Source: Escherichia coli (GTDB lineage Bacteria > Pseudomonadota > Gammaproteobacteria > Enterobacterales > Enterobacteriaceae). Taken from it: a stretch of DNA of 64,000 nucleotides. The notes under the pieces are model-generated. The model saw only the letters and a list, made by a program, of their open reading frames with translations, was not told where the DNA came from and searched no databases. The stretch lies in NCBI RefSeq assembly GCF_046105845.1, contig NZ_CP151004.1. One strand, written 5' to 3'. Below are positions 1 to 64,000 of this stretch, piece by piece (position 1 is the first letter of the stretch; every line of letters starts with the position of its first letter). The translations under genes and the position numbers were made by a program.

Positions 1-27
1 ACCCGGCAGTTACGCCGGGTATAAAAA

Positions 28-774
28 TTACTGACGGTGGACATTCAGTCCGGCATAGCTTTGGGTAACCGGCATCATTTCCAGGGTATTGATATTGACG
101 TGAGCAGGCAGCGTTGACACCCACCAGACGGCTTCGCTGACATCTTCTGGCGTCAATGCAACGGTATTTTGATAGGTTTTTTCCGCTTTACCGTCATCGC
201 CTTTAAAGCGGACATTGGAAAACTCGGTGCCACCCACCAGACCCGGTTCGATGTCGGTGACGCGCACCGCCGTACCATGCAGGTCCGTACGCAGATTCAG
301 GCTAAACTGACGAACAAACGCTTTCGTCGCACCGTAAACGTTACCACCGGCATACGGCCAGCTACCTGCCGTTGAGCCAATGTTAATAATATGACCATGA
401 TTACGTTCAACCATACCCGGTAAGACGGCGCGCGTCATATATACCAGGCCTTTGTTGTTGGTATCAATCATCGTTTCCCAGTCTTCAACGCTGGCTTTAT
501 GCGCAGGCTCCATGCCCAACGCCAGGCCGGCATTATTTACCAGGATATCAATATTGCACCACTCGGCAGGAAGCGATGCCAGCATCTCTTCAATAGCGGC
601 GCGGTTGCGAACGTCCAGTTGGGCGATATACAGATTATCTCCCAGTTCGTCTTTTAACTCCTGCAACCGTTCCTGGCGACGGCCAGTGGCGATAACTTTA
701 TGCCCTTGTTGAATAAAACGACGAGTAATGCATTCACCAAAACCTGCCGTTGCTCCAGTTACTAAAACGATCAT
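28..774 (-). CDS. ydfG: NADP-dependent 3-hydroxy acid dehydrogenase (short-chain dehydrogenase)
   Basis: ORF 28..789; translation from MIVLVTGATAGFGECITRRF has the SDR Rossmann motif TGATAGFG and matches E. coli YdfG (248 aa). The track start is an upstream TTG; the ATG at 772-774 is preferred. Confidence 0.93.
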   Translation of the reverse strand: MIVLVTGATAGFGECITRRFIQQGHKVIATGRRQERLQELKDELGDNLYIAQLDVRNRAAIEEMLASLPAEWCNIDILVNNAGLALGMEPAHKASVEDWETMIDTNNKGLVYMTRAVLPGMVERNHGHIINIGSTAGSWPYAGGNVYGATKAFVRQFSLNLRTDLHGTAVRVTDIEPGLVGGTEFSNVRFKGDDGKAEKTYQNTVALTPEDVSEAVWWVSTLPAHVNINTLEMMPVTQSYAGLNVHRQ

Positions 775-910
775 CTCACTGTTCCTCAACGCTTTTGTGT
801 GTCAATAACATAGCACGTGATGCTTAAGAGCGGGTAATACTGGTTTGCAAGATTGCACTCCGTTATCAGTAAGCCTACGCTATGGAACACCTCGCGTTCA
901 GGAGAAGAAA

Positions 911-2956
911 ATGACAACAATGAATCCTTTCCTTGTGCAAAGCACACTGCCGTATTTGGCTCCCCATTTTGATCAAATTGCCAATCATCACTATCGCCCG
1001 GCATTCGATGAGGGAATGCTGCAAAAGCGGGCAGAAATTACTGCCATCGCGCTTAACCCGCAAACGCCTGATTTCAACAATACTATTCTGGCACTGGAAC
1101 AAAGCGGAGAATTACTTACCCGCGTTACCAGCGTCTTTTTTGCGATGACTGCGGCGCATACTAATGATGAATTACAGCGTCTTGATGAACAGTTTTCCGC
1201 TGAACTGGCGGAACTGGCTAATGATATCTATCTGAACGGTGAATTATTCGCGCGGGTAGATGCTGTCTGGCAACGCCGTGAATCCCTGGGACTTGATAGT
1301 GAATCCATCCGCCTGGTGGAGGTCATTCATCAACGTTTTGTCCTTGCCGGAGCCAAACTTGCACAAGCTGATAAAGCAAAATTAAAAGTACTGAATACAG
1401 AAGCTGCGACTCTGACCAGCCAGTTTAACCAGCGGTTACTGGCAGCAAATAAATCCGGCGGTCTGGTTGTGAACGATTTCGCGCAGCTGGCAGGAATGAG
1501 TGAGCAAGAGATTGCTCTGGCGGCAGAGGCGGCTCGCGAGAAAGGTCTGGATAACAAATGGCTGATTCCGTTGCTGAATACCACCCAGCAACCAGCGCTT
1601 GCTGAACTGCGCGATCGCGCGACGCGTGAAAAACTGTTCACTGCGGGCTGGACGCGAGCGGAAAAAAATGATGCCAATGATACCCGCGCTATCATTCAAC
1701 GTCTGGTGGAGATCCGCGCGCAGCAGGCGAAACTGCTTGGTTTCCCTCATTATGCCGCATGGAAAATCGCCGATCAGATGGCAAAAACGCCAGAAGCAGC
1801 ACTCAACTTTATGCGGGAAATTGTTCCAGCGGCGCGTCAACGTGCGAGCGATGAATTAGCCTCTATACAGGCGGTTATCGATAAGCAGCAGGGCGGGTTT
1901 AGCGCGCAGCCGTGGGACTGGGCATTTTATGCCGAGCAGGTAAGACGTGAGAAATTCGATCTCGATGAATCGCAGCTCAAGCCATATTTTGAATTAAACA
2001 CGGTGTTGAATGAAGGTGTATTCTGGACCGCGAATCAGCTCTTCGGTATTAAGTTTGTCGAACGTTTTGATATTCCTGTCTACCATCCTGACGTTCGTGT
2101 GTGGGAAATTTTTGATCATAATGGCGTGGGGCTGGCGTTATTTTACGGTGATTTCTTCGCCCGTGATTCAAAAAGCGGCGGTGCATGGATGGGCAATTTT
2201 GTTGAGCAATCAACGCTTAATGAAACGCACCCGGTAATTTATAACGTCTGCAATTATCAGAAACCCGCCGCTGGGGAGCCTGCGTTGTTACTCTGGGATG
2301 ATGTAATAACCTTATTCCATGAATTTGGTCATACGCTGCACGGCCTCTTTGCCCGCCAGCGTTATGCCACGCTTTCCGGCACCAACACGCCGCGTGATTT
2401 TGTCGAATTTCCGTCGCAAATCAACGAACACTGGGCAACGCATCCGCAGGTATTCGCTCGCTACGCCCGGCATTATCAGAGCGGGGCAGCAATGCCTGAC
2501 GAACTGCAACAGAAAATGCGTAATGCCAGCCTGTTCAATAAAGGGTATGAGATGAGCGAACTGCTTAGCGCCGCACTTCTCGATATGCGCTGGCATTGCC
2601 TGGAAGAAAACGAAGCAATGCAGGATGTCGATGATTTCGAATTGCGGGCGCTGGTGGCGGAAAATATGGATCTTCCCGCTATACCGCCACGCTATCGCAG
2701 CAGTTATTTCGCCCATATTTTTGGTGGCGGATATGCCGCAGGTTATTACGCTTATCTGTGGACACAAATGTTGGCCGATGATGGTTACCAGTGGTTTGTT
2801 GAGCAGGGCGGATTAACGCGTGAAAATGGGCTGCGTTTTCGCGAGGCGATCCTATCCAGAGGTAACAGCGAAGATCTGGAACGCCTGTATCGACAATGGC
2901 GCGGTAAGGCACCTCAGATTATGCCGATGCTGCAACATCGTGGCTTGAACATATAA
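911..2956 (+). CDS. dcp: Dipeptidyl carboxypeptidase II (M3 family zinc metallopeptidase)
   Basis: ORF 845..2956; the conserved protein starts MTTMNPFLVQSTLPYLAPHF at the ATG at 911, preceded by GGAGAAG. HEFGH zinc motif present (LFHEFGHTLHG). Confidence 0.95.
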   Translation: MTTMNPFLVQSTLPYLAPHFDQIANHHYRPAFDEGMLQKRAEITAIALNPQTPDFNNTILALEQSGELLTRVTSVFFAMTAAHTNDELQRLDEQFSAELAELANDIYLNGELFARVDAVWQRRESLGLDSESIRLVEVIHQRFVLAGAKLAQADKAKLKVLNTEAATLTSQFNQRLLAANKSGGLVVNDFAQLAGMSEQEIALAAEAAREKGLDNKWLIPLLNTTQQPALAELRDRATREKLFTAGWTRAEKNDANDTRAIIQRLVEIRAQQAKLLGFPHYAAWKIADQMAKTPEAALNFMREIVPAARQRASDELASIQAVIDKQQGGFSAQPWDWAFYAEQVRREKFDLDESQLKPYFELNTVLNEGVFWTANQLFGIKFVERFDIPVYHPDVRVWEIFDHNGVGLALFYGDFFARDSKSGGAWMGNFVEQSTLNETHPVIYNVCNYQKPAAGEPALLLWDDVITLFHEFGHTLHGLFARQRYATLSGTNTPRDFVEFPSQINEHWATHPQVFARYARHYQSGAAMPDELQQKMRNASLFNKGYEMSELLSAALLDMRWHCLEENEAMQDVDDFELRALVAENMDLPAIPPRYRSSYFAHIFGGGYAAGYYAYLWTQMLADDGYQWFVEQGGLTRENGLRFREAILSRGNSEDLERLYRQWRGKAPQIMPMLQHRGLNI

Positions 2957-2967
2957 ACACCACCAAT

Positions 2968-2997
2968 GGCTGGCCTGGAGAAATCGCCAGGCCAGCC
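2968..2997. terminator. Perfect 11-bp stem hairpin (ggctggcctgg / ccaggccagcc) between the dcp stop and the convergent ydeJ remnant; likely bidirectional terminator
   Basis: Inverted repeat read directly; no strong T-tract on either side. Coordinates approximate. Confidence 0.5.
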
Positions 2998-3000
2998 TGG

Positions 3001-3085
3001 TTAGAGCAGTAATTGCAGCAGCTGGGCGAGGGCAAACCTCACCGCTAATGCGAATGCCGTTTCGCAGTCGCCAGCAAAATTACTT
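3001..3085 (-). pseudogene. ydeJ: 3' remnant of ydeJ (CinA/PncC-like), only about 25 C-terminal codons retained
   Basis: Minus-strand translation ending at the stop at 3001-3003 reads ...NFAGDCETAFALAVRFALAQLLQLLL*, resembling a CinA/PncC C-terminus. No ORF of 60 aa or more continues upstream. K-12 has a full ydeJ between dcp and ydeI (from memory). Confidence 0.35.
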
Positions 3086-3320
3086 TTTTTGTATACCCTT
3101 CCGTTATAATAATTTTCAAATTTATAAATCTGATTGTTCTGAAATATGTTTAAGACTCTTTAATCTTCTTCTTACTTTAGTGAGTAAAATTCTCTGAATA
3201 TTTGACAGCTAGTTGCCTGATTTTAAATGCCTTATAACAATTGGCAGTATTCTTATTTGTCAATTATAAAAATAGCAACCAGACTTAATAAGTCAAACCA
3301 AACGCAATTAAGGAGTCAGT

Positions 3321-3713
3321 ATGAAATTTCAGGCCATTGTATTAGCAAGTTTTCTTGTCATGCCTTATGCGTTGGCAGATGACCAGGGCGGATTAAAACA
3401 GGATGCAGCGCCACCGCCGCCTCATGCAATAGAAGATGGCTATCGCGGAACCGATGATGCAAAAAAAATGACCGTTGATTTCGCAAAAAAAATGCACGAT
3501 GGCGCTTCGGTTTCACTACGCGGTAATTTGATTTCTCACAAAGGAGAGGACCGTTACGTTTTTCGCGATAAGAGCGGTGAAATTAATGTTGTTATTCCTG
3601 CGGCAGTCTTTGATGGACGAGAAGTTCAGCCGGACCAGCTGATCAACATTAGCGGTAGTCTGGATAAGAAAAGCGCTCCGGCCGTCGTTCGGGTCACTCA
3701 TTTGCAGAAATAA
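3321..3713 (+). CDS. ydeI: BOF/YgiW-family periplasmic OB-fold stress protein
   Basis: 130-aa ORF with signal peptide [25 protein letters not shown] Shine-Dalgarno 7 nt upstream; matches E. coli YdeI. Confidence 0.9.
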
Positions 3714-3967
3714 AAATAAATTAGCCTGATGGCCTGAACTACTGGGCCATTAGGTTATTGGGTTATGCTATTTATCATCCTTTTAATTGCGATAATGCAG
3801 GGTTAATTTACAGAATTAAACACTTTTTTATCTGCTGATTTTGTTTCAAATCACAATGTTATCTCAGAGATGACTCATAACTTAGGATTTCTATGAAAAT
3901 ATTGACGTAATTTTGCTTTTCTCTCGTTAGAATAGCGCGCACAAGGAACTGTGAAAAAGGAGTGGCA

Positions 3968-4858
3968 ATGATCAAGAAGACAACGGAAATTGATGCCATC
4001 TTGTTAAATCTCAATAAGGCTATCGATGCCCACTACCAGTGGCTGGTAAGTATGTTTCACAGCGTAGTCGCGAGAGATGCCAGTAAGCCAGAAATAACGG
4101 ATAACCATTCTTATGGACTGTGCCAGTTTGGTCGGTGGATTGATCATCTGGGGCCACTCGATAACGATGAATTACCTTACGTTCGGCTAATGGATTCTGC
4201 CCATCAACATATGCATAACTGTGGTCGGGAATTAATGCTGGCTATTGTTGAAAATCACTGGCAGGACGCGCATTTCGACGCCTTTCAGGAAGGGTTGCTT
4301 TCTTTTACTGCGGCATTAACCGATTACAAAATTTATTTGCTGACGATCCGTAGCAATATGGATGTTTTGACGGGATTGCCGGGTCGTCGGGTTCTTGATG
4401 AATCCTTTGATCATCAGTTACGCAACGCTGAGCCTCTGAATCTTTATTTAATGTTGTTGGATATTGACCGATTTAAATTGGTTAATGATACCTACGGGCA
4501 TTTAATCGGCGATGTAGTACTACGCACCCTGGCAACTTACTTAGCCAGTTGGACGCGTGATTACGAAACGGTTTATCGCTACGGGGGGGAAGAATTTATC
4601 ATTATTGTTAAAGCGGCTAATGATGAAGAAGCATGTCGTGCAGGTATCAGAATTTGCCAGTTAGTCGATAACCATGCCATCACACATTCTGAAGGGCATA
4701 TCAACATTACCGTGACTGCAGGTGTGAGTCGCGCATTTCCTGAAGAGCCTCTGGATGTGGTCATTGGAAGAGCGGACCGGGCAATGTATGAGGGTAAGCA
4801 AACCGGAAGAAATCGCTGTATGTTTATTGACGAACAAAATGTGATTAACCGAGTTTAA
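3968..4858 (+). CDS. dgcZ: Zinc-sensing diguanylate cyclase (CZB domain + GGDEF)
   Basis: ORF 3962..4858; conserved start MIKKTTEIDAILLNL at 3968; active-site motif RYGGEEF present; matches DgcZ/YdeH (296 aa). Confidence 0.93.
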   Translation: MIKKTTEIDAILLNLNKAIDAHYQWLVSMFHSVVARDASKPEITDNHSYGLCQFGRWIDHLGPLDNDELPYVRLMDSAHQHMHNCGRELMLAIVENHWQDAHFDAFQEGLLSFTAALTDYKIYLLTIRSNMDVLTGLPGRRVLDESFDHQLRNAEPLNLYLMLLDIDRFKLVNDTYGHLIGDVVLRTLATYLASWTRDYETVYRYGGEEFIIIVKAANDEEACRAGIRICQLVDNHAITHSEGHINITVTAGVSRAFPEEPLDVVIGRADRAMYEGKQTGRNRCMFIDEQNVINRV

Positions 4859-4862
4859 GCTC

Positions 4863-4879
4863 CGTTTAACATTCATTGA
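4863..4879 (+). promoter_or_regulatory. Candidate PhoP box (cGTTTA-N5-cATTGA) at the -35 position of the mgrR promoter
   Basis: Direct-repeat-like hexamers read from sequence, second half degenerate; mgrR is a known PhoPQ-activated sRNA. Coordinates approximate. Confidence 0.3.
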
Positions 4880-4904
4880 GAAAACTGATGCTACTGTGTC
4901 AACG

Positions 4905-5002
4905 ATCCGTTATCAGTGCAGGAAAATGCCTGTTAGCGTAAAAGCAAAACACAAATCTATCCATGCAAGCATTCACCGCCGGTTTACTGGCGGTTTTTTT
5001 TC
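4905..5002 (+). ncRNA. mgrR: MgrR small RNA (PhoP-regulated, Hfq-dependent), ending at an intrinsic terminator
   Basis: Position between dgcZ and mgtS as in K-12. 3' end set by the hairpin plus T8 run at about 4976-5001; 5' end is inferred from the expected ~98 nt length and was not read from a clear -10 element. Confidence 0.4.
4976..5001 (+). terminator. Rho-independent terminator (ccgcc...ggcgg stem followed by TTTTTTTT)
   Basis: GC stem followed by a run of 8 T read directly from sequence. Confidence 0.7.
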
Positions 5003-5009
5003 GCCGTCA

Positions 5010-5049
5010 TAAAAATCAGGCCCCTTGTACACAACTGTAACAAGGGGCC
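5010..5049 (-). terminator. Rho-independent terminator for mgtS (10-bp perfect stem ggccccttgt / acaaggggcc, U-rich tail on the minus strand)
   Basis: Perfect inverted repeat; minus-strand RNA continues UGAUUUUUAUG. Lies 28 nt downstream of the mgtS stop. Confidence 0.65.
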
Positions 5050-5076
5050 GGTTAGGTGAGGGATTATCTCCGTTCA

Positions 5077-5172
5077 TTAGTCATCCCATTTGTGGCTGAA
5101 ATACGCGGCCAGAAAACCAGAAAATAAAATTATTCCCAGTACGGCCATAAAAACATTCATATTACCCAGCAT
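5077..5172 (-). CDS. mgtS: Small membrane protein MgtS (31 aa), PhoP-regulated regulator of MgtA stability
   Basis: Minus-strand translation is MLGNMNVFMAVLGIILFSGFLAAYFSHKWDD*, matching MgtS/YneM as I recall it; GGAGG Shine-Dalgarno 8 nt upstream. Not in the ORF track because it is under 60 aa. Confidence 0.85.
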   Translation of the reverse strand: MLGNMNVFMAVLGIILFSGFLAAYFSHKWDD

Positions 5173-5298
5173 TATTTGCCTCCGTTTATGGTGTGGTGTG
5201 TTTCCTCGCTTACCTTAATTTTCATCTCAATGAGAAAGATATTAGCAGAGGTAACCTAAACGAAGGCTGAATTAAATCTTTATTGTGTTCGACTTAAA

Positions 5299-6486
5299 TC
5301 AACAAAGCGCGGGCTGCCCCCACGGTCTTGCACGAATTCCTTTTAACATCAGCACCCACGCAGCAATAATCACCAACGCTAAGATGATAAACAGCGAGGA
5401 AGGCGGCAGGTTGGTTAGCACTACGCCACTCACTAATGGGTTAATCGCGGCACCAAGCCAGCCTAAAGACTGGGCGGAAAAATAGCTGGCTTTCATTCCT
5501 GGCGGCGCAATATGGTCAATCAACATATACTCGCCCGGCGCATAAATGATTTCACCGACAGTAAATACCGCAGCTGACATACCCCACAATAGCAGGCTGT
5601 TGCCGGAAAAAATAAAACCGACCAGACCGATGACGAAACAGAGGGTGCCTGCTGTCATCAGCGTGCGGATGTTAGCCGGGTTAAGTCGCCGGCCCACGGA
5701 ATATTGCAACGTAACTACCATGGCAGCATTCACTGGAAGAACAACCGCGACCACCTTTTCGGCAAAATCCCCATCAGCAATCACCATCACATATTGTGAA
5801 ATGCATGAAGCAAATGCGCCGCTAACAAAAGAAGCCAGAAAGCCAGAGCAGGTAAACCACAACAGTGCTTTATCTTGTAATAAAACTTTCGGCGACCAGG
5901 CACTGGCTGTTTCCGTGGCGATGATTTTCTCGCTGCGCTTTACCCAAATTTGAATGAAAAGCATGGGAAACGCGGAACAGATAGCTGCCAGCCAAAAGGG
6001 CAGATTGATGCTCTGCATCACCAACAGCGTGCCGAGCGGCGGACCGATGGTCCAGCCAATGTTGAGCATGGTGTAGTTGATTGAGAAGATTTTCGTTTTG
6101 CTGGTGGACGAAAGATTGTCGGCAAACCAGGCTTTCAACACAGTAGCAAAAACGGAATAGGCGCAGTTAATGAGGGCAAAAAAGAGCACCACCAGCGTCA
6201 CGTTATTCACTAAAGGAATGGCAATAAAACCGCAGGCGAAGGCGGTAATTGCCAGTAACATATAGCGTTTCTTGTCGAACTTATCCGCCAGGATACCAAA
6301 ACCGAGGCTAAAAACGACGCCAATAGTGAGCGCAATTGTCATCGCATAACCGATTAGATCGACACTCAGGCTGTACTGGCGACTCAAGTAAATGGTCATA
6401 AACGGCAGCGTAGCGCCGCGTCCGATGGTTAATAACAACGACGAGGCAAGAAGGGCGCTGGTAGAGCGTCGTAGGGATAAGTTCAT
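5299..6486 (-). CDS. ydeE: MFS transporter (dipeptide/arabinose exporter family)
   Basis: 395-aa ORF, multi-TM MFS-like sequence from MNLSLRRSTSALLASSLLLTIG; matches YdeE. Confidence 0.92.
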   Translation of the reverse strand: MNLSLRRSTSALLASSLLLTIGRGATLPFMTIYLSRQYSLSVDLIGYAMTIALTIGVVFSLGFGILADKFDKKRYMLLAITAFACGFIAIPLVNNVTLVVLFFALINCAYSVFATVLKAWFADNLSSTSKTKIFSINYTMLNIGWTIGPPLGTLLVMQSINLPFWLAAICSAFPMLFIQIWVKRSEKIIATETASAWSPKVLLQDKALLWFTCSGFLASFVSGAFASCISQYVMVIADGDFAEKVVAVVLPVNAAMVVTLQYSVGRRLNPANIRTLMTAGTLCFVIGLVGFIFSGNSLLLWGMSAAVFTVGEIIYAPGEYMLIDHIAPPGMKASYFSAQSLGWLGAAINPLVSGVVLTNLPPSSLFIILALVIIAAWVLMLKGIRARPWGQPALC

Positions 6487-6680
6487 TTGTCTGTCCGGCA
6501 GTGCGTTTCGTTATGTTTTGTTTTAGAGATGTAAAGAAATAGCATGGCAAAAATCCGAAGTATAGCGACTTATTTGCGCATTAATGCCGTCGTAAAGGGT
6601 GACTAACGAATCAACTGTTAAAGAAAAGTAAATTCAGCTAAGTTGATTGCTTACAAAAGATGAAATTCAGAGGCGGTAGA

Positions 6681-7580
6681 ATGTCGCGAAAAGATGGGGT
6701 GTTGGCGCTACTGGTAGTGGTCGTATGGGGGCTAAATTTTGTGGTCATCAAAGTGGGGCTTCATAACATGCCACCGCTGATGCTGGCCGGTTTGCGCTTT
6801 ATGCTGGTTGCTTTTCCGGCTATCTTTTTTGTCGCACGACCGAAAGTACCACTGAATTTGCTGCTGGGGTATGGATTAACCATCAGTTTTGCGCAGTTTG
6901 CTTTTCTTTTTTGTGCCATTAACTTCGGTATGCCTGCTGGTCTGGCTTCGTTGGTGTTACAGGCACAGGCGTTTTTTACTATCGTGCTTGGCGCGTTTAC
7001 TTTCGGTGAGCGACTGCATGGCAAACAATTGGCGGGGATCGCCTTAGCGATTTTTGGCGTACTGGTGTTAATCGAAGATAGTCTGAACGGTCAGCATGTG
7101 GCGATGCTCGGCTTTATGTTGACCCTGGCGGCAGCATTTAGTTGGGCGTGTGGCAACATCTTCAATAAAAAGATCATGTCGCACTCAACGCGTCCGGCGG
7201 TGATGTCGCTGGTAATCTGGAGCGCATTAATCCCAATCATTCCCTTCTTTGTTGCCTCGCTGATTCTCGATGGTTCCGCAACCATGATTCACAGTCTGGT
7301 TACTATCGATATGACCACCATCTTGTCTCTGATGTATCTGGCGTTTGTGGCGACAATTGTTGGTTATGGGATCTGGGGGACGTTACTGGGACGCTATGAA
7401 ACCTGGCGGGTTGCACCGTTATCGTTACTGGTGCCCGTAGTAGGACTGGCAAGTGCGGCACTATTGTTGGATGAACGCTTAACGGGTCTACAATTTTTCG
7501 GGGCGGTGCTCATTATGACCGGGCTGTATATCAATGTATTTGGCTTGCGGTGGCGTAAAGCGGTAAAGGTTAGAGGCTAA
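6681..7580 (+). CDS. eamA: Cysteine/O-acetylserine exporter (DMT/EamA family)
   Basis: ORF 6660..7580; conserved start MSRKDGVLALLVVVVWGLNF at 6681 gives 299 aa as in EamA/YdeD. Confidence 0.93.
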   Translation: MSRKDGVLALLVVVVWGLNFVVIKVGLHNMPPLMLAGLRFMLVAFPAIFFVARPKVPLNLLLGYGLTISFAQFAFLFCAINFGMPAGLASLVLQAQAFFTIVLGAFTFGERLHGKQLAGIALAIFGVLVLIEDSLNGQHVAMLGFMLTLAAAFSWACGNIFNKKIMSHSTRPAVMSLVIWSALIPIIPFFVASLILDGSATMIHSLVTIDMTTILSLMYLAFVATIVGYGIWGTLLGRYETWRVAPLSLLVPVVGLASAALLLDERLTGLQFFGAVLIMTGLYINVFGLRWRKAVKVRG

Positions 7581-7585
7581 ACCAT

Positions 7586-7629
7586 ACGCACAGAATGTGA
7601 TGTCAGCACTCTGTGCGTCTGCTTTTATC
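7586..7629 (+). terminator. eamA terminator: 9-bp stem (acgcacaga / tctgtgcgt) followed by a T-rich tract
   Basis: Hairpin plus gcttttat; the T-tract overlaps the stop codon of the convergent GntR-family gene (7625-7627). Confidence 0.55.
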
Positions 7630-8323
7630 GCGGGAAAAAGTACTTTACCTGGAACTCGAAAATATTGCTGTAAAGTAACGAATAATCCAGCGGAATAGAG
7701 TTACTATCCACAGCCTGGGTCTGAATTTTAAGTATGGGATCCCGTGGGCTGATCCGTAAAATACTGGCGATTTCTGGGGTAGGAAAAGTAGGGGAGAAAG
7801 TTTCAAAGGTGCCAATGATTTTGATCCCGCATTCGTTCTCAATATACGAAAATTTGGATTTTTGCATATGTGCTACGGTTAAATCAGGAAAACGTGCCAC
7901 TGACATCCACGTTTCTTCTAATTGTGCTGCATTATCCTCAATGAATCGCAGTCTCTTTATGTAATAAACCTGCTCACCAGTCACTAAATTCAGCTCAGTC
8001 GCAATAGGGGGAGAAGCATCCTGCACTTCAAATTTCATAATCTGACTTCCTGCCTCCTTGCCGCTTTTATGCGCAATTTCACTGAAGCTGTTCATGTGAT
8101 CAATGTGTGCAACAAAATTCTTTTTTTGAATGTATGTTCCTGAACCATGCTTTCTATGAATAACTCCTTCGCCTTCCAGCAAGGATAATGCCTTACGCAG
8201 GGTATTACGCGAAACATTATAACGAACAGCGAGTTCAGCTTCTGACGGCAACAAATCACCAACATGCCATGAATAGCCATTGATCTCGGATTTAAGTAAG
8301 CGGGCAATCTTTTGAAAAATCAC
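7625..8323 (-). CDS. GntR/HutC-family transcriptional regulator (N-terminal wHTH + UTRA effector domain)
   Basis: 232 aa; the segment LPSEAELAVRYNVSRNTLRKALSLLEGEGVIHRKHGSGTYI is a typical GntR HTH. Divergent from the PTS operon. Absent from K-12 by synteny (from memory). Confidence 0.85.
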   Translation of the reverse strand: MIFQKIARLLKSEINGYSWHVGDLLPSEAELAVRYNVSRNTLRKALSLLEGEGVIHRKHGSGTYIQKKNFVAHIDHMNSFSEIAHKSGKEAGSQIMKFEVQDASPPIATELNLVTGEQVYYIKRLRFIEDNAAQLEETWMSVARFPDLTVAHMQKSKFSYIENECGIKIIGTFETFSPTFPTPEIASILRISPRDPILKIQTQAVDSNSIPLDYSLLYSNIFEFQVKYFFPR

Positions 8324-8437
8324 TTTTGCACCTTTTAAGAGCCATTGAAAACAAGGGGTTGAGTCCTGATTGGTTTATCGTATGGCCGAGTCGTTTAATT
8401 ATTACCCTGATGTTGAACAACTTTATTGCTGTATTAC

Positions 8438-8520
8438 TGTGATCAATGTACCAGGACGTATAGCTACTGCGGGATATGATATTTACACAATGTAATCTGT
8501 TATATACCAGTAAGGGAAAA
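8438..8520. promoter_or_regulatory. Divergent promoter region with a CRP-like site (TGTGAtcaatgTACCA, ~8438-8453) and a near-palindromic HutC-type operator candidate (CTGTTATATACCAG, ~8507-8520) just upstream of the EIIB start
   Basis: Motifs read from sequence. Compared with CRP consensus TGTGA-N6-TCACA and with HutC-family dre-like palindromes (tGGTATAtACCa); both assignments are inference. Confidence 0.3.
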
Positions 8521-8521
8521 T

Positions 8522-8833
8522 ATGAAAAAGATATTGTTAGTTTGCGCTGCGGGCATGTCAACCAGTATGCTGGTTAAACGTATGATTGATCATGCTAACG
8601 CTATTTCACTTGAAGTTAATATTTCCGCATTGGCGATTGCAGAGGCTAAAGGGAAAATTAAAAATAACGAAGTTGACGTTGTTTTACTTGGCCCGCAAGT
8701 TCGCTTTCAGAAACCAGAGATTGAAGCTGTTGCACAGGGGAAAATGCCTGTAGCTGTTATCGAGATGAAAGACTATGGCACCATGAACGGACAGGCAGTT
8801 CTTGAATTTGCGATGAAACTACTGCAAGAGTAA
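8522..8833 (+). CDS. PTS EIIB component, lactose/cellobiose family
   Basis: 103 aa; MKKILLVCAAGMSTSMLVKRM carries the phospho-cysteine motif typical of Lac/Cel-family IIB. Confidence 0.9.
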   Translation: MKKILLVCAAGMSTSMLVKRMIDHANAISLEVNISALAIAEAKGKIKNNEVDVVLLGPQVRFQKPEIEAVAQGKMPVAVIEMKDYGTMNGQAVLEFAMKLLQE

Positions 8834-8947
8834 GAATCTAATATTATTAAACTATTACCTGAACTAACTTTTCACACATCATAAAATGGATATGGCATAC
8901 ATGCTTTATTGGGATGTATAAATATCCAGAACAGCAGGTATAAAAAA

Positions 8948-9819
8948 ATGGGATTAATGGCCTCATTCGAACGTGGAATGGAACGTTTTCTTGTTCCAGT
9001 TGCTATCAAGTTAAACTCACAAAAACATGTTGCAGCGGTGAGAGATGGATTCGTTTTTACGTTTCCAATTATTATGGCAAGTTCATTAATTATATTAATT
9101 AATTTTGCCATATTATCGCCAGACGGTTTTATTGCCGGATTACTGCATCTGAATAGCATTTTCCCCAACCTTGAAAAAGCACAAGCTATTTTTACTCCGG
9201 TAATGAATGGTTCTGTAAATATCATGTCAATTATGATTGCTTTCCTGGTCGCCAGGAATATGGCGATTAGCTATGAGCAAGATGATCTTTTATGCGGATT
9301 AACGGCAATAGGAGCATTTTTTATTGTTGGGCCGCTCAACACGGCACTACCTGGGGCGCGCCATATCCGATTACCTGGACTTCTATTAATGATGCATTCG
9401 CCAACTGCGGCGGTTCAGGTATGACGTTGGGGTTATTGTTGGCTATTTTTATCGCTTCTAAGCGTGCGGAATACCGTGATCTGGCAAAAATGTCATTTAT
9501 CCCCGGTATTTTCAATATCAATGAACCGATAATGTTCGGCCTTCCTATTGTACTTAACCCCATCATGATGGTGCCGTTTATTCTGGTTCCCATTGTTAAC
9601 TGTGCCATTGGTTACTTCTTTGTTTCGATGGAAATTATTCCACCGGTTGCTTATGCCGTGCCCTGGACTACGCCCGGACCTTTAATTGCTTTCCTCGGAA
9701 CCGGGGGAAACTGGCTGGCGTTACTGGTGGGTTTTTTATGTTTAGGTGTGGCGACAATGATCTATTTACCTTTTGTTATTGCCGCCAACAAGGTCAATAA
9801 CATGACAACTAACGGATAA
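8948..9819 (+). pseudogene. PTS EIIC component, lactose/cellobiose family, disrupted by an internal deletion with frame change
   Basis: Two overlapping ORFs in different frames (8909..9424 and 9292..9819). The first resembles an EIIC N-terminus (...[29 protein letters not shown]...), the second an EIIC C-terminus (...CGGSGMTLGLLLAIFIASKRAEY...IYLPFVIAANK). Combined coding potential is about 290 aa against ~430-450 aa for this family. Confidence 0.7.
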
Positions 9820-9840
9820 TCCCATTTACACAGGAAGGAG

Positions 9841-10158
9841 ATGTTGATGTTTGCAGATGAAGAACTTGTTATGGAGTTACTGGTCAACGCAGGACAGGCT
9901 CGTTCTGATGCGATGGAAGCCATACGTTGTGCCGGGCAAAAAGACTGGCAGGGCGCAACTCAGCTAATGGCCAGTTCTGAATGCGCCTGTCTTCAGGCGC
10001 ATAAGATTCAGACCGCGTTAATTAGTCAGGATGAAGGCTGTGGCAAAATAGAAGTTAATTTAATTCTGGTTCATGCACAGGATCATTTGATGAATGCAAT
10101 ATTATGCCAGGATTTAGCCAGGGAAATTATTTCATTAAGAAAAGAGCTCCATGCCTGA
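9841..10158 (+). CDS. PTS EIIA component, lactose/cellobiose family
   Basis: 105-aa ORF with helical EIIA-Lac/Cel-like sequence (MELLVNAGQARSDAMEAIRCA...). The start may be the second ATG at 9847, which has better spacing from GGAGG. Confidence 0.85.
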   Translation: MLMFADEELVMELLVNAGQARSDAMEAIRCAGQKDWQGATQLMASSECACLQAHKIQTALISQDEGCGKIEVNLILVHAQDHLMNAILCQDLAREIISLRKELHA

Positions 10159-10210
10159 TTTTTTCCTCCAGTGCGATAGCTGGAGGAAATTATTACACTC
10201 TTAAGGATAA

Positions 10211-13349
<3,139 letters not shown>

Positions 13350-13376
13350 GACTTCAGGAAGATATTACGGAGATAT

Positions 13377-13400
13377 CAGGCTCTGTGATCAGAGCCTGAC
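13377..13400. terminator. Hairpin (tcaggctctg / cagagcctga, 10-bp stem, 4-nt loop) between the convergent GH1 gene and marB
   Basis: Perfect inverted repeat read from sequence; no long T-tract. Coordinates approximate. Confidence 0.5.
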
Positions 13401-13405
13401 AATAA

Positions 13406-13624
13406 CTACATAGCGTGTTGATTATAATAGGGCACGCCGAGCGCATCCGACTTATCACTGCCAGTACCCATGTGATTTAAATCAAACGGTGGTTGTTCCT
13501 GCGATGGGGGAACAACCACGACATTGGCACAGGAAGTAACAACCTGCTGCGTGGTTTGTTCCGCAATGCCCTGCGTGGAAAAGAGAATAAACGCAGCTGC
13601 TATTGCGGATAAAAGTGGTTTCAT
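13406..13624 (-). CDS. marB: Multiple antibiotic resistance protein MarB (periplasmic)
   Basis: 72 aa, MKPLLSAIAAAFILFSTQGIA signal peptide; matches MarB. Confidence 0.92.
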   Translation of the reverse strand: MKPLLSAIAAAFILFSTQGIAEQTTQQVVTSCANVVVVPPSQEQPPFDLNHMGTGSDKSDALGVPYYNQHAM

Positions 13625-13655
13625 GATTGCCTCAGTGACGTTGTCACGTTATCAA

Positions 13656-14039
13656 CTAGCTGTTGTAATGATTTAATGGATGTAAAAAGCGCGATTCGCC
13701 CTGCATATTGGTCATCCGGTATTTATGTGGCGGAACATCAAAGTAATTTTTGAAGGTTCGGGTCAGAGTTTGTTGCGACTCGAAGCCATATCGTTCTGCC
13801 AGATAGAGTATCGGCTCGTTACTTTCCTTCAGCTTTTGCGCGATTTCCGTCATCTTACGGCTGCGGATGTATTGGCCTAATGAATGACCGGTTTCTTTTT
13901 TAAACATCCGTTGCAGGTGCCATTTAGAGTAACCCGAACGCTCTGACACTTTCTCCAGTGACAGTGGCGATTCCAGGTTGTCCTCGATCCAGTCCAAAAT
14001 GCTATGAATGGTAATAGCGTCAGTATTGCGTCTGGACAT
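13656..14039 (-). CDS. marA: AraC/XylS-family transcriptional activator MarA
   Basis: ORF 13656..14045; conserved start [23 protein letters not shown] (127 aa). Confidence 0.95.
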
Positions 14040-14059
14040 CGTCATACCTCTTTTTTTGT

Positions 14060-14494
14060 TTACGGCAGGACTTTCTTAAGCAAATGCTCAAGTGTTGCCA
14101 CTTCGTCCGCCGTCAGGTTTTTTGTTAATTCTTGATGCAGGTCCTGGCCAACTAATTGATGGCATTGTTCACATATTGCCGCGCCGCTGGTGGTAAGTTT
14201 TACCAGTACGCCGCGCTTGTCATTCGGGTTCGGCAACCTTTCCACCCAGCCTTTACAGACCAGGCGATCCAGCATACGGGTCAGCGCTCCCAGGTCGACC
14301 GACAACACTTTTTTCAGTTCAACCGGAGTAATACACGCCGCGCAGCGGATAGAGCAGAGCACCTTAAACTGTGCCGCGGTAATATCCAGCGGAGACAGAT
14401 ACTCATTAAGCAGGCGATCTTTCTTCTGATTAACCATATGGATTAAGCGACCCAATGGAATAATTTCATTGAACAGATCGCTGGTACTTTTCAC
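14060..14494 (-). CDS. marR: Transcriptional repressor MarR
   Basis: 144 aa [29 protein letters not shown]...; GTG start as in K-12. Confidence 0.95.
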
Positions 14495-14496
14495 AT

Positions 14497-14518
14497 TAGT
14501 TGCCCTGGCAAGTAATTA
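14497..14518 (-). promoter_or_regulatory. MarR operator, start-proximal site (TACTTGCCAGGGCAACTAAT), covering the marR ribosome-binding region
   Basis: Palindrome TTGCC-N3-GGCAA read on the minus strand immediately upstream of the marR GTG. Confidence 0.75.
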
Positions 14519-14530
14519 GTTGCAGGGGAT

Positions 14531-14552
14531 AATATTGCCCAGGCAAGTATAA
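14531..14552 (-). promoter_or_regulatory. MarR operator, promoter-overlapping site (ATACTTGCCTGGGCAATATTAT), containing the marRAB -10 (TATTAT)
   Basis: Second TTGCC-N3-GGCAA palindrome read on the minus strand. Confidence 0.75.
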
Positions 14553-14570
14553 GTCAAATGAATGAATTGA

Positions 14571-14593
14571 CCGATGCCACGTTTTGCTAAATC
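14571..14593 (-). promoter_or_regulatory. marbox (MarA/SoxS/Rob binding site) GATTTAGCAAAACGTGGCATCGG
   Basis: Matches the canonical marRAB marbox on the minus strand, upstream of the promoter. Confidence 0.75.
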
Positions 14594-14705
14594 GGTTCAA
14601 GTTTTGGTCAGTGCGATGCAAGGTTAGCTAAAGAGTGACACTTTATCGTTGTTTACCCCTTATACTTTTCGCTGATAACCCAGATACACAGGATAACAAC
14701 CACCA

Positions 14706-15371
14706 ATGTTAGATTTATTTAAAGCAATTGGCTTGGGGTTGGTGGTGTTACTACCGTTAGCTAACCCATTAACAACTGTCGCGTTATTTCTTGGCCTGGC
14801 AGGCAACATGAACAGTGCCGAACGTAATCGTCAGTCGTTGATGGCCTCGGTGTACGTCTTTGCCATCATGATGGTGGCGTATTACGCCGGGCAACTGGTG
14901 ATGGATACATTTGGCATTTCGATTCCCGGTCTGCGAATTGCAGGCGGCTTAATCGTCGCGTTTATCGGTTTTCGGATGCTCTTTCCGCAACAGAAAGCAA
15001 TTGATTCACCGGAAGCGAAAAGCAAGTCGGAAGAGCTGGAAGATGAACCCAGTGCCAATATTGCCTTTGTACCACTGGCAATGCCAAGTACCGCCGGTCC
15101 GGGAACCATTGCAATGATTATTAGCTCGGCGTCCACAGTGCGTCAGAGTTCAACCTTCGCTGATTGGGTGCTGATGGTTGCGCCGCCGCTGATCTTTTTC
15201 CTGGTGGCGGTTATTTTGTGGGGAAGCCTACGCAGCTCTGGCGCAATTATGCGGCTGGTGGGCAAGGGAGGCATTGAAGCGATCTCCCGCCTGATGGGAT
15301 TCCTGCTGGTATGTATGGGTGTGCAGTTTATTATTAACGGCATTCTGGAAATCATTAAAACGTACCATTAA
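14706..15371 (+). CDS. marC: MarC-family inner-membrane protein
   Basis: 221 aa [33 protein letters not shown]...; divergent from marRAB. Confidence 0.93.
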
Positions 15372-15392
15372 AAAAGGCCCGAATGGGCCTTT
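15371..15392. terminator. Bidirectional terminator hairpin (A-run, aggccc-gaat-gggcct, T-run) between convergent marC and sotB
   Basis: aaaaaggcccgaatgggccttt read directly. Confidence 0.65.
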
Positions 15393-15395
15393 CAA

Positions 15396-16586
15396 CTATT
15401 GCGTCTGTTCTTCGAGTGTCACTGGCCAGCGGCGAAAAATGATGATTGACCATATTAACGCGGCAAAAGCAGGCACCGCGCCCACATAACCAATCATCGA
15501 CATTGACCAGTGCAGACTGACCTGATTACCTACCAACGCGCCAGCGCCGATTCCAATATTAAATATCCCCGAGAATAGCGCCATCGCGACGTCGGTGGCA
15601 TCTGGTGCCAGCGCCAGCACTTTAACCTGCATACCAAGCCCGATGATCATCATCGCGATCCCCCAGAAAATACTTAGCACCCCGAGGTGTATTTCACTGT
15701 TCGCCGCAGGTAGCAGCAGTGCGAGGCACACCAGCAACAACGCAATCGCCGTACTCACCAACGCAGACGCATACTGATTACCCAGTTTCCCGAAAATCAC
15801 GCTGCCAATAATGCCCGCACCACCGAGTAATAACAGTAATGCCGTGGCAAAGTTGGCGCTGAATCCCGCAATGTTTTGCACAAAAGGCTCGATATAGCTG
15901 TATGCCGTGTAATGGGCGGTGACAACCACCACAGTTAACAAATAAATGCTCATTAATGCCGGGCGGCGGAACAATAGCGGGAGGCTTTTCAATGAACCGG
16001 AATGCTCACTGGGCAGCAAGGGAAGTAACTTAATCAGGCACAAAAGGGTAATAAACGCCCCGATACCAATCGCGAAGAAGGTCATTCGCCAGCCAAAATA
16101 CTGCCCCACAATGCGCCCGAGAGGTAAACCTAATACCATTGCCAGTGCTGTACCGGTGGCAATTAAACTCAACGCCTGCGCTCGCTTCCCGGCCGGAGCC
16201 ATACGGATCGCCAGAGACGCCGTAATCGACCAGAAAATCGCATGTGCAAAAGCCACACCAATGCGACTGATCACCAGAACGGTAAAACTCCACGACAAAA
16301 ACGACAGTACGTGACTGGCAATAAATACCACAAACAGGCAGATCAGTAATTTGCGCCGTTCAACCTGGCTGGTCATTAACATAAAAGGCAATGACATTAG
16401 CGCCACTACCCATGCATAAATCGTCAACATGATGCCGACCTGAGCGGTTTGCATGTGAAAACTTTGCGCAATGTCAGAGAGCAGGCCAACAGGGACAAAT
16501 TCGGTGGTGTTGAAGATGAAGGCGGCGACTGCCAGCGTAACGACCCGTAGCCACGCCACTTTGCGGGAAACAGTGTTTGTTGTCAT
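15396..16586 (-). CDS. sotB: MFS sugar efflux transporter
   Basis: 396 aa; matches SotB/YdeA. Confidence 0.92.
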
Positions 16587-16735
16587 AACAGATTATCGGG
16601 TGAGTTGCGAAAAAGTGATGAAATGATCTTAAAACGGTTAATGATGTGAATACAATGCATTTGTGATCTGGATCGCGTTTTCCGTTTCTCTGACGCTGAT
16701 TCTGTTCCGCGTCAGAGAGTCGGTAACATCACGGT

Positions 16736-17851
16736 TTAATGACGTTCAGGGAGGTCTGGCGTTTTGGCGGTTGCGGGTATAGGTGATCTGACAGGGGAGC
16801 GAGGCCTGTTTTTCACCAGGTCTTCGTGAGTAACTTTTGGCGGCGTTTCATTTTTTACAAAAAGTTTGAGGGTCCTGCGCGCCATATGTTTGATAATTTT
16901 ATCATCACTTAATGATGCTGGCATCAACACGTCAATCAAATCACTTTCATTGGGATTCATAAATTGGTGATAGTGCAATAACATATTGGCGAAAAATAAA
17001 AACAAGTCCTGAAAATGTGGAAAATCTTGTTCTGTTAAAAGGGATAAAAAGCAGATGCAGACTTCGGGTAGTACATGTTTGTTAGAACCTAGTGAATCCA
17101 TCAGACTTTGCAATAAATCCTCTTTTAATTCGCTGTCCGTTATGTCGAGAATAGCGGTGAGCAAGTTAGGTTCTTTATTCCCGAACCATCTGTGAACCTC
17201 AGAGTTATTCCATAATCGGGGGAGTATGACAAAATTACCGCGAGAGATAAAATTCAGGACAAGCAAATCAAACTGGCGTAAGTAATCTGCAGCGGTATGG
17301 TGATCCGGATGCAGGGGTTCAATATGTGGCGTATGCGCTCTTTTGATAGGAACGCCAGGGTTGATCATTGGAAATTGTTCTATAAAGTCATTCAGAAACA
17401 GAAAGAGCACACGCTCGACGCCAGTCTGAAATACGCGCCCCATAGTGACAGGCTTTGGGTTGGGAGCGCAAAAAATATTAATTTCCCCATCATGGCGGAA
17501 ATTATCTAAATAAATAGGGCTTAAATTTATCACTACCTGAAATTCAATATTTTCTTTGTGTCTTCCATTCCTGGCAGGATAAGTGAGTTTAAATTGAACT
17601 TTTTCATTGTATAGCGTGTCGTTACCCCGGAAAGAGGTTCTCTGAATATATGATAAGTTATCAAGGTTATTAAATATCTTTTTTGTGGCTGAGCTGATGT
17701 TTAAAGACGTACGCCACTCTTCATCACATATTATTGTACTTAGCGCATCAATAAAATCCTTTAAAACTTCTTTTACCTGAGGTGCAATATTACGAACGGG
17801 AAAATCATCAGGAAGAGATATGTAATTGCTGATGCTTACTGGCGTAACCAT
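16736..17851 (-). CDS. yneK: Uncharacterized protein YneK
   Basis: 371-aa ORF; length and sequence consistent with YneK. Confidence 0.85.
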   Translation of the reverse strand: MVTPVSISNYISLPDDFPVRNIAPQVKEVLKDFIDALSTIICDEEWRTSLNISSATKKIFNNLDNLSYIQRTSFRGNDTLYNEKVQFKLTYPARNGRHKENIEFQVVINLSPIYLDNFRHDGEINIFCAPNPKPVTMGRVFQTGVERVLFLFLNDFIEQFPMINPGVPIKRAHTPHIEPLHPDHHTAADYLRQFDLLVLNFISRGNFVILPRLWNNSEVHRWFGNKEPNLLTAILDITDSELKEDLLQSLMDSLGSNKHVLPEVCICFLSLLTEQDFPHFQDLFLFFANMLLHYHQFMNPNESDLIDVLMPASLSDDKIIKHMARRTLKLFVKNETPPKVTHEDLVKNRPRSPVRSPIPATAKTPDLPERH

Positions 17852-17934
17852 ATTTGCCCCATATAGTCATAAGTCATCGGAGCATCACTATATAGACCAT
17901 ATTAGCCGCAAGAACTATCAAAAATAGCTCATTG

Positions 17935-18810
17935 CTAACTCTGTTTTGCCGAGTCAGACACATCCAGTAGTTGAATAAATGCCTCAAGCGGACGCGTTTT
18001 TGCACCGCGACGCCAGACCAGCCAGGTTGTTAACCAACGCCATTGCTCAGCTAACGGCCACGCTTCAACCTGGTGATGCCCCGGCATACTTTCCAGCATA
18101 GAGCGTGGAATAAGCGCAATGCCTGCTCCTGCGACCACACAGGCCAACATCCCGTGATACGACTCCATCTCGTGAATAGTTCCCGGAGCGGCACCGTCAG
18201 CATGAAACCAGCTCTCGAAGTGGCGACGATATGAACAATTGGCGCGGAAGGCATAAATGTTACTGCCATTAACCTGACTGGCGCGGGTTACTGGCGCATG
18301 CCCTTGTGGCGTGACGATCATCAGCTCCTCGCGGTACACCGGTATCCCGTCAATGGCAGTATGGTTAATGGGCCCATCAATAAACGCCGCATTCAGTTTT
18401 CCCTCCAGCACACCTTCCAGCATAGTGCCGGAAGGGCCGGTGGAAAGTGAAAACTGAATTTTGGGATAACGACGGTTGAATTCCGCCAGCGTGGCCGGAA
18501 TGCGAACTGCAGCGGTGCTTTCCAGCGAACCAAGAGAAAATAAACCTTGCGGCTCATCGCCAGCGACAACGCTCCGCGCTTCATCCACTAACGCGAGAAT
18601 TTGTTGGCTATAGCGTAAAAAGTTATGCCCGGCAGGCGAGAGACGTAAACGCTGATTCTCGCGAATAAACAGATCAACCCCCAGTTCTGTTTCCAGCTGG
18701 CGTAGACGGGTAGTGAGATTCGACGGCACGCGATGCACTTTTGCTGCAGCCTGGGTAATGCTGCCAGCTTCGGCAACCGCGTTGAACATCTCCAGTTGGG
18801 TCAGATCCAT
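17935..18810 (-). CDS. yneJ: LysR-family transcriptional regulator
   Basis: 291 aa; N-terminal LysR HTH ([40 protein letters not shown]); divergent from sad. Confidence 0.9.
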
Positions 18811-18910
18811 GGCATTCTCAATTCGTGAATAAGTGGCTTAATATTATTCATTTTCAAGCAAGAGTAAATCTGCGTATCTTTTTACCATAACCCATAAAGG
18901 AGATACCCCG

Positions 18911-20299
18911 ATGACCATTACTCCGGCAACCCATGCAATTTCGATAAATCCTGCCACTGGTGAACAACTTTCTGTGCTGCCGTGGGCTGGCGCTGATGAT
19001 ATCGAAAACGCACTTCAGCTGGCGGCAGCAGGCTTTCGCGATTGGCGCGAGACAAATATAGATTATCGTGCTGAAAAACTGCGTGATATCGGTAAGGCTC
19101 TGCGTGTCCGTAGCGAAGAAATGGCGCAAATGATCACCCGTGAAATGGGCAAACCAATCAACCAGGCGCGCGCTGAAGTGGCGAAATCGGCGAATTTGTG
19201 TGACTGGTATGCAGAACATGGTCCGGCAATGCTGAAGGCGGAACCTACGCTGGTGGAAAATCAGCAGGCAGTTATTGAGTATCGCCCGTTGGGGACAATT
19301 CTGGCGATTATGCCGTGGAATTTTCCGTTATGGCAGGTGATGCGTGGTGCGGTTCCCATCATTCTTGCAGGTAACGGCTACTTACTTAAACATGCGCCGA
19401 ATGTGATGGGCTGTGCACAGCTCATTGCCCAGGTGTTTAAAGATGCGGGTATCCCACAAGGCGTATATGGCTGGCTGAATGCCGACAACGACGGCGTCAG
19501 TCAGATGATTAAAGACTCGCGCATTGCTGCTGTCACAGTGACCGGAAGTGTTCGTGCGGGAGCAGCTATTGGCGCACAGGCTGGAGCGGCACTGAAAAAA
19601 TGCGTACTGGAACTGGGCGGTTCGGATCCATTTATTGTGCTTAACGATGCCGATCTGGAACTGGCGGTTAAAGCGGCGGTAGCCGGACGTTATCAGAATA
19701 CCGGACAGGTTTGTGCAGCTGCAAAACGCTTTATTATCGAAGAGGGAATTGCTTCGGCATTTACCGAACGTTTTGTGGCAGCTGCGGCAGCCTTGAAAAT
19801 GGGCGATCCCCGTGACGAAGAGAACACTCTCGGACCAATGGCTCGTTTTGATTTACGTGATGAGCTGCATCATCAGGTGGAGAAAACCCTGGCGCAGGGT
19901 GCGCGTTTGTTACTGGGCGGGGAAAAGATGGCTGGGGCAGGTAACTACTATCCGCCAACGGTTCTGGCGAATGTTACCCCAGAAATGACCGCGTTTCGGG
20001 AAGAAATGTTTGGCCCCGTTGCGGCAATCACCATTGCGAAAGATGCAGAACATGCGCTGGAACTGGCTAATGATAGTGAGTTCGGCCTTTCAGCGACCAT
20101 TTTCACCACCGACGAAACACAGGCCAGACAGATGGCGGCACGTCTGGAATGCGGTGGGGTGTTTATCAATGGTTATTGTGCCAGCGACGCGCGAGTCGCC
20201 TTTGGTGGCGTGAAGAAGAGTGGCTTTGGTCGTGAGCTTTCCCATTTCGGCTTACACGAATTCTGTAATATCCAGACGGTGTGGAAAGACCGGATCTGA
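18911..20299 (+). CDS. sad: NAD+-dependent succinate-semialdehyde dehydrogenase
   Basis: 462 aa aldehyde dehydrogenase; matches Sad/YneI. Confidence 0.93.
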
Positions 20300-20362
20300 C
20301 GCTACATATTCAGCTCTGATATACTCGCAGGTCTTTTCAGACCTGCGGTCCAGGAGTAGAAA

Positions 20363-21289
20363 GTGGCAGTCGCCATGGATAATGCAATTTTAGAAAACAT
20401 CTTGCGGCAAGTGCGGCCGCTCATTGGTCAGGGTAAAGTCGCGGATTATATTCCGGCGCTGGCTACGGTAGACGGTTCCCGGCTGGGCATTGCTATCTGT
20501 ACAGTTGACGGACAGCTTTTTCAGGCCGGAGATGCACAAGAACGTTTTTCCATTCAGTCTATTTCCAAAGTGCTGAGTCTCGTTGTCGCCATGCGTCATT
20601 ACTCCGAAGAGGAAATCTGGCAACGCGTCGGCAAAGATCCGTCTGGATCACCGTTCAATTCTTTAGTGCAACTGGAAATGGAGCAGGGTATTCCGCGTAA
20701 TCCGTTTATTAATGCCGGTGCGCTGGTGGTCTGCGATATGTTGCAAGGGCGATTAAGCGCTCCTCGGCAACGTATGCTGGAAGTCGTGCGCGGCTTAAGC
20801 GGTGTGTCTGATATTTCATACGATACGGTGGTAGCGCGTTCCGAATTTGAACATTCCGCGCGAAATGCGGCTATCGCCTGGCTGATGAAGTCGTTTGGCA
20901 ATTTCCATCATGATGTGACAACCGTTCTGCAAAACTACTTTCATTACTGCGCTCTGAAAATGAGCTGTGTAGAGCTGGCCCGGACGTTTGTCTTTCTGGC
21001 TAATCAGGGGAAAGCTATTCATATTGATGAACCTGTGGTGACGCCAATGCAGGCGCGGCAAATTAATGCGCTGATGGCGACCAGTGGTATGTACCAGAAC
21101 GCGGGGGAGTTTGCCTGGCGGGTGGGACTACCAGCGAAATCTGGCGTTGGTGGCGGTATTGTGGCGATTGTTCCGCATGAAATGGCCATCGCAGTCTGGA
21201 GTCCGGAACTGGATGATGCAGGTAACTCGCTCGCGGGTATCGCCGTCCTTGAACAATTGACGAAACAGTTAGGGCGTTCGGTTTATTAA
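20363..21289 (+). CDS. glsB: Glutaminase 2
   Basis: 308 aa; serine-dependent glutaminase motifs; matches GlsB/YneH. Confidence 0.93.
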
Positions 21290-21648
21290 TGCAGTCTCTC
21301 GATCCACTCTTCGCGCGTTTATCCCGTTCAAAATTTCGCTCTCGCTTTCGTTTGGGTGTGAAAGAGCGTCAGTATTGTCTGGAGAAAGGCGCGCCAGTCA
21401 TCGAACAACATGCGGCGGATTTTGTCGCTAAACGTCTTGCTCCGGCATTACCGGCTAACGACGGTAAGCAAACCCCCATGCGCGGGCATCCGGTGTTTAT
21501 CGCTCAGCACGCCACTGCAACCTGTTGTCGTGGTTGTCTGGCTAAGTGGCATAACATTCCGCAGGGTGTTTCGTTAAGCGAGCAACAACAACGTTATATC
21601 GTGGCGGTAATCTATCACTGGTTGGTTATACAGATGAATCAGCCATGA
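21289..21648 (+). CDS. yneG: DUF4186-family protein
   Basis: 119 aa; start codon overlaps the glsB stop (TAATG). Confidence 0.85.
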   Translation: MQSLDPLFARLSRSKFRSRFRLGVKERQYCLEKGAPVIEQHAADFVAKRLAPALPANDGKQTPMRGHPVFIAQHATATCCRGCLAKWHNIPQGVSLSEQQQRYIVAVIYHWLVIQMNQP

Positions 21649-21786
21649 TAATTGCGGAAAACGATAAAATAGCATTCCCAGGATATCTTTATTTGCCGCC
21701 GCTGTCAGCGAACATGCTATCCTTTATGAGAATTTACTTATTACGTTGAGATAATTGCTATCCGCAATTGTATGGACAGATAATTA

Positions 21787-23205
21787 ATGCATGTACAGCC
21801 CATTTCAACTTTCCGTTTGTTCCAGGAAGGTCATCTGCTACGTAATAGCATCGCTATTTTTGCGCTAACCACGCTGTTCTATTTTATTGGTGCAGAGTTA
21901 CGGCTGGTTCACGAACTTTCTCTTTTCTGGCCGCTGAATGGCGTAATGGCGGGGGTGTTTGCCCGCTATGTCTGGCTTAATCGACTGCATTACTATGCGA
22001 TCAGTTATGTGGCAATGCTGGTTTATGATGCCATAACCACCGAATGGGGGCTGGTTTCACTGGCTATCAATTTCTCCAATATGATGTTTATTGTTACCGT
22101 CGCCTTACTGGTCGCGCGGGATAAGCGTCTGGGGAAAAATAAGTACGAGCCAGTAAGTGCCTTACGGCTATTTAATTACTGTCTGATTGCCGCATTATTA
22201 TGCGCTATTGTCGGGGCGATTGGTTCGGTCAGTATTGATAGTCTGGATTTCTGGCCTTTGCTTGCCGACTGGTTCAGTGAGCAATTCTCAACGGGCGTGT
22301 TGATCGTGCCTTGTATGCTGACGTTGGCAATTCCTGGAGTGCTGCCGCGCTTTAAAGCAGAACAGATGATGCCCGCTATCGCGCTTATTGTGTCGGTTAT
22401 TGCCTCGGTAGTCATTGGCGGAGCGGGGAGTCTGGCGTTCCCGCTGCCTGCATTAATCTGGTGTGCAGTGCGCTATACGCCGCAGGTAACATGTCTGTTG
22501 ACCTTTGTCACCGGTGCGGTTGAAATCGTACTGGTGGCAAATTCGGTGATTGATATCTCGGTCGGTTCGCCGTTCTCCATTCCGCAAATGTTCTCCGCAC
22601 GTCTCGGTATTGCCACGATGGCGATATGCCCAATTATGGTTTCTTTTAGCGTGGCAGCGATCAATTCGCTAATGAAGCAAGTTGCGCTGCGAGCCGACTT
22701 TGATTTTCTGACTCAGGTTTACTCACGGTCCGGTCTTTATGAGGCGCTGAAAAGTCCATCGCTGAAACAGACACAACATCTGACTGTCATGCTGCTTGAT
22801 ATCGACTATTTCAAAAGCATTAACGATAACTATGGACATGAATGTGGCGATAAAGTGTTAAGCGTGTTTGCCCAGCATATTCAGAAGATTGTCGGTGATA
22901 AGGGGCTGGTGGCGCGAATGGGCGGCGAAGAATTTGCTGTTGCAGTGCCATCGGTGAATCCTGTCGATGGTCTGCTAATGGCGGAAAAAATCCGTAAAGG
23001 CGTTGAACTGCAACCGTTCACCTGGCAACAAAAAACGCTTTATCTCACGGTAAGTATTGGCGTCGGTAGTGGTTGCGCATCGTACCGAACGCTGACCGAT
23101 GACTTTAATAAATTGATGGTCGAAGCCGATACATGTCTGTATCGCTCGAAGAAAGATGGGCGCAACCGTACCAGCACTATGCGTTACGGTGAGGAAGTTG
23201 TCTGA
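21787..23205 (+). CDS. dgcF: Membrane-anchored diguanylate cyclase (N-terminal multi-TM sensor domain + GGDEF)
   Basis: 472-aa ORF with hydrophobic N-terminal half and GGEEF active site (ARMGGEEFAV). The true start may lie downstream; older K-12 annotations of yneF are shorter. Confidence 0.8.
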   Translation: MHVQPISTFRLFQEGHLLRNSIAIFALTTLFYFIGAELRLVHELSLFWPLNGVMAGVFARYVWLNRLHYYAISYVAMLVYDAITTEWGLVSLAINFSNMMFIVTVALLVARDKRLGKNKYEPVSALRLFNYCLIAALLCAIVGAIGSVSIDSLDFWPLLADWFSEQFSTGVLIVPCMLTLAIPGVLPRFKAEQMMPAIALIVSVIASVVIGGAGSLAFPLPALIWCAVRYTPQVTCLLTFVTGAVEIVLVANSVIDISVGSPFSIPQMFSARLGIATMAICPIMVSFSVAAINSLMKQVALRADFDFLTQVYSRSGLYEALKSPSLKQTQHLTVMLLDIDYFKSINDNYGHECGDKVLSVFAQHIQKIVGDKGLVARMGGEEFAVAVPSVNPVDGLLMAEKIRKGVELQPFTWQQKTLYLTVSIGVGSGCASYRTLTDDFNKLMVEADTCLYRSKKDGRNRTSTMRYGEEVV

Positions 23206-23378
23206 CATCTTTATTCATTCACAGCGATTTTAATGGAATGTGTTCTACCACTTTATTGAGCGAATAAAAGGCGTAGTTCCTCGATTAAACCATGATCCGC
23301 GCCACACTTTTCTCATAAAACTGCTCATTAATCATCAGGAGTTGATCAAAACAGGGGTTCGGCGTATTAAAGTTTGCT

Positions 23379-23405
23379 AACCTGTCGTACCAATTCAAAC
23401 AGGTT
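23379..23405. promoter_or_regulatory. Perfect 7-bp inverted repeat (aacctgt-N13-acaggtt) about 30 bp upstream of uxaB; candidate ExuR/UxuR operator
   Basis: Palindrome read from sequence; uxaB is a known ExuR regulon member; the assignment is inference. Confidence 0.35.
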
Positions 23406-23432
23406 GTATGACTAATCAGAAGGGAACCCATT

Positions 23433-24884
23433 GTGAAAACACTAAATCGTCGCGATTTTCCCGGTGCACAGTATCCAGAACGTATCATTCAGTTTGGTGA
23501 AGGTAACTTCCTGCGCGCCTTTGTTGACTGGCAAATCGATCTCCTGAATGAGCACACCGATCTGAATTCTGGCGTGGTCGTTGTTCGTCCGATTGAAACT
23601 TCATTCCCACCGTCACTGAGCACACAGGATGGTCTGTACACCACCATTATCCGTGGCCTGAATGAGAAGGGTGAAGCGGTCAGCGATGCGCGTCTGATTC
23701 GCTCGGTTAATCGTGAAATCAGCGTCTACAGTGAATACGATGAATTCCTGAAACTGGCGCACAATCCGGAAATGCGCTTTGTTTTCTCTAACACCACCGA
23801 AGCGGGTATCAGCTACCATGCGGGCGATAAATTCGATGACGCGCCGGCGGTAAGTTATCCGGCAAAACTGACCCGTCTGCTGTTCGAACGTTTTAGCCAT
23901 TTCAACGGTGCGCTGGATAAAGGTTGGATCATCATCCCGTGTGAGTTGATCGACTACAATGGCGACGCGTTGCGTGAACTGGTTCTGCGCTATGCGCAAG
24001 AGTGGGCACTGCCAGAAGCATTTATTCAATGGCTGGATCAGGCTAACAGCTTCTGTTCTACGCTGGTGGACCGTATCGTTACCGGTTATCCGCGCGATGA
24101 AGTGGCTAAACTGGAAGAAGAACTGGGTTATCACGATGGTTTCCTCGACACCGCTGAACACTTTTACCTGTTTGTGATTCAGGGTCCGAAATCCTTAGCG
24201 ACTGAACTGCGTCTGGACAAATATCCGCTCAACGTGCTGATTGTTGACGATATTAAACCGTACAAAGAACGCAAAGTGGCAATCCTCAACGGTGCGCACA
24301 CCGCGCTGGTGCCAGTGGCGTTCCAGGCTGGGCTGGATACTGTAGGTGAAGCGATGAACGATGCTGAAATTTGTGCATTCGTTGAAAAAGCCATCTACGA
24401 AGAGATTATTCCGGTACTGGATTTGCCTCGTGATGAACTGGAATCTTTCGCCAGTGCAGTCACCGGACGTTTCCGTAACCCGTACATCAAGCATCAGCTG
24501 CTGTCTATCGCGCTCAACGGTATGACCAAGTTCCGCACACGCATCCTGCCGCAGCTGCTGGCAGGGCAGAAGGCAAACGGCACACTTCCGGCGCGCCTTA
24601 CTTTCGCATTAGCGGCATTGATTGCGTTTTATCGCGGTGAGCGTAACGGAGAAACATATCCGGTACAGGACGATGCACACTGGCTGGAACGTTATCAGCA
24701 ACTCTGGAGCCAGCATCGTGACCGTGTTATCGGCACCCAGGAACTGGTAGCGATTGTTTTGGCAGAAAAAGACCACTGGGAGCAGGACCTGACGCAAGTG
24801 CCTGGTCTGGTCGAGCAGGTTGCTAAGGACCTGGATGCGATTCTCGAAAAAGGAATGCGCGAAGCTGTACGTCCGTTGTGCTAA
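23433..24884 (+). CDS. uxaB: Altronate oxidoreductase (tagaturonate reductase)
   Basis: 483 aa; GTG start; matches UxaB. Confidence 0.93.
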
Positions 24885-24891
24885 TACTCTG

Positions 24892-24920
24892 AACCCGGTT
24901 TCGACCGGGTTTCTTATTTT
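24892..24920 (+). terminator. Rho-independent terminator after uxaB (aacccggt-ttcg-accgggtt followed by tcttatttt)
   Basis: Stem-loop plus T-rich tail. Confidence 0.7.
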
Positions 24921-25080
24921 ACTATATTAGTTACAACATCCTATGTGCCTTTATCATTAACGGGTGCCATATGCCACACCTGTAAATGTTGTAAGCTTGT
25001 AGGTAATTTGTAAGTAGTGTCTTGAGAATGTGATCGTAATCACGTTTAATAGGACGACTTTTCCACGCCTGAAGATAACC

Positions 25081-25995
25081 ATGATTGTTCGTCCACAACA
25101 ACACTGGCTGCGCCGTATTTTTGTCTGGCACGGTTCAGTATTATCCAAGATATCCTCGCGCTTACTACTCAATTTTCTCTTTTCTATCGCTGTTATTTTC
25201 ATGCTGCCCTGGTACACGCATTTGGGCATTAAATTCACCCTCGCACCGTTCAGCATTCTCGGTGTCGCCATCGCCATTTTTCTTGGTTTTCGTAATAATG
25301 CCGGGTACGCCCGTTACGTTGAAGCGCGAAAACTTTGGGGGCAGTTGATGATTGCCTCACGGTCGTTACTGCGCGAGGTAAAAACGACATTGCCAGATTC
25401 GGCAAGTGTAAGGGAGTTTGCCCGGCTGCAAATCGCCTTCGCTCACTGTTTACGCATGACATTACGCAAACAACCACAGGCGGAAGTGCTGGCTCAATAT
25501 CTCAAGACGGAAGATCTTCAGCGAGTACTGGCTTCGAACTCTCCAGCTAACCGTATCTTGTTAATAATGGGGGAGTGGTTGGCGGTTCAGCGCCGCAATG
25601 GGCAGCTTTCAGATATCCTGTTTATTAGTCTCAACGATCGGCTTAACGATATTTCAGCGGTTCTGGCAGGCTGCGAGCGCATTGCCTATACGCCAATTCC
25701 CTTTGCCTACACCCTGATTTTGCATCGTACCGTTTATCTGTTTTGTATCATGCTGCCGTTCGCGCTGGTCGTGGACCTGCATTACATGACGCCTTTTATC
25801 TCTGTGCTGATTTCCTACACTTTTATTTCGCTGGATTGTCTGGCGGAAGAACTGGAAGATCCCTTCGGTACTGAAAACAATGATTTACCGCTGGATGCCA
25901 TCTGCAACGCTATTGAAATTGACCTGTTACAGATGAACGATGAAACAGAAATTCCAGCAAAAATTCTTCCCGATCGTCATTACCAGCTGACGTAA
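25081..25995 (+). CDS. yneE: Bestrophin-family membrane protein
   Basis: ORF 25030..25995; conserved start MIVRPQQHWLRRIFVWHGSVL at 25081 (304 aa). Confidence 0.88.
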   Translation: MIVRPQQHWLRRIFVWHGSVLSKISSRLLLNFLFSIAVIFMLPWYTHLGIKFTLAPFSILGVAIAIFLGFRNNAGYARYVEARKLWGQLMIASRSLLREVKTTLPDSASVREFARLQIAFAHCLRMTLRKQPQAEVLAQYLKTEDLQRVLASNSPANRILLIMGEWLAVQRRNGQLSDILFISLNDRLNDISAVLAGCERIAYTPIPFAYTLILHRTVYLFCIMLPFALVVDLHYMTPFISVLISYTFISLDCLAEELEDPFGTENNDLPLDAICNAIEIDLLQMNDETEIPAKILPDRHYQLT

Positions 25996-25998
25996 TAT

Positions 25999-26757
25999 TT
26001 ACTCCGTACGCCGGGCAACAATAAACAGACGCGGAAATGCCAGCAGTATCTCTCCGTTCTCTTGCAGTGGATACTGCTCTTCCAGCATCTGATGGTAGCG
26101 CGTAAGAAAATGCTGCTGTTCGCTCTCGGTCAGATCCTGTAACCACGGACGTAATCCAGTGGCGGTCACCCAATCGATAATCGCCTGGTGCGACGGCATC
26201 TGGTGATAGTAGGTGGTTCGCCAGATATCGACCTCACATCCGGCTTCGCTCAAAATATCGTAGTAAGCATGAACGCCAGCCAGCGGCTCACGCCCGCGAT
26301 CCGGGTAGTTTTGTTCCCAGGCAACTTCGCGCATAAGCACATGGGTCGGCTCCAGCCAGTTATCTGGCATCTGTACTGCCAGCACGCCCTGCGGATTAAG
26401 TAAAGAAACCAGATGAGGAAACAATTCGTAGTGGTCGGGCAGCCATTGCAGTGAGGCATTAGCGAAAATCAGATCCAGTGTCTGTTCCGGTTGCCAGTTG
26501 CGGATATCTGCTTCCACAAACTGGCAGTCTGGCAAAGCACTGCGCGCTTCGGCAATCATCGCCGGAGACGAGTCGATGCCTGTTATCCTGGCCGCAGGCC
26601 AACGTTGATGCAGCAGGGCGGTGCTGTTACCTGGGCCACAGCCAAGATCGGCAACGTATTTGATATTCTCCAGCGGCACTCTGGCAAGCAGCTCCACCGC
26701 CGGACGCGATCGTTCAGCGGCAAAGTGCAGATATAAAGAGGGGTTCCAGTCAGACAT
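25999..26757 (-). CDS. tam: Trans-aconitate 2-methyltransferase
   Basis: 252 aa; SAM-binding motif [10 protein letters not shown]. Confidence 0.93.
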
Positions 26758-26813
26758 TTATTTACTCCCGTCAGCGCGTTACCCCTAGTGTAGATAAAAC
26801 TGATAAATTCGCC

Positions 26814-27104
26814 TCACGGCATCAACCCATTGAACAGACGTTTTTTACGCGGCCCGGTCATTAAAGATTCCAGTTTCGCGACACAGGTTTTGTAGTGGGG
26901 CGTGGTTTTATGGAATGCCACTGCGTCTTCATCTTTATAGGCTTCGTAGATATAAAAGCGCGAATTTACTTCAGGGTCCTGTAAGACATCGAAGCGCAAA
27001 TTGCCTTCTTCCTGTACCGAGCCCAGGTGGTTCTGGCGAAAAACTTCGATAAACTCGTCAACCTTGTCTTCATGAACGTTAATTTCAACCAGTGTGACGT
27101 GCAT
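26814..27104 (-). CDS. lsrG: (4S)-4-hydroxy-5-phosphonooxypentane-2,3-dione isomerase
   Basis: 96 aa; matches LsrG. Confidence 0.93.
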
Positions 27105-27127
27105 AATTCTTCTCCTTAAATCCGCAG

Positions 27128-28003
27128 TTACTGTTTTTCACTCAGATAGAGTTCATATGCCCGATCAGCCGTTTCGTTATGGTGTACCACCGCCTGTACG
27201 GCTTTCATCATCGCCACCGGATGGTCAGACTGGAAAATATTACGCCCCATATCCACACCAGAAGCGCCCTGATCGATAGCCTGCCAGCACATTTCCAGCG
27301 CCTCGCGCTCCGGTAACTTTTTACCGCCAGCAATAACAATGGGTACCGGACATCCGGCAACAATCCGTTCAAAACCTTTTTCGACATAATAGGTTTTGAT
27401 AATTTGCGCCCCCATTTCAGCGGCGATTCGGGTAGCCAGCGAGAAATAACGCTGATCGCGCACCATATCTTTGCCCACGCCAGTCACGGCCATGGTCGGC
27501 ATTCCCACTTTCATTCCGGCATCGACCAGCTGAATAATATTTTTGATCGATTGATGTTCATATTCGCTGCCGATATAAACCTGCGCCGCCACCGCGCAAC
27601 TGTTCAGGCGCACGGCGTCATCCATCGATAACGCCACGGCTTCATTACTTAATTCCGCCAGAATAGAGTTCGCACCTGACGCCCGCAGTACCACCGGCTT
27701 ATTGGTCGCAGGGGGGACTACGCTGCGCAAAATGCCGCGCGTACACATTAATACATCGGCATGTTCAAACAGCGGGGCGATATTTATATCAATGCGTTCA
27801 AGTCCGGTAGTCGGCCCCTGAAAATAACCATGGTCAAAGGCCAGCATCACGGTGTTACCCGTTTTCGGATTAAATATCCGTGATAAGCGTGACTGCATTC
27901 CCCAATCCAGCGCACCGCAACCTTTCAGGGTAAAAGGGATATTTTGTTGCGGTTGATCGGTACGAAAATCTTTACCATCTTTAATATCGTCTAAATCTGC
28001 CAT
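27128..28003 (-). CDS. lsrF: 3-hydroxy-5-phosphonooxypentane-2,4-dione thiolase (aldolase fold)
   Basis: 291 aa; matches LsrF. Confidence 0.93.
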
Positions 28004-28029
28004 AACGTACTCCGGTTAAGTAATGCACA

Positions 28030-29052
28030 TCAGAAATCGTATTTGCCGATATTCTCTTTGTTGAATATCACGCGCTCCGGTAACAGTACGATGCCATTAC
28101 CATCCGCTTCGTAGTCATAGCCCTGAACGCTGTTTGGCGAGACTTCCACCTGACCTACGCCCTGGATATCCAGCTTGTCGCCCGTTTTCATTGATCCTTT
28201 TTTCAATAATGCATCCGCGACATACACTGAAATTTTGCCTTGCTGAACCACATCCCACAGGCCAAATTCTTTCACCGTGCCGCGTTCCACATATGGACGC
28301 ATCACGTTTGGCGTACTGAATCCGACAATCGCAACTTTGTCATTTTTCAGGTTTTCTGCGGCTTGTGCGGCAGCGGGCAGGGCATTGGCATCGGGGGCGA
28401 TAATGGCGTCGAGATCGCTATACGCTTTTAATATTCCTTCTGCGGTTTGTAACGATTTAGTGGCATCGTTATAGCCAAACTGCGTAGTGACAATTTCCCA
28501 GCCTGGATGCTCTTTGGCGATTTTCGCTTTCGCTTCTTTCACCCACTGGTTTTGGTCCGTAACGGTGGGGCTTGAGTAGAAAAAAGCGACTTTGGCTTTG
28601 TCTTTATTCACCTGACGCGCCGCCATATCCACCAACATACCTCCCAACTGGGCGGGCGTTCCCTGATTAATGTAGTAAGAGCGGCACTCCGGTTTAGTAT
28701 CAGAGTCCCAGGTCAGCACTCTCACACCACGTTGCATGGCGCGTTTCAGTGCCGGACACAAGCCATCAGGCGAAACCGCAGAAACGATAATGGCGTTATA
28801 ACCTTGATTGACGAAGTTATTAATCAACTGTACCTGACCAGAAACACTGGGTTCTGTCGGCCCGTCGTAGGTCACATCAACGCCCAGCTCTTTACCCGCT
28901 TGTTGTGCGCCGTTGCCGCCGCTGGTAAAAAATCCCACGCCAACCAGTTTGGGAATAAATGCAATACGCTCTGCGGCCTGCACATTCATAGAGATTGCGG
29001 CAATGCCAAGAGCGCTAAGTAAGGCGATTTTCTTAAAGCGATGAAGTGTCAT
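28030..29052 (-). CDS. lsrB: Autoinducer-2 periplasmic binding protein
   Basis: 340 aa with signal peptide; matches LsrB. Confidence 0.93.
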
Positions 29053-29063
29053 GAAGATATCCT

Positions 29064-30056
29064 TTATGGCAATGGGTTATTGGCCCGACGCGCCAGCCAC
29101 TCTTTAATTTGCTGGCGATGCAGGCTAACGGAACGACCTACGACAACGACGATAAGTAGCGCACCGGAAAGGGCGCTGGACACCTGATTTGGCACTCCTG
29201 CCATTTGCAAACCTTGTTGCAAATATCCCACTAATAAAACCGCAATGGCGGTGCCGATAATGGAACCGGAACCACCATAAATATTGGCACCGCCAAGCAC
29301 CACGGCGGTGATGGCGGGCATCAGAAACGACGCACCGAGATCGGAACGTGCTGAACCAAAATACGATACCAGCAGCACAGCGGCGACTGCAGACGCCAGC
29401 CCCGTCATGGCATAGAGCGCACATAAGGTACGGTTAACTGGAATCGCGCTATAAAGCGCCACGCGCGGGCTTTGCCCAATCAAAAACACGTTACGTCCGG
29501 CATGGGTTTTATGCAGCCAGAGCCAGAAAACGAGGAGACATATCAGAAAGATAATCAGCGGAACAGGGAGTCCCAGCACATCCAGGTTAGCGAAATCTGT
29601 AAACGCCATCGGGAATCCACCAATACCTTCGTACCCCGTCGCTCCGGCCATCCCGGAAAGCAGCAGGGCGCTTCCGGCAAACAGATACAGCGTGCCAAGC
29701 GTAATCACCAGCGGGTTAACTTTGGTATAGATAATTAATCCGGCGTTGATCAGCCCGCACAATGCGCCGAGCAGTAAGGTCAGGAGAATCGCCAGCGGCA
29801 TCGGCACACCACTTTGAAACAGTACGCCCAATGCAATGGCGCAGAGGCCGATGGTCGAACCAAACGAAATATCGATCCCGCCACTGACAATCACCATCGT
29901 CAGCGGTAGGGCGACAATGCCAATGCAGATAAAGTCACTGGTGCTGAACAGCAACATATTGAGATCTAACATCCGCGGGTTAATTGCACCAAATGCGACA
30001 ATCTCAATAACGAGCAGTGCGGCAAGAGCCAGTTCCCAACCGTAGCGAATACGCAT
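29064..30056 (-). CDS. lsrD: AI-2 ABC transporter permease
   Basis: 330 aa. Confidence 0.93.
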
Positions 30057-31084
30057 TATGCGGCCTCCCGTTTTTTACCTGACGAAGCGGGTTTAACGGA
30101 TGGCGGTGGCATCATAAAGCGGGCATATTTTTGCCGCCGCAGATTACGTTCCAGCGCACAACGCAGGCGTCCATCAAACACCAGCACCGCCAGCAGAACC
30201 AGGCCCGCGATAAAATCGTTCCACCATGCCGGAATGCGCAACAGCACCAGTACGCTATCGATCTGCGTCAGGAACCATGCGCCTAATACCGCACCGATGA
30301 TCGCGCCGGAACCGCCGAGCAAACTAATGCCGCCCAGCACGCAGGCTGCAATTGCTTTCATCTCCAGCCCGGTACCGGTCTGGTTGGGGATAAAACCAAT
30401 CTGCGAAGCAAACACAATTCCCGCCAGTGCCGCCATGCAGCCGTTCAACGAAAATGCCACAATGCGAATGGCTTCCGTACGAACGCCCAGTTGACGAGCG
30501 CCCTGTAAATTATCGCCCGTGACATAAAAACTGCGTCCAAACGCCGTCTTTGCCAGCAGCCAGGCCATAAATGCCACCAGAATTATCGTCAACCAACCAA
30601 TCGCGGAAACGCCAAACAGCAGCGGTGCGGAGAGCTGTTTCAGTTCGGCGGGTAACCCTTCAATCCATTTGCCGCCAGTCCACAGCAACATGATGCCTCT
30701 GTACAACCCTAACGTGCCAAGGGTGGCAACAATGGCAGGGATCTTTAGCCACGCGACCAGGACACCGTTGAAAAATCCCGCGAGCAAACCAAGCAGTAAA
30801 GTCGCGACACAGGCAACAGGTAGTGAATATCCTGCGTTCAGTAACATCCCCAACAGCACCGCGCACATTCCGGTAATCGAACCCACTGAAACATCAATAT
30901 TGCGCGTAAGCATTACCAGCGTCGCGCCCATTGCCAGCAGGATCAGGATTTGCGCGCTGCTATAAACCATGGTCAGCGTTTGCACACTTAAATACTGGCG
31001 GTCGAGAAAACCGGGTAATACAAACAGCAGCACCACCGCCAGCAGTGCCGTGATTTCACGGTTGTTCTGAATAAATTTCAGCAT
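30056..31084 (-). CDS. lsrC: AI-2 ABC transporter permease
   Basis: 342 aa; 1-nt overlap with lsrD and 7-nt overlap with lsrA. Confidence 0.93.
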
Positions 31085-32613
31085 GACGCCTCCTGACGCT
31101 GACTATCGCCGAAGGCAACGCGCATAATGGTCTCGACATTAATATCGCGTCCGGTCAGTGCAGAGTGGGCAATTTCGCCCTGATGCATCACATATACGCG
31201 ATCTGCCATCAGTTCGATCTCTTCCAGATCAGAGGAGATAAGCAGCACTGCCACATTCTGTGCGGCGATGCTGCGCAACAGCTGGTAGATATCATTACGG
31301 ACTGAGACATCCACGCCGCGCGTCGGCTCATCGACAATCAATACTTGCGGCGAGGCTTCCAGACATTTGGCAATCAGGATTTTTTGCTGGTTGCCGCCGG
31401 ATAAGGTCCGCGCAGCTTGTTCCGGTTGGTTAAATTTAATATTCAGCGCCCGACGATAACGTTCCAGTGTGGCGTTATCTTTCGCGGTTTTCGCCCAGAA
31501 TCCACGAAGGTTATGAGTAAGGGCGCAGACATTCCAGGCCAGCGAAGCATCGAGATTCAGTCCGGATGACTGGCGATCTTCCGGCAGATAAACCAGACCG
31601 CGCAGTAAACGTTCTCCAGTGGATAATTTATTGATCTCTTTACCATTCAGCATAATGCGTCCGCCACGCAAAGTACGCAGACCATAGAGCGTCTCGGCCA
31701 GTTCTGTGCGTCCGGCCCCCACCAGCCCAGCCAGCCCCAGAATTTCTCCGGCATTAAGCGTCAGGCTGACATTCATAAAACCTTCGCCGGTCAGGTTTTC
31801 CAGTGTCAGCACCGGCGTTCCGGCGGCATGTTGTGGGCGGTTGCCAGGTAACTCCAGCCATAATTTTTGGCTGGCAGAGAGCGATTTTTCCCGTAGCGCT
31901 GGCGTGATGGCCTGAATAATGTCGTCGGTAGACAGTTCGATGGTTTTGCCGCTTAAGGCGATAGTTCCGTCGCGCATCACGCTAATCCGATCGGCAATCT
32001 GGCGAATTTCCGGCAGCTTATGCGAGATAAAAACAATACCCACGCCAGTAGCAAGCAGCTCCCGCAAGCGACTAAACAAGCGTTCGGTTTCCGCAGGGGT
32101 AAGCGAGGCGGTAGGTTCATCGAGGATCAGAATCTGCGAGTCGCGCATCAGCCCACGGAGGATTTCCACCATTTGGCGATCGGCGACATCCAGCGATCCT
32201 GCCAGACTATGCAGATCAAACTGGCAGCCCAGCGCCACCAGCAAGTTATTCATTTTCTGTATGGAGAGTTGTTTTTTTGCCAGACCAAACAGGATGTTTT
32301 CTTTTATCGACAGGCTTGGAAAAAGCAGCGGTTCCTGGGGAACGAGATAAATGCCCAGCTGATGAGCATGAACTGGCGTTAATCTGGTGTAGTTGTTGCC
32401 CCCAATCTCAAGCGTACCGCTATCAGCAGGGGTAATACCGGCAATAATCTTCATTAACGTCGATTTACCGGCACCATTGCCGCCGAGCAGGGCGTGGACC
32501 TCCCCCTGGTGCAACGTAAAATCGATGCCTTTCAGGACATTAACCCCTGAATACTGTTTATAAACCGAGCGGGCGCAAAGTAGCGGTAACGCGCGGGTAT
32601 CACTCGTTTGCAT
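31078..32613 (-). CDS. lsrA: AI-2 ABC transporter ATP-binding protein (tandem ABC domains)
   Basis: 511 aa; two Walker A motifs ([18 protein letters not shown]). Confidence 0.93.
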
Positions 32614-32861
32614 ATTTCCCCCGTTCAGTTTTGCAGGTGAGTTTTGAACAAATGTATTTTTGCTTTTAATTTGTTCATAACCTTAGGCGGGCATTGCATA
32701 TATTTCCGACGAATAGATCACAATTTATGCTATTTTGATTTTCACGGTTGCGTTTGTTCATGCTCGTAGAGTCAAACTGTGGTTGCTATCACAGATATAA
32801 ATGCGCAAGAACTGAACAATTGCATTAAAGATTTAAATATGTTCAAAGTGAAGAATGAATT
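32614..32861. promoter_or_regulatory. lsrA/lsrR divergent control region with a CRP-like site TGTGGttgctaTCACA at about 32778-32793
   Basis: CRP half-sites read from sequence; lsr is known to be cAMP-CRP and LsrR controlled. Confidence 0.5.
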
Positions 32862-33815
32862 ATGACAATCAACGATTCGGCAATTTCAGAACAGGGAATG
32901 TGTGAAGAAGAACAGGTCGCGCGGATCGCGTGGTTTTACTACCACGACGGGCTGACCCAGAGCGAGATCAGCGATCGTCTCGGGCTGACCCGTTTGAAAG
33001 TGTCGCGATTACTGGAGAAAGGGCATCAGTCCGGCATTATTCGCGTGCAGATTAATTCTCGCTTTGAAGGCTGTCTGGAATATGAAACACAATTACGTCG
33101 TCAGTTTTCGCTACAACATTTCCGGGTGATCCCTGGGCTTGCGGATGCTGATGTCGGCGGGCGACTGGGGATAGGCGCGGCGCATATGTTGATGAGTTTA
33201 CTTCAACCACAACAGATGCTGGCGATTGGTTTTGGCGAGGCAACCATGAATACGCTGCAACGCTTAAGTGGTTTTATTTCGTCACAGCAAATTCGCTTGG
33301 TCACGCTCTCCGGTGGCGTCGGTTCTTATATGACGGGTATCGGGCAGCTTAACGCGGCGTGCAGTGTGAATATTATTCCGGCTCCGTTGCGGGCATCCTC
33401 CGCTGACATTGCCCGTACGCTAAAAAATGAAGATTGCGTCAAAGACGTTCTGCTAGCCGCGCAAGCAGCGGATGTGGCGATTGTCGGCATTGGGGCTGTG
33501 AGTCAACAAGACGACGCAACAATCATTCGCTCCGGCTATATCAGCCAGGGCGAACAGTTAATGATTGGTCGAAAAGGGGCGGTTGGCGACATTTTAGGCT
33601 ACTTTTTTGATGCAAAAGGTGACGTTGTCACGGATATTAAAATACATAACGAACTGATTGGCTTACCTTTAAGCGCGCTGAAGACCATTCCCGTCCGGGT
33701 TGGCGTAGCAGGGGGAGAAAATAAAGCCGAAGCCATTGCCGCTGCAATGAAAGGCGGCTATATCAACGCACTGGTTACCGATCAGGACACAGCAGCGGCG
33801 ATTTTACGTAGTTAA
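32862..33815 (+). CDS. lsrR: Transcriptional repressor of the lsr operon (SorC family)
   Basis: 317 aa. Confidence 0.93.
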
Positions 33816-33893
33816 ATTTGCATGACCTTATTACCGGGAATGATGGAGAACGTATAGAGGAACAGACAGAACGCATAAGCCGAGGATAATCTA

Positions 33894-35486
33894 ATGGCTC
33901 GACTCTTTACCCCTTCAGAATCAAAGTACTACCTGATGGCGCTGGATGCAGGCACCGGAAGTATTCGGGCTGTGATATTCGACCTGGAAGGCAATCAAAT
34001 AGCAGTGGGACAGGCGGAGTGGCGGCACCTGGCAGTACCGGACGTTCCTGGTTCTATGGAGTTTGATCTCAACAAAAACTGGCAACTGGCGTGTGAGTGT
34101 ATGCGCCAGGCGCTTCACAACGCCGGCATAGCCCCGGAGTATATCGCTGCCGTTTCGGCATGTTCGATGCGCGAAGGCATTGTTTTATATAACAATGAAG
34201 GAACACCGATCTGGGCCTGCGCCAATGTGGATGCCAGAGCGGCGCGCGAAGTTAGCGAACTTAAAGAACTGCACAACAATACCTTTGAAAACGAAGTTTA
34301 TCGCGCCACCGGACAAACGCTGGCTTTAAGCGCTATTCCCAGATTACTTTGGCTGGCGCACCATCGTTCCGATATTTACCGTCAGGCATCAACCATCACC
34401 ATGATCAGCGACTGGCTGGCCTATATGCTCAGCGGCGAACTGGCGGTGGATCCCTCTAACGCTGGCACCACGGGACTTCTTGATCTAACCACCCGTGACT
34501 GGAAACCTGCATTGCTGGATATGGCCGGACTGCGGGCCGATATTCTTTCTCCTGTCAAAGAAACCGGCACATTGCTGGGCGTGGTAAGTTCACAAGCGGC
34601 GGAACTCTGCGGTCTGAAGGCGGGCACTCCGGTGGTCGTTGGAGGAGGCGACGTGCAACTTGGTTGCCTGGGGTTAGGCGTTGTGCGTCCGGCACAAACC
34701 GCTGTTCTTGGCGGCACATTCTGGCAGCAAGTTGTAAACTTAGCCGCGCCGGTGACAGACCCAGAAATGAACGTGCGCGTTAATCCTCATGTTATTCCTG
34801 GCATGGTACAAGCTGAATCTATAAGCTTTTTTACCGGACTCACCATGCGCTGGTTCCGCGATGCTTTCTGTGCCGAAGAAAAACTGATTGCCGAACGTTT
34901 AGGCATCGACACCTATACGCTGCTGGAAGAGATGGCAAGTCGGGTGCCGCCTGGGTCGTGGGGCGTAATGCCGATATTCTCCGACAGAATGCGCTTTAAA
35001 ACCTGGTATCACGCTGCGCCTTCCTTTATTAATTTGTCTATTGATCCGGATAAATGTAACAAAGCGACGTTGTTCCGTGCGCTGGAAGAAAATGCGGCGA
35101 TTGTATCAGCGTGTAACTTGCAGCAAATCGCTGATTTCTCGAATATTCATCCTTCATCGTTAGTCTTTGCAGGCGGAGGTTCAAAAGGGAAATTATGGAG
35201 TCAAATTCTCGCTGATGTCTCGGGATTACCCGTCAATATTCCAGTGGTCAAAGAAGCCACCGCATTAGGATGTGCCATTGCAGCTGGCGTCGGTGCCGGA
35301 ATTTTTTCATCAATGGCAGAAACCGGAGAACGCCTGGTTCGCTGGGAACGGACGCACACACCAGACCCGGAAAAGCATGAACTTTATCAGGATTCACGCG
35401 ATAAGTGGCAGGCAGTTTATCAGGATCAGCTGGGGCTGGTTGATCACGGGCTGACGACGTCGTTATGGAAAGCGCCTGGGTTATAG
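33894..35486 (+). CDS. lsrK: Autoinducer-2 kinase (FGGY carbohydrate kinase family)
   Basis: 530 aa. Confidence 0.93.
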
Positions 35487-35495
35487 TTTCATTGA

Positions 35496-35532
35496 CAGCC
35501 ACATCATGATGACCGTGGCTGTTAGTTTTTGA
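35496..35532 (+). terminator. Rho-independent terminator after lsrK (acagccac...gtggctgt followed by tagttttt)
   Basis: Stem-loop plus T-run. Coordinates approximate. Confidence 0.6.
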
Positions 35533-36009
35533 GTATTCTTATTTCCCTTCTTTTAGATCTGGTTTGTTAAATGCCAGCTTGCAGATTCATCGTTCCATCG
35601 CCAGTAATATATTCAAGGGGAAATTGCTATTTTTCTTAAAATATTAAGCATAACCCTTATTTTATAGCGAATATTCCTAAAGACATAAATGAATGAAAAA
35701 GAGTTTTAATAGAGTTCTTTTTTAGCAATTAATGCTATTCTTTGTTAAATATGATGATGGTAATTTTCTTATTGAAAGAAACATTTTTCTTATTAAGCAA
35801 CAATAACTCATGGTTCATTTTTAAATAAAATAAGAACTATGCAATTTTTAATCTATCAATTCGAAAGTATTAGCAAATGAGCCAAATTGACACCTTCCCA
35901 CCTCCAACCAACACTCAATACAGACCTCTGACAACTTAATAAGTTTCATTTTTAACGTCTGATGACTCATCTCTTTCGTGGCTGTATTGTTTGTATATGG
36001 AGCGTTTAT

Positions 36010-39000
36010 ATGAATAGAATCTATCGCGTGATATGGAATTGCACCCTACAGGTATTTCAGGCCTGCTCGGAATTAACTCGCAGGGTAGGTAAAACATCAA
36101 CGGTTAATTTGCGTAAATCCTCTGGACTGACAACGAAATTCAGTAGATTGACGCTGGGTGTTTTGCTGGCACTAAGCGGTTCAGCGTCTGGTGCGAGTCT
36201 GGAAGTTGATAATGATCAGATTATCAATATTGATACTGATGTTGCTTATGATGCCTACCTGGTTGGGTGGTATGGCACTGGAGTGCTTAATATTTTGGCT
36301 GGCGGTAATGCCTCCTTAACCACTATTACTACCAGCGTCATTGGTGGTAATGAGAACTCGAAGGGCACCGTTAATGTTTTGGGTGGCACCTGGCGATTGT
36401 ATGATAGCGGAAATAATGCAAGGCCTTTAAATGTGGGCCAATCCGGAACGGGGATGCTGAATATTAAACAGAAGGGGCACGTTGACGGAGGCTATTTAAG
36501 ATTAGGTACTCAAGCTGTAGGCGTCGGGATGGTTAATGTTGAGGGAGAGGACTCGGTTCTGACGACCGAATTATTCGAAATAGGGAGTTACGGTACAGGC
36601 TCATTAAATATTACGGATAAGGGTTACGTCACGAGTTCAATCGTCGCCATTGTAGGATATCAGGCGAACAGCACTGGTAAGGTTGTCGTTGAAAAGGGTG
36701 GCGAGTGGCTAATAAAAAATAATGATTCCTCAATTGAATTTCAAATTGGTAATCAAGGAACTGGGGAGGCGACTATTCGCGAGGGTGGACTGATTACGGC
36801 TGAAAATACGATTATCGGTGGCAATGCCACCGGTATCGGAACCCTGAATGTGCAGGATCAAGACTCTGTCATCACGGTACGCAGAGTCTATAATGGATAT
36901 TTCGGTAATGGCACAGTCAATATTTCCAATAATGGACTGATTAATAATAAAGAATATTCATTGGTGGGCGTTCAGGACGGGTCCCACGGTGTCGTCAACG
37001 TGACCAATAAAGGGCATTGGAATTTCCTCGGAACGGGCGAAGCTTTCCGCTATATCTATATCGGTGATGCTGGCGACGGTGAACTTAATGTCTCTAGTGA
37101 AGGCAAAGTAGATTCGGGAATTATCACTGCGGGGATGAAAGAAACAGGCACAGGCAACATTACTATTAAGGATAAGAACTCCATTATCACTAATCTCGGA
37201 ACTAATCTTGGTTATGACGGCCACGGCGAAATGAATATCAGTAATGAGGGGCTTGTTATCAGCAACGGAGGAAGCTCACTCGGTTATGGAGAAACCGGCG
37301 TCGGGAAGGTTAGCATCACCACGGGGGGGATGTGGGAGGTCAATAAGAATGTCTATACCACCATTGGTGTTGCGGGCGTCGGAAACCTCAATATCAGCGA
37401 TGGCGGTAAGTTCGTATCGCAAAATATTACTTTTTTGGGCGATAAAGCAAGCGGTATCGGCACACTGAACCTGATGGATGCGACATCATCGTTCGATACT
37501 GTAGGTATCAATGTCGGTAATTTTGGTAGCGGCATCGTAAATGTCAGTAATGGTGCCACCCTTAATTCAACGGGCTATGGATTTATCGGAGGAAATGCCT
37601 CCGGTAAGGGGATAGTTAATATTTCAACGGATAGTCTCTGGAATTTAAAAACGTCATCTACTAACGCCCAATTGTTACAGGTCGGTGTATTAGGCACGGG
37701 TGAACTGAATATTAGCACCGGAGGTATAGTTAAAGCGCGTGATACACAAATAGCTCTCAATGACAAAAGTAAGGGCGACGTGCGGGTGGATGGGCAGAAC
37801 TCTCTTCTTGAAACATTCAATATGAACGTAGGGACGACTGGCACAGGTACGTTAACCCTGACGAATAACGGTACGCTGAATGTCGAAGGTGGAGAAGTTT
37901 ACTTAGGTGTTTTTGCGCCTGCTGTAGGAACGCTAAACATTGGTGCTGCTCACGGTGAGGCGGCGGCAGATGCCGGATTTATCACCAATGCGACGAAAGT
38001 GGAGTTTGGTCTTGGCGAAGGCGTTTTTGTCTTTAATCATACCAATAACAGTGATGCCGGCTACCAGGTCGATATGCTGATTACGGGTGACGATAAAGAC
38101 GGAAAAGTGATGCATGATGCAGGCCATACGGTGTTCAATGCAGGGAATACTTATAGCGGTAAAACGTTGGTCAATGGCGGCCTCCTGACCATTGCGTCAC
38201 ATACGGCAGATGGGGTAACGGGCATGGGTTCGAGTGAAGTAACCATTGCAAACCCCGGTACGCTCGACATTCTCGCATCAACGAACAGTGCAGGAGATTA
38301 CACGCTGACCAATGCGCTCAAAGGCGATGGCTTGATGCGAGTGCAGCTGTCATCCTCCGACAAAATGTTTGGCTTTACCCATGCAACAGGAACTGAATTC
38401 GCCGGTGTTGCCCAACTGAAAGACAGTACCTTCACACTGGAACGCGACAACACCGCTGCGCTTACTCACGCGATGCTTCAGTCTGACAGTGAAAATACCA
38501 CATCGGTAAAAGTGGGAGAGCAATCCATTGGTGGACTAGCCATGAATGGCGGTACGCTCACTTTCGATACGGATATACCTGCTGCGACGCTCGCGGAGGG
38601 ATATATCAGCGTCGATACGCTGGTTGTCGGCGCGGGTGACTACACCTGGAAAGGCCGTAACTATCAGGTAAACGGGACGGGCGACGTGCTTATCGACGTG
38701 CCTAAACCGTGGAATGATCCCATGGCGAATAACCCTCTGACGACGCTCAATTTGCTGGAACACGATGATAGTCATGTCGGCGTTCAACTGGTGAAGGCGC
38801 AAACGGTTATTGGGTCGGGTGGCTCATTAACGTTACGTGATTTACAGGGCGACGAGGTGGAAGCGGACAAAACGTTACATATTGCACAAAACGGGACAGT
38901 GGTCGCCGAGGGTGATTATGGATTCCGCCTCACGACCGCTCCTGGTGATGGTTTGTATGTTAACTATGGGCTGAAAGCGCTGAACATCCATGGTGGGCAA

Positions 39001-41430
39001 AAGCTGACGTTAGCCGAACATGGCGGAGCCTATGGCGCAACGGCCGATATGTCGGCAAAAATCGGTGGTGAAGGGGATCTGGCAATCAATACGGTGCGAC
39101 AGGTTTCGCTTTCTAACGGTCAGAACGACTATCAGGGGGCAACCTACGTTCAGATGGGGACATTACGTACCGATGCGGATGGCGCTCTGGGCAATACTCG
39201 GGAACTGAACATCAGCAACGCGGCCATCGTCGATCTTAATGGATCGGAGCAGACGGTAGAGACATTCACCGGGCTGATGGGTTCGACTATTTTGTTCAAA
39301 GAAGGTTCGCTGACGGTGAATAAAGGTGGGATCAGTCAGGGCGAACTGACAGGTGGCGGAAACCTGAATGTTACAGGGGGAACACTGGCTATCGAGGGGC
39401 TTAATGCACGCTACAATGCGTTAACCAGCATTAGCCCAAATGCGGAAGTCAGCCTCGACAATACGCAGGGGTTAGGCAGAGGAAATATTGCCAATGACGG
39501 TCTGTTAACGCTAAAAAACGTGACCGGCAAACTGCGCAATAGCATAAGCGGTAAAGGTATCGTGAGCGCAACCGCCAGCACAGACGTAGAGCTGGATGGC
39601 GATAATAGCCGCTTTGTGGGGCAATTCAACATCGATGCAGGCAGCGCGCTCAGCGTCAACGAGCAGAAAAACCTGGGTGATGCTTCCGTTATCAATAATG
39701 GCCTGCTCACCATCGCCACTGAGCGTAGCTGGGCGATGACGCACAGTATCACCGGTAGCGGCGATGTGACAAAACTGGGGACCGGGATCCTGACTCTTAA
39801 CAACGATTCCGCGGCGTATCAGGGTACGACGGATATCGTGGGTGGTGAAATTGCTTTCGGTTCCGACTCTGCCATTAATATGGCAAGTCAGCACATTAAT
39901 ATCCATAACAGCGGTGTGATGTCGGGAAATGTCACCACTGCAGGTGATGTGAACGTTATGCCAGGGGGGACACTGCGTGTCGCTAAAACCACTGTCGGCG
40001 GTAACCTGGAGAATGGTGGCACGGTTCAAATGAACAGCGAAGGGGGGAAACCGGGGAATGTACTGACCGTTAACGGCAACTATACCGGAAACAATGGCCT
40101 GATGACGTTCAACGCGACGCTGGGTGGCGATAATTCGCCCACGGATAAAATGAACGTGAAAGGCGATACCCAAGGGAATACTCGCGTTCGGGTTGATAAC
40201 ATTGGCGGCGTCGGTGCACAAACGGTCAACGGTATTGAACTCATTGAGGTTGGCGGTAATTCTGCAGGTAAATTCGCGCTGACCACCGGAACTGTCGAAG
40301 CTGGGGCTTACGTCTACACGCTGGCTAAAGGGAAGGGGAATGACGAGAAAAACTGGTATCTGACCAGTAAATGGGACGGCGTAACGCCAGCGGATACACC
40401 CGATCCCATCAATAATCCCCCTGTTGTGGATCCGGAAGGCCCATCAGTTTATCGCCCGGAGGCCGGAAGCTATATCAGCAACATTGCCGCAGCCAACTCG
40501 CTGTTTAGCCATCGCTTACACGACCGTCTGGGTGAGCCGCAGTATACAGATTCACTGCATTCTCAGGGTTCGGCAAGCAGTATGTGGATGCGTCATGTCG
40601 GGGGGCACGAACGTTTCAGGACCGGTGACGGCCAGCTAAATATTCAGGCTAACCGCTATGTATTGCAGCTAGGAGGCGATTTGGCGCAGTGGAGTAGCAA
40701 CGCGCAGGATCGCTGGCATCTCGGCATCATGGCAGGCTATGCCAATCAGCACAGTAATACTCAGAGTAATCATGTGGGTTATAAATCGGATGGGCGCATC
40801 AGCGGTTACAGCGCAGGACTGTACGCGACCTGGTATCAGAACGATGCGAATAAGACCGGCGCTTATGTTGACAGCTGGGCGCTGTATAACTGGTTTGATA
40901 ACAGCGTCAGTTCCGATAACCGTTCTGCTGACGACTATGATTCTCGCGGTGTGACGGCCTCTGTTGAGGGGGGGTATACCTTTGAAGCGGGAACATTTAG
41001 CGGCAGCGAAGGGACGCTGAATACCTGGTACGTCCAGCCACAGGTACAAATCACCTGGATGGGTGTGAAAGATTCTGACCATACCCGGAAAGACGGAACA
41101 CGCATTGAAACGGAAGGCGACGGAAACGTGCAAACGCGACTTGGGGTGAAAACCTACCTGAACAGCCATCACCAGCGTGACGATGGTAAACAGCGTGAGT
41201 TCCAGCCTTACATTGAAGCGAACTGGATCAACAACAGCAAAGTCTACGCCGTGAAGATGAATGGTCAAACCGTAAGCCGTGATGGTGCGCGTAATCTCGG
41301 TGAAGTACGTACCGGGGTTGAGGCGAAAGTAAATAACAACCTTAGCCTGTGGGGGAATGTCGGTGTGCAACTAGGTGATAAAGGCTATAGCGATACTCAG
41401 GGCATGCTGGGAGTGAAATATATCTGGTAA
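36010..41430 (+). CDS. yneO: AIDA-I/Ag43-type autotransporter adhesin with extended signal peptide region, degenerate repetitive passenger and C-terminal beta-barrel translocator; intact
   Basis: ORF 35962..41430. The likely start is the ESPR motif MNRIYRVIWNCTLQVFQACSELTRRV at 36010, followed by a classical signal peptide (LTLGVLLALSGSASGAS). The passenger carries repeated G-x-GTG-x-LNI-type units; the barrel ends ...GMLGVKYIW. Positional orthologue of the K-12 yneO/ydeK pseudogene between lsrK and hipB (from memory). Confidence 0.88.
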   Translation: MNRIYRVIWNCTLQVFQACSELTRRVGKTSTVNLRKSSGLTTKFSRLTLGVLLALSGSASGASLEVDNDQIINIDTDVAYDAYLVGWYGTGVLNILAGGNASLTTITTSVIGGNENSKGTVNVLGGTWRLYDSGNNARPLNVGQSGTGMLNIKQKGHVDGGYLRLGTQAVGVGMVNVEGEDSVLTTELFEIGSYGTGSLNITDKGYVTSSIVAIVGYQANSTGKVVVEKGGEWLIKNNDSSIEFQIGNQGTGEATIREGGLITAENTIIGGNATGIGTLNVQDQDSVITVRRVYNGYFGNGTVNISNNGLINNKEYSLVGVQDGSHGVVNVTNKGHWNFLGTGEAFRYIYIGDAGDGELNVSSEGKVDSGIITAGMKETGTGNITIKDKNSIITNLGTNLGYDGHGEMNISNEGLVISNGGSSLGYGETGVGKVSITTGGMWEVNKNVYTTIGVAGVGNLNISDGGKFVSQNITFLGDKASGIGTLNLMDATSSFDTVGINVGNFGSGIVNVSNGATLNSTGYGFIGGNASGKGIVNISTDSLWNLKTSSTNAQLLQVGVLGTGELNISTGGIVKARDTQIALNDKSKGDVRVDGQNSLLETFNMNVGTTGTGTLTLTNNGTLNVEGGEVYLGVFAPAVGTLNIGAAHGEAAADAGFITNATKVEFGLGEGVFVFNHTNNSDAGYQVDMLITGDDKDGKVMHDAGHTVFNAGNTYSGKTLVNGGLLTIASHTADGVTGMGSSEVTIANPGTLDILASTNSAGDYTLTNALKGDGLMRVQLSSSDKMFGFTHATGTEFAGVAQLKDSTFTLERDNTAALTHAMLQSDSENTTSVKVGEQSIGGLAMNGGTLTFDTDIPAATLAEGYISVDTLVVGAGDYTWKGRNYQVNGTGDVLIDVPKPWNDPMANNPLTTLNLLEHDDSHVGVQLVKAQTVIGSGGSLTLRDLQGDEVEADKTLHIAQNGTVVAEGDYGFRLTTAPGDGLYVNYGLKALNIHGGQKLTLAEHGGAYGATADMSAKIGGEGDLAINTVRQVSLSNGQNDYQGATYVQMGTLRTDADGALGNTRELNISNAAIVDLNGSEQTVETFTGLMGSTILFKEGSLTVNKGGISQGELTGGGNLNVTGGTLAIEGLNARYNALTSISPNAEVSLDNTQGLGRGNIANDGLLTLKNVTGKLRNSISGKGIVSATASTDVELDGDNSRFVGQFNIDAGSALSVNEQKNLGDASVINNGLLTIATERSWAMTHSITGSGDVTKLGTGILTLNNDSAAYQGTTDIVGGEIAFGSDSAINMASQHINIHNSGVMSGNVTTAGDVNVMPGGTLRVAKTTVGGNLENGGTVQMNSEGGKPGNVLTVNGNYTGNNGLMTFNATLGGDNSPTDKMNVKGDTQGNTRVRVDNIGGVGAQTVNGIELIEVGGNSAGKFALTTGTVEAGAYVYTLAKGKGNDEKNWYLTSKWDGVTPADTPDPINNPPVVDPEGPSVYRPEAGSYISNIAAANSLFSHRLHDRLGEPQYTDSLHSQGSASSMWMRHVGGHERFRTGDGQLNIQANRYVLQLGGDLAQWSSNAQDRWHLGIMAGYANQHSNTQSNHVGYKSDGRISGYSAGLYATWYQNDANKTGAYVDSWALYNWFDNSVSSDNRSADDYDSRGVTASVEGGYTFEAGTFSGSEGTLNTWYVQPQVQITWMGVKDSDHTRKDGTRIETEGDGNVQTRLGVKTYLNSHHQRDDGKQREFQPYIEANWINNSKVYAVKMNGQTVSRDGARNLGEVRTGVEAKVNNNLSLWGNVGVQLGDKGYSDTQGMLGVKYIW

Positions 41431-41437
41431 ACCTTAT

Positions 41438-41467
41438 AAGCCGCATGTCGAAGATGGCATGCGGCTT
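41438..41467 (+). terminator. 10-bp perfect stem hairpin (aagccgcatg / catgcggctt) immediately after the autotransporter stop
   Basis: Inverted repeat read from sequence; weak T-tract. Confidence 0.45.
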
Positions 41468-41506
41468 AATATTGCCGACTTCAAACGACTTTTAAATCCT
41501 CCTTTT

Positions 41507-41620
41507 TATCCGCGATCGCGGATATCACAGCGTTTATCCCGTAGAGCGGATAAAATGTGTTTCCTGATTGACTTTATCCCCACTAAAGGATAAAACTGAT
41601 AATATCCCCTTGAGCGGATA
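41507..41620 (+). promoter_or_regulatory. hipBA operator region: four HipB operators of the form TATCC-N8-GGATA
   Basis: Four copies read directly: TATCCgcgatcgcGGATA (~41507-41524), TATCCcgtagagcGGATA (~41535-41552), TATCCccactaaaGGATA (~41575-41592), TATCCccttgagcGGATA (~41603-41620). Confidence 0.85.
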
Positions 41621-41641
41621 AATATGCTGTGGACGTATGAC

Positions 41642-41908
41642 ATGATGAGCTTTCAGAAGATCTATAGCCCAACGCAATTAGCGAATGCAATGAAACTGGT
41701 TCGTCAGCAAAATGGCTGGACGCAGAGCGAGCTGGCGAAAAAAATCGGTATTAAGCAGGCGACAATTTCCAATTTCGAAAACAACCCTGACAATACCACG
41801 CTCACGACATTTTTTAAGATTTTACAGTCGCTTGAACTCTCAATGACGCTATGCGACACGAAAAATGCCTCGCCAGAATCAACAGAACAGCAAGATCTGG
41901 AGTGGTAA
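41642..41908 (+). CDS. hipB: Antitoxin HipB (Cro/C1-type HTH)
   Basis: ORF 41624..41908; conserved start MMSFQKIYSPTQLANAMKLVRQQNGWTQSELAKKIG at 41642 (88 aa). Confidence 0.93.
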   Translation: MMSFQKIYSPTQLANAMKLVRQQNGWTQSELAKKIGIKQATISNFENNPDNTTLTTFFKILQSLELSMTLCDTKNASPESTEQQDLEW

Positions 41909-43230
41909 TGCCTAAACTTGTCACTTGGATGAACAACCAGCGGGTAGGCGAGTTAACGAAGTTAGCCAATGGCGCGCACACCTTTAAGTATGCACCGGAG
42001 TGGTTAGCTAACCGTTATGCCAGACCGTTGTCACTTTCGCTGCCATTGCAGAGGGGGAATATCACCTCTGATGCCGTATTTAACTTCTTCGATAACCTGT
42101 TACCCGATAGCCCGATTGTACGTGACCGGATCGTTAAACGTTATCATGCCAAATCCAGACAACCGTTTGATTTATTGTCAGAAATAGGGCGAGACAGCGT
42201 TGGTGCCGTGACGTTAATACCCGAAGACGAAACCGTAACGCATCCGATAATGGCATGGGAAAAGCTTACTGAAGCCAGACTTGAAGAAGTATTAACGGCT
42301 TATAAAGCAGATATCCCTCTGGGCATGATTAGAGAAGAAAATGACTTTCGCATCTCGGTTGCTGGCGCGCAGGAGAAGACAGCGCTGCTCAGAATAGGCA
42401 ATGACTGGTGCATTCCGAAAGGAATAACGCCGACGACGCACATCATTAAATTACCGATTGGCGAAATCAGGCAGCCCAATGCGACGCTCGATCTCAGCCA
42501 AAGCGTTGATAATGAGTATTACTGTCTGCTGCTGGCGAAAGAACTTGGGTTGAATGTTCCGGACGCAGAAATCATTAAAGCGGGAAGGGTGCGCGCGTTA
42601 GCGGTCGAACGTTTTGACAGGCGTTGGAATGCTGAGCGAACGGTTTTACTTCGCTTGCCACAGGAGGATATGTGTCAGACATTCGGTTTACCTTTATCGG
42701 TGAAATATGAATCAGATGGAGGCCCAGGCATCGCGCGGATCATGGCTTTTTTGATGGGGTCCAGCGAGGCGCTGAAAGATCGCTATGATTTTATGAAGTT
42801 TCAGGTGTTCCAGTGGTTGATTGGCGCAACGGATGGCCATGCAAAAAACTTCTCCGTATTTATTCAGGCTGGCGGCAGTTATCGACTCACGCCATTTTAC
42901 GACATCATTTCAGCATTTCCGGTATTGGGTGGCGCAGGAATACACATCAGCGATCTCAAACTGGCAATGGGGCTTAACGCATCCAAAGGCAAAAAAACGG
43001 CAATCGATAAAATTTATCCGCGACATTTTCTGGCGACAGCAAAGGTGCTGAAATTTCCGGAAGTGCAGATGCATGAAATCCTGAGTGACTTTGCCAGAAT
43101 GATTCCGGCAGCACTGGATAACGTGAAGACTTCATTACCGACAGATTTTCCGGAGAACGTGGTGACGGCAGTTGAAACAAATGTGTTGAGGTTGCACCGT
43201 CGGTTAAGCCGAGAATACGGTATTAAGTAA
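41908..43230 (+). CDS. hipA: Serine/threonine kinase toxin HipA
   Basis: ORF 41851..43230; conserved start MPKLVTWMNNQRVGELTKLANG at 41908 (440 aa), overlapping the hipB stop by 1 nt. Gly22 is wild-type; the autophosphorylation-site context RISVAGAQEKTAL is present. Confidence 0.93.
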   Translation: MPKLVTWMNNQRVGELTKLANGAHTFKYAPEWLANRYARPLSLSLPLQRGNITSDAVFNFFDNLLPDSPIVRDRIVKRYHAKSRQPFDLLSEIGRDSVGAVTLIPEDETVTHPIMAWEKLTEARLEEVLTAYKADIPLGMIREENDFRISVAGAQEKTALLRIGNDWCIPKGITPTTHIIKLPIGEIRQPNATLDLSQSVDNEYYCLLLAKELGLNVPDAEIIKAGRVRALAVERFDRRWNAERTVLLRLPQEDMCQTFGLPLSVKYESDGGPGIARIMAFLMGSSEALKDRYDFMKFQVFQWLIGATDGHAKNFSVFIQAGGSYRLTPFYDIISAFPVLGGAGIHISDLKLAMGLNASKGKKTAIDKIYPRHFLATAKVLKFPEVQMHEILSDFARMIPAALDNVKTSLPTDFPENVVTAVETNVLRLHRRLSREYGIK

Positions 43231-43510
43231 GATATGGGGTTTGGCTGTTGTTAATGAGCAGGACAATCATGACCGCCAACGACTGGATTCTCCCTTGGTT
43301 TATGTTGGTGCGCATAATGTATATTATGTTAAATTGAATTTGAGTGATACGAAGCGATTTTCCGGTCGTCGTTATTACTTCAGGGTTCCAGAACATAAAG
43401 CCTCTCCTCTTTCATAATTGGCCTGTGCATACCGGATATAGGCTGGCTGGTATGCAGGTTTGCCGTTTGCCGCATCTTCCCTGCGTTGAAGAGTCAGGCT
43501 GGCAAACCGC

Positions 43511-43765
43511 GTGCAAATGAACACCCCCTCTTTCCATCAACACTTCAGACAGCTTGCGGGAATGAGTCCACTCCGGTATCAGAAATGGCTACGCCTCAAT
43601 GAAGCCAGGCGACTGATGCTGAATGAACATTACGATGTCACCACTGCAGCCTATGCTGTCGGTTACGAAAGCTTATCCCATTTCAGTCGGGAATATTCGC
43701 GGATGTTTGGAGAGTCACCTAAGAGAGATATTACCGGGTTAAGAAAGTCTGTCGGTCAGCTTTAA
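43511..43765 (+). pseudogene. yneL: AraC-family regulator remnant (C-terminal HTH domain only)
   Basis: 84-aa ORF HFRQLAGMSPLRYQKWLRLNEARRLMLNEHYDVTTAAYAVGYESLSHFSREYSRMFGESP is the second AraC HTH; no N-terminal effector domain ORF upstream. Confidence 0.55.
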
Positions 43766-44198
43766 TAAACCCTGCACTTATCTGTTTAGAGCAATTCCGT
43801 GTTAGTTACACCAGTCAAACATTAACCATAGCTAATGTTTTATAGCCATATAAACCATTGGCCGCTCTTGACCTTTCCTGACACTTCCCTTGTTCGCAAT
43901 AATATTCTGTTTAGTCGCTGTTTATAAATAACATGCATAATGAAATCGTAATGTTATTTAGCGACATAAAATGTCTTTGCAAATACTCTCTACAACAAGT
44001 GCTGCAATAAACTTGTTGTGATTAGGTGTCCTTGTAATTTAAAGATATTATCGTTCTTCGTGAAATGTAATAACCCTGGAAACTATATTCTCAGGGCAAT
44101 ATCCCATCAAGAATGATTCTTGTTTTATAAGCAATAACAGAATTACTTAATTGTTAACTTTCTTTATTCAGCTACTTAAATATAAATTTTGGAGAATT

Positions 44199-44762
44199 AT
44201 GAAACTCAAACATGTCGGTATGATTGTCGTTTCTGTGTTGGCGATGTCGTCTGCTGCGGTAAGCGCAGCCGAGGGTGATGAATCAGTAACGACCACTGTT
44301 AATGGCGGTGTTATTCATTTTAAAGGTGAAGTGGTAAATGCCGCTTGTGCGATTGATTCAGAATCAATGAACCAAACGGTTGAGCTGGGTCAGGTCCGTT
44401 CTTCTCGTCTGGCTAAAGCGGGTGACCTCAGCTCCGCCGTTGGCTTCAATATCAAGCTGAATGATTGTGATACCAATGTTTCCAGTAATGCAGCTGTTGC
44501 ATTCCTGGGTACTACTGTCACCAGTAATGACGATACCTTAGCGCTGCAGAGTTCAGCGGCAGGCTCTGCCCAAAATGTCGGTATTCAAATTTTGGACCGT
44601 ACGGGGGAGGTATTAATACTTGATGGTGCCACTTTTAGCGCTAAAACCGACTTGATTGATGGCACGAATATACTGCCATTCCAGGCTCGTTATATTGCTC
44701 TCGGGCAGTCAGTAGCTGGTACTGCAAACGCTGATGCGACCTTCAAAGTTCAATATCTATAA
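44199..44762 (+). CDS. F9-type fimbrial major subunit (FimA-like pilin)
   Basis: ORF 44151..44762; start taken at [23 protein letters not shown] (44199) after GGAG; pilin-like with a conserved Cys pair. Absent from K-12 (from memory). Confidence 0.85.
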
Positions 44763-44803
44763 TTCAATCTTAAGGTGGCTATACGTCATCTGAAATTGAA
44801 ACA

Positions 44804-44832
44804 GGGTGTGTGTGGCATGGCTACGCACACCC
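44804..44832 (+). other. Intercistronic stem-loop (gggtgtg...cgcacaccc) downstream of the fimbrial major subunit gene
   Basis: Imperfect inverted repeat read from sequence; no T-tract. Such hairpins typically set major-subunit to assembly-protein stoichiometry in chaperone-usher operons. Confidence 0.4.
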
Positions 44833-45113
44833 GAGCAATTCACCAATGTGAATCTCATTATTAATGAGGAGTGGTTTGTATTTGGAGCACTATGAAAAAT
44901 CACATAATATCTAAACGTTCAATAAACAACAGTAGTTAAACTTACTGTTATTTAAAATATTTACTTTGTAGCAAGGTTTTCCTGTTAAAAGAGAACCAAC
45001 ATTTATTACAAACGCATTAAGTCTGGAAACCCAGCGAGTCGCCGATGTATTAGCAACATTTACCGATTGTCTGATGTAACGGTTTCCCCGCTTATCCTCT
45101 TAACACATGGAGA

Positions 45114-45833
45114 ATGCATCAGATGCAAACTACGCGTACCCCCTACTCTGTTTCCTTTATGGCGACAGTGTTACTTTTATTGGTCTTTGCTTGCCATAGC
45201 ACCATTGCCAACGCAGCTGTCGCACTGGGTGCGACGCGGGTAATTTATCCGGCAAACCAGAAACAGGTTTTATTGCCTGTCACGAATAATGATCCTGCCA
45301 GTGTCTATCTCATTCAGTCATGGATAGAAAATGCAGGTGACCAAAAAGACACCCAGTTTGTCATTACCCCACCGCTTTTTTCCATGCAAGGTAAAAAAGA
45401 GAATACGCTGCGGATAATCAACGCCACTAATCATCAGTTACCAGGCGACCGTGAAAGCCTGTTCTGGGTGAATGTTAAAGCTATTCCTGCTATGGAAAAA
45501 GACCAGAAGAATGAGAATACATTACAGCTGGCAATTATTAGCCGCATAAAAATGTTTTATCGCCCCACGAACCTGGCAATGGCACCTGAAGAAGCGCCTG
45601 CAATGCTTCGGTTTCGTCGCAGCGGTAGCAAACTCACTCTTATTAATCCAACGCCCTACTTCATTACCGTAACAAATATGAAAGCAGGAAATAGCAATCT
45701 CCCAAACACCATGGTGCCGCCAAAAGGTGAAGTATCGGTGGATATCCCGCATGCTGCAACCGGGGATATCAGTTTTCAGACGATCAATGATTACGGTGCA
45801 TTAACTCCGCGTATTAAGGCAACCATGCAGTAA
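45114..45833 (+). CDS. Periplasmic fimbrial chaperone (PapD/FimC family)
   Basis: 239-aa ORF; mature N-terminus AVALGATRVIYP is typical of FimC-like chaperones. The start may be a downstream ATG. Confidence 0.85.
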   Translation: MHQMQTTRTPYSVSFMATVLLLLVFACHSTIANAAVALGATRVIYPANQKQVLLPVTNNDPASVYLIQSWIENAGDQKDTQFVITPPLFSMQGKKENTLRIINATNHQLPGDRESLFWVNVKAIPAMEKDQKNENTLQLAIISRIKMFYRPTNLAMAPEEAPAMLRFRRSGSKLTLINPTPYFITVTNMKAGNSNLPNTMVPPKGEVSVDIPHAATGDISFQTINDYGALTPRIKATMQ

Positions 45834-45874
45834 GCCAGTGACCTAATTAATAATAAACTCAATCGGAATTAAAA

Positions 45875-48526
45875 ATGACAGCCTTTCGTGCCGCATTTAA
45901 GGCATATCGTATGCATCAGGTGTTACTACTGCCTCGCTTTGCACGGCTTACCATTGCCCTTGGCTTAGCAACTGCGGTATTTCCCGTTGACGCAGAGTAT
46001 TATTTTAATCCACGGTTTTTAAGCAATGATCTTGCTGAATCTGTCGATTTATCCGCCTTTACTAAGGGACGCGAGGCACCACCTGGTACATATCGGGTCG
46101 ACATTTATTTGAACGACGAATTTATGACTAGTCGGGATATTACTTTTATTGCAGATGATAATAACGCAGATCTCATCCCATGCCTGAGTACAGATCTTCT
46201 TGTCAGTCTTGGCATAAAAAAATCAGCGTTATTAGACAATAAAGAACATTCGGCAGAAAAACATGTGCCGGACAACAGCACATGCACACCACTTCAGGAT
46301 CGTTTGGCTGACGCATCATCTGAGTTTGATGTTGGTCAGCAACATCTGTCACTCTCCGTTCCGCAAATTTATGTTGGCAGAATGGCTCGCGGCTATGTTT
46401 CTCCGGATCTGTGGGAAGAAGGAATAAATGCTGGGCTACTAAACTATAGTTTTAATGGTAATTCTATTAATAATCATAGTAACCATAATGCAGGAAAATC
46501 CAACTATGCATATTTGAATTTACAGAGTGGCATCAACATTGGTAGTTGGCGACTGCGTGATAACTCAACGTGGAGTTATAACAGTGGGAGTAGCAATTCA
46601 TCTGACAGCAATAAATGGCAGCATATCAATACGTCGGCTGAACGTGACATTATTCCCTTACGCTCACGGTTAACGGTGGGTGATAGTTATACCGATGGCG
46701 ATATTTTTGATAGTGTGAACTTTCGTGGCCTCAAAATAAATTCAACAGAAGCGATGTTGCCCGATAGCCAACATGGTTTCGCTCCGGTGATTCATGGTAT
46801 TGCCCGTGGCACAGCACAAGTGAGTGTAAAACAGAATGGATACGATGTTTATCAGACTACTGTTCCACCCGGCCCTTTTACTATTGATGATATCAACTCT
46901 GCGGCCAATGGTGGTGATCTGCAAGTAACCATAAAAGAGGCAGACGGCAGTATTCAGACATTATATGTTCCTTATTCGTCTGTTCCGGTTCTCCAACGTG
47001 CTGGATATACGCGTTATGCGCTTGCCATGGGGGAATATCGTAGTGGAAATAACCTGCAAAGCTCCCCCAAGTTCATACAAGGTAGCTTGATGCATGGACT
47101 GGAAGGAAACTGGACACCTTATGGCGGAATGCAAATTGCAGAAGATTATCAGGCCTTCAACCTTGGTATTGGTAAAGATTTAGGACTTTTTGGTGCCTTT
47201 TCTTTCGATATCACGCAGGCCAATACGACACTTGCAGATGGCACCCGTCACAGCGGGCAATCGATTAAATCCGTCTACAGCAAATCCTTCTACCAGACGG
47301 GAACCAATATCCAGGTCGCAGGATATCGCTATTCTACGCAAGGTTTTTATAACTTATCCGACAGTGCCTACAGTCGAATGAGTGGTTACACCGTCAAGCC
47401 TCCTACCGGAGACAGCAATGAGCAGACACAATTTATTGATTATTTTAATCTGTTCTACAGTAAGCGTGGTCAGGAACAAATAAGCATCTCTCAGCAGCTT
47501 GGAAATTACGGTACGACATTTTTCAGTGCCAGTCGCCAAAGTTACTGGAACACGTCACGCAGCGACCAGCAAATATCATTTGGATTAAATGTGCCGTTTG
47601 GCGATATTACAACTTCGCTGAATTACAGCTATTCCAATAATATATGGCAAAACGATCGGGATCATTTACTTGCTTTTACGCTTAATGTTCCCTTCAGTCA
47701 TTGGATGCGTACAGACAGTCAGTCGGCATTTCGTAATTCAAACGCCAGTTACAGTATGTCAAACGATTTGAAAGGCGGCATGACCAATCTATCAGGGGTT
47801 TATGGCACTCTGCTGCCGGATAATAACCTGAATTATAGCGTTCAGGTAGGTAACACCCACGGAGGTAATACATCGTCTGCCACCAGTGGTTACAGTTCTC
47901 TTAATTATCGTGGAGCTTACGGTAATACTAATGTCGGTTACAGTCGGAGTGGGGACAGCAGCCAGATTTATTACGGAATGAGTGGTGGGATTATTGCTCA
48001 TGCTGATGGCATCACCTTTGGTCAGCCGCTGGGCGACACAATGGTTCTGGTTAAGGCTCCTGGCGCTGATAATGTCAAAATAGAGAACCAGACCGGAATT
48101 CATACCGACTGGCGTGGCTATGCCATATTACCATTTGCGACAGAATATAGAGAAAATCGTGTCGCTCTTAACGCGAATTCCCTTGCAGATAATGTTGAAC
48201 TGGATGAAACCGTGGTCACTGTCATCCCAACTCACGGTGCTATTGCCAGAGCAACATTTAATGCACAAATCGGCGGGAAAGTATTAATGACGTTGAAGTA
48301 CGGTAATAAGAGCGTTCCATTCGGTGCAATTGTCACTCACGGAGAGAATAAAAATGGCAGCATTGTCGCGGAAAACGGTCAGGTTTATCTGACTGGACTT
48401 CCACGGTCAGGGAAATTACAGGTTTCATGGGGCAATGATAAAAACTCAAACTGTATAGTCGATTACAAGCTTCCTGAAGTCACTCCTGGAACCTTACTGA
48501 ACCAGCAGACAGCAATCTGTCGCTAA
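45875..48526 (+). CDS. ydeT: Outer-membrane fimbrial usher (FimD/PapC family), full length
   Basis: 883-aa ORF; likely start at MHQVLLLPRFARLTIALGLATAVF (45911). Full length here, whereas K-12 ydeT is a truncated pseudogene (from memory). Confidence 0.85.
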   Translation: MTAFRAAFKAYRMHQVLLLPRFARLTIALGLATAVFPVDAEYYFNPRFLSNDLAESVDLSAFTKGREAPPGTYRVDIYLNDEFMTSRDITFIADDNNADLIPCLSTDLLVSLGIKKSALLDNKEHSAEKHVPDNSTCTPLQDRLADASSEFDVGQQHLSLSVPQIYVGRMARGYVSPDLWEEGINAGLLNYSFNGNSINNHSNHNAGKSNYAYLNLQSGINIGSWRLRDNSTWSYNSGSSNSSDSNKWQHINTSAERDIIPLRSRLTVGDSYTDGDIFDSVNFRGLKINSTEAMLPDSQHGFAPVIHGIARGTAQVSVKQNGYDVYQTTVPPGPFTIDDINSAANGGDLQVTIKEADGSIQTLYVPYSSVPVLQRAGYTRYALAMGEYRSGNNLQSSPKFIQGSLMHGLEGNWTPYGGMQIAEDYQAFNLGIGKDLGLFGAFSFDITQANTTLADGTRHSGQSIKSVYSKSFYQTGTNIQVAGYRYSTQGFYNLSDSAYSRMSGYTVKPPTGDSNEQTQFIDYFNLFYSKRGQEQISISQQLGNYGTTFFSASRQSYWNTSRSDQQISFGLNVPFGDITTSLNYSYSNNIWQNDRDHLLAFTLNVPFSHWMRTDSQSAFRNSNASYSMSNDLKGGMTNLSGVYGTLLPDNNLNYSVQVGNTHGGNTSSATSGYSSLNYRGAYGNTNVGYSRSGDSSQIYYGMSGGIIAHADGITFGQPLGDTMVLVKAPGADNVKIENQTGIHTDWRGYAILPFATEYRENRVALNANSLADNVELDETVVTVIPTHGAIARATFNAQIGGKVLMTLKYGNKSVPFGAIVTHGENKNGSIVAENGQVYLTGLPRSGKLQVSWGNDKNSNCIVDYKLPEVTPGTLLNQQTAICR

Positions 48527-48539
48527 GGAACAATAGATT

Positions 48540-49070
48540 ATGAAATACAATAACGTTATTTTCCTCGGTTTATGTCTGGGGTTAACCACCTATTCTGCTT
48601 TATCCGCAGATAGCGTTATTAAAATTAGCGGGCGCGTCCTCGATTATGGCTGCACAGTCTCATCGGATTCGCTTAATTTTACCGTAGATCTCCAAAAAAA
48701 CAGTGCCAGACAATTTCCAACGACCGGTAGCACAAGTCCAGCCGTCCCTTTTCAGATTACGTTAAGTGAATGCAGCAAAGGGACAACGGGGGTTCGAGTT
48801 GCATTTAACGGGATTGAGGATGCAGAAAATAATACTCTGTTGAAACTGGATGAAGGAAGCAATACAGCCTCCGGTTTGGGTATAGAAATACTGGACGGAA
48901 ATATGCGTCCGGTGAAATTGAATGACCTTCATGCCGGGATGCAGTGGATCCCACTGGTACCAGAACAGAACAATATTTTGCCTTACTCCGCTCGTCTGAA
49001 GTCAACTCAGAAGTCCGTCAATCCGGGACTGGTGAGGGCTTCGGCAACCTTTACCCTTGAATTTCAATAA
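48540..49070 (+). CDS. ydeS: Fimbrial minor subunit
   Basis: 176 aa with signal peptide; length matches YdeS. Confidence 0.85.
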   Translation: MKYNNVIFLGLCLGLTTYSALSADSVIKISGRVLDYGCTVSSDSLNFTVDLQKNSARQFPTTGSTSPAVPFQITLSECSKGTTGVRVAFNGIEDAENNTLLKLDEGSNTASGLGIEILDGNMRPVKLNDLHAGMQWIPLVPEQNNILPYSARLKSTQKSVNPGLVRASATFTLEFQ

Positions 49071-49082
49071 TCAGAGTCAGAT

Positions 49083-49586
49083 ATGAAAAGACTTCACAAG
49101 AGGTTCCTGTTAGCTACGTTTTGCGCGTTATTCACAGCAACTCTCCAGGCCGCCGATGTCACTATCACTGTTAATGGTCGGGTAGTCGCTAAACCCTGCA
49201 CTATTCAAACCAAAGAAGCTAACGTTAATCTCGGGGATCTTTATACACGCAATCTGCAACAACCTGGCTCTGCATCTGGCTGGCACAATATTACTTTGTC
49301 ATTAACCGATTGTCCGGTTGAAACAAGTGCAGTGACGGCAATCGTGACAGGTTCAACTGACAATACGGGTTATTACAAAAATGAAGGTAGTGCCGAAAAT
49401 ATTCAGATAGAGCTGAGGGACGACCAGGATGCTGCGTTAAAAAATGGCGATAGCAAAACGGTTATTGTTGATGAGATCACTCGTAATGCACAGTTTCCAC
49501 TTAAGGCAAGAGCTATCACGGTGAATGGAAACGCAAGCCAGGGAACGATCGAGGCTCTAATCAATGTGATCTACACCTGGCAATAA
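49083..49586 (+). CDS. ydeR: Fimbrial minor subunit
   Basis: 167 aa with signal peptide; length matches YdeR. Confidence 0.85.
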   Translation: MKRLHKRFLLATFCALFTATLQAADVTITVNGRVVAKPCTIQTKEANVNLGDLYTRNLQQPGSASGWHNITLSLTDCPVETSAVTAIVTGSTDNTGYYKNEGSAENIQIELRDDQDAALKNGDSKTVIVDEITRNAQFPLKARAITVNGNASQGTIEALINVIYTWQ

Positions 49587-49645
49587 CGTCGATTCGATTT
49601 TCTTAGCCTCCTTTTTAAATCAATTTTTTAACCTTAGGATATATC

Positions 49646-50560
49646 ATGGGTAAAACAATAAGTATGAAGCTTCTGTTCGGTATTTATCTTCTATTAATGG
49701 CAGGCAAAGTTTTTGCCTTCAGTTGTAATGTCGATGGCGGGTCAAGTATTGGAGCAGGTACAACCTCTGTTTATGTTAATCTCGACCCTGTAATACAACC
49801 GGGCCAGAATCTGGTTGTAGACTTGTCTCAGCACATAAGTTGCTGGAATGATTACGGCGGCTGGTACGACACTGATCATATAAACCTGGTACAAGGCTCA
49901 GCTTTCGCAGGCTCTCTACAGTCATATAAAGGATCGCTGTACTGGAATAATGTGACCTACCCCTTCCCGTTGACGACAAATACTAATGTATTAGATATTG
50001 GTGATAAGACACCGATGCCATTACCGTTAAAACTCTATATTACCCCAGTCGGTGCGGCCGGTGGAGTTGTCATAAAAGCCGGGGAAGTTATTGCCCGTAT
50101 TCATATGTATAAAATTGCCACGTTAGGAAGCGGAAATCCGCGTAATTTTACGTGGAATATTATTTCAAATAACAGTGTTGTTATGCCAACAGGCGGCTGC
50201 ACCGTTGATAGTCGTAATGTCAACGTGAATCTCCCGGACTTTCCTGGAAGCGCAGAAATACCCCTTGGCGTATATTGCTCAAGTGAACAAAAGCTCTCAT
50301 TTTATCTTTCGGGTGCTACCACTGACAGTGCCAGACAAGTGTTTGCTAACACAGCACCAGATGCAACAAAAGCATCGGGAGTGGGTGTCTCTCTGATGCG
50401 TAATGGAAAAATACTGGCTACGGGAGAAAACGTCTCCCTGGGGACAGTAAATAAAAGCAAAGTACCTCTGGGTTTAAGCGCAACCTATGGACAAACAGGA
50501 AACAAGGTTGCAGCCGGAACCGTCCAGTCAGTCATTGGTGTCACTTTTATCTATGAATAA
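49646..50560 (+). CDS. ydeQ: Fimbrial tip adhesin (FimH-like two-domain)
   Basis: 304 aa with signal peptide; length matches YdeQ. Confidence 0.85.
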
Positions 50561-50632
50561 TTGTGATTTTGACATTGGTCTATGCGCTCCATTCACGAAA
50601 ATTGCGCGGATATTTATTTTGTGAAGGCTATT

Positions 50633-50650
50633 ATCCTACATCTGTAAGAA
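50633..50650 (+). promoter_or_regulatory. EvgA box (ATCCTACA-tc-TGTAAGAA) upstream of ydeP
   Basis: Matches the EvgA 18-bp inverted-repeat consensus TTCYTACA-N2-TGTARGAA with one mismatch; ydeP is a known EvgA-activated acid-resistance gene. Confidence 0.6.
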
Positions 50651-50892
50651 AATCCGCGCACAATTGAAGCCAGAGTCTTATTTTTTATATTGAAAAATAT
50701 GTTAATTTAAACACTATGAGAGATGATGCTTAATTTATCGTATTTAATCTTTTGTTTAACGATAATAGATTAAAATAGAAAGAGAGTAGTCCCCTACTCT
50801 TATATATCCATGTTGACGATAATCCCTTTGTATATACTGTGCATCATCGCTATTACAAATCCTAATAATTCATTTCCACACAGGATAAGCAG

Positions 50893-53172
50893 ATGAAGAA
50901 AAAAATTGAATCCTACCAGGGAGCTGCCGGTGGTTGGGGTGCTGTTAAATCCGTAGCGAATGCAGTACGTAAGCAGATGGATATACGCCAGGATGTTATT
51001 GCCATGTTTGACATGAATAAGCCAGAGGGCTTTGACTGTCCGGGTTGTGCATGGCCAGATCCTAAGCACAGTGCGTCATTCGACATTTGTGAAAACGGCG
51101 CAAAAGCAATCGCCTGGGAAGTCACGGATAAGCAGGTAAACGCCTCTTTCTTTGCTGAGAATACGGTTCAATCATTACTTACCTGGGGAGACCACGAGCT
51201 CGAGGCTGCGGGGCGTCTCACCCAGCCTTTGAAATATGATGCCGTCAGCGACTGTTACAAGCCATTAAGCTGGCAACAAGCTTTCGACGAAATTGGCGAA
51301 CGCCTTCAAAGCTATAGTGATCCCAATCAGGTTGAATTCTATACTTCGGGCCGCACTTCCAATGAAGCTGCCTTTCTTTATCAGCTTTTTGCCCGTGAAT
51401 ACGGGAGCAATAACTTCCCCGACTGCTCCAACATGTGCCATGAACCGACCAGTGTGGGTTTGGCAGCGAGTATCGGTGTAGGTAAAGGGACCGTGTTGCT
51501 GGAAGACTTTGAGAAATGCGATTTAGTCATTTGCATTGGGCATAACCCTGGTACAAACCACCCTCGCATGTTGACTTCGTTGCGCGCTTTAGTGAAACGG
51601 GGAGCGAAAATGATCGCCATCAATCCTCTACAGGAACGTGGCCTGGAGCGATTTACCGCACCGCAAAACCCGTTTGAAATGCTGACGAACTCTGAGACTC
51701 AGTTGGCCAGTGCCTACTATAACGTGCGCATTGGTGGTGATATGGCGTTGCTCAAGGGGATGATGCGCCTGTTAATTGAGCGCGATGATGCTGCAAGCGC
51801 CGCAGGTCGGCCCTCATTGCTGGATGACGAATTTATTCAAACGCATACCGTCGGCTTTGACGAGCTACGCCGTGACGTGCTCAATTCCGAGTGGAAAGAT
51901 ATCGAACGTATTTCTGGATTAAGTCAGACTCAAATCGCCGAACTGGCTGATGCATATGCCGCTGCCGAACGCACCATTATCTGTTACGGAATGGGGATCA
52001 CTCAGCACGAACATGGTACCCAGAATGTACAGCAACTGGTCAATCTGCTGTTGATGAAAGGTAACATTGGCAAGCCTGGTGCGGGTATCTGCCCACTACG
52101 AGGTCACTCTAATGTACAGGGCGACCGAACCGTCGGTATCACCGAGAAACCGTCTGCAGAGTTTCTGGCTCGCCTGGGTGAGCGCTATGGTTTCACCCCA
52201 CCTCATGCACCTGGACATGCTGCAATTGCCAGCATGCAAGCAATATGTACGGGGCAGGCTCGAGCATTGATCTGCATGGGGGGCAACTTTGCACTGGCAA
52301 TGCCAGATCGGGAAGCGAGCGCTGTACCGTTAACGCAATTAGATTTGGCGGTACACGTAGCCACTAAGCTTAACCGCTCTCATCTGCTGACCGCACGGCA
52401 TAGCTATATTCTGCCGGTTCTTGGGCGTAGCGAGATTGACATGCAAAAAAGCGGTGCGCAGGCGGTAACCGTTGAGGATTCAATGTCGATGATTCATGCC
52501 TCGCGTGGCGTGTTAAAACCCGCCGGTGTAATGCTGAAATCAGAGTGTGCAGTGGTCGCGGGAATCGCGCAGGCAGCACTACCCCAGAGCGTGGTAGCCT
52601 GGGAGTATCTGGTGGAAGATTATGATCGCATTCGCAATGACATTGAAGCTGTGCTGCCAGAGTTCGCCGACTATAACCAGCGCATCCGTCATCCCGGTGG
52701 TTTTCACCTGATAAATGCAGCTGCTGAAAGGCGCTGGATGACGCCGTCAGGTAAGGCTAATTTCATTACCAGTAAAGGGCTGTTAGAAGATCCCTCTTCA
52801 GCGTTTAACAGTAAGCTAGTCATGGCGACAGTACGCAGTCACGATCAGTACAACACGACGATTTATGGTATGGATGATCGCTATCGAGGGGTATTCGGTC
52901 AACGAGATGTGGTCTTTATGAGTGCTAAACAAGCTAAAATTTGCCGTGTAAAAAACGGCGAAAGAGTTAATCTTATTGCGCTTACGCCAGACGGTAAGCG
53001 AAGCTCACGCCGCATGGATAGATTAAAAGTGGTCATTTACCCTATGGCTGACCGCTCACTGGTGACCTATTTTCCAGAATCGAATCACATGCTAACACTT
53101 GATAACCACGATCCATTGAGTGGCATTCCTGGCTATAAAAGTATTCCGGTTGAATTAGAACCATCAAATTAA
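50893..53172 (+). CDS. ydeP: Molybdopterin-dependent oxidoreductase (formate dehydrogenase-like), acid-resistance protein
   Basis: 759 aa; matches YdeP. Confidence 0.93.
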
Positions 53173-53185
53173 TTCGCCTCCTCAT

Positions 53186-53216
53186 TTCTTCTGCTGTCAT
53201 CCGCACAGCAGAAGAA
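53186..53216 (+). terminator. 12-bp perfect stem hairpin (ttcttctgctgt / acagcagaagaa) immediately after the ydeP stop
   Basis: Inverted repeat read from sequence; lacks a U-tract. Confidence 0.45.
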
Positions 53217-53290
53217 TTCCTCATTGACCATTGTCGCGCAATTTACTCACATGTGCTAAATTAAACTGCTCGTTATAAGATATATACCTC

Positions 53291-53308
53291 CGCCTACAGC
53301 TGTAAGAA
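53291..53308 (+). promoter_or_regulatory. EvgA box (CGCCTACA-gc-TGTAAGAA) upstream of safA-ydeO
   Basis: Second copy of the CCTACA-N2-TGTAAGAA motif; safA-ydeO is a known direct EvgA target. Confidence 0.55.
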
Positions 53309-53419
53309 ACTCCGCTCAGTACTGAAGCGCCAGTCCTATTTCCTCTATTCTCCAGCCTGTTATATTAAGCATACTGATTAACGATGCTTAACGTCATTCG
53401 TTTAATAAACATATTTGAA

Positions 53420-53617
53420 ATGCATGCGACCATAGTGAAAAATAAAATCACGCAAAGAGACAACTATAAAGGGATCATGTCTGTAATTGTGGTTGTATTA
53501 TTACTGACCCTTACATTGATAGCCATTTTTTCGGCAATTGATCAGCTGGGTATTTCAGAAATGGGTCGCATTGCAAGGGATCTTACACATTTCATTATCA
53601 ATAGTTTGCAAGACTGA
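53420..53617 (+). CDS. safA: Small membrane connector protein SafA (links EvgS/EvgA to PhoQ/PhoP)
   Basis: ORF 53384..53617; conserved start MHATIVKNKITQRDNYKGIMSVIVVVLLLTLT at 53420 (65 aa). Confidence 0.85.
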   Translation: MHATIVKNKITQRDNYKGIMSVIVVVLLLTLTLIAIFSAIDQLGISEMGRIARDLTHFIINSLQD

Positions 53618-53691
53618 AAATAAACAGCAAATTATAAATATGAAATGTTAAAAAAGTATCGATAAAAACTTTATTGTTTTAAGGAGATAAA

Positions 53692-54453
53692 ATGTCGCTC
53701 GTTTGTTCTGTTATATTTATTCATCATGCCTTCAACGCTAACATTTTAGATAAAGATTACGCCTTCTCTGACGGCGAGATCCTGATGGTAGATAACGCTG
53801 TTCGTACGCATTTTGAACCTTATGAGCGGCATTTCAAAGAAATCGGATTTAATGAAAATACCATTAAAAAATATCTACAATGCACTAACATCCAGACAGT
53901 GACGGTGCCTGTTCCTGCGAAGTTTTTACGTGCTTCAAATGTACCGACTGGATTGCTTAATGAAATGATTGCTTATCTCAACTCGGAAGAACGCAATCAT
54001 CATAATTTTTCAGAACTTTTGCTTTTTTCTTGCCTGTCTATTTTTGCCGCATGCAAAGGTTTCATTACACTATTAACTAACGGTGTGCTATCCGTTTCCG
54101 GGAAAGTGAGAAATATTGTCAACATGAAGCTGGCGCACCCATGGAAGCTGAAAGATATTTGTGACTGCCTGTACATCAGTGAAAGCCTGCTCAAGAAAAA
54201 ACTAAAGCAAGAGCAAACGACATTCTCACAGATTCTTTTAGATGCCAGAATGCAGCACGCAAAAAATTTGATACGCGTAGAAGGTTCTGTTAATAAAATT
54301 GCCGAACAATGTGGTTATGCCAGTACATCTTATTTTATTTATGCGTTCCGCAAACATTTCGGCAACAGTCCGAAGAGAGTTTCTAAGGAGTACCGTTGTC
54401 AAAGGCACACGGGAATAAATACGGGCAACACGATGAATGCTTTAGCTATTTGA
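53692..54453 (+). CDS. ydeO: AraC-family acid-resistance regulator
   Basis: 253 aa with C-terminal AraC HTH; matches YdeO. Confidence 0.92.
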   Translation: MSLVCSVIFIHHAFNANILDKDYAFSDGEILMVDNAVRTHFEPYERHFKEIGFNENTIKKYLQCTNIQTVTVPVPAKFLRASNVPTGLLNEMIAYLNSEERNHHNFSELLLFSCLSIFAACKGFITLLTNGVLSVSGKVRNIVNMKLAHPWKLKDICDCLYISESLLKKKLKQEQTTFSQILLDARMQHAKNLIRVEGSVNKIAEQCGYASTSYFIYAFRKHFGNSPKRVSKEYRCQRHTGINTGNTMNALAI

Positions 54454-54501
54454 TTATTTGCTAACGAGTAGTCAACCACACACGCTACGTAAGAATTAAA
54501 T

Positions 54502-54533
54502 GGGGCAGCCATTTCCTGCCCCGCGTTGTTTTT
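54502..54533 (+). terminator. Rho-independent terminator after ydeO (ggggcag-ccatttc-ctgcccc followed by gcgttgttttt)
   Basis: GC stem plus T-run. Confidence 0.7.
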
Positions 54534-54854
54534 AGGCGATATATTTATTGAAATAAATAAGTGACATTCATCACATATTTATGCATTTGCATAACCCGTT
54601 GCATGATTATTTATGATCTCAATTCGGCATTTTGTCAGTAAAATACAATAATTTATTAAATATCAATAGATTAGTTGTTTATCATCGAGAAATTACTTAG
54701 TAGAACAGAAAGTAATGTCAACGCTTTATGGACTGTTATTTCCCTTTTTTTAGCTAAATCTGCTATCTCTTTATGTGACTAACTTCACTTACATTCACTT
54801 ATTTCTCTTCGTAAAATTACTTTGGAATTAAGTACAATAAGAAGAGGAACATTT

Positions 54855-56537
54855 ATGAAGTCTGCATTAAAGAAAAGTGTCGTAAGTACCTCGATATCTT
54901 TGATACTGGCATCTGGTATGGCTGCATTTGCTGCTCATGCGGCAGATGATGTAAAGCTAAAAGCAACCAAAACAAACGTTGCTTTCTCAGACTTTACGCC
55001 GACTGAATACAGTACCAAGGGAAAGCCAAATATTATCGTACTGACTATGGATGATCTTGGTTATGGACAACTTCCTTTTGATAAGGGATCTTTTGACCCA
55101 AAAACAATGGAAAATCGTGAAGTTGTCGATACCTACAAAATAGGGATAGATAAAGCCATTGAAGCTGCGCAAAAATCAACGCCGACGCTCCTTTCATTAA
55201 TGGATGAAGGCGTACGTTTTACTAACGGCTATGTGGCGCACGGTGTTTCCGGCCCCTCCCGCGCCGCAATAATGACCGGTCGAGCGCCCGCCCGCTTTGG
55301 TGTCTATTCCAATACCGATGCTCAGGATGGTATTCCGCTAACAGAAACTTTCTTGCCTGAATTATTCCAGAATCATGGTTATTACACTGCAGCAGTAGGT
55401 AAATGGCACTTGTCAAAAATCAGTAATGTGCCAGTACCAGAAGATAAACAAACGCGTGACTATCATGACAACTTCACCACATTTTCTGCGGAAGAATGGC
55501 AACCTCAAAACCGTGGCTTTGATTACTTTATGGGATTCCACGCTGCAGGAACGGCATATTACAACTCCCCTTCACTGTTCAAAAACCGTGAACGCGTCCC
55601 CGCAAAAGGTTATATCAGCGATCAGTTAACCGATGAGGCAATTGGCGTTGTTGATCGTGCCAAAACACTTGACCAGCCTTTTATGCTTTACCTGGCTTAT
55701 AATGCTCCGCACCTGCCAAATGATAATCCTGCACCGGAGCAATATCAGAAGCAATTTAATACTGGTAGTCAAACAGCAGATAACTACTACGCTTCCGTTT
55801 ATTCTGTTGATCAGGGTGTAAAACGCATTCTCGAACAACTGAAGAAAAACGGACAGTATGACAATACTATTATTCTCTTTACCTCCGATAATGGTGCGGT
55901 TATCGATGGTCCTCTGCCGCTGAACGGGGCGCAAAAAGGCTATAAGAGTCAGACCTATCCTGGCGGTACTCACACCCCAATGTTTATGTGGTGGAAAGGA
56001 AAACTTCAACCCGGTAATTATGACAAGCTGATTTCCGCAATGGATTTCTACCCGACAGCTCTTGATGCAGCCGATATCAGCATTCCAAAAGACCTTAAGC
56101 TGGATGGCGTTTCCTTGCTGCCGTGGTTGCAAGATAAGAAACAAGGCGAGCCACATAAAAATCTGACCTGGATAACCTCTTATTCTCACTGGTTTGACGA
56201 GGAAAATATTCCATTCTGGGATAATTACCACAAATTTGTCCGCCATCAGTCAGACGATTACCCGCATAACCCCAATACCGAGGACTTAAGCCAATTCTCT
56301 TATACGGTGAGAAATAACGATTATTCGCTTGTCTATACAGTAGAAAACAATCAGTTAGGTCTATACAAACTGACGGATCTACAGCAAAAAGATAACATTG
56401 CCGCCGCCAATCCGCAGGTCGTTAAAGAGATGCAAGGCGTGGTAAGAGAGTTTATCGACAGCAGCCAGCCACCGCTTAGCGAGGTAAATCAGGAGAAGTT
56501 TAACAATATCAAGAAAGCACTAAGCGAAGCGAAATAA
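54855..56537 (+). CDS. ydeN: Periplasmic sulfatase
   Basis: ORF 54822..56537; start at MKSALKKSVVSTSISLILASG (54855) after AAGAGG; 560 aa. Confidence 0.9.
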   Translation: MKSALKKSVVSTSISLILASGMAAFAAHAADDVKLKATKTNVAFSDFTPTEYSTKGKPNIIVLTMDDLGYGQLPFDKGSFDPKTMENREVVDTYKIGIDKAIEAAQKSTPTLLSLMDEGVRFTNGYVAHGVSGPSRAAIMTGRAPARFGVYSNTDAQDGIPLTETFLPELFQNHGYYTAAVGKWHLSKISNVPVPEDKQTRDYHDNFTTFSAEEWQPQNRGFDYFMGFHAAGTAYYNSPSLFKNRERVPAKGYISDQLTDEAIGVVDRAKTLDQPFMLYLAYNAPHLPNDNPAPEQYQKQFNTGSQTADNYYASVYSVDQGVKRILEQLKKNGQYDNTIILFTSDNGAVIDGPLPLNGAQKGYKSQTYPGGTHTPMFMWWKGKLQPGNYDKLISAMDFYPTALDAADISIPKDLKLDGVSLLPWLQDKKQGEPHKNLTWITSYSHWFDEENIPFWDNYHKFVRHQSDDYPHNPNTEDLSQFSYTVRNNDYSLVYTVENNQLGLYKLTDLQQKDNIAAANPQVVKEMQGVVREFIDSSQPPLSEVNQEKFNNIKKALSEAK

Positions 56538-56588
56538 CTAAACCTTCATGCGGCGGATTTTTCCGCCGCCTTATTGAGCGAGATAGCG

Positions 56589-57746
56589 ATGCACGTTACA
56601 GCCAAGCCCTCCAGTTTTCAATGTAATCTCAAATGTGATTACTGTTTTTACCTTGAAAAAGAGTCGCAGTTTACTCATGAAAAATGGATGGATGACAGCA
56701 CTCTGAAAGAGTTCATCAAACAATATATCGCAGCGTCTGGCAATCAGGTCTATTTTACGTGGCAAGGCGGTGAACCCACTCTGGCTGGTCTGGATTTTTT
56801 CCGTAAAGTTATTCACTATCAACAACGCTATGCAGGCCAAAAACGTATTTTTAATGCATTACAAACGAATGGCATTTTATTGAATAATGAATGGTGTGCC
56901 TTTCTCAAAGAACATGAGTTTCTGGTTGGTATCTCGATCGATGGACCCCAGGAGCTACATGACCGTTACAGACGCAGTAATTCAGGTAACGGTACTTTTG
57001 CAAAAGTGATAGCAGCCATCGAGCGTCTGAAATCATTTCAAGTAGAGTTTAATACGTTAACCGTCATTAATAACGTTAATGTCCATTACCCTCTTGAGGT
57101 TTATCATTTTTTAAAATCTATCGGCAGTAAACATATGCAATTTATCGAATTGCTCGAAACCGGGACGCCGAATATTGATTTCAGTGGTCATAGTGAGAAC
57201 ACATTCCGTATCATTGATTTTTCTGTGCCTCCTACGGCTTATGGCAAGTTTATGTCGACCATTTTTATGCAATGGGTTAAAAACGATGTGGGTGAAATTT
57301 TCATCCGTCAGTTTGAAAGCTTTGTCAGCCGTTTTTTGGGGAATGGGCATACCAGTTGTATTTTCCAGGAGTCCTGCAAGGATAATCTGGTTGTTGAAAG
57401 TAATGGAGACATTTACGAATGCGACCATTTTGTCTATCCACAGTACAAAATTGGAAACATTAATAAATCTGAACTCAAAACGATGAACAGTGTTCAACTG
57501 ACAGCGCAAAAAAAACGGATTTCAGCGAAATGTCAGCAATGTGCATATAAACTTATCTGCAATGGCGGTTGCCCTAAGCATCGTATTACTAAAGTAAACA
57601 ATGAGACTGTTTCCTATTTTTGCGAAGGTTATAAAATCCTTTTTTCAACCATGGTACCTTATATGAACGCCATGGTGGAGTTAGCCAAGAACAGAGTACC
57701 GCTTTACCACATTATGGATGTTGCAAAACAAATGGAGAATAATTAA
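56589..57746 (+). CDS. ydeM: Anaerobic sulfatase-maturating enzyme (radical SAM)
   Basis: ORF 56574..57746; start [21 protein letters not shown] (56589) contains the CxxxCxxC radical-SAM motif; 385 aa. Confidence 0.9.
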
Positions 57747-58003
57747 TAACGCTCCTTCTTTGCTCCAGTCTTAGCCTCCGTCTTATGACCTTAACAAAGC
57801 ACCCGACATAAATTCCTGTTGGGTGTTTCGTCATCATCATCTTCCCTTGCGAAAATCCTGGCTTACGTGGTATGCGTCAGGGCATTAGCAATATCCTTGA
57901 TTATCAATAGCATAACCATAACCACTGAAAATGAAATATTCCTTTATATTTCATATTGTTAAATGATACTTAAATAAATTTCATCAGTAAATCATTGCCA
58001 TAG

Positions 58004-58048
58004 ATAATCATTGGATGGCACAATCAATTTTCGCTAATGATAACCATT
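58004..58048 (+). promoter_or_regulatory. Two Fur-box-like motifs (GATAATCATT at ~58004-58013 and AATGATAACCATT at ~58036-58048) at the yddA 5' end
   Basis: Compared by eye to the Fur consensus GATAATGATAATCATTATC; the second motif overlaps the annotated yddA ATG. Confidence 0.4.
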
Positions 58049-59722
58049 CCCATTACGTTTCGTATGTTGATAGCAAAGTATCTCTGTCTGCTGAAGCCCT
58101 TTTGGCTGCGTAAGAATAATAAAACTTCAGTGCTGTTAATCATTATTATCCTCGCCATGATCCTTGGCGTGGTTAAAATTCAGGTCTGGTTAAACGACTG
58201 GAATAATGATTTTTTCAATGCGCTAAGCCAGAAAGAAACCGATAAGCTTTGGCAGCTTGTTCTTTGGTTCCCTGCCCTGCTGGGGATCTTTGTATTAATA
58301 TCCGTAAACAAAACATGGTTAATTAAACTACTGACTATTCGCTGGCGCGAATGGTTAACAGATTACTACCTTAATCGCTGGTTTGCAGATAAAAACTACT
58401 ACTTCACGCAAATCTACGGCGAGCATAAAAATACAGATAACCCTGACCAACGTATCGCTGAAGACATTCTCTTACTGATCAGTAAAACGCTCAGCCTTTC
58501 ATTTGGCTTCATCCAGTCGCTTAGCATGCTGATCACCTTTACCGTTATTCTTTGGCAAAGCGCGGGTACGCTCTCATTCACTGTTGGTGGAACAGAATGG
58601 AATATCCAGGGGTATATGGTCTATACCGTCGTGCTCATTGTGATCGGTGGAACTTTATTTACTCATAAGGTGGGTAAACGTATTCGTCCGCTTAATGTGG
58701 AAAAACAACGTAGCGAAGCGACATTTCGAACTAATCTTGTGCAGCATAATAAGCAGGCTGAACTGATTGCGCTAAGCAATGCTGAGTCTCTACAACGCCA
58801 GGAGTTGAGCGACAATTTTCATACCATTAAAGAGAACTGGCATCGTTTAATGAATCGTCAGCGGTGGCTTGATTACTGGCAGAATATTTATTCGCGCTCG
58901 CTTAGCGTTCTTCCCTACTTTCTGTTATTGCCACAGTTTATTAGCGGACAGATCAATCTGGGCGGACTGATGAAATCGCGCCAGGCATTTATGCTGGTAT
59001 CGAACAATTTAAGCTGGTTTATTTATAAATATGATGAACTTGCTGAACTGGCTGCGGTTATCGATCGCTTGTATGAGTTCCATCAACTCACCGAACAGCG
59101 CCCTACGAATAAGCCTAAAAATTGCCAACATGCGGTACAAGTGGCTGACGCGAGTATTCGTACTCCTGATAATAAGATCATATTAGAGAACCTAAACTTT
59201 CATGTTTCGCCAGGCAAATGGCTATTACTGAAAGGTTACTCTGGTGCGGGAAAAACCACACTGCTTAAAACATTATCCCACTGCTGGCCGTGGTTTAAAG
59301 GTGATATTTCTTCTCCTGCTGACAGTTGGTATGTGTCACAAACACCGTTAATCAAAAGCGGCTTACTGAAAGAGATTATTTGTAAAGCACTTCCCCTGCC
59401 CGTAGACGATAAATCGTTGAGCGAAGTACTGCATCAGGTTGGTTTGGGGAAATTGGCTGCGCGTATTCATGACCACGATCGCTGGGGAGATATTCTTTCC
59501 AGCGGCGAAAAACAACGCATCGCGCTGGCACGATTAATTTTACGACGTCCGAAATGGATATTTCTTGACGAAACTACCTCTCATCTTGAGGAACAAGAGG
59601 CTATCCGCTTACTGTGTTTAGTGCGTGAAAAACTACCCACAAGCGGCGTCATTATGGTTACACATCAACCCGGTGTCTGGAACCTGGCCGATGATATTTG
59701 TGACATTAGCGCGGTTTTATAA
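58037..59722 (+). CDS. yddA: Fused ABC transporter permease/ATPase (SbmA/BacA-like)
   Basis: 561 aa; N-terminal TM domain and C-terminal ABC ATPase (GYSGAGKTT Walker A, LSSGEKQR signature). Confidence 0.9.
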   Translation: MITIPITFRMLIAKYLCLLKPFWLRKNNKTSVLLIIIILAMILGVVKIQVWLNDWNNDFFNALSQKETDKLWQLVLWFPALLGIFVLISVNKTWLIKLLTIRWREWLTDYYLNRWFADKNYYFTQIYGEHKNTDNPDQRIAEDILLLISKTLSLSFGFIQSLSMLITFTVILWQSAGTLSFTVGGTEWNIQGYMVYTVVLIVIGGTLFTHKVGKRIRPLNVEKQRSEATFRTNLVQHNKQAELIALSNAESLQRQELSDNFHTIKENWHRLMNRQRWLDYWQNIYSRSLSVLPYFLLLPQFISGQINLGGLMKSRQAFMLVSNNLSWFIYKYDELAELAAVIDRLYEFHQLTEQRPTNKPKNCQHAVQVADASIRTPDNKIILENLNFHVSPGKWLLLKGYSGAGKTTLLKTLSHCWPWFKGDISSPADSWYVSQTPLIKSGLLKEIICKALPLPVDDKSLSEVLHQVGLGKLAARIHDHDRWGDILSSGEKQRIALARLILRRPKWIFLDETTSHLEEQEAIRLLCLVREKLPTSGVIMVTHQPGVWNLADDICDISAVL

Positions 59723-59759
59723 AAACAATAAAAGCCCTGCTGTACGGAGATAAAAATAA

Positions 59760-62132
59760 ATGAAGCGAGTTCTTATTCCTGGCGTCATTTTATGTGGCGC
59801 TGATGTGGCGCAGGCCGTCGATGACAAAAACATGTACATGCATGTTTTTGAAGAGATGACGGTCTATGCTCCTGTCCCTGTACCCGTAAACGGCAACACG
59901 CATTACACCAGTGAAAGCATCGAGCGTTTACCGACCGGGAATGGCAATATCAGCGATCTGCTGAGAACAAACCCTGCGGTACGCATGGATTCAACGCAAA
60001 GTACCTCGTTGAACCAGGGAGATATTCGCCCGGAGAAAATCTCTATTCACGGTGCGTCGCCCTATCAGAATGCCTATTTGATTGACGGTATTAGTGCAAC
60101 TAACAACCTGAATCCAGCGAATGAGTCCGATGCCAGTAGTGCAACCAATATTAGCGGGATGTCACAGGGGTATTATCTTGATGTCAGCTTACTGGACAAT
60201 GTGACGCTTTATGACAGTTTTGTGCCGGTTGAATTCGGTCGCTTCAATGGCGGGGTAATTGATGCAAAGATCAAACGCTTCAACGCTGATGATAGCAGCG
60301 TGAAACTGGGTTATCGCACTACGCGTTCGGACTGGTTAACATCGCATATCGATGAGAATAACAAGAGCGCATTTAATCAAGGTTCTTCAGGAAGTACTTA
60401 TTTCTCTCCAGATTTTAAAAAGAACTTTTATACCTTGTCGTTTAATCAGGAACTGGCTGATAACTTTGGCGTTACTGCCGGTTTATCGCGCCGCCAGTCT
60501 GATATCACCCGCGCGGATTATGTTTCGAATGACGGCATTGTCGCCGGTCGGGCACAGTATAAAAATGTTATCGATACCGCATTGAGCAAATTTACCTGGT
60601 TTGCCAGCGACCGCTTTACCCACGATTTAACCTTAAAATATACCGGCTCCAGTCGTGATTATAATACCAGCACCTTCCCGCAGTCTGATCGCGAAATGGG
60701 TAATAAATCCTACGGTCTGGCATGGGATATGGATACGCATCTCGCATGGGCCAAACTACGTACCACCGTTGGTTGGGATCATATTAGTGATTATACCCGT
60801 CACGATCATGACATCTGGTACACCGAACTTTCATGTACATATGGTGATATTACAGGGCGTTGCACCCGTGGCGGATTAGGACACATTTCCCAGGCTGTAG
60901 ATAATTACACCTTCAAAACACGCCTGGACTGGCAAAAATTCACCGTGGGTAATGTTTCGCATCAACCCTACTTCGGCGCGGAATACATCTATTCCGATGC
61001 ATGGACTGAACGCCATAACCAGTCTGAATCCTATGTGATTAATGCTGCCGGAAAGAAAACTAACCATACCATTTACCATAAAGGTAAAGGCAGCCTGGGA
61101 ATTGACAACTACACGCTGTATATGGCGGATCGCATTAGCTGGCGTAATGTGTCATTAATGCCCGGCGTGCGGTATGACTATGACAACTATCTGTCAAACC
61201 ACAATATCTCCCCGCGCTTTATGACGGAATGGGATATTTTTGCTGATCAAACCTCAATGATTACCGCAGGTTATAACCGTTACTATGGCGGGAATATTCT
61301 TGATATGGGATTACGTGATATCCGCAATAGCTGGACGGAATCGGTATCAGGCAATAAAACCCTGACGCGTTATCAGGATTTGAAAACGCCTTATAACGAT
61401 GAACTGGCAATGGGATTGCAGCAAAAAATCGGTAAGAACGTTATTGCGCGCGCAAACTATGTTTACCGTGAAGCGCATGATCAAATCAGCAAAAGCAGTC
61501 GTACCGACAGCGCGACTAAAACCACCATTACTGAATATAACAACGACGGCAAAACCAAAACGCATTCGTTCAACCTCAGTTTTGAACTGGCCGAACCCCT
61601 GCATATCAGCCAGGTAGATATTAACCCGCAAATTGTCTTTAGCTATATCAAGAGCAAGGGCAACTTGTCGTTAAACAATGGTTATGAGGAAAGCAATACC
61701 GGTGATAACCAGGTGGTTTATAACGGTAATCTGGTCTCTTACGATAGCGTTCCAGTGGCAGATTTTAATAACCCATTAAAGATCTCCTTAAACATGGATT
61801 TCACGCATCAACCGAGCGGGTTGGTGTGGGCGAATACGCTGGCCTGGCAAGAAGCGCGTAAAGCTCGCATTATCCTTGGTAAGACAAATGCGCAATACAT
61901 CAGTGAATATTCAGATTACAAGCAGTATGTTGACGAAAAACTGGATAGCAGCCTGACCTGGGACACCCGCTTGTCCTGGACGCCACAATTTCTGAAACAA
62001 CAAAACCTGACGATCAGTGCCGATATTCTCAATGTACTGGATAGCAAAACCGCGGTTGATACAACGAATACCGGTGTGGCGACCTACGCCAGTGGCCGTA
62101 CTTTCTGGCTTGATGTCAGCATGAAATTTTAA
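59760..62132 (+). CDS. yddB: TonB-dependent outer-membrane receptor-like protein
   Basis: 790 aa with signal peptide and C-terminal ...FWLDVSMKF; matches YddB. Confidence 0.9.
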   Translation: MKRVLIPGVILCGADVAQAVDDKNMYMHVFEEMTVYAPVPVPVNGNTHYTSESIERLPTGNGNISDLLRTNPAVRMDSTQSTSLNQGDIRPEKISIHGASPYQNAYLIDGISATNNLNPANESDASSATNISGMSQGYYLDVSLLDNVTLYDSFVPVEFGRFNGGVIDAKIKRFNADDSSVKLGYRTTRSDWLTSHIDENNKSAFNQGSSGSTYFSPDFKKNFYTLSFNQELADNFGVTAGLSRRQSDITRADYVSNDGIVAGRAQYKNVIDTALSKFTWFASDRFTHDLTLKYTGSSRDYNTSTFPQSDREMGNKSYGLAWDMDTHLAWAKLRTTVGWDHISDYTRHDHDIWYTELSCTYGDITGRCTRGGLGHISQAVDNYTFKTRLDWQKFTVGNVSHQPYFGAEYIYSDAWTERHNQSESYVINAAGKKTNHTIYHKGKGSLGIDNYTLYMADRISWRNVSLMPGVRYDYDNYLSNHNISPRFMTEWDIFADQTSMITAGYNRYYGGNILDMGLRDIRNSWTESVSGNKTLTRYQDLKTPYNDELAMGLQQKIGKNVIARANYVYREAHDQISKSSRTDSATKTTITEYNNDGKTKTHSFNLSFELAEPLHISQVDINPQIVFSYIKSKGNLSLNNGYEESNTGDNQVVYNGNLVSYDSVPVADFNNPLKISLNMDFTHQPSGLVWANTLAWQEARKARIILGKTNAQYISEYSDYKQYVDEKLDSSLTWDTRLSWTPQFLKQQNLTISADILNVLDSKTAVDTTNTGVATYASGRTFWLDVSMKF

Positions 62133-62188
62133 TAGTTCGGATTTTACTTAACCGGGTAAATTTGCCCGGTTTTCGCATGGAGATAATT

Positions 62189-64000
62189 ATGAGAAACCTC
62201 TGTTTCTTACTGACGTTAGTGGCAACTCTGTTGCTCCCCGGGCGACTGATTGCCGCCGCCTTACCGCAGGATGAAAAGTTAATTACCGGGCAACTGGACA
62301 ATGGCTTGCGATATATGATTTATCCGCATGCTCAACCAAAGGATCAGGTAAATTTATGGCTGCAAATTCATACCGGTTCATTGCAGGAAGAGGACAATGA
62401 GCGCGGCGTGGCTCATTTTGTAGAACATATGATGTTTAACGGCACAAAAACATGGCCGGGTAATAAAGTCATCGAAACATTTGAGTCAATGGGCCTGCGT
62501 TTTGGTCGCGATGTTAATGCCTATACCAGCTATGACGAAACGGTGTATCAGGTGAGTTTGCCGACTACGCAGAAACAAAATCTGCAACAAGTGATGGCAA
62601 TCTTTAGTGAATGGAGTAATGCCGCAAGCTTTGAAAAACTCGAAGTAGACGCTGAACGCGGCGTAATTACTGAGGAATGGCGTGCCCATCAGGATGCGAA
62701 ATGGCGCACCTCTCAGGCGCGCCGCCCTTTCCTGCTGGCTAATACCCGTAATTTAGACCGTGAACCTATCGGCCTGATGGATACTGTCGCCACGGTCACA
62801 CCGGCACAATTGCGCCAATTTTATCAACGCTGGTATCAACCAAATAATATGACCTTTATCGTGGTCGGCGATATTGACAGTAAAGAAGCGCTGGCGCTGA
62901 TTAAGGATAATTTAAGTAAGCTTCCGGCTAACAAAGTAGCTGAAAATCGCGTCTGGCCGACAAAAGCCGAAAACCACCTGCGCTTTAATATCATTAATGA
63001 TAAAGAAAACCGGGTGAACGGCATCGCACTCTATTATCGCCTGCCAATGGTGCAAGTGAGCGATGAGCAAAGCTTTATCGAACAAGCTGAATGGAGCATG
63101 TTGGTTCAGCTGTTCAATCAGCGTCTGCAGGAACGCATACAGTCGGGCGAGTTGAAGACTATTTCTGGCGGCACTGCGCGCAGCGTTAAAATTGCACCCG
63201 ATTATCAGTCGCTGTTTTTCCGTGTAAATGCACGAGACGATAATATGCAGGATGCTGCGAATGCATTAATGGCAGAGTTGGCAACTATTGATCAGCATGG
63301 TTTTTCTGCTGAAGAACTCGATGATGTCAAATCTACCCGCCTCACCTGGCTGAAAAATGCGGTTGATCAGCAAGCTGAACGTGATTTACGTATGCTGACC
63401 AGTCGCCTGGCATCCAGCTCATTAAATAATACGCCGTTCTTGTCGCCGGAAGAGACATATCAACTTTCGAAACGTCTGTGGCAGCAAATTACCGTGCAAA
63501 GTCTGGCGGAAAAATGGCAGCAGTTAAGAAAGAACCAGGACGCATTTTGGGAGCAAATGGTAAACAATGAGGTTGCCGCAAAAAAAGCATTGTCTCCTGC
63601 GGCTATCCTGGCGCTGAAAAAAGAGTACGCCAACAAAAAGCTGGCGGCTTACATCTTCCCAGGCAGAAATTTATCGTTAACAGTAGACGCTGACCCACAG
63701 GCGGAAATTAGCAGCAAAGAAACGCTGGCTGAGAATCTGACATCATTAACACTTTCCAATGGTGCCAGGGTTATTCTGGCAAAATCCGCGGGTGAAGAGC
63801 AAAAGCTACAAATTACTGCCGTATCTAATAAAGGCGATTTAAGTTTCCCTGCGCAGCAAAAATCACTTATCGCGCTGGCAAATAAAGCAGTAAGCGGAAG
63901 CGGCGTTGGTGAACTCTCCTCTTCCAGCCTGAAACGCTGGAGTGCGGAAAACTCGGTAACCATGAGCAGTAAAGTCAGTGGCATGAATACGTTGCTCTCC
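62189..64000 (+). CDS. pqqL: Periplasmic zinc metallopeptidase, M16 family; 5' partial, runs off the window end
   Basis: Open frame from the ATG at about 62189 to the window end (604 codons); signal peptide MRNLCFLLTLVATLLLPGRLIAA; inverted zinc motif HFVEHMMF. Absent from the ORF track because no stop lies within the window. Confidence 0.88.
   Translation, partial: MRNLCFLLTLVATLLLPGRLIAAALPQDEKLITGQLDNGLRYMIYPHAQPKDQVNLWLQIHTGSLQEEDNERGVAHFVEHMMFNGTKTWPGNKVIETFESMGLRFGRDVNAYTSYDETVYQVSLPTTQKQNLQQVMAIFSEWSNAASFEKLEVDAERGVITEEWRAHQDAKWRTSQARRPFLLANTRNLDREPIGLMDTVATVTPAQLRQFYQRWYQPNNMTFIVVGDIDSKEALALIKDNLSKLPANKVAENRVWPTKAENHLRFNIINDKENRVNGIALYYRLPMVQVSDEQSFIEQAEWSMLVQLFNQRLQERIQSGELKTISGGTARSVKIAPDYQSLFFRVNARDDNMQDAANALMAELATIDQHGFSAEELDDVKSTRLTWLKNAVDQQAERDLRMLTSRLASSSLNNTPFLSPEETYQLSKRLWQQITVQSLAEKWQQLRKNQDAFWEQMVNNEVAAKKALSPAAILALKKEYANKKLAAYIFPGRNLSLTVDADPQAEISSKETLAENLTSLTLSNGARVILAKSAGEEQKLQITAVSNKGDLSFPAQQKSLIALANKAVSGSGVGELSSSSLKRWSAENSVTMSSKVSGMNTLLS

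Follow-up and report, generated by a model that had tools for sequence, protein, structure and literature searches.

The region in front of yddA very probably constitutes the Fe2+-Fur-repressed promoter and operator of the yddA-yddB-pqqL operon, and its functional operator occupies positions 58033-58057, just past a predicted sigma-70 promoter. Positions refer to the window, the whole 64,000-nt stretch of Escherichia coli DNA (NZ_CP151004.1) that was analyzed. The Fur operator at yddA has already been published; our additions are a revision of the yddA start codon and the finding that a nearby palindrome is not conserved. Fur repression of yddA-yddB-pqqL is regulation of the textbook type and has been shown repeatedly (Subashchandrabose 2013, PMC3855560; Beauchene 2015, PMC4676285; Banerjee 2020, PMC7157518; Gao 2023, PMC10164565), so its confirmation adds little. 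The practical value lies in a corrected promoter picture, in which the operator would occupy the start of transcription together with the leader, and translation of YddA would begin further downstream.

Organization of the yddA-yddB-pqqL Locus

The features of the locus are listed in Table 1. YddA comprises a membrane domain of the SbmA/BacA type fused to an ABC ATPase (Pfam families of homologues: PF05992, PF06472 and PF00005). The gene following yddB is pqqL, and co-transcription has been demonstrated (PMC3855560). The order yddA-yddB-pqqL was identical across all orthologous loci. On the other side, yneP, which overlaps the 3' end of ydeM and is listed among newly annotated small proteins of E. 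coli (PMC6001520), is divergent from yddA. The intergenic region upstream of yddA (290 bp, 63% A+T) is therefore a divergent promoter region.

Table 1. Features of the yddA promoter region and adjacent genes (window coordinates).
Feature	Position	Strand	Description and basis
yneP	57712-57840	-	Small protein, 42-aa ORF in window; annotated YneP in K-12
Distal Fur-like island TGATTATCAATAGCATAACCATAACCA	57898-57924		PWM 8.42 bits, rank 28
Perfect 9-bp inverted repeat	57931-57954		ATGAAATAT (57931-57939), 6 nt, ATATTTCAT (57946-57954)
Predicted sigma-70 promoter of yddA	57995-58024	+	Sole promoter-like match upstream of yddA on this strand
Partial Fur-like 10-mer GATAATCATT	58003-58012		In promoter spacer; exact string match
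Main Fur operator	58033-58057		25 bp; a pair of 19-bp Fur boxes that overlap with a 6-bp offset
Fur box 1 GCTAATGATAACCATTCCC	58033-58051	+	18.78 bits, rank 1 of ~128,000 positions
Fur box 2 CGTAATGGGAATGGTTATC	58039-58057	-	15.09 bits, rank 3 of ~128,000 positions
yddA, annotated ORF	58037-59722	+	First operon gene; ORF list and annotation
Annotated YddA codons 1-9 (MITIPITFR)	58037-58063	+	Most likely untranslated 5' leader
yddA CDS with revised start	58064-59722	+	552 aa; ORF, annotation and start-codon evidence
Fur-like site inside yddA GCTGTTAATCATTATTATCCTC	58132-58153		14/19 to consensus, 7.87 bits, rank 35
yddB, TonB-dependent receptor	59760-62132	+	Second gene of the Fur-repressed operon; ORF and annotation

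Sequence, Occupancy and Conservation of the Main Fur Operator

The ~128,000 positions of the window were scanned with a Fur position weight matrix (PWM) that was trained on the whole intergenic regions of 16 other classical MG1655 Fur promoters, with yddA excluded. ChIP-exo peaks were dropped as a training set; many of them lay 100-250 bp off the real box and held no Fur motif. The top-ranked site of the scan, GCTAATGATAACCATTCCC, scored in the upper third of the leave-one-out scores of the training sites (8.4-22.5 bits). Further, this site matched the classical consensus at 15 of 19 positions, tied best of all positions scanned, and matched the ChIP-exo-derived motif TGAnAATnATTcTCA at 11 of 13 positions. 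The probability of such a site in a 320-bp sequence of local composition was 0.0015. Together with the overlapping box on the opposite strand, it forms an operator of about four GATAAT-like hexamers. The preliminary description of this region had pointed to the core of this box, AATGATAACCATT, as a Fur-like motif, and an exact string search placed the core at 58036-58048, a stretch that includes the annotated yddA ATG (58037). The PWM rank, the published box and the ChIP peaks described below all bear out that reading, and the coordinates of both Fur-like motifs and of the inverted repeat in that description were exact.

A PWM match by itself is no proof of a Fur site. A match about as strong (18.2 bits) lies inside the ydeO coding sequence at 54102-54120, and another strong one lies inside that of hipA at 42508-42526; no Fur ChIP-exo peak is reported at ydeO and no Fur peak at hipA. 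Both are probably chance matches.

The box at yddA published in 2013, GGGAATGGTTATCATTAG, corresponds to positions 58034-58051 read on the opposite strand and was reported alongside derepression of the operon in a fur mutant (PMC3855560); a yddA box was also detected with a PWM in another study (PMC4145685). We placed published ChIP peaks on the window by coordinate conversion. The Fur ChIP-exo peak of MG1655 (1577347-1577374) corresponds to about 58028-58055, that of W3110 (1581039-1581051; annotated ATG at 1581056) to 58042-58054, and the ChIP peak of CFT073 (1765013; ATG at 1765014) to 58038. Thus, published peaks and derepression concern this very promoter, at the same locus and with the same sequence.

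Deletion of fur changed expression by a log2 ratio of 3.06 in MG1655 and 6.93 in W3110, which corresponds to ~8- to 120-fold derepression of the operon. Derepression upon fur deletion was reported in 8 of 9 strains and was ~52-fold in CFT073. In K-12, the operon counts among the listed Fur targets (PMC4676285), yddA is a member of the Fur-2 iModulon, and the iron chelator bipyridine raises the level of PqqL protein (PMC6793856). The published derepression, the ChIP data and the induction of PqqL by the chelator, with which the PWM and the ortholog sites agree, uphold the earlier suggestion of iron-responsive control by Fur. In LB, dipyridyl or added iron alone left the transcript levels of CFT073 unchanged, unlike deletion of fur, and the operon was induced more than 30-fold in urine (PMC3855560). 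Further, fur-minus strains exhibited O2-dependent differences, plus an effect of RyhB (PMC4676285); Fur is therefore not the sole input.

We compared seven yddA-receptor-protease operons (about 51-97% protein identity; loci at 97, 95, 89, 65, 58, 54 and 52%). The best Fur site was always located just upstream of yddA, with top PWM scores of 17.4-24.4 bits (18-24 bits in the five loci at 52-89% identity) and starts 29-67 bp upstream of the gene. The main operator itself was conserved across Escherichia lineages and in the ortholog with 89% identity (L023). In Escherichia sp. E1V33, the box carries three substitutions and keeps its score at 18.82 bits. Of the 5426 complete genomes of E. coli, 4609 contained the 77-bp segment of promoter and box at a minimum of 95% identity.

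Promoter and Start Codon of yddA

The predicted promoter consists of a -35 element TTGCCA (57995-58000), an 18-bp spacer and an extended -10 element TGgCACAAT (58016-58024), in which the hexamer CACAAT is weak; the -10 element ends 8 bp before the main Fur box. The 89% ortholog retains the -35 element (as TTGCAA), the 18-bp spacing and TGGCACAAT, while the flanking bases diverge. From this arrangement, transcription of yddA would start near 58031-58033. No yddA transcription start was retrievable from the literature: our search found no experimental start, and the Cappable-seq supplements gave no coordinate within this region. The placement of the box with respect to +1 is thus a prediction. 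The box immediately follows the predicted promoter and so probably extends from about +1 to +25, over the transcription start and leader. When iron is present, Fur dimers on 58033-58057 would leave RNA polymerase unable to initiate or to escape, and the lack of iron or of Fur would derepress the operon; we infer this occlusion step.

The preliminary description had raised the question of whether the true yddA start is a downstream ATG, and the comparison of sequences favored the ATG at 58064. The pattern of substitutions switched to that of coding sequence at this position: of the variable columns in 58037-58063, 8 were nonsynonymous and 1 was synonymous, whereas codons 10-109 had 12 nonsynonymous and 61 synonymous ones (Fisher p = 2.7e-5). 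The 89% ortholog carries an in-frame TAG between the two candidate ATGs. Further, all homologues begin 10-12 residues before a (K/R)PFW motif, as does E. coli YddA when it starts at M10, and codons 2-9 of the annotated N-terminus did not behave like coding sequence shared with orthologues. Most likely, then, yddA starts at 58064, 27 nt downstream of the annotated start. The upstream frame from 58037 was open in all Escherichia sequences examined and a Shine-Dalgarno sequence was recognizable before neither ATG; some initiation at 58037 alongside 58064 is possible.

With the start at 58064, the Fur box falls in the leader instead of over the start codon, and the ATG at 58037 would belong, within that leader, to the Fur consensus AATGATAA and would not be the initiation codon. 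This changes the reading of published descriptions, which place the "box over the start codon". YddA is probably nine codons shorter than in GenBank, RefSeq and UniProt, which affects reporter fusions, expression constructs and structural models.

Accessory Fur-Like Elements, the Palindrome and Alternative Readings

Besides the main operator, three weaker Fur-like elements were found: the 10-mer in the promoter spacer, the site inside yddA and the distal island. The site inside yddA, GCTGTTAATCATTATTATCCTC, was invariant in six Escherichia sequences and coincides with a second MG1655 ChIP-exo peak, P46, which converts to about 58135-58169. Several other second peaks of that data set lack any Fur box, and peaks of this kind make P46 less certain. 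The sequence is possibly a secondary Fur site or possibly a by-product of the Ile/Leu-rich coding sequence. The distal island contains an 11-bp palindrome, TTGATTATCAA (57897-57907), and its TGAT-ATCAAT bases were invariant in Escherichia even where the flanks had diverged. The island is repeated in inverted orientation at 57996-58010 (13/15) and in direct orientation at 58040-58052, and it resembles a degenerate copy of the Fur region next to yddA; no MG1655 ChIP-exo peak is reported at the island. A miniature transposable element with ends at 57898-57912 and 57996-58010 was considered and rejected, as there was no target duplication and the repeat was degraded in L017. The three elements may extend or stabilize the binding of Fur, and the data can be explained without them.

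The spacer element had been described as a second Fur box, in which case repression might need both boxes, for example with Fur spreading from -30 to +25. This is doubtful, despite a position between -35 and -10 that is classic for a repressor. GATAATCATT agrees with ten consecutive bases of the Fur consensus without a mismatch (one of five such 10-mers in the window) and adjoins the main box, and its chance occurrence within 60 bp of local-composition sequence has P≈0.008; the AATCATT of this region was invariant in Escherichia sequences, and a similar 10-mer recurs inverted at 57899-57908. However, as a full 19-bp site it matched only 12 of 19 positions and scored 0.37 bits (rank 585), so that PWM scoring, which had been proposed as a check, supported the main box and not this one. 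Its GATAAT hexamer reads GACAAT and GTCAAT in two Escherichia lineages (GACAATCATT and GTCAATCATT at 58003-58012), and in the 89% ortholog an unrelated sequence, AACTACTCAC, stands in its place while promoter and main box are retained. Further, the ChIP-exo footprints of MG1655 and W3110 start at about 58028 or later, past this element. By these comparisons, GATAATCATT does not appear to be a self-standing Fur box. That the Fur-like sequences as a whole arose by chance in AT-rich intergenic DNA and play no regulatory role is a practically negligible possibility: the A+T content and the strong matches elsewhere in the window that lack reported binding would allow it, but it is contradicted by the rank and local probability of the main site, the three ChIP data sets on it, the derepression in fur deletions and the strong sites preceding all orthologous operons.

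The inverted repeat had been described as lying about 85 bp upstream of yddA and as suggesting, together with the Fur-like motifs and the TonB-dependent receptor yddB, iron-responsive control. The repeat is indeed perfect, with 83 bp from the end of its right arm to the annotated ATG; its link to iron control found no support. It could be the operator of a second dimeric regulator, with or without TTGATTATCAA, that mediates Fur-independent control (by O2 or in urine) or controls yneP. Such regulation has been reported (PMC4676285; PMC3855560), the center of the palindrome lies within the divergent promoter region, at a distance of ~90 bp from the inferred yddA start and ~100 bp from yneP and upstream of both, and its right arm and the TTGATTATCAA island were conserved within Escherichia. 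A perfect 9-bp repeat with a loop of up to 12 nt is mildly unexpected: when the 290-bp intergenic region was simulated with a Markov model, 2.2% of the runs contained one (P≈0.022, uncorrected for the number of feature types that might have drawn attention). Nevertheless, we regard a second regulator as quite unlikely. The left arm carries one change in L016 and three in L017, none of them compensated, and the repeat is absent from the 89% ortholog; the symmetry is therefore not under selection. Compared by eye with the CRP, FNR, ArgR and IHF consensus sequences, the palindrome and TTGATTATCAA had the wrong spacing or half-sites, and our literature search found no report of a second regulator binding at the yddA promoter. 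A function as an RNA hairpin, either as terminator or stabilizer for read-through from ydeM or as part of the yneP 5' leader, is very improbable. A 9-bp hairpin folds on either strand (z-scores of -3.3 and -3.9 versus shuffles), but its stem is all A-U and weak (-6 to -6.9 kcal/mol), and no compensatory changes maintain the pairing. No terminator-like call was made at 57931-57954, where there is neither a G+C-rich stem nor a T run, and the single match in an Rfam scan of 57400-58400, to a Bacillus sRNA, stayed below threshold at 27 bits (gathering score, 60). The palindrome is best read as a lineage-specific or chance feature. A combined arrangement, with a multi-site Fur operator (57898-57924, 58003-58012, 58033-58057 and 58132-58153) and a second regulator on the palindrome and TTGATTATCAA, is unlikely. 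If true, the second regulator would explain why urine induces the operon independently of iron and why fur-minus strains differ with O2, and yneP would possibly be co-regulated.

Comparison With Classical Fur Operators and the Fus System

Like the classical Fur operators of fhuA, fepA-fes, cirA, fiu, tonB and fhuF, the yddA operator is a 19-bp box of the GATAATGATAATCATTATC type built from GATAAT-like hexamers, scores within the range of classical sites (18.8 bits) and mediates repression under iron-replete conditions; it would also overlap the predicted start site, as classical boxes overlap the core promoter or start site. In contrast to classical operators, which lie over -35/-10, the yddA box is located just downstream of the predicted -10. 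Further, the 3' half of the yddA box is degenerate (ATTCCC versus ATTATC), and yddA has a possible second site ~100 bp into its coding sequence. The published yddA descriptions that we read do not mention the palindrome or the accessory Fur-like elements.

The operon would encode an iron acquisition system of the protein-import type related to ferredoxin uptake (Fus) of Pectobacterium, which has related import clusters associated with proteases. YddB, the TonB-dependent receptor, and PqqL, an M16 protease, are under iron regulation and have FusA and FusC as structural homologues (Grinter 2019, PMC6793856); the likeness concerns the cargo genes only, not the regulatory element. In iron-limited LB, E. 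coli deletion mutants grew without a defect (PMC6793856). For uropathogenic E. coli, the yddA-yddB-pqqL operon acts as a fitness factor during systemic infection (PMC3855560), which gives exact coordinates of its regulatory and coding parts some applied use.

Fur control of the yddA-yddB-pqqL operon

The preliminary description had placed two Fur-box-like motifs, GATAATCATT and AATGATAACCATT, and a 9-bp inverted repeat at the yddA-yddB-pqqL promoter, from which it suggested iron-responsive control. All three strings were found where it had put them. Because of the placement of the small-protein gene yneP, the interval that it covered (57747-58060) takes in the divergent intergenic space separating yneP from yddA, together with the opening bases of annotated yddA.

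Features around the yddA promoter and Fur-like matches elsewhere in the window
Feature	Coordinates	Strand	Remark
hipA match	42508-42526		within hipA coding sequence
GAAAGTGAGAAATATTGTC	54102-54120		within ydeO coding sequence
ydeO-ydeN-ydeM		+	upstream of yddA
yneP	57712-57840	-	overlaps ydeM 3' end, convergently
Distal block TGATTATCAATAGCATAACCATAACCA	57898-57924
TGATTATCAAT	57898-57908		includes 11-bp palindrome TTGATTATCAA
Inverted repeat, left arm ATGAAATAT	57931-57939		6 nt before right arm
Inverted repeat, right arm ATATTTCAT	57946-57954
Predicted -35, TTGCCA	57995-58000	+	18-bp spacer
GATAATCATT	58003-58012		in promoter spacer
Predicted -10, CACAAT	58019-58024	+	after TG
Main Fur box GCTAATGATAACCATTCCC	58033-58051
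Second Fur 19-mer	58039-58057		opposite strand to main box, 6-bp offset
AATGATAACCATT	58036-58048
yddA (annotated ORF)	58037-59722	+
yddB	59760-62132	+
pqqL		+	after yddB

The core of the Fur interpretation has been published before and has experimental support. The three genes are co-transcribed, induced more than 30-fold in urine and derepressed in a fur mutant, and the Fur box given in that paper, when reverse-complemented, equals window 58034-58051 (PMC3855560). ChIP-seq and expression data identified yddAB-pqqL as a direct Fur target in K-12 (PMC4676285), as it is in CFT073, with a peak at 1765013 and about 52-fold derepression (PMC7157518). A ChIP-exo study of nine strains reported Fur binding, and for eight of them it gave log2 fold changes between 1.9 and 6.9 (PMC10164565). 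Further, yddA was flagged by a matrix scan in an ExPEC study (PMC4145685), and bipyridine raises PqqL protein (PMC6793856). To these reports the present analysis adds a probable mis-annotation of the yddA start, a putative location of the operator within the leader of a conserved promoter, a downgrading of both GATAATCATT and the inverted repeat, and evidence suggesting Fur control in distant orthologs.

The main Fur box

We built a 19-bp Fur matrix from the best site per intergenic region of 16 classical MG1655 Fur-controlled regions (fhuA, fepA-fes, fepD-entS, fepB-entC, fiu, fhuE, tonB, sufA, ydiE, cirA, nrdH, exbB, feoA, ryhB, fecA and fhuF-yjjZ), with yddA left out. The main box scored 18.78 bits, the highest of about 128,000 window positions; among the leave-one-out scores of the training sites (8.4 to 22.5) it falls in the top third. 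Its score was attained in 0.15% of simulated 320-bp sequences of local composition. The overlapping second 19-mer ranked third (15.09 bits). Against the classical consensus the main box matched at 15/19 positions, the joint best in the window. The hipA match, also 15/19 (13.5 bits), is probably due to chance. The ydeO site scored 18.2 bits, nearly equal to the yddA box, and has no listed ChIP-exo peak in the MG1655 data; it must be a look-alike without function or else a Fur site that has gone unreported.

Published ChIP peaks were converted to window positions using the annotated yddA start of each RefSeq record. The W3110 peak (1581039-1581051; ATG at 1581056) corresponds to 58042-58054 and the CFT073 peak (ATG at 1765014) to 58038. 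The MG1655 peaks are in older coordinates, and an offset of +1977, which puts the tonB, cirA, fiu and feoA peaks on their boxes, brings 1577347-1577374 to about 58028-58055. Thus, the peaks of all three strains fell on the main box. In the text version of the MG1655 sheet of Dataset 2 of PMC10164565, rows P37-P48 carry gene labels that are one row off relative to the coordinates; for example, acnA stands against the peak at the tonB promoter, and of the two yddA peaks one has a blank label and the other reads uxaB. The second yddA peak (1577233-1577267, about 58135-58169) lies within yddA, where GTTAATCATTATTATCCTC matches the consensus at 14/19 positions (7.9 bits). This peak should be taken cautiously, because many second peaks of that data set have no Fur motif and the DNA beneath it codes for a membrane segment rich in Ile and Leu, the codons of which resemble Fur boxes by their nature. 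Overall, the original observation holds and its Fur interpretation is correct.

Predicted promoter and operator position

On the + strand ahead of yddA, the extended -10 promoter listed in the table is the sole promoter-like match. At the orthologous locus with 89% YddA identity (L023), the flanks have diverged, but the locus still has TTGCAA, a spacing of 18 bp and TGGCACAAT, with the Fur box 7 bp further on. A search of the literature found no experimentally mapped yddA transcription start. The conserved position of the predicted promoter would put the start near 58031-58033 and the operator, 58033-58057, at about +1 to +25, on the leader, a placement that is new here. Fe2+-Fur binds this operator, about four hexamers with room for two Fur dimers, immediately downstream of the extended -10 and would thereby block initiation; the repression is lifted when iron is limiting or Fur is lost. 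Reported further inputs are RyhB and O2 (PMC4676285) and a signal in urine (PMC3855560), none of which is assignable to a sequence element on present evidence.

The other two elements fared less well. GATAATCATT is an exact consensus 10-mer, uncommon within 60 bp of sequence of local composition (P≈0.008). Widened to a 19-bp site, it matched at 12/19 positions and scored 0.37 bits (rank 585); two Escherichia lineages have GACAATCATT and GTCAATCATT at this position, and L023 has other sequence there. It was demoted as a Fur site. Simulating the intergenic region yielded such an inverted repeat in 2.2% of runs. The one seen here is intact solely in E. coli proper, where the region as a whole is about 98% identical in any case. 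Escherichia sp. MOD1-EC7003 has one uncompensated change per arm, E1V33 has three in the left arm, and L023 lacks the repeat. As RNA it forms a weak all-A-U hairpin that is not terminator-like, and no RNA family matches the region. We therefore demoted it as well.

TGATTATCAAT is better conserved than the inverted repeat. It scored 8.4 bits and repeats 57996-58010, in the spacer region, in inverted and degenerate form (13/15); ATAACCATAACCA, which follows it, repeats the 3' half of the main box (58040-58052) in direct orientation. The distal block thus resembles a degenerate duplicate of the proximal operator. It may be a weak accessory Fur site; the ChIP-exo data report no peak there.

The yddA start codon

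The preliminary description had asked whether the true yddA start is a downstream ATG, and three lines of evidence point to ATG 58064. In L023, the ATG within the Fur box is followed six codons on by an in-frame TAG, and the gene starts at the equivalent of 58064. In 12 of 14 homologues (37-89% identity; for one over-called sequence its internal Met was taken), the called start lies 10-12 residues before a conserved (K/R)PFW motif, and the remaining two have shorter called N-termini; in E. coli the distance is 10 residues from M10 versus 19 from the annotated M1. Further, codons 2-9 contained 8 nonsynonymous and 1 synonymous variable columns, versus 12 and 61 in codons 10-109 (eight sequences; Fisher p = 2.7e-5), so that the first nine annotated codons (58037-58063) behave like non-coding sequence. 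The start in GenBank, RefSeq and UniProt is probably 27 nt too far upstream. A clear Shine-Dalgarno sequence is missing at both ATGs and the frame upstream of 58064 is open in the Escherichia sequences, so that minor initiation at 58037 may occur alongside.

Conservation of the operon and its Fur box

When species-representative genomes were scanned and a protein search was run, operons of yddA, receptor and M16 protease genes emerged at 97, 95, 89, 65, 58, 54 and 52% YddA identity. In all seven, the best matrix match of the locus (17.4-24.4 bits) begins 29-67 bp upstream of the yddA start, measured in the Escherichia loci from the revised start. The box of Escherichia sp. E1V33 kept a score of 18.82 bits despite three substitutions. 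Of 5426 complete E. coli genomes, 4609 contain the 77 bp that run from the -35 to ATG 58064, each at 95% identity or more. Fur control thus appears to go with this operon across distant orthologs, as judged from these matches.

The locus also varies among E. coli strains (genomes H2 and H14). IS1 lies between ydeM and yddA in some, and in others yddA-yddB is deleted, with the M16 peptidase gene directly adjoining ydeM. The yneP ORF of the present strain has two additional N-terminal Met codons and several substitutions (e.g. LRMELKE to LRLEQRR) relative to K-12 YneP. A contig binned as 'Candidatus Nanosynbacter' (JARKOR010000108.1) carries a ydeM-yddA-yddB region 99% identical to that of E. 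coli and is almost certainly mis-binned E. coli. The 65% operon (L024, 1-2500) lies beside a Rep3-type replication gene, an integrase and an IS21 helper gene, which suggests that this copy is plasmid-borne; eight matches among E. coli genomes are likewise located on plasmids.
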